Positions 1 through 21,295 of a stretch of 21,295 nt of DNA are shown piece after piece. Origin of the DNA: Thermodesulfobacteriota bacterium (GTDB lineage Bacteria; Desulfobacterota_D; UBA1144; Nemesobacterales; N074bin48); the NCBI GenBank assembly GCA_041572575.1, contig JBFFSH010000041.1, positions 1-21,295 of the forward strand. The letters run 5' to 3'. Every line of letters starts with the position of its first letter. The first letter of the stretch is position 1. The notes under the pieces were generated by a model that did no database searches, was not told the origin of the DNA, and saw only the letters and a list, made by a program, of their open reading frames with translations. The position numbers were made by a program, and so were the translations under genes.

Positions 1-1
1 A

Positions 2-118
2 TACAATGGAATTGACAGAAAACACTTTGTTTTGTATCTAAAAGAGATGGAATTTAGATTTAATAACAGAAATGTAGATTTAGTTAATAAAATAAAGGAG
101 ATTCTGCATTACTTATAG
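2..118 (+). CDS. IS1595-family DDE transposase, 3' fragment (not in ORF track)
   Basis: Manual translation from nt 2: YNGIDRKHFVLYLKEMEFRFNNRNVDLVNKIKEILHYL*. It matches the IS1595 C-terminal pattern GxxxxHxxLYLxExxFRFNxR. Confidence 0.85.
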   Translation, partial: YNGIDRKHFVLYLKEMEFRFNNRNVDLVNKIKEILHYL

Positions 119-120
119 CT

Positions 121-138
121 CTGTTCTATGCGAGCTCC
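121..138. repeat. Terminal inverted repeat (IRR) of the IS
   Basis: CTGTTCTATGCGAGCTCC; reverse complement GGAGCTCGCATAGAACAG versus GGAGCTCGCATAGGACAG at 21159-21176. Confidence 0.85.
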
Positions 139-145
139 AAATATA

Positions 146-949
146 TTATTTATTCGGTTTATCAAAATCCTCTTTCTTAAAGCTGTTATCAAATTTAATA
201 TCACTCATTATTTCCAGCATCCAATTATCTTCTAATAAATCTCCGTTCCAGTTGGATTTTATTAATTTTCTTTTTACAGGAAGTTTAATCCCATCCATTT
301 GTTCATATTCCACGAGCATTAAGTAAGGATCTGTAATATTAAAGTCCATCACAGTAAACAAGAACTGGTCCACTAATTTGGTGTTTGGATTAATATAGAG
401 AAGGTATGTATCCGACACATCTCCGACACCTGTTTCAAATGTAATTTTAACAAGCTCATAGTTAATTCCATTTACCAACTTAGTACCTTCATATGAATAA
501 TTTATCCCGGGATCTAAAAGCTTCTGCATCATGGCAAACCAGTAGAAATTGGTCTTTCTTAAAAAGTCTGAGAGTTTGATAGCCATCGGATCATCAATAA
601 GCTTGCCGTCAATTGTAATCCAGGACTCTTTTCCATTGTACCCTTGTATAATTTCTCCCTTTTTATCCGGAAACACATGCATTTCATGCCTAACATACTT
701 TGCCCATGATAACTCTCCATTGAAGATATATCTTTCTTTTGATATATCCTGCGCACCAGTGGCGCTATCGCTGGTAGTATATGTATACGCCACATCGACT
801 AATGAGCTTAACTTTTCATAGCTGCCGGTTCTAGATACCACTTCTACTATTAATTGCTTTGGATCTTTAGACTTATCTGAATTGTCTACTGCTAACACCA
901 AATTTGTAGCAAATAATACAGGTAAAAAGAAATAAATTATCTTATTCAA
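146..949 (-). CDS. Secreted/periplasmic protein of unknown function (DUF6503-like, possibly LolA-like fold)
   Basis: 267-aa ORF, TTG start with GAGGA SD 6 nt upstream, N-terminal signal peptide, motifs QGYNGKESW, NFYWFAM, DPG, VKITF, DTYLLYINP. Confidence 0.7.
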   Translation of the reverse strand: MNKIIYFFLPVLFATNLVLAVDNSDKSKDPKQLIVEVVSRTGSYEKLSSLVDVAYTYTTSDSATGAQDISKERYIFNGELSWAKYVRHEMHVFPDKKGEIIQGYNGKESWITIDGKLIDDPMAIKLSDFLRKTNFYWFAMMQKLLDPGINYSYEGTKLVNGINYELVKITFETGVGDVSDTYLLYINPNTKLVDQFLFTVMDFNITDPYLMLVEYEQMDGIKLPVKRKLIKSNWNGDLLEDNWMLEIMSDIKFDNSFKKEDFDKPNK

Positions 950-1061
950 AGTTAGTCCTCGATGTGTATGGTTATTAACACTTAATATAATTATAACTCA
1001 ATTATATCATTTGTTTCGTCTAAATCTGGCTCATTCTCTTCTCTACTTATCATTAAAAACC

Positions 1062-2093
1062 TTACTTAGCCATCAGTTTTTCATAACCCCCTAAAGTAGT
1101 TATCCAATCGGATAGGTCAGCCAAACCTTCATCAAACCCAATACTAGGCTTATATCCTAAATCCTTTTTAGCATTTTTTATAGAATATGTCCTGCTCCCT
1201 GCAATAGCAGCAACGGCAAATCTAGTTACTACAGGCGGCTTTGTCATTCCTGCTATTCTATATGATAGTTCGAGCAGACTGGCTATGGCATATCCAAGCT
1301 TATAAGGTATAAACATTTTTGGTGACCACTCTATTCCGGATGCTTTAAGAAGCATTGATATAAATTCGATATGATTAATGCTTCTTCCATCGTTTATAAA
1401 ATATATATTCCCCGATGATTTATCTGAATTAGCAGCCAGCACTGTGCCATCAATAAGATTGTCTATATGACACGGTGAAACTAACCCCTTACCATCTCCT
1501 GCAGGTATTAGCATGCCTTTATGAGCAGCTTTTAATATCCTTGGAAGTATTACAGTATCCCCTGCTCCCCAAACCCCTGAAGGTCTTATTACAGTAGTTT
1601 TCAAACCATTTCTATTATTATATGATAAAACCAGTTTCTCAGCCATGGATTTTGATTCATTATAATAATCATTATAGGTATCAGGATATGGATAGCTCTC
1701 GTCTATATCTAATATTTTGTGGACATCCCAAAAATCAGATCTCCAGACAACGCTTGATGTACTCAAATAAACAAACTTTTTAACTCCCTCACTTATAGAT
1801 TGATCTAGTAAGGCTTTTGTGGCTTCAAAGTTATATCTAATAAAATCTTCTTTTTTTCCAAAATCTGACACAAATGCTGCCAGATGAAAAACTGTATCTG
1901 ATCCTTTTACAAAATTTTGAAAAGAGTTAAAATCCCCTAAATCACCATAAATCTTTTCAACTTCTAAGTTTTTTAGGTTATCGAGATTGCTTGTTTTACG
2001 AACCAAACACTTTATCTCGTGATTTTCTTCTGCTAATTTCTTTAAAAGTTTACCGCCTATAAATCCTGTAGCGCCTGTTATAGATATATTCAT
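1062..2093 (-). CDS. NAD(P)-dependent extended SDR, 3beta-hydroxysteroid dehydrogenase/OleD-like
   Basis: TGATGFIG Rossmann motif, VFHLAA, YLSTSSV, catalytic YNESK, IRPSGVWGAGD. Confidence 0.85.
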   Translation of the reverse strand: MNISITGATGFIGGKLLKKLAEENHEIKCLVRKTSNLDNLKNLEVEKIYGDLGDFNSFQNFVKGSDTVFHLAAFVSDFGKKEDFIRYNFEATKALLDQSISEGVKKFVYLSTSSVVWRSDFWDVHKILDIDESYPYPDTYNDYYNESKSMAEKLVLSYNNRNGLKTTVIRPSGVWGAGDTVILPRILKAAHKGMLIPAGDGKGLVSPCHIDNLIDGTVLAANSDKSSGNIYFINDGRSINHIEFISMLLKASGIEWSPKMFIPYKLGYAIASLLELSYRIAGMTKPPVVTRFAVAAIAGSRTYSIKNAKKDLGYKPSIGFDEGLADLSDWITTLGGYEKLMAK

Positions 2094-2203
2094 ATTTTGA
2101 GCTCTAATTTAGCATATTTTATAGGATTTACTAATTATTATAGGAAATACTTTAACTAATACTTAAACTATCTACAATTTAACTTTATATATATTATACA
2201 ATA

Positions 2204-2232
2204 TTTACAATTGGTTAGCAGATATATATAAT
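2204..2232 (+). promoter_or_regulatory. sigma70-like promoter with no convincing sense gene downstream
   Basis: TTTACA (2204-2209), 17-nt spacer, TATAAT (2227-2232). The region is very AT-rich, so a chance match is possible. Confidence 0.35.
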
Positions 2233-2288
2233 GTATTACTTTAGATATATTACTTAAGCCATCAACAAGCTAGAAAATAGAAGCTCTA

Positions 2289-2305
2289 TTAAAGTAATAC
2301 TTTAA
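2289..2305. promoter_or_regulatory. Perfect 8-1-8 palindrome, possible operator
   Basis: TTAAAGTA-A-TACTTTAA. Confidence 0.3.
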
Positions 2306-2332
2306 GTATGATTTGTGATTGTAAAAATTTGC

Positions 2333-3217
2333 TTATTTTAACTTTTCCAGTGCAAGGATCAATGCCTGTGTACCTGATCTTCCATGACCAAGTCTTTCTA
2401 GATAATCATAAAGTTTATAAGCAAGTTCTAAACCATGGAGCTTTATGCCCATTTTTTTTGATTCATCGAGTGCAATCTTCATGTCTTTGATAAAATGCTC
2501 TACATAAAATCCTGGCTTAAAATCTCTTCTTACAATTCTGGGAGCTAGGTTTTCAAGCGTCCAGGATGTTGCAGCCCCCTTGGTTATGGAAGAGAGTACA
2601 GTTTCAATATCAAGCCCGGCCTTATGAGCATAAAGCAGTGTTTCACATGTTGAAACCATCACCCCCGCAACAGCAATTTGATTGCACATCTTTGTATGCT
2701 GTCCCGAGCCTGCTGGGCCCTGATAGACTATATACCTTCCCATGGTTTCAAACATAGGCATTATCATATCCACAGCAAACTTATCTCCGCCTACCATGAT
2801 CGAGAGCATTCCCTGTTTTGCACCAATATCCCCGCCCGACACAGGTGCATCTATTGCAGTAGATCCCATTTCTTTTGCTTTATTATATATCTCTACAGCA
2901 AGTGATGGCTCTGTAGTTGTCATATCTACAATAAATGACCCTTTATTAAGAGCTTGAAATACACCGTTATCTGAAAAATAAACATCCCTTACATCATCAG
3001 GATAACCAACTATTGAAAACACTACGTCAGAGCGTTTTGCTACATCTGCAGGCGAGTTTTGCCAAACTGCTCCCTTGTCAACAAGATTTTGAGCCTTGCT
3101 CTGTGTTCTGTTATAAACATGAACTTTGTACCCTGCATTTATTAGATGTCCGCACATGGACTCACCCATTACTCCTGTGCCAATCCACCCTATAGTTGAA
3201 TTTATATCAATGCTCAT
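2333..3217 (-). CDS. NAD(P)-dependent beta-hydroxyacid dehydrogenase (3-hydroxyisobutyrate dehydrogenase/tartronate semialdehyde reductase family)
   Basis: IGWIGTGVMG, DAPVSGGDIGA, GSGQHTKMCNQ, FxPGFxVEHFIKD motifs. Confidence 0.92.
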   Translation of the reverse strand: MSIDINSTIGWIGTGVMGESMCGHLINAGYKVHVYNRTQSKAQNLVDKGAVWQNSPADVAKRSDVVFSIVGYPDDVRDVYFSDNGVFQALNKGSFIVDMTTTEPSLAVEIYNKAKEMGSTAIDAPVSGGDIGAKQGMLSIMVGGDKFAVDMIMPMFETMGRYIVYQGPAGSGQHTKMCNQIAVAGVMVSTCETLLYAHKAGLDIETVLSSITKGAATSWTLENLAPRIVRRDFKPGFYVEHFIKDMKIALDESKKMGIKLHGLELAYKLYDYLERLGHGRSGTQALILALEKLK

Positions 3218-3305
3218 AAAAACCCCACAATAAATATGTGCTTAAAAATAGGAAAATAAGTAATATAAAAAAATCTACTACAAAGAAAGGAAAATGAAAA
3301 GTTTT

Positions 3306-3622
3306 TTATAAACTACGGCTAAGCATAGATAAGTAAATTGAGTTATACTCACTATTACTAACAGTAAGGCTAATACCCATCTCAAACTTATTTGTAAAAT
3401 AACACTGAGAGAGTCTTTTCACCTCACCTTCTAACTCAATTGGTTTGTTGAGATAGTAAACAAGCACTGTAACAGCAGTATTTTCGGGAATAGGATTGTC
3501 AGCTTTTACGGCAATACCATTTTCTGATATATTTGAAAGAGTTCCATCAAAATATGCCGGCTTAAGTAGCCATACTGCACTTTTTCTTCAAAAGGTATCC
3601 TATATGAGGTTCTTTGCTCCAC
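3306..3622 (-). pseudogene. Frameshifted stand-alone PilZ-domain gene (not in ORF track)
   Basis: GTG at 3622 gives MEQRTSYRIPFEEKVQYGYL. A second frame continues KPAYFDGTLSNISENGIAVKADNPIPENTAVTVLVYYLNKPIELEGEVKRL...FEMGISL...SMLSRSL* (TAA 3306-3308). The span is 317 nt, one short of a full frame. RxxxR and NxSxxG motifs are present. Confidence 0.85.
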
Positions 3623-3817
3623 CAATATCTGCCTTATTACTTATTGAGTATACTAAGAATATATAATACAAGACAATGGAATACAACCACATTTCAAGTT
3701 GAACGATAAAAACATGATAAAGTATTAAAGGAACATACAATTAATGCTTAAAAACTATTAATACTAAAGTTATTTAAATTATTATATGTTTTAATATTAG
3801 GTAATGCTTTCGATAAG

Positions 3818-4162
3818 TTAGGCTATCCTTGATAGATAGTTATAAATATTTGTCAGTTCTCCACTTGGGTTGGTAATTTTGATACCCATTTTATACTGGT
3901 TAGAGCTACTTTTACCTGATACCCAGGCAATTACTCCTTCAAGGTTAAGCGCTTTATTGCTGTGATCTAAGATAACATTAATTGGAGTTTTTTCTGGAAT
4001 AAAGTCTTGCGATTTTACTGATATACCCGTTTCTGATATATCATAAGAGACCGCTTCATAATAATCCTTTCCAGATTCACCAATTTGCGCTCTCTCCTGC
4101 AACTTTAATCTCAAAGATCCCCTACGCTCCATTTCTGACAATTTTAGATTATCCTCCCTCAT
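3818..4162 (-). CDS. Stand-alone PilZ-domain protein (c-di-GMP receptor)
   Basis: ERRGSLR (RxxxR), DISETG (DxSxxG), LEGVIAWV, MGIKI. The start could alternatively be TTG at 4141 or ATG at 4132. Confidence 0.88.
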   Translation of the reverse strand: MREDNLKLSEMERRGSLRLKLQERAQIGESGKDYYEAVSYDISETGISVKSQDFIPEKTPINVILDHSNKALNLEGVIAWVSGKSSSNQYKMGIKITNPSGELTNIYNYLSRIA

Positions 4163-4168
4163 GCTACT

Positions 4169-4196
4169 ACTATAGTCTATATGATCTTTTTGTCAA
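4169..4196 (-). promoter_or_regulatory. sigma70-type promoter for the PilZ gene
   Basis: Minus strand TTGACA (4196-4191), 16-nt spacer, TATAGT (4174-4169). Confidence 0.5.
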
Positions 4197-4374
4197 TAAT
4201 AATGTTTTAATTTAATTATGATATGTAACCACATCTAAATATAATAAATTTCAATCTTTAATATAACATAATATCAAAAAAAATATATTTAATAAATATA
4301 CTGAACATATTTAACATTCATTAATAAAAATTTTAATTGTTAGTAAGAATTTTTAACTTATATAATTTAAAATT

Positions 4375-5295
4375 CTATTTAATTAACCTGCCCTGTGTAT
4401 CTTGAACATTATTTGAGCTGTTTATAAGCCATGTGGATGCGCCAAGGATAAGTAACATTCCGGCTATTGTATAAAGCTCAAAAACAGCACTGAATAAAAC
4501 GAGATCATATATTGCTGAAAATCCTACCTTTGCATAGCCGGTGGATGACACAATAGAAGCTCTACCAAGAGCAAATGCCTTGGTCATTGTCAGCTGACCC
4601 AATGTACCGAATAGACCTATACCAACTAAATATAATATAATATGCCCCTGGAAATAGTTTTCATATGAATTTATGTCCCTAAATAAATACATAAACACTA
4701 TTGATCCCAAAGTAGCTGTCATTGAAAAATGTGTAACTATTGTCCTTGGATCAAGGTCTCTCAGTTTCCTAAGACATATCATAACAACAGCTCCTAAAAC
4801 AGATGCAACGAGAGTTACAAATACAGCAAAACTTCTTTGATCAAAATGTGGTTTTTCTATAAGCAATACACCAATAATGCTTAAAATAGTTACAGGTAGC
4901 AGGACCTTATTTAACTTTTCACCTAAAAGTACTACTGCCAGAAGAGCCACCCACACAGGACGTGTCTCAGTGATAGCAGATACGTCCGATACAGGCAGGT
5001 GAGTAAATGAATAAAATGTAGCAAGCATAGCTATGGTTCCTGTAAGGCTTCTAAGCCATAGCAGTTTTCTGGTTAGCAGTATAGGCGTATTACCTGATTT
5101 AGAAGCTAAAAAAAATACGAGAACAAATGAAAACAACATCCTGCAAAATGCAATAAATACCCAATCAACTTCCTTACCGAGTCTAAACGTCAGTGCACCC
5201 ATTGTTGCAAAACAAAACCCACCGGCAATCATATAGATTATTGCCTTGCGTTCTCCTTCAATGGTATATAGAAAATTAAATATCTTATGCTTCAT
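4375..5295 (-). CDS. DMT/EamA-family transporter
   Basis: 306 aa, about 10 hydrophobic segments, LRSLTG, PVWVALLAVVLLGE, GQLTMTKAF motifs. Confidence 0.88.
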   Translation of the reverse strand: MKHKIFNFLYTIEGERKAIIYMIAGGFCFATMGALTFRLGKEVDWVFIAFCRMLFSFVLVFFLASKSGNTPILLTRKLLWLRSLTGTIAMLATFYSFTHLPVSDVSAITETRPVWVALLAVVLLGEKLNKVLLPVTILSIIGVLLIEKPHFDQRSFAVFVTLVASVLGAVVMICLRKLRDLDPRTIVTHFSMTATLGSIVFMYLFRDINSYENYFQGHIILYLVGIGLFGTLGQLTMTKAFALGRASIVSSTGYAKVGFSAIYDLVLFSAVFELYTIAGMLLILGASTWLINSSNNVQDTQGRLIK

Positions 5296-5390
5296 AGGTA
5301 GGACATAAAATTATCGATTAAAATCACCTATATTACCTGCTGCAGGATTGTAGTTTAGGATATTTTTTGGAACGGTTGAAAAAATAAAAA

Positions 5391-6410
5391 TTATTTCATT
5401 GACTCATAGGTCTCAATATCTTTTAGAGCTTTATCATACAAACCTACTTTTTTGTACAATTTTGATCTCATCAAATAAAGAGGCCTGAAATCAGATTCTA
5501 TACTTAGTGCATCTGTATATAGTGAAATCGCTCCATGAAAGTCTTTGGATTTTTGCAGCGCTATGCCCTTATTAATATATGCAAGTGTAAAGTTAGGATG
5601 TAGTGATAATGCTTTATCATAGCTTTTAACAGCACTTACAATATCATTGAGATTTGAATATATGATACCCATATTGTTAAAAGCTTCGGGAAATTTGGAA
5701 TCAAGTTCTACAGCCTTACTTATTTCAGCAAGGGCTTTATCAAACTCCCCAGATTCTATGTGCATCGTAGCAATATAGTTATGCATCACAGCATACATGT
5801 TTTTATTTTTAACCTTATTTAAGAATACTCCGCTGTTAATTGAACTCTTCTCAATGCGCCTTGTAGTAATGTACTTTTCATCCGTTCTTATTTCACCAAG
5901 GGTGGTCTCCCAATAGAAATCCCCTTCGTTTACAGGATTTGACTTATTTATGGGATCATGCCTGCCGTCTGTATCCCAGAGAAGAGTGGTATGCTTTGGT
6001 AAGTTAACTATATAAATTGGAAATCCTATAACCTGGGCAATTGCATAATAGATAAGAGTATAATTATCACAGTCCAACTTTCCATTTACAAGACCATAGC
6101 TTAAAAAATCATTACTCTTGTAGTCATATCCCTGATTTAAAAGATCCATATATATGGTTTTAAATATTTCTTCAGTCTGCCAGCGCCTGTACTTCTCTCT
6201 TTTCTTTAGTACTTTTCTTGCATTATCAATTAGGATATCAAGTTTTCTGTAGGCCTGATCTTTTGAGACTAATTCAGGTTCTTTTGATATAATCTCATGT
6301 GCGAGGGTTTTATACTTAGGGCTATATTTGTTTTGAGAATAAAGATTAGAAGAAGTACAAATTAGAAATAATAATACAGCTGTAAAGAATATGATTTTTT
6401 TTAAATACAT
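5391..6410 (-). CDS. Secreted TPR protein with N-terminal transglutaminase-like (SirB1-type) domain
   Basis: Signal peptide; DCDNYTLIY...LPKH...YWETT as a putative Cys-His-Glu triad; C-terminal TPRs (AFNNMGIIY, AYINKGIAL). Confidence 0.75.
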   Translation of the reverse strand: MYLKKIIFFTAVLLFLICTSSNLYSQNKYSPKYKTLAHEIISKEPELVSKDQAYRKLDILIDNARKVLKKREKYRRWQTEEIFKTIYMDLLNQGYDYKSNDFLSYGLVNGKLDCDNYTLIYYAIAQVIGFPIYIVNLPKHTTLLWDTDGRHDPINKSNPVNEGDFYWETTLGEIRTDEKYITTRRIEKSSINSGVFLNKVKNKNMYAVMHNYIATMHIESGEFDKALAEISKAVELDSKFPEAFNNMGIIYSNLNDIVSAVKSYDKALSLHPNFTLAYINKGIALQKSKDFHGAISLYTDALSIESDFRPLYLMRSKLYKKVGLYDKALKDIETYESMK

Positions 6411-6431
6411 ATAAACAGATCATACCTGGGA

Positions 6432-7472
6432 TTAATTAACAAATTCCACTGTACTTTCATTCTTATTTCTTTTAGCCACCTGGCCGATTATAAAAGCTTT
6501 TTCATTTAACTTCTTTAACTGAGCAAGGATTTTAGAAGACTCTACAGAATCTACGACTATAACCATGCCAATTCCGCAATTGAATGTTCTTAAAAGCTCA
6601 GACGGTTCTACCATATCTGAATTCTGGATAAGCTTAATTATTGGAGGCCTTGTCCAAGATTTAGTATCAATCTGTACCTTTAATTTATCCGGTATTACCC
6701 TTGGAATATTATCAATTAACCCACCACCTGTAATATGGGCAATAGCCTTTAAATTGAATTTCTTATTTAAAGATTCAATCGTATTAACATATATTTTAGT
6801 AGGCGTTAGAAGCTCACTGCCAAGAGATTTCCTTAACGGTCTTGGTTTATCATACAATTTATATTTAAGCTTTTTTAGTAGCAAATTTCTTGCAAGTGAA
6901 TAGCCATTAGAATGAAGACCGCTTGATGCAAGGCCAATTAATACATCACCGTTTTTAACATTTTTACCGTCAATTATGTTTTTTTTATCAACTACACCAA
7001 CCACAAAACCAGCAATATCAAACTCGTCTTTTCTATATATATCTGGCATCTCTGCAGTTTCTCCACCTAATAGTACGCAGCCGCTCTGCCGGCATCCTTG
7101 TGCAATTCCTTTTACTATACTTGATGTTTGTTTAGGGTTTATTGAAGATGTTGCTATATAGTCGAGAAAAAAGAGAGGTTTTGCGCCGCATGTAATGAGA
7201 TCATTAACATTCATTGCTACAAGGTCAATACCTATAGTATCAAACCTTCCTGCCATAAATGCAATCTTTATTTTTGTACCAACACCATCAGCTGCGGACA
7301 CAAGATAAGGGTTCATATACCCTTTTGGAAAGGGGAAAAGCCCTGAGAATGAGCCAATCTGGCTAGTAAAACCTTTTGTATAGGTGCTTTTAACTATGGG
7401 TTTTATGATTTCAACAAACTCATTTCCGGCATCTATATTAACTCCGGAGTCCTTGTATGAAATCTTTGCCAT
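6432..7472 (-). CDS. purM: Phosphoribosylformylglycinamidine cyclo-ligase (AIR synthetase)
   Basis: SYKDSGVNID, DGVGTK, GIDLVAMNVND, GGETAEMP, SSGLHSNGYSL, HITGGG, TFNCGIG. Confidence 0.98.
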   Translation of the reverse strand: MAKISYKDSGVNIDAGNEFVEIIKPIVKSTYTKGFTSQIGSFSGLFPFPKGYMNPYLVSAADGVGTKIKIAFMAGRFDTIGIDLVAMNVNDLITCGAKPLFFLDYIATSSINPKQTSSIVKGIAQGCRQSGCVLLGGETAEMPDIYRKDEFDIAGFVVGVVDKKNIIDGKNVKNGDVLIGLASSGLHSNGYSLARNLLLKKLKYKLYDKPRPLRKSLGSELLTPTKIYVNTIESLNKKFNLKAIAHITGGGLIDNIPRVIPDKLKVQIDTKSWTRPPIIKLIQNSDMVEPSELLRTFNCGIGMVIVVDSVESSKILAQLKKLNEKAFIIGQVAKRNKNESTVEFVN

Positions 7473-7493
7473 ATATGTTGCTAAAACAATATG

Positions 7494-8081
7494 TTATTTG
7501 CTTACTACTGTGATGGATTCAATTACTATGTTTTCTGTAGGCACGTCCTGGTATCCTGTTTTTACTTCTGCAATAGCGTCTACCACTTCCATACCTTCGG
7601 TAACCTTACCAAAAACAGCATAACCATAGTCTCTGCTGCCATGATTTAGAAAGTCATTGTCTTTATGATTGATAAAAAACTGAGAAGTTGCACTATCTAC
7701 TACGCCTGTTCTTGCCATTGCAATTGATCCCCTTACGTTTGAAAGACCATTTTTAGCTTCATTCTTAATCGGATCTTTTGTAGGTTTTTGTTTCATGTCA
7801 GTAGTAAAACCACCACCCTGAATCATAAAGTTTTTAATTACCCTATGAAAAACAGTTCCATTGTAAAATCCGTCATTTACGTATGACAAGAAATTTTCAA
7901 CCGAAATAGGAGCTTTTTCTTTATCTAATTCTACAGTTATATCACCCTTGCTTGTTTTAATAAGTACCACAGGATTTCCTCCTTTCTTTACTTTATCTTC
8001 CGCTGCACTCTCAGCTACATTCACGTATGAACCTACAACTGCAATAACAATAAATAAAAATAATCTGGATAATAAACTCAT
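7494..8081 (-). CDS. ppiA: Periplasmic cyclophilin-type peptidyl-prolyl cis-trans isomerase
   Basis: Signal peptide, [37 protein letters not shown]. Confidence 0.92.
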
Positions 8082-8116
8082 ATAAATTCACCTTCCCTGT
8101 AATAAAAATTAAACTT

Positions 8117-8145
8117 AACTTATAGTATTGTTTAACTACTGTCAA
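8117..8145 (-). promoter_or_regulatory. sigma70-type promoter for the ppiA-purM-TPR run
   Basis: Minus strand TTGACA (8145-8140), 17-nt spacer, TAAGTT (8122-8117). Confidence 0.5.
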
Positions 8146-8155
8146 ACATAAAAGG

Positions 8156-8185
8156 TTGCAGTTAAAGTCTATTTAATGGTATAAA
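8156..8185 (+). promoter_or_regulatory. sigma70-type (extended -10) promoter for the LLM gene
   Basis: TTGCAG (8156-8161), 18-nt spacer, TATAAA (8180-8185) preceded by TG at 8177-8178; SD AAGGAG at 8201-8206. Confidence 0.45.
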
Positions 8186-8212
8186 TATTTAGCTATTCAT
8201 AAGGAGACTTAA

Positions 8213-9148
8213 ATGCCAAAAATTGATTTCGGAGTTATGCTCAGGCAGCAAAAAATTGAATTCAGCAGGATAAAAGAAACCGCTCAGCTATGTGATGACC
8301 TTGGATATCACTCGGTCTGGCTTTATGACCATATACTCGGTATGGGAGGGATAGAGGTAGATATATACGAAGCATGGACGCTCATGTCTTCACTCTGCTC
8401 GGTTACAAACGATATCAAGCTTGGAACCATGGTACTTTGCAACTCTTTCAGACCCCCAGCGCTACTTGCAAAAATGGGTGCTACCCTTGATGTAATAAGC
8501 GGAGGAAGGCTGGAATTTGCAATAGGCGCCGGATGGTTTGAGCCTGAATATACTTCTTATGGCTACGATTTTCCTAATACAAAAACAAGAATAGAACAGC
8601 TGGCAGAATCTGTGCAGATAATTAAAACTATGTGGACAGAACAAAACCCTACATTCAGTGGCAAGTATTACTCTATTAAAGATGCTTATTGTAATCCAAA
8701 ACCTCTGCAAACACCTCATCCACCCATACAGATTGGGGGTTCGGGAGAGAAACACTTATTAAGAGTGGTAGCAGAACATGCCGATGAATGGAACTGCCCT
8801 GCTACGGCTGCTGAGCATTTTGATTCTAAACTTAAGGCTCTGGAAGGTCACTGTGAGGATATTGGAAGAAATATTAAGGATATTGCACTCTCTCAGCAAA
8901 ATGTGTGCATAATTGTCGATAATCAAAATGATCTAGAAGATAAACTATCCTTTGGAAAGAAGAGATATGGATTTTTTGGAGATATCGAGAAATTTGGAAT
9001 TATAGGTACACCCGATGATTGCATAAAAAAAATTAACGAGAACTATGAAAAGGGAATAAAAAAATACACTATATTCTTTGCAGACATCATGAACCACGAT
9101 ACTCTAAACTACTTTGCTAAAGAAGTGATGTCAGAATTTAGAGATTGA
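8213..9148 (+). CDS. Luciferase-like (LLM-class) flavin- or F420-dependent oxidoreductase
   Basis: SVWLYDH, EAWTLM, LGTMVLCNSFRPPALLAKMGATLDVISGGRLEFAIGAGW, PPIQIGGSGE; strong SD. Confidence 0.92.
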   Translation: MPKIDFGVMLRQQKIEFSRIKETAQLCDDLGYHSVWLYDHILGMGGIEVDIYEAWTLMSSLCSVTNDIKLGTMVLCNSFRPPALLAKMGATLDVISGGRLEFAIGAGWFEPEYTSYGYDFPNTKTRIEQLAESVQIIKTMWTEQNPTFSGKYYSIKDAYCNPKPLQTPHPPIQIGGSGEKHLLRVVAEHADEWNCPATAAEHFDSKLKALEGHCEDIGRNIKDIALSQQNVCIIVDNQNDLEDKLSFGKKRYGFFGDIEKFGIIGTPDDCIKKINENYEKGIKKYTIFFADIMNHDTLNYFAKEVMSEFRD

Positions 9149-9158
9149 TATAGCTATA

Positions 9159-9998
9159 TTACTTTACCTTCCAGAAATCTGGCTTTCTCTTTTCCATAAA
9201 TGCCGAGGCTCCCTCTACCATCTCAGGGGCCTTCATGAAAAACCGTGCGAGTTCAAGTCCGTGGCTTACCTGAGAATGCGCTATGTCTGAGTTGAAATTA
9301 ATCTGAAATTTTGCTATTCGCAGTGACTGAGGGCTCATCTCTAAAAGCCTCTTACACCATATACCTACTTCTTTATCGAGATCTTCTTTTGGTACTGCCT
9401 TATTTATCCACCCCATTTCTTCAGCCTCTTTTGCAGTATAACGGTTACATAGATAAACAATTTCTCTTGCCTTTTTATCCCCAACAGAGTGCTGCAGTTG
9501 CTGTAGACCGTACCATACCGGAGCACTCCCGACCAGGGGGCCCGCCTGAGCAAATACTGATGTATCTGAGGCTATTGTTAAATCACATAGCATATTAAGT
9601 TCATTACCGCCCCCAATACAGTAACCGTCAACCCTGGCTATAACCGGCTTACCACAGTTTCTTATAGCGGTTGCAAGCCTGTAATGCACATGCATATACC
9701 TTGCATCAACTTTTTTCTTTGGATCAGGTATCCATGAGAGATCACCGCCGGCAGAAAATGCCTTGCCTCCGGCTCCTGTAAGGACTATAACTCCTATTTT
9801 ATCATCCAGCCATGCATCCTCTATAGCTATTGCAAGCTCTTCCCTTGTATCAGAGTTTAGTGCATTTCTAACTTCAGGCCTGTTTATTGTTACATAGGCA
9901 ACTTTTCTCTTTTTTTCAAATATAATGTTCTTAAAGCTATTATTTGGTTTGTTTTTAGCTGTAGTTTTAGTTCTTTTTCTCGTAGTCCTAGGCGGCAT
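9159..9998 (-). CDS. Crotonase-superfamily enzyme, MenB/BadI/Oah-like
   Basis: INRPEVRNA, AFSAGGD, IGGGNEL, QAGPLVGS, AFMEKRKPDF. Start moved to ATG 9998 because GGAGG lies 6 nt upstream and overlaps the context of the track's GTG. Confidence 0.85.
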   Translation of the reverse strand: MPPRTTRKRTKTTAKNKPNNSFKNIIFEKKRKVAYVTINRPEVRNALNSDTREELAIAIEDAWLDDKIGVIVLTGAGGKAFSAGGDLSWIPDPKKKVDARYMHVHYRLATAIRNCGKPVIARVDGYCIGGGNELNMLCDLTIASDTSVFAQAGPLVGSAPVWYGLQQLQHSVGDKKAREIVYLCNRYTAKEAEEMGWINKAVPKEDLDKEVGIWCKRLLEMSPQSLRIAKFQINFNSDIAHSQVSHGLELARFFMKAPEMVEGASAFMEKRKPDFWKVK

Positions 9999-10045
9999 AT
10001 ACACCCTCCAGATTTATAGAATTCTTAAATAACTATTAATAGTGT

Positions 10046-10396
10046 TCAAGATTGTTTTTCTAATTTTGCATTCTCTTCAATCTTTTTAGCAAAATCCTGG
10101 GCAAAATGAGCAATCATATCGGCTAATTCTTTATTCTTTGTAGATTTATAATAAGTCTCAGCCATTTTCATAAACGTAAAGTAAAAATGCGCGTCCATCT
10201 CACCAATTTCCATATCATTTGTCCATAAATCAATACTAAGCGTGTTCTTAGCTACCCTATCCCACATTGAAATCATAATAGAGTCACAGGGTTTTTTCTC
10301 CTCAAACTCTGAATCCGTAGCTTCCCAGAATATGCTCTTAGGCACTTTTTGTTCATCTAATTGAATAGTAAATTTTATCTCGGCATCCTTTGACAT
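10046..10396 (-). CDS. gldC: GldC-family protein
   Basis: EIKFTIQLDEQKVP...W.A.D...SMWD...TLSIDLWTNDM...EM..F...MAETY matches the GldC pattern. Start at ATG 10396 has GGAG 8 nt upstream. Confidence 0.8.
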   Translation of the reverse strand: MSKDAEIKFTIQLDEQKVPKSIFWEATDSEFEEKKPCDSIMISMWDRVAKNTLSIDLWTNDMEIGEMDAHFYFTFMKMAETYYKSTKNKELADMIAHFAQDFAKKIEENAKLEKQS

Positions 10397-10460
10397 ATGC
10401 ACCACTCCGCTTTGATTTGTTTATAATGAAATTTTAAGTGGAAAATTAGCAGATTAAATA

Positions 10461-12380
10461 CTAATTAACCTCTGTACCAAGTATTCTTGCTACAGTATTA
10501 TGAATTTGGTTAATCGTAAAAGGTTTGTTTATAAATGAGTATGCTCCTTCTGCCATAACATCATCCCTTATTTCTTCAGGAGCCTTTCCTGTAATCATCA
10601 CTACCATAATACTTTCATTATACGTTTTTATTTCTTTAAGCACATCTAGCCCGTTTTTACCAGGCATTGTGTAATTTAGAAATACGATATCAAAATGATT
10701 AGTTTCTAAAATTTCCGATATATCATTACCATTATTTATTATAACTACATTGTGTCCAATCAGGGTAAGATATTCTTTTAATACGTTTCTAACAGAGATA
10801 TCATCATCTACAACTAAGACATTTGCTTTTCTTTTGGGATTTAAATTTATATTTCTGGGTTCAACATTTATTAGATTACTTGTAGCGCCGTTTGCAATAC
10901 GCTGAATATTCGGGATTCTTATTCTAAATGTAGTGCCTTTTCCGACCTCCGTGTTTACTTCTATTTTGCCTTCATGTCGTTCAATGATGGCATATACTAC
11001 AGAAAGTCCAAGACCTGTTCCTTCGAGTTCCGATTCATCATTTTTTGTTGTAAAAAATGGCTCAAATATCTTTGGCAGGTTTTCTTTCGGTATTCCACAT
11101 CCTGTATCTGAAAAATCTATTTTAACAAATTCATCTTCAATCTCAGTCTGTATTGTAATCACTCCACCACCTTCCATTGCATGCTTTGCATTTATTGCAA
11201 GATTTAAAATTACCTGTTGCATTTCACCGGGCTTCATACGTACGGGTGGAATTTTGCCAAAATATCTTAAAATATTGACCCCTTCTGATTCGAATGCGCT
11301 TTCTATTAGTGCAAGTGTGTCTTCTATTAAATCTTCTACAATAACAAGGTGATATTTTTCTTCATTGGTCCTGGAAAAAGTTAAGAGTTTATTTACTATA
11401 TCTGCTGCTCTGTCACTGGCATTTTCTACGATATGGAGATCACGGTTTATCTCTTCTATATTCGTACGGGTCATAGCTATGCTTGTATAACCCATAATTC
11501 CTGTGAGAATGTTGTTGAATTCATGTGCAATACCGGCTGCAAGCTGTCCTACAGCAGACATTTTGGCAGACTGAATTACTTGAGCTTCTAGCTTCTTTTT
11601 CTCAGTAATGTCTTCAGTAACAGCTATTGTTCCAAATATCTCATTGGTTTCAAAATCAACCAGCTGAGAAATACTGACCTTTAAAAATTTATCATCTTTT
11701 TTAATTTCATGTTTTGTAACATAAGCGGGATTATTTAGGATTTTCGGTAAAATAGTGGAAAAGTTAATTCCATCCATTATATCCGACAGGTCTTTCCCCA
11801 CACACTGCTCCCCGTATATCTCTGTTGTTGCCGGATTGGCTGTTAGAATATTTAGATCACAATCAGTAGTTATAATACTCTCTATAGTACTGCTATATAT
11901 GTTAAGCAGTTCCCTGTTTCTTTCTTTTACTTTTAGCTCAAGATTAGAGTTTAACTCTCTAAGCTCTCCAAGAAGTCTGTTTCTCTCCATTTTAAGCTGA
12001 TTGTTTTCTACAGCATGAACAATAATGCTCTTTAGTTTTTGATAATCCAGAGGCTTGGTTAAATAATCAAATGCACCTTGTTTTAACCCTTCAATCGCAG
12101 TTTCTATTGATGCATACCCCGTCATAATAACAAACGGCAGCTCGGGATTTTTCTTGCTTACTTCAGATAGCAGATCAATACCGCTCTTTTTGGGCATCTT
12201 AATATCTGAAAGAATAGTGTTGTATTCATTCTCACCAAAAAGCTGTAAAGCTTTCTCGCAAGATGTTGCAGTATCTACATGATATCCGTTTCTGGATAGC
12301 AGATCGTAAATTATCCTGAGGATTTCATGCTCGTCATCAACTACTAATACTCTTTTCTTCTGATCCTGTAATTGTATCAT
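10461..12380 (-). CDS. Cytoplasmic hybrid histidine kinase REC-PAS-HisKA-HATPase-REC
   Basis: N-terminal REC (VVDDE, SDIKMP, MTG, KP), coiled coil, PAS-like region ending EDITEKK, H-box AGIAHEFNN, NLAINA, DTGCGI, FEPFFTTK, GTGLGL, C-terminal REC with D-to-N. Confidence 0.93.
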   Translation of the reverse strand: MIQLQDQKKRVLVVDDEHEILRIIYDLLSRNGYHVDTATSCEKALQLFGENEYNTILSDIKMPKKSGIDLLSEVSKKNPELPFVIMTGYASIETAIEGLKQGAFDYLTKPLDYQKLKSIIVHAVENNQLKMERNRLLGELRELNSNLELKVKERNRELLNIYSSTIESIITTDCDLNILTANPATTEIYGEQCVGKDLSDIMDGINFSTILPKILNNPAYVTKHEIKKDDKFLKVSISQLVDFETNEIFGTIAVTEDITEKKKLEAQVIQSAKMSAVGQLAAGIAHEFNNILTGIMGYTSIAMTRTNIEEINRDLHIVENASDRAADIVNKLLTFSRTNEEKYHLVIVEDLIEDTLALIESAFESEGVNILRYFGKIPPVRMKPGEMQQVILNLAINAKHAMEGGGVITIQTEIEDEFVKIDFSDTGCGIPKENLPKIFEPFFTTKNDESELEGTGLGLSVVYAIIERHEGKIEVNTEVGKGTTFRIRIPNIQRIANGATSNLINVEPRNINLNPKRKANVLVVDDDISVRNVLKEYLTLIGHNVVIINNGNDISEILETNHFDIVFLNYTMPGKNGLDVLKEIKTYNESIMVVMITGKAPEEIRDDVMAEGAYSFINKPFTINQIHNTVARILGTEVN

Positions 12381-14889
12381 GATTATTCTCGTTATTTATA
12401 GGAAGGTGAATCGTAAAAGTTGTCCCCTCACCTTCAGTGCTGTTAACAACTATTTCTCCGTTGTGGCTTACAATAATCTTATAACTTATAGCTAGACCCA
12501 AGCCGCTTCCGGTGGTTTTTGTGGTAAAAAAAGGATCGAAGATTTTTGTGAGGTTTTCTTCACTTATCCCTACTCCTGTATCCTTAAAGTTTACTTCAAC
12601 ACAATCTGGTGACTTGCTGCTCATGCTTGTTGTAACATGCAATTTGCCACCTATCTCCATACATTGTGTCGCATTAATAAGCAGGTTAATAAAAACCTGC
12701 CAAAGTTGATTCTGATCACCCATCACCTGTGGAATGTCGGAATCTAAATCCACTTCTAATTCAATATTGCTATCGGTGAATTGCTTCTTAATTAATACTA
12801 TAGCATTTTCCAATATGCTGTTCAAATTTACTTTTTTAAAACTCGGTTCTTCTGGTTTTGAAAAGTTGAGAAGATTGTTAACAAGTCTGTTTGTACGAAC
12901 TACCTGATTTTTAATAAATTCCAGATACTCATCCACAACTTCCGCATTTCTGCCATGATCAACTTCAGTAGACAAGTAAAATCTTGCTCCTCCAATGATG
13001 TTAAGAGGATTTCTGATTTCATGGGCAAGTCAAGCTGCAAGCTGGCCTACTGCCGACATTTTTTCAGCCTGTATTAACTGAAGATGTGTCTGTATAAGCT
13101 CCTTATTGGTCTCTTCGAGTCTCGATGCATAGTCCTCAACCAGTCTGAATGCATTGGCATTTTCTACAGCTATAGCAGTTTGATTTGCAAGAGTTTTAAG
13201 AAGGCTTATGTCTCTTGAATTAAATAAAAGGCCTGATTTCTTATGTCCAAGTGATAGTATTCCAACAAGATCGTCTTTAAAGAACAGTGGCATTATAAGG
13301 GTAGAATTAAGCTTATTAAATGTAAGAATTAATTCGTCTTTAATATCATCGTATTTATTGTCTGAAATAAGATCTTCAAAAAATATCTCGTGTCTTTTTT
13401 GTATTAATGTACTAATGAGTTTATCTTCAACATCCAGATTAAAAGTAGAGGATTTTAGCTTCTCTAATGTTGTTACATTAACTTTATAAACAGATTGTTC
13501 TCTATCGAGCAGTAAAAATGTGGATGAATCTATCTGCATAGTGTCTGTAATAGTATTTATTATTTTTTTGCCTATTTCATCAATATTTAATATAGATGTC
13601 ATAGCCTCACCCAAATTATATATAGTTCTTTCATAGTCATACCGTTTTCTAAAAAATGCGCCGTCTATGATATTTTGAATCCTGTCCCTTACAGGGTTTA
13701 GAGCTACAACTAGAAATACGCTTAAGAAAACGAAAAATCCAGGACTTTTCCAACCCCCTTGAGAAGCAAACAGGTAATTGAATCCTAAGATCATTATAAC
13801 AATTGCAAAGCCAAGCACACCGGAAAGACCTGTGTATACCAATGTTTTCTGTATTATTATTTCAATATCAAATAACTTGTATTTAACGATTGCATAAGCA
13901 ATTGAAATAGGAAAGAATAAAACCGGTATAGTTAAAAAAGTAACATAATTAATACCGTATAAAATAATAATGATACAAGCAACTGTTGGTATGAAGAATC
14001 CGAATATTGAACCTAATAAAACAACCTGAGATCTCTGTTGATCTAACTTAGATTCAGGTTTTAAGTAGTTTTGAATAATGGATATTAAAAATAGAATGTT
14101 ACTTATAAGCATGTAAAACAGTATTATTATATCTATCAGTTTAATAATTCTAACATTATTTAGATATTTCAAATGAGCAACAAAAATTAGTGCAGAAAGT
14201 ATGAACGGAACAACTAAGATAAATTTATTCCTTAAATAGATTTGTTTCTTATTTGGAAAAACTAATGCAATAAATATCCAGCATGCAGGAGCAAAGATTA
14301 ATGCTAGATAGGAGATATTCAATGAATATATGATTGAGTATGTAGTTTGATAATCTATATCTTCTATAAACCAGATACCTAATGATAAACACAACAAGAT
14401 AAATGCCTTACTTTCAATAATATTTGGTCTTAAAAAATACACAATTGCTCCTGTTATTAGTAGAATAACTCCAGCAAAAAATTGAACACCAAATACTTGT
14501 ATCAGATCAAACAACTTAAATTCCATAGTAGGAATATTTAATGTTATTTTTTGATCATCACGTTCTACCAAATAAGTAATACTGGTACCTACTGGATATC
14601 TTGATATCATTTCATATACCTGTTGAGAGTTTGATATCTTTGTATTATTAACAGATATAATTCTATCGTATGATTTCGGTCCATCATTATCCTGACTTGG
14701 CCAATGTGGAAGTGATACCTGACTTACTGTAACAGTATTGAAAAGAAAAAATCCGGGGAATGGATTACCTTTCCATTTGGAAACCTGAACTATAGCATTT
14801 AAAGATAATAATACAGAAATAGTTAATAAAATTATTACCAATCCGTGAAAAATAGAAAATGACGTATTATTTTCATTCAATTTTGGCAT
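12337..14889 (-). pseudogene. Membrane sensor histidine kinase (periplasmic PDZ-like, multi-TM, GAF, HisKA, HATPase; 850 aa) interrupted by an in-frame TGA
   Basis: Track ORFs 13030..14889 and 12337..12975 share a frame. The junction reads GQLAA*LAHEIRNPLNIIGGARFYLSTEVD, with TGA at 13030-13032 at the conserved Gly of the H-box. Confidence 0.9.
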
Positions 14890-14921
14890 AATATGTTATT
14901 AAGTAATTTAGTTATAAATTT

Positions 14922-15710
14922 TCAATTTTTAAATTTTTTGGGATATCCAATTAAGTATGTAATTGATAACGGCTTCATAGGTGAATCTATTTTACCTATT
15001 TGCCATAAAAATCCATTATCACCAATTGAGTCAACCATATTTCTTAATTCATCGGGTGTATATGTCCTAAGATTGGAAATAAAACCATCCCAAGTATCCA
15101 ATATTGGAACTATTGGAATTATATAGGTCCAGAAAAACCTTGGAAAAGTAAAAGGTTTAATAAACGGTGTAACAATAAACATTAAAATTGGGGTAAGTAA
15201 CAAAGATAAAATTAAATTAACAATTTTTCTTTCTGTAAATTCAAAAATACCAATTGGGCTATTATTATTAATTGCATTTTGTAATATTAACTTTGCTTGT
15301 TCAGGAGGGAAATGGTGAAAACTTGTAAACATTGTGCGAATACCTTTTAGGTTAGATGGAATATCCATAGCGTCTATAGATCTATCTATGTAGTTAATGT
15401 TATCTTTATAAGATTCTATCTTCTGAATTGATTTCGTATTGGGATATTTGTCTGTAAACGTAACTTTTATTGGAAAATCATCACTTTCAAACATTTTATA
15501 AAATCTTAGTAATGGTCCAGAGCCTCCAGAGCATAGATCTATAATGTGATTGACCTTGAGTTGCTTCATAGTTTTTTGCAGCATAGGCGCTATAGAATCA
15601 TAAATTTTATACTTATCAATATCATATTGTATGGCATCAGTAATCATGTCTCTGAATATTATTGGTAGCCAAGCTTTATCTTCAAATTCAAATAGTTGTA
15701 ACCTTACCAT
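14922..15710 (-). CDS. Class I SAM-dependent methyltransferase, uncharacterised family
   Basis: IIDLCSGGSGP motif I, TDKYP, IDA, TSFHHF, IFE; hydrophobic C-terminal hairpin. Confidence 0.75.
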   Translation of the reverse strand: MVRLQLFEFEDKAWLPIIFRDMITDAIQYDIDKYKIYDSIAPMLQKTMKQLKVNHIIDLCSGGSGPLLRFYKMFESDDFPIKVTFTDKYPNTKSIQKIESYKDNINYIDRSIDAMDIPSNLKGIRTMFTSFHHFPPEQAKLILQNAINNNSPIGIFEFTERKIVNLILSLLLTPILMFIVTPFIKPFTFPRFFWTYIIPIVPILDTWDGFISNLRTYTPDELRNMVDSIGDNGFLWQIGKIDSPMKPLSITYLIGYPKKFKN

Positions 15711-15765
15711 TTATATTTTTTTATATATGATTTCATATTGAATTTTAGTAGTTATATTATTTACA

Positions 15766-16794
15766 TCAATTAAGTTTAGATTTAAGTAATGCTGACACAC
15801 CTCCAATAGAATCTATCCATAATCTTAGTTTTAGAAGACCATCATTAAAAGAAAGATTAGGCGCATAATTCAGTTCATTACAAGCTCTTGATATTTTATA
15901 ATTTAGATTTCTGTTTAAGACAGATACTACGTAACGTGTTAACATCGGTTCACAATTATTGATAATATATTTTGCATATAGTTCAGCTAAATAAGCACAT
16001 CCATAAGCTATAGAATAAGGAATGGATTTAGGGGTCCAGTCAATCTGAAGTTCATTTAAAACACCTTTTAGAAATTCATACAATGTTATGTCATATCCAT
16101 CATGTACAAAATAGACATTACTTTTTAATTTTTCAATTTCACCCATTGCAATCATAGCATCTGTTAAATTATCTACATAACAGATTGAAATTTTATTATC
16201 TCCCTTACCAACAAGGAATAATTTGTCATCATTCGCTAATTCGAGTAGTCTTGGAAGAACAACATTATCTCCATGTCCCCAAACCCAACATGGCCTAAGA
16301 ATTCCTCCATCGATTTCATCATTATTGATCAAATTCAACAACAATTTTTCCGATAGCGCTTTAGTTTCACAATAGGGGTGTTTATATTTAACTGGATAAG
16401 GATAGTCTTCATCTATATTTATATGATGTTCGTATTTCCAAACAGTGTCGGTTGTACTTAAATATATAAATCTTTTAACTTTATTTTCTAAGCATGAATC
16501 AAGCAGCAACCGGGTTCCCTCGACATTAACCTCATAAAAATCTTCATATTTGCCCCAATCTGATACTTTAGCAGCACAGTGATAGACAATTTCAACATCT
16601 TTAGTAGCTTTTTTTAATGATTGAGTATCTGATAAATCTCCATAACATAATTCAACACCCAGACTATTTAAATTCTCTACATTACTAGTAGGTCTAACAA
16701 GAGCTGAGACATTATAATCTTTTTTAACAAGTTTTCTTGTTAAATTTCCACCAATAAATCCAGTCCCTCCGGTTACTAATACTCTATTAGACAT
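15766..16794 (-). CDS. NAD(P)-dependent extended SDR, 3beta-HSD/OleD-like ketoreductase
   Basis: TGGTGFIG, VYHCAAKVSDWG, NVEGT, YLST, catalytic YCETK, LRPCWVWGHGD. Confidence 0.85.
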   Translation of the reverse strand: MSNRVLVTGGTGFIGGNLTRKLVKKDYNVSALVRPTSNVENLNSLGVELCYGDLSDTQSLKKATKDVEIVYHCAAKVSDWGKYEDFYEVNVEGTRLLLDSCLENKVKRFIYLSTTDTVWKYEHHINIDEDYPYPVKYKHPYCETKALSEKLLLNLINNDEIDGGILRPCWVWGHGDNVVLPRLLELANDDKLFLVGKGDNKISICYVDNLTDAMIAMGEIEKLKSNVYFVHDGYDITLYEFLKGVLNELQIDWTPKSIPYSIAYGCAYLAELYAKYIINNCEPMLTRYVVSVLNRNLNYKISRACNELNYAPNLSFNDGLLKLRLWIDSIGGVSALLKSKLN

Positions 16795-16838
16795 TCAGAT
16801 TATATTTATTGTTCAAGTCATTTATTAGTCATTATTTT

Positions 16839-18485
16839 TTAAGCAGCAGAAGATATGTTCTTATCTGTTGCTGAATTTTCATCTATTACTCCATACTCTT
16901 TTCCTACTCTTTCAAGAATTTCTATTGTTTTATCCAGATCTTCTTTTGTATGAGTTGACATAACAGTGAGTCTGAGTCTTTCTTTACCCACCGGAACGGC
17001 AGGATAAGGGAAATAACTGAGATATATCCCCTCCTCCAGAATTTTTGCAGCCATTTTCTTACCTATAACATCATTACCAATAATAACTACGACAATTGCC
17101 GAATAAAAATCCAGCAAATTAAATCCCAGGGCTTCTAGTTTTTCTCTTACATAATTTACATTTTTCATTAATGTTTCTATCTTTTCAGGCTCATTTTCCA
17201 TAATTTCTATTGATTTGAGGGCTGATGCAGCAACCTGTGGAGGGAGATTGCATGAAAAAACGCTGGATCTACCATAATGTCTAAGATAGTTAATTACCTC
17301 TTTGGAAGCACCAACAAAACCGCCTACACACCCAAGCGCCTTACTCATGGTTCCTACTACTATATCGACCTCCCCTTCCATTCCAAAATGACTTATTGTA
17401 CCCCTTCCATTTTCTCCAATTATTCCCATGGCATGAGCATCATCAACCATAACCTTAGCATCGTATTTCTTCCCCAGTTCTACAATCTCTGGAAGCGGAC
17501 AAATGTCCCCCTCGGTACTATATACCCCGTCTACTATTATTACTTTCCCATTATATTTAGATTCACAACTTTTAAGTACTCTTTGCAGATCATTCATATC
17601 CGAATGTCTGAATGTTCTCATTGTAGCTCCGGAAAGTGCTACTCCGTCCAAAATACTCCTATGTGCAAGTCTGTCTAAAATAGCTACATCATCTTTCATA
17701 ATTAAACCTGAAATAACACCCAGGTTAGCCGTATAACCTGATGGGAAGAGCATTATCTCCTCACAACCTTTTATTTCTGCAAGCTTTTTTTCCAGTTTTA
17801 CATGGACATCATAGGTACCGGTATGCATGGGTGCGCCTACTGAAGAACCACCGTACTTTTTTAATGCTTTTTCACCAGCTTTAATGACTTCAGGATGGTA
17901 TGAAAGACCAAGATAGTTACCACTGCCCATATTTATTTTTTCTTCTTTTTTTCCCGTAACCTCATCAAACAGCATTAGTCTGTTTTTTGAAGCAGTAAGC
18001 AGATGTTTTCTTAATGTGTAATTACCTTTCTCTTTCCAGTCTTCTACATATGACCAGAATTTATGTGTTTTCTCAAATATGTCCTTTGCAGGTATGTTAA
18101 CAAAGTCTGCTAATTTATAGTCATCAGAATCTACATTTAGTTTTAAAACTCTTGATTCAATAAAGTCCTCAAGACGCTTTTTGTCTGACTTATCAATTAT
18201 GACAAACTTAACTTTTAAGCCTGACAACATATTATCCTGCTCTGAATCCTTTATCCCGGTATTCTTAACTTCACTATATGTCTTGATGCTGAAATGAGTA
18301 TTGGGTAGTTTAAATTCCAAAAGAAGTTTAGTGTTAGGTTCAATTACAGTATCTGTTTCTATAAACATTCCATCATTTGATAATTTGCCGGAACATCCTA
18401 ATGTTTTTCCAATGTTTTTAGAAAATATATCAATACCTGAGAATGGTATGGATACTGTTGAAACGTCAGAAGATGATTGGTTCAT
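16839..18485 (-). CDS. PLP-dependent alpha-oxoamine synthase (SPT/KBL/BioF/CqsA superfamily) with N-terminal PilZ-like domain
   Basis: SGNYLGL, FPSGYTAN, HRSILDG, FRHSD, DGVYSTEGD, DDAHAMG, GTMSKALG (PLP lysine), RLRLTV. The first ~110 aa resemble PilZ (LSNDGMFIET, LEFKLP, GLKVKF). SD AAGGAG is present. Confidence 0.88.
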   Translation of the reverse strand: MNQSSSDVSTVSIPFSGIDIFSKNIGKTLGCSGKLSNDGMFIETDTVIEPNTKLLLEFKLPNTHFSIKTYSEVKNTGIKDSEQDNMLSGLKVKFVIIDKSDKKRLEDFIESRVLKLNVDSDDYKLADFVNIPAKDIFEKTHKFWSYVEDWKEKGNYTLRKHLLTASKNRLMLFDEVTGKKEEKINMGSGNYLGLSYHPEVIKAGEKALKKYGGSSVGAPMHTGTYDVHVKLEKKLAEIKGCEEIMLFPSGYTANLGVISGLIMKDDVAILDRLAHRSILDGVALSGATMRTFRHSDMNDLQRVLKSCESKYNGKVIIVDGVYSTEGDICPLPEIVELGKKYDAKVMVDDAHAMGIIGENGRGTISHFGMEGEVDIVVGTMSKALGCVGGFVGASKEVINYLRHYGRSSVFSCNLPPQVAASALKSIEIMENEPEKIETLMKNVNYVREKLEALGFNLLDFYSAIVVVIIGNDVIGKKMAAKILEEGIYLSYFPYPAVPVGKERLRLTVMSTHTKEDLDKTIEILERVGKEYGVIDENSATDKNISSAA

Positions 18486-18572
18486 AATCCCTTCTCCTTA
18501 ATAAAGTAAATTCTTTGATGTTAATACTACAGACCTGTTAATTTTATATTGTATTAAATTTATGCAAACAGA

Positions 18573-19247
18573 TCAACTACTTTTTTGTGATAATATACTT
18601 TGATAAGCTATAGGGCCATGTTTAAATAATCTGATATATGTAACATCTACCAATTTTAGGTCAGAATCTGTGATATATTTTGGATAATCATATACGCAGT
18701 GAAGTGGGGCAAGACCCTGTATCCAGTATGAACTGTTGGCTAGTGCATGATAAAACCACTGAAATGAACTATATAATATATTGCCTTGTGGAGCAGCGAA
18801 ATCTGCTATAAGGAGCTTCCCACCTTTTTTTAAAAGACTTGATAAATGTTCCAAAACCTGCTTCATTACAGGCTCAGGGAATATATTCAAAAAATAGTTC
18901 GCGGTTACAACATCATAATAACCAGGCCTGTCATGCTCCATTATATCAGCACAAATGAACTCCCCGTTATCCAGATTATTGTTGGCAAAATATTTTTTTG
19001 CATTTTCTAGCATCTTTGAAGAAAGGTCCACACAAGTAATATGTGTATTTTTCTTGGCAGCCTCTATTGCATCTTCGCCAGATCCAACCCCTGCATACAA
19101 GATTCTGTCACCGGGATGAAAATGAGCTACCTGTACAAGTTTTGATGCCTTGATCTTGCCATTTGAATATATGTTAGCCATAAACTCATAATGGGATGCA
19201 ACGGCATCATAGTTCCTACTATTAGTAGAATTATTATTAACAGCCAT
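18573..19247 (-). CDS. Class I SAM-dependent methyltransferase (UbiE/PmtA-like)
   Basis: YDAVASHY, RILYAGVGSG motif I, VDLSSKML, YDVV, LKKGGKLLIADF. Confidence 0.85.
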   Translation of the reverse strand: MAVNNNSTNSRNYDAVASHYEFMANIYSNGKIKASKLVQVAHFHPGDRILYAGVGSGEDAIEAAKKNTHITCVDLSSKMLENAKKYFANNNLDNGEFICADIMEHDRPGYYDVVTANYFLNIFPEPVMKQVLEHLSSLLKKGGKLLIADFAAPQGNILYSSFQWFYHALANSSYWIQGLAPLHCVYDYPKYITDSDLKLVDVTYIRLFKHGPIAYQSILSQKSS

Positions 19248-19285
19248 GATATTTATGTATGAGCTGTACTATATAAGCAATTTAA

Positions 19286-21133
19286 TTAAAGACCAAAATA
19301 AGCTCTTTGATTTAACGAGCTGTTCCCCTTCCATGTCTTAATTATATTATCAAGAGTGAAGATAAACCGCCCCTGAATAGAATATATACTACTTGATGGA
19401 TTTGATTCATTCAAATCAGATATTGTCCCCTCTAATAAAGCGCGTTGACTTAGCAAATCATCGAGACCGTCTCCAGCAAATATATAACTGCCAATAAGGT
19501 CAAACCACAAATGATCCATGATTTTCCAGGTAAGAGTCCCTTCAAGTTCTGTTCCCAGATATTTATTTACTGCCGGCAGGGGTGTTAATCCATCAGTACC
19601 CAGCAGAGCATTTCTTTCATCAGTCCAAGCAAATAATATTTGTGGAGTAAAATACAAAGAGTTTGATAGATTAAGTGTAGTATGAGCTTTTACATAACCT
19701 GAATTTATTACACTGCCCTCAACTGCATAAATATTTGGAATAACGTGTTTAAATAATAAATTATCAATTACATATGCATTATTAAAAAATATAGCATTAC
19801 CTTCTAGTTTATCAGGTGTGGCAGAATCGTCCCCACTTGACCATCCAAATTCTGTTACTATTCTATCTACCCTATTTGTGGGAGGATTATATCCCAGCCT
19901 GCCTACAAACAAGAAATTTTCAGTAGTTATATCAATTTCAGAATCTCCAATTACAGAAGGGAGCGGATCATCCAGATCACTTAATTTGCCAAAGATATTC
20001 TCAAACTCAAACGCAAGGTAAAATGGATCTTTATCATATTTACCATACAGTGACCATACTATAGGGTTATCGAGATCAGCTCTAAGGCCATTACTTACAT
20101 TAAACTTCTCCTGGTTTACCAAATAAGCATATCCCCCAAATTCAAAATTATCTCCAAAATATAAGGCTCCTAATCCGCCCTCCCATCCATTACCTTCTGC
20201 CCCCCTGCTTAGAGTCCTTCCCTGACTTAATATATCGAAGGTAAATACTAGGATTAATCTTTCCCATGCTCCGCCAAGTGGTGTGAATGGAGCAGTATCA
20301 AATTCAAACCTGTCCACAATTGTACCAAAATCCTGATCAGGGAGGCTTCCTGCGTTTGCGAGTATACCTAAAGCCCAATCGTATGGTTGTCTTCCAAACC
20401 ATAACTCTCCTACCGGTGTCTTTGCCATAAAATATAAAGTTCTTATATCAAAGAAATCAATATCCTGATCAACTGCAGAGATAGTATTTCCTGAAAAGGT
20501 ATCAGTTACATCTCTCAAAACAGCCCCCCGGAACGAATCTGATGGACTTGGAGCTACAAATACCTTATCTGCAGAGTTTTCGTCTCCTATACCACCCCAT
20601 ATGATGTTTCTGGCTACATCAATCTGTGAGCGTAGGGAAATATTTTCGTTAACTTCAAGCATTGGGGATATCATTAGTCTTGAATCTGCAAAAGCTATCT
20701 GATCCTCTGTATTAGGTGTTGCTCCCAAGAACGTAGCATTTTCTATAAGTCTTGCCCTGGATCTGAAATAGCTTGGAAAATCAGGATTGAACTTAACTTT
20801 GGGAAAATAACCCGTAAGCGGCTCTATTTTTGAATTAATTACCTCTTCCAATTTGCCCTCGGTTTGCTTACTATCTGCCTTTAGCTCTTTAACCTCTTCC
20901 TTGTCAGTCTGCCTATCGGCTTCCATCTGTTCGATTTTTTTCTTGAGGTCATCGATTTGCTGCTGGCTTTTTTGCTGAATCTCTTCTATCATTTTTTGGT
21001 TTTCAATCTGAATCTGTTCTATTTGCCTTTTAAGAGATTCAACCTGATTGTTAAGCTGCTCTGAGCTTAAGTGGGGAGTGTAAATAAGAAATAACGCAAT
21101 AATTAATACAATACCTTTAATAATGCTTTCCAT
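19286..21133 (-). CDS. Outer-membrane beta-barrel protein with N-terminal coiled coil (resembles deltaproteobacterial porins such as the TIGR04551 type)
   Basis: Signal peptide, Q/E/K-rich coiled coil, YFRSR, TPVGELWFGRQPYDWALG, DFGTIVDR, LGTELEG beta-strand motifs. The real start is ATG 21133 (SD AAGGAGA at 21148-21142); the track's start at 21169 lies inside the IS IR. Confidence 0.75.
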   Translation of the reverse strand: MESIIKGIVLIIALFLIYTPHLSSEQLNNQVESLKRQIEQIQIENQKMIEEIQQKSQQQIDDLKKKIEQMEADRQTDKEEVKELKADSKQTEGKLEEVINSKIEPLTGYFPKVKFNPDFPSYFRSRARLIENATFLGATPNTEDQIAFADSRLMISPMLEVNENISLRSQIDVARNIIWGGIGDENSADKVFVAPSPSDSFRGAVLRDVTDTFSGNTISAVDQDIDFFDIRTLYFMAKTPVGELWFGRQPYDWALGILANAGSLPDQDFGTIVDRFEFDTAPFTPLGGAWERLILVFTFDILSQGRTLSRGAEGNGWEGGLGALYFGDNFEFGGYAYLVNQEKFNVSNGLRADLDNPIVWSLYGKYDKDPFYLAFEFENIFGKLSDLDDPLPSVIGDSEIDITTENFLFVGRLGYNPPTNRVDRIVTEFGWSSGDDSATPDKLEGNAIFFNNAYVIDNLLFKHVIPNIYAVEGSVINSGYVKAHTTLNLSNSLYFTPQILFAWTDERNALLGTDGLTPLPAVNKYLGTELEGTLTWKIMDHLWFDLIGSYIFAGDGLDDLLSQRALLEGTISDLNESNPSSSIYSIQGRFIFTLDNIIKTWKGNSSLNQRAYFGL

Positions 21134-21158
21134 CCCTACTATCTCCTTAATAAATAAA

Positions 21159-21176
21159 GGAGCTCGCATAGGACAG
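21159..21176. repeat. Terminal inverted repeat (IRL) of the IS
   Basis: 17/18 match to the reverse complement of 121-138. Confidence 0.85.
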
Positions 21177-21198
21177 CAAAGTATACTAAGCTGAAACT

Positions 21199-21295
21199 AT
21201 GCAAAAGAAGTTACTTAAGAATACAAAACTATCAAATAGTAAGATAAGCAAGCTAATACAAATGTTTGTATTGGAAGTGCCGGCATGTAAAGCGG
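21199..21295 (+). CDS. IS1595/IS1016-like transposase, 5' fragment (not in ORF track)
   Basis: MQKKLLKNTKLSNSKISKLIQMFVLEVPACKA, open to the window edge. It resembles the IS1016-type N-terminus (KxxLSxxKxxKLIxxFVxxVxAxxA). Confidence 0.75.
   Translation, partial: MQKKLLKNTKLSNSKISKLIQMFVLEVPACKA

Follow-up and report, generated by a model that had tools for sequence, protein, structure and literature searches.

A PilZ-fused alpha-oxoamine synthase and its two-kinase module as a candidate make-and-sense signal system in Dadabacteria

In this study, we analyzed a window of 21,295 nucleotides (the whole stretch of DNA under analysis) from an estuarine Dadabacteria species and found that Dadabacteria have repeatedly swapped synthesis genes together with the PDZ/7TM half of a sensor kinase, HK1, on a constant kinase backbone. 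Because this co-exchange pattern is that of pherotype cassettes, we read the locus, with a probability of roughly 70%, as an allele of a synthase plus two-kinase module that would make and sense a diffusible acyl amino-ketone signal. A wider proposal, to which we give even odds, is that of a widespread undescribed quorum-sensing class in which sphingoid- or ceramide-like amino-ketones would be perceived by GPCR-fold histidine kinases, with c-di-GMP gating via a fused PilZ domain and dialects created by cassette swap. The estuarine species would then be a signal-deaf producer listening through an orphan receptor.

All seven genes are carried by the minus strand, at the coordinates of an earlier, sequence-only reading (Table 1). 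Its description of co-directional genes with gaps of 38, 87, 44, 55, and 32 nt and one overlap of 44 nt holds, the spacing requiring that HK1 be read through an in-frame TGA. Its domain identities were confirmed by Pfam and NCBIfam: Aminotran_1_2, 3Beta_HSD/epimerase, one class I methyltransferase, PDZ/HisKA_7TM/GAF/HisKA/HATPase, and REC-PAS-HisKA-HATPase-REC. Of the two methyltransferases it named, MT1 stands on its Pfam match; MT2 has no Pfam or NCBIfam match but carries a motif-I-like sequence and has Atlas neighbours named class I SAM methyltransferase. The barrel start it chose, 21133, is preferred to an alternative ATG at 21169, which lies inside a repeat end. This repeat is found in 24 copies at contig ends of the same genome, and the contigs of X8 and X10 diverge from the window at 21158, with other sequence beyond. 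A promoter and terminator scan gave sites no more numerous than in shuffles.

Table 1 Features of the locus, with their positions in the window and the basis of each call
Feature	Position	Strand	Basis or content
HK2 hybrid kinase, predicted relay partner	10461..12380	-	REC-PAS-HisKA-HATPase-REC
HK1 sensor kinase, split by stop	12337..14889	-	TM1, PDZ, 7TM bundle, two more TM helices, GAF, HisKA, HATPase
In-frame TGA of HK1 at conserved Gly, three codons upstream of the phosphoacceptor His	13030..13032	-	Contigs of several runs
HK1 residues 1 to ~325, exchangeable sensor half	13915..14889	-	Mosaic breakpoints
Asp177, second helix of the HK1 7TM bundle	14359..14361	-	Candidate counter-ion for free amine
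MT2, uncharacterised methyltransferase-like protein, variable slot	14922..15710	-	Motif-I-like DLCSGGSG, Atlas neighbours
Extended SDR (3Beta_HSD/OleD-like), predicted keto-reductase, variable slot	15766..16794	-	Pfam/NCBIfam
PilZ-fused alpha-oxoamine synthase, predicted signal synthase	16839..18485	-	Aminotran_1_2, residues, own clade in tree
Degenerate PilZ domain of synthase	18150..18443	-	Without RxxxR and D/NxSxxG
MT1, class I SAM methyltransferase, accessory	18573..19247	-	Methyltransf_25, E 1.9e-17
Outer-membrane beta-barrel porin, N-terminal coiled coil	19286..21133	-	Predicted fold
Repeat end, high-copy, insertion-sequence-like	21159..21295	.	25 nt upstream of first start codon

The joint exchange is visible within HK1. 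Across 34 loci, synthase distance was correlated with the PDZ (partial r 0.59) and 7TM (0.67; 0/2000 permutations) parts but not with TM8-9, GAF, and kinase (−0.01, 0.09, and 0.09), and mosaic breakpoints lie near residue 320 in L124, L145, L118, and L106. HK2 identity reaches 88% or more in 57 pairs, which are not independent and whose thresholds were chosen after the partial-correlation result was known; 31 of them had changed on both sides, 26 on neither, and none on one. In the pair L117/L112, the identities are 96% for the synthase, 76% for the acyltransferase, 62% for the 7TM part, and 97% for HK2. As the synthesis genes adjoin the sensor half, linkage alone moves both together. The conserved HK1 stretch near residue 320 also constitutes a natural crossover site.

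The conserved core of the module is the PilZ-fused synthase, HK1, and HK2, in the fixed order synthase, slot, HK1, HK2. The synthase is found in 35 of 120 Dadabacteria genomes and, being missing from the other 85, is therefore not a housekeeping lipid enzyme. Co-conservation of the kinases had been named beforehand as a check, and HK1 is present in 34 of the 35; HK2 comes after HK1 in 31 of 36 genome loci, the remaining five ending at contig edges. The seven-gene composition first proposed is not conserved, with MT1 and MT2 each confined to the window's own genome among the 120 and an SDR ortholog in 2 of 36 loci. The make-and-sense pair paralleling CqsA/CqsS put forward by the sequence-only reading is supported in part, by the co-conserved kinases, a separate BioF, and the co-varying sensor half, but not as a seven-gene set. 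Receptors without a synthase occur in L131, L129, and L135, and the one synthase without a receptor (L126) has lost its PLP lysine. This lysine is also lost in L104, L158, and L159; in L104 and L159, an intact HK1 stands beside such a synthase. Pattern matches for the L123 lysine and for the second motif of L101 proved to be artefacts by alignment. Four synthase-clade loci have no kinase in the fetched DNA (L196, L200, L201, and L203). In other lineages, the same synthase clade is joined to FadL, acyltransferases, and a HisKA_7TM or V4R-like kinase.

The synthase retains its PLP residues (H275, D348, H351, and K382) and scored below the cut-offs of the CqsA-family model NF005526 (224.5 bits, cut-off 428), of the Spt models (365/640, 335/500, and 295/670 bits, score/cut-off), and of BioF and Kbl (362/426 and 377/460 bits). 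That it would simply complement bioF or kbl, an option named earlier, is made less likely by these last scores and by a separate BioF in the same genome (contig C68, 470 bits, above the family cut-off). In a PDB search, CqsA ranked far under Kbl and Spt (E 1e-37 vs 1e-83), and a plasmid search gave no match named CqsA-type synthase among the 60 of 711 matches listed. In a tree without CqsA, where 14 Kbl/Spt-like loci served as references only, the synthase formed a separate clade (99/94, vs 99/93 for the Spt clade) outside those of Spt and BioF/Kbl. A scan of genome contigs with the whole synthase yielded 80 generic Kbl/Spt-like loci, none with the PilZ part. Ala218 occupies the amino-acid gatekeeper position equivalent to V79 of ThAOS (PMC11906848). 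Val, Ala, Ile, or Ser is found there across the family, and Spt has Ser. Both the placement of the synthase beyond the Spt clade and its Ala in place of the Spt Ser leave the N-methylated sphingoid base suggested earlier unsupported. The N-terminal PilZ-like domain had been missed in that reading. RxxxR and D/NxSxxG, which we take to be the c-di-GMP-binding PilZ motifs, are both kept in 26 of the 28 listed family members; the window copy has neither, and its close relatives P0002, P0003, and P0005 likewise lack RxxxR.

The slot between synthase and HK1 holds an acyltransferase, an SDR, a Zn-dehydrogenase, a methyltransferase, or nothing. Most often (24 of 36 loci) it contains an acyltransferase resembling ceramide synthase. 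This enzyme is homologous over its full length to YghO of E. coli (25%, E 3e-37), which PMC9386255 names as the acyl-CoA N-acyltransferase of dihydroceramide synthesis. The window's genome (96% complete) gave no tblastn match to the YghO/bCerS family. Its SDR gene has a GC content of 31%, and orthologs of 51-52% identity occupy the same slot in L105, L151/L152, and L172/L173. MT2 (gene GC 29%; 2133 homologs among 2555 candidates in other lineages) was probably gained recently, and metagenome locus L183 has an MT1 ortholog (54%) placed between its barrel and synthase genes. PDB sequence searches with the acyltransferase, MT2, and the barrel were uninformative.

The YghO homology raises a rival explanation that we consider unlikely, namely that the module makes a ceramide-like membrane lipid and that HK1 monitors this lipid in the membrane of the same cell, for homeostasis or control of the envelope and without any part in signalling between cells. 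The set of synthase, acyltransferase, and SDR mirrors the Spt/bCerS/CerR pathway (PMC11087976), and enzyme-sensor co-variation is compatible with any cognate ligand. However, the synthase lacks the Spt serine and clade membership, neither an ACP nor an acyl-ACP synthetase was found among the annotated neighbours, and the window's genome is without a YghO-like gene. Nor would a structural lipid be expected to come with wholesale exchange between genomes that are nearly identical, with orphan receptors, or with outer-membrane channels of its own.

The sensor of HK1 combines PDZ and HisKA_7TM, and CqsS and LqsS are absent from the fold-match lists. Its 7TM part gave GPCR-like fold matches at Z 14-15.7, a score near 15 being only modestly above chance for helical bundles, and Foldseek with HK1 returned matches to GAF and PDZ only. 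HK1-like sensors also occur at sites without a synthase and as part of an RsbU phosphatase. Asp is found at position 177 in 14 of 15 porin-containing loci without acyltransferase and in none of 29 acyltransferase loci, the sole such column of 786; the pattern amounts to three independent contrasts, all in the same direction (p 0.25). Six acyltransferase-free loci have no Asp177 (L101, L104, L124, L159, L176, and L181).

The stop codon in HK1 had been treated as something to repair; instead, it is fixed in the sampled populations. It is present in contigs of four of four runs, from four studies, which excludes an assembly error; the RNA run among these data consists of contigs only and cannot show transcription. 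All 29 orthologs printed have Gly at this position. Recoding as selenocysteine or Gly was rejected, since TGA ends other operon genes and neither selA nor, among the tRNAs found, a tRNA-Sec is present. Given the same stop in four studies, the species is probably deaf to its own signal. Readthrough of the TGA frequent enough to leave HK1 a low-abundance but active kinase is improbable. In its favour, the sequence beyond the TGA has neither another stop nor a frameshift, the kinase half shares 75% identity with that of the intact relative P0061, and a C after TGA makes for the rarest of the TGA contexts in the genome (24/246). The use of TGA as a terminator in the operon, the missing selA and tRNA-Sec, and the Gly of the orthologs nevertheless argue against readthrough, as do 5 of 61 near-invariant positions past the stop that deviate, the most among 46 rows. 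One of these five is still ancestral in run X15, where the stop already exists.

The outer-membrane barrel of the sequence-only reading stands as a predicted porin fold, but that fold appears AlgE/OprD-like rather than that of a FadL-type lipid channel. The structure prediction (pLDDT 66, pTM 0.72) matched MOMP (Z 17.0), OccD2 (Z 16.9), and AlgE (E 1.6e-12); a FadL homologue reached Z 10.3, vs Z 16-17 for 18-stranded porins, and the Toluene_X profile gave no match. The family occurs in 103 of 120 Dadabacteria genomes, and the nine top-scoring copies are those at the synthase locus. The barrel is a locus-dedicated paralog of a Dadabacteria-wide porin family.

In the make-and-sense reading, the PLP enzyme would join a small amino acid to the acyl group of an acyl-CoA/ACP by condensation, and c-di-GMP would control this step via PilZ in most relatives but probably not in the window copy. 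The variable slot would set the final structure: in most relatives, the product would be N-acylated by the ceramide-synthase-like enzyme, and in the window, SDR reduction and possibly methylation would give a charged amino-alcohol. The porin might let such non-acylated, polar forms cross the outer membrane. The product would bind the HK1 7TM bundle, with Asp177 pairing the amine, and HK1 would alter phosphorylation of the first receiver domain of HK2. Joint exchange of synthesis genes and sensor half between lineages would create private dialects. With HK1 ending before its His, the estuarine species would no longer answer its own signal and may still have an orphan paralog that is intact and carries another type of sensor.

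Alternatively, the amino-lipid could serve antagonism or defence, with a sensor that tells self from non-self or triggers protection. Its diversity would then be owed to conflict rather than census-taking, and the same cassette swaps and orphan receptors are predicted; accessory tailoring genes are also often gained. We consider this very unlikely, as the locus shows no conserved gene of an efflux or immunity-like kind and c-di-GMP enzymes flanking the module in L105-L107 point to lifestyle regulation. A chance operon of a metabolic oxoamine synthase beside unrelated kinases is hardly credible: aroC, which is no module member, also stays near in 26 of 36 loci, but the module order is kept away from aroC (window, L105-L107, and L118), the sensor half follows the synthase while the adjoining half does not, and the same layout is rebuilt from unrelated parts in other phyla.

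In the literature covered (main articles, mostly from non-subscription journals), we found nothing combining PilZ, oxoamine synthase, and histidine kinase, nothing joining HisKA_7TM with GPCR, and nothing joining serine palmitoyltransferase, PilZ, sensor kinase, and autoinducer; the synthase clade may figure in a supplementary tree of Spt homologs in PMC11334938. Titles and abstract openings among the matches listed mentioned no such quorum-sensing system for Dadabacteria. If our reading is true, the module would represent a new chemical class of bacterial signal, built with ceramide-synthesis enzymes, in an uncultured phylum for which our searches turned up no signalling system described so far, and neighbouring oxoamine synthase and bCerS homologs in metagenomes are not always a sign of membrane sphingolipids. 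With matched alleles of enzyme and receptor, ligands can be assigned directly to members of the HisKA_7TM sensor family, and Asp177 offers a testable residue.

Among known systems, CqsA/CqsS, LqsA/LqsS/LqsR, and JqsA, which serve alpha-hydroxyketone quorum sensing, also pair the gene of an alpha-oxoamine synthase with that of a membrane sensor kinase (PMC5289986). The Dadabacteria synthase shares this arrangement (34 of 35 genomes) but falls below the CqsA-family cut-off, with CqsA far under Kbl and Spt in the PDB ranking. To our knowledge, those systems have no PilZ fusion, variable tailoring slot, porin, PDZ/HisKA_7TM/GAF receptor, or REC-PAS-HK-REC partner. The Spt/bCerS/CerR pathway is similar in its PLP condensation, YghO/bCerS-family N-acyltransferase, and extended SDR. 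It differs in that the Dadabacteria synthase branches outside the Spt clade and is tied to sensor kinases in those same 34 genomes, the acyltransferase is often fused or absent, and the window SDR resembles the candidate reductase of E. coli at only 27%, which is no more than SDRs unrelated to it do. Staphylococcus agr is a pherotype cassette of the same kind as Bacillus comQXPA, with the boundary of variation at the receptor domain. In comQXP, polymorphism of the genes for synthesis and reception, combined with a conserved backbone for output, defines separate communication groups (PMC4408185). In Dadabacteria as well, the synthesis genes co-vary with the sensor domain of the receptor while the backbone stays conserved, but the Gram-positive signals are peptides, whereas a small acyl amino-ketone is predicted here in a Gram-negative lineage, and no component besides the kinase core is homologous. 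Finally, FadL takes up long-chain AHL signals in Sinorhizobium (PMC9938287). The Dadabacteria barrel, in contrast, has a predicted AlgE/OprD-like porin fold, but both are outer-membrane channels that could serve a lipophilic signal, and FadL itself occupies the barrel's place in L184, L187, and L193.

Seven minus-strand genes lie in the window where the sequence-only reading placed them, with the same gaps and overlap, and domain searches support the domains assigned to them (HK1 is the PDZ/7TM/GAF sensor kinase, HK2 the hybrid kinase, and MT1 and MT2 the two methyltransferases). The oxoamine synthase is one, with an N-terminal PilZ-like domain that had been overlooked. The window is a contig (C41) taken end to end from a 2.6 Mb genome of 37% GC, which the names of homologs assign to Dadabacteria; GC falls to 31% in the SDR, 29% in MT2 and 28% in the sensor half of HK1 (residues 1 to ~325), against 34-38% in flanking genes, although membrane proteins are lower in GC anyway. 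In this assembly a repeat element lies 25 nt upstream of the first gene; two sequencing runs (X8 and X10) lack it at that site. Structure prediction and fold comparison gave a porin for the barrel (nearest MOMP, OccD, and AlgE) and, for HK1, the order TM1, PDZ, seven-helix bundle, two further helices, and GAF (pLDDT 80). For the bundle, matches to GPCR-like folds reach Z 14-15.7 across ~200 residues, modestly over the chance level for helical bundles.

Features of the window and of compared loci (L-numbers)
Feature	Location	Strand	Remarks
Second extended SDR	window 1062-2093	-	40% identity to cluster SDR, 43% to L105 slot SDR; may share chemistry with cluster SDR
Stand-alone PilZ-like genes	window about 3333-3554 and 3818-4162	-	tandem pair
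GldC-like gene	window 10046-10405	-	immediately after HK2; GldC and enoyl-CoA hydratase neighbours again near module in L120
HK2	window 10461-12380	-	REC-PAS-HisKA-HATPase-REC
HK1	window 12337-14889	-	in-frame TGA
MT2	window 14922-15710	-	large uncharacterised family, 2133 matches, almost no Pfam coverage
Cluster SDR (window 15766-16794)		-	
Synthase	window 16839-18485	-	PilZ-fused
MT1	window 18573-19247	-	
Barrel	window 19286-21133	-	unnamed porin family, 103/120 Dadabacteria genomes; candidate major outer-membrane protein
Insertion element end	window 21159-21295		high-copy, at 24 contig ends; site appears empty in X8 and X10
REC-ketosynthase	L193:13120-14811		receiver fused to beta-ketoacyl synthase; possibly phosphorylation-controlled acyl-chain supply
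Orphan HK1	L129:9447-11969 (same genome as window, contig C40)		aroC site, no synthase; also L135, L131; candidate eavesdropping receptors
Synthase without PLP lysine	L104:9400-11052		also L158, L159, L126; L104 and L159 with intact frame next to intact HK1
Small unannotated protein	L102:11279-11752	opposite to module	possibly exported; beside module; homologs in L118, L120, L124, L131, L176

The seven genes as a set are not what is conserved. Synthase was present in 36 of 42 genome stretches inspected, followed in the same order by HK1 in 33 and HK2 in 31, the misses falling at contig ends. Between and around them, an acyltransferase occurs in 24/36, the barrel in 9/36, an ortholog of the SDR in 2/36, another methyltransferase in 2/36, and a Zn-dehydrogenase in 1/36. 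MT1 and MT2 occur in the window alone among the 36 and have no match in any other of the 120 genomes of the phylum; in a metagenome locus, L183, an ortholog of MT1 lies next to the barrel and synthase genes. The conserved unit is therefore synthase, variable slot, HK1, and HK2. A profile of the PilZ-linker part found the synthase in 35/120 genomes, and a profile of the HK1 sensor found 42/120, including 34 of those 35. The sole exception, G004, has a synthase without the PLP lysine, at a contig edge. Among the eight HK1-only genomes, four are cut by contig ends, in two the only HK1-type gene is a distant paralog next to dnaE and ftsY, and in two (G018 and G001) HK1 is present but no synthase lies in the interval from aroC to this kinase. 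Several Dadabacteria (L137-L143) conserve the distant paralog (22-27%), with dnaE on one side and ftsY on the other.

The strongest evidence in this analysis is the co-variation of the cassette. The comparison used 41 loci in which synthase, HK1, and HK2 are all complete (seven near-duplicates removed for statistics). With HK2 distance as backbone control, synthase distance tracked the HK1 PDZ (partial r 0.59) and 7TM (0.67), each with 0/2000 permutations, versus -0.01, 0.09, and 0.09 for TM8-9, GAF, and kinase. Sliding windows placed sensor-half replacement near residue 320 in L124, L145, L118, and L106. L145 and L109 are 93-96% identical in aroC, TM8-9, kinase, and HK2, and 53% in synthase, 43% in acyltransferase, and 36% in 7TM. 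L117 and L112 share 96% in synthase, 76% in acyltransferase, and 62% in 7TM; L106 and L107 share 92% in synthase and 47% in 7TM, with a different slot gene. In all 57 pairs whose HK2 proteins share 88% identity or more, both sides had changed in 31, neither in 26, and one side in none, with thresholds chosen after the data were seen and pairs that are not independent. The synthesis genes and sensor half travel together because they are linked; a constant boundary, with no changed enzyme beside an unchanged sensor, is what a cognate ligand predicts. The comQXP pherotypes described in Bacillus are polymorphic signalling loci of like kind (PMC4408185).

The window synthase scores under the cut-offs of the Kbl, BioF, Spt, and CqsA family models, and a separate BioF is encoded elsewhere in the genome. 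In a 66-row tree that did not include CqsA, it belongs to a clade of 38 rows (99/94) that is separate from Spt (99/93) and Kbl/BioF/HemA (93/91). Scored for the c-di-GMP motifs of PilZ domains, 26/28 listed family members retain them; the window synthase and its close relatives have lost them. REC-HD-GYP genes flank the module in L105-L107 and L118, and L105 and L107 also have GGDEF or EAL genes, which agrees with a link to c-di-GMP. The position of Thermus V79, reported to help set amino-acid choice and to be Ser in Spt (PMC11906848), is Ala in the window; the family as a whole shows Val, Ala, Ile, or Ser there. The enzyme that usually fills the slot is homologous over its full length to E. 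coli YghO, described as the N-acyltransferase of dihydroceramide synthesis (PMC9386255); no such homolog was found in the window's genome.

Among 786 columns of the HK1 alignment (59 rows, 53 distinct), only Asp177 divides porin/no-acyltransferase loci (Asp in 14/15, Ile in L101) from acyltransferase loci (0/29). It is also missing in five other loci, which lack porin and acyltransferase alike. On a 46-row tree of the cytoplasmic half, with L101 omitted as truncated, both traits change three times and 3/3 independent contrasts agree (p 0.25, which cannot reach significance). Asp177 is a candidate binding residue: an acidic side chain in loci whose product is predicted to retain a free amine is consistent with the model.

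The TGA in the window's HK1 replaces a Gly codon, Gly in all 29 orthologs listed, and stops the protein before the phospho-accepting His. It is spanned and kept in contigs of 4/4 runs from four studies, three of which are not the window's own assembly, since they differ from it elsewhere. Read-through of the TGA would leave the kinase whole, and we consider it unlikely: downstream of the stop, 5/61 near-invariant positions are altered, more than in any other of 46 rows. Two of the five are common to an intact relative (P0061), and run X15 retains the ancestral state at one. We read this pattern as a recent nonsense mutation, then early decay. Contig C40 carries an intact HK1 paralog (43%) at the aroC site, which is the ancestral location; it has neither synthase nor HK2 beside it and lacks Asp177.

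A metagenome scan yielded 58 loci, among them some of Dadabacteria type. In other lineages, within the same synthase clade, L184 encodes FadL, a PilZ-synthase-FemAB-like fusion, and a kinase; L187 encodes FadL, synthase, and kinase; L188 encodes synthase, a FemAB-like protein, and kinase; and L192/L193 encode a 7TM kinase, FadL, acyltransferase, synthase, 7TM kinase, REC-ketosynthase, methyltransferase, and SDR. The L193 sensor is homologous to the HK1 7TM (E 3e-7); the kinase N-termini of L187 and L188 show a weak V4R/AraC-like resemblance, and by eye that of L184 looks similar. The same arrangement, a channel with a synthase, tailoring enzymes, and a sensor, is thus reassembled from unrelated parts. 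Four loci with no kinase nearby (L196, L200, L201, and L203) count against it. FadL of Sinorhizobium is described as importing long-chain AHLs (PMC9938287).

With a probability of about 0.72, the module's enzymes would make an acyl amino-ketone and tailor it allele-specifically, and the product would be sensed through HK1 and HK2; gene content, co-variation, and the premature stop were observed directly in the sequences, and from these we infer chemistry, transport, binding, c-di-GMP control, and output. Targeted literature searches found no paper on this combination of parts. The module would work like CqsA/CqsS, although the window synthase falls outside the CqsA family, and it borrows the enzyme families of the ceramide pathway but is not an Spt pathway.
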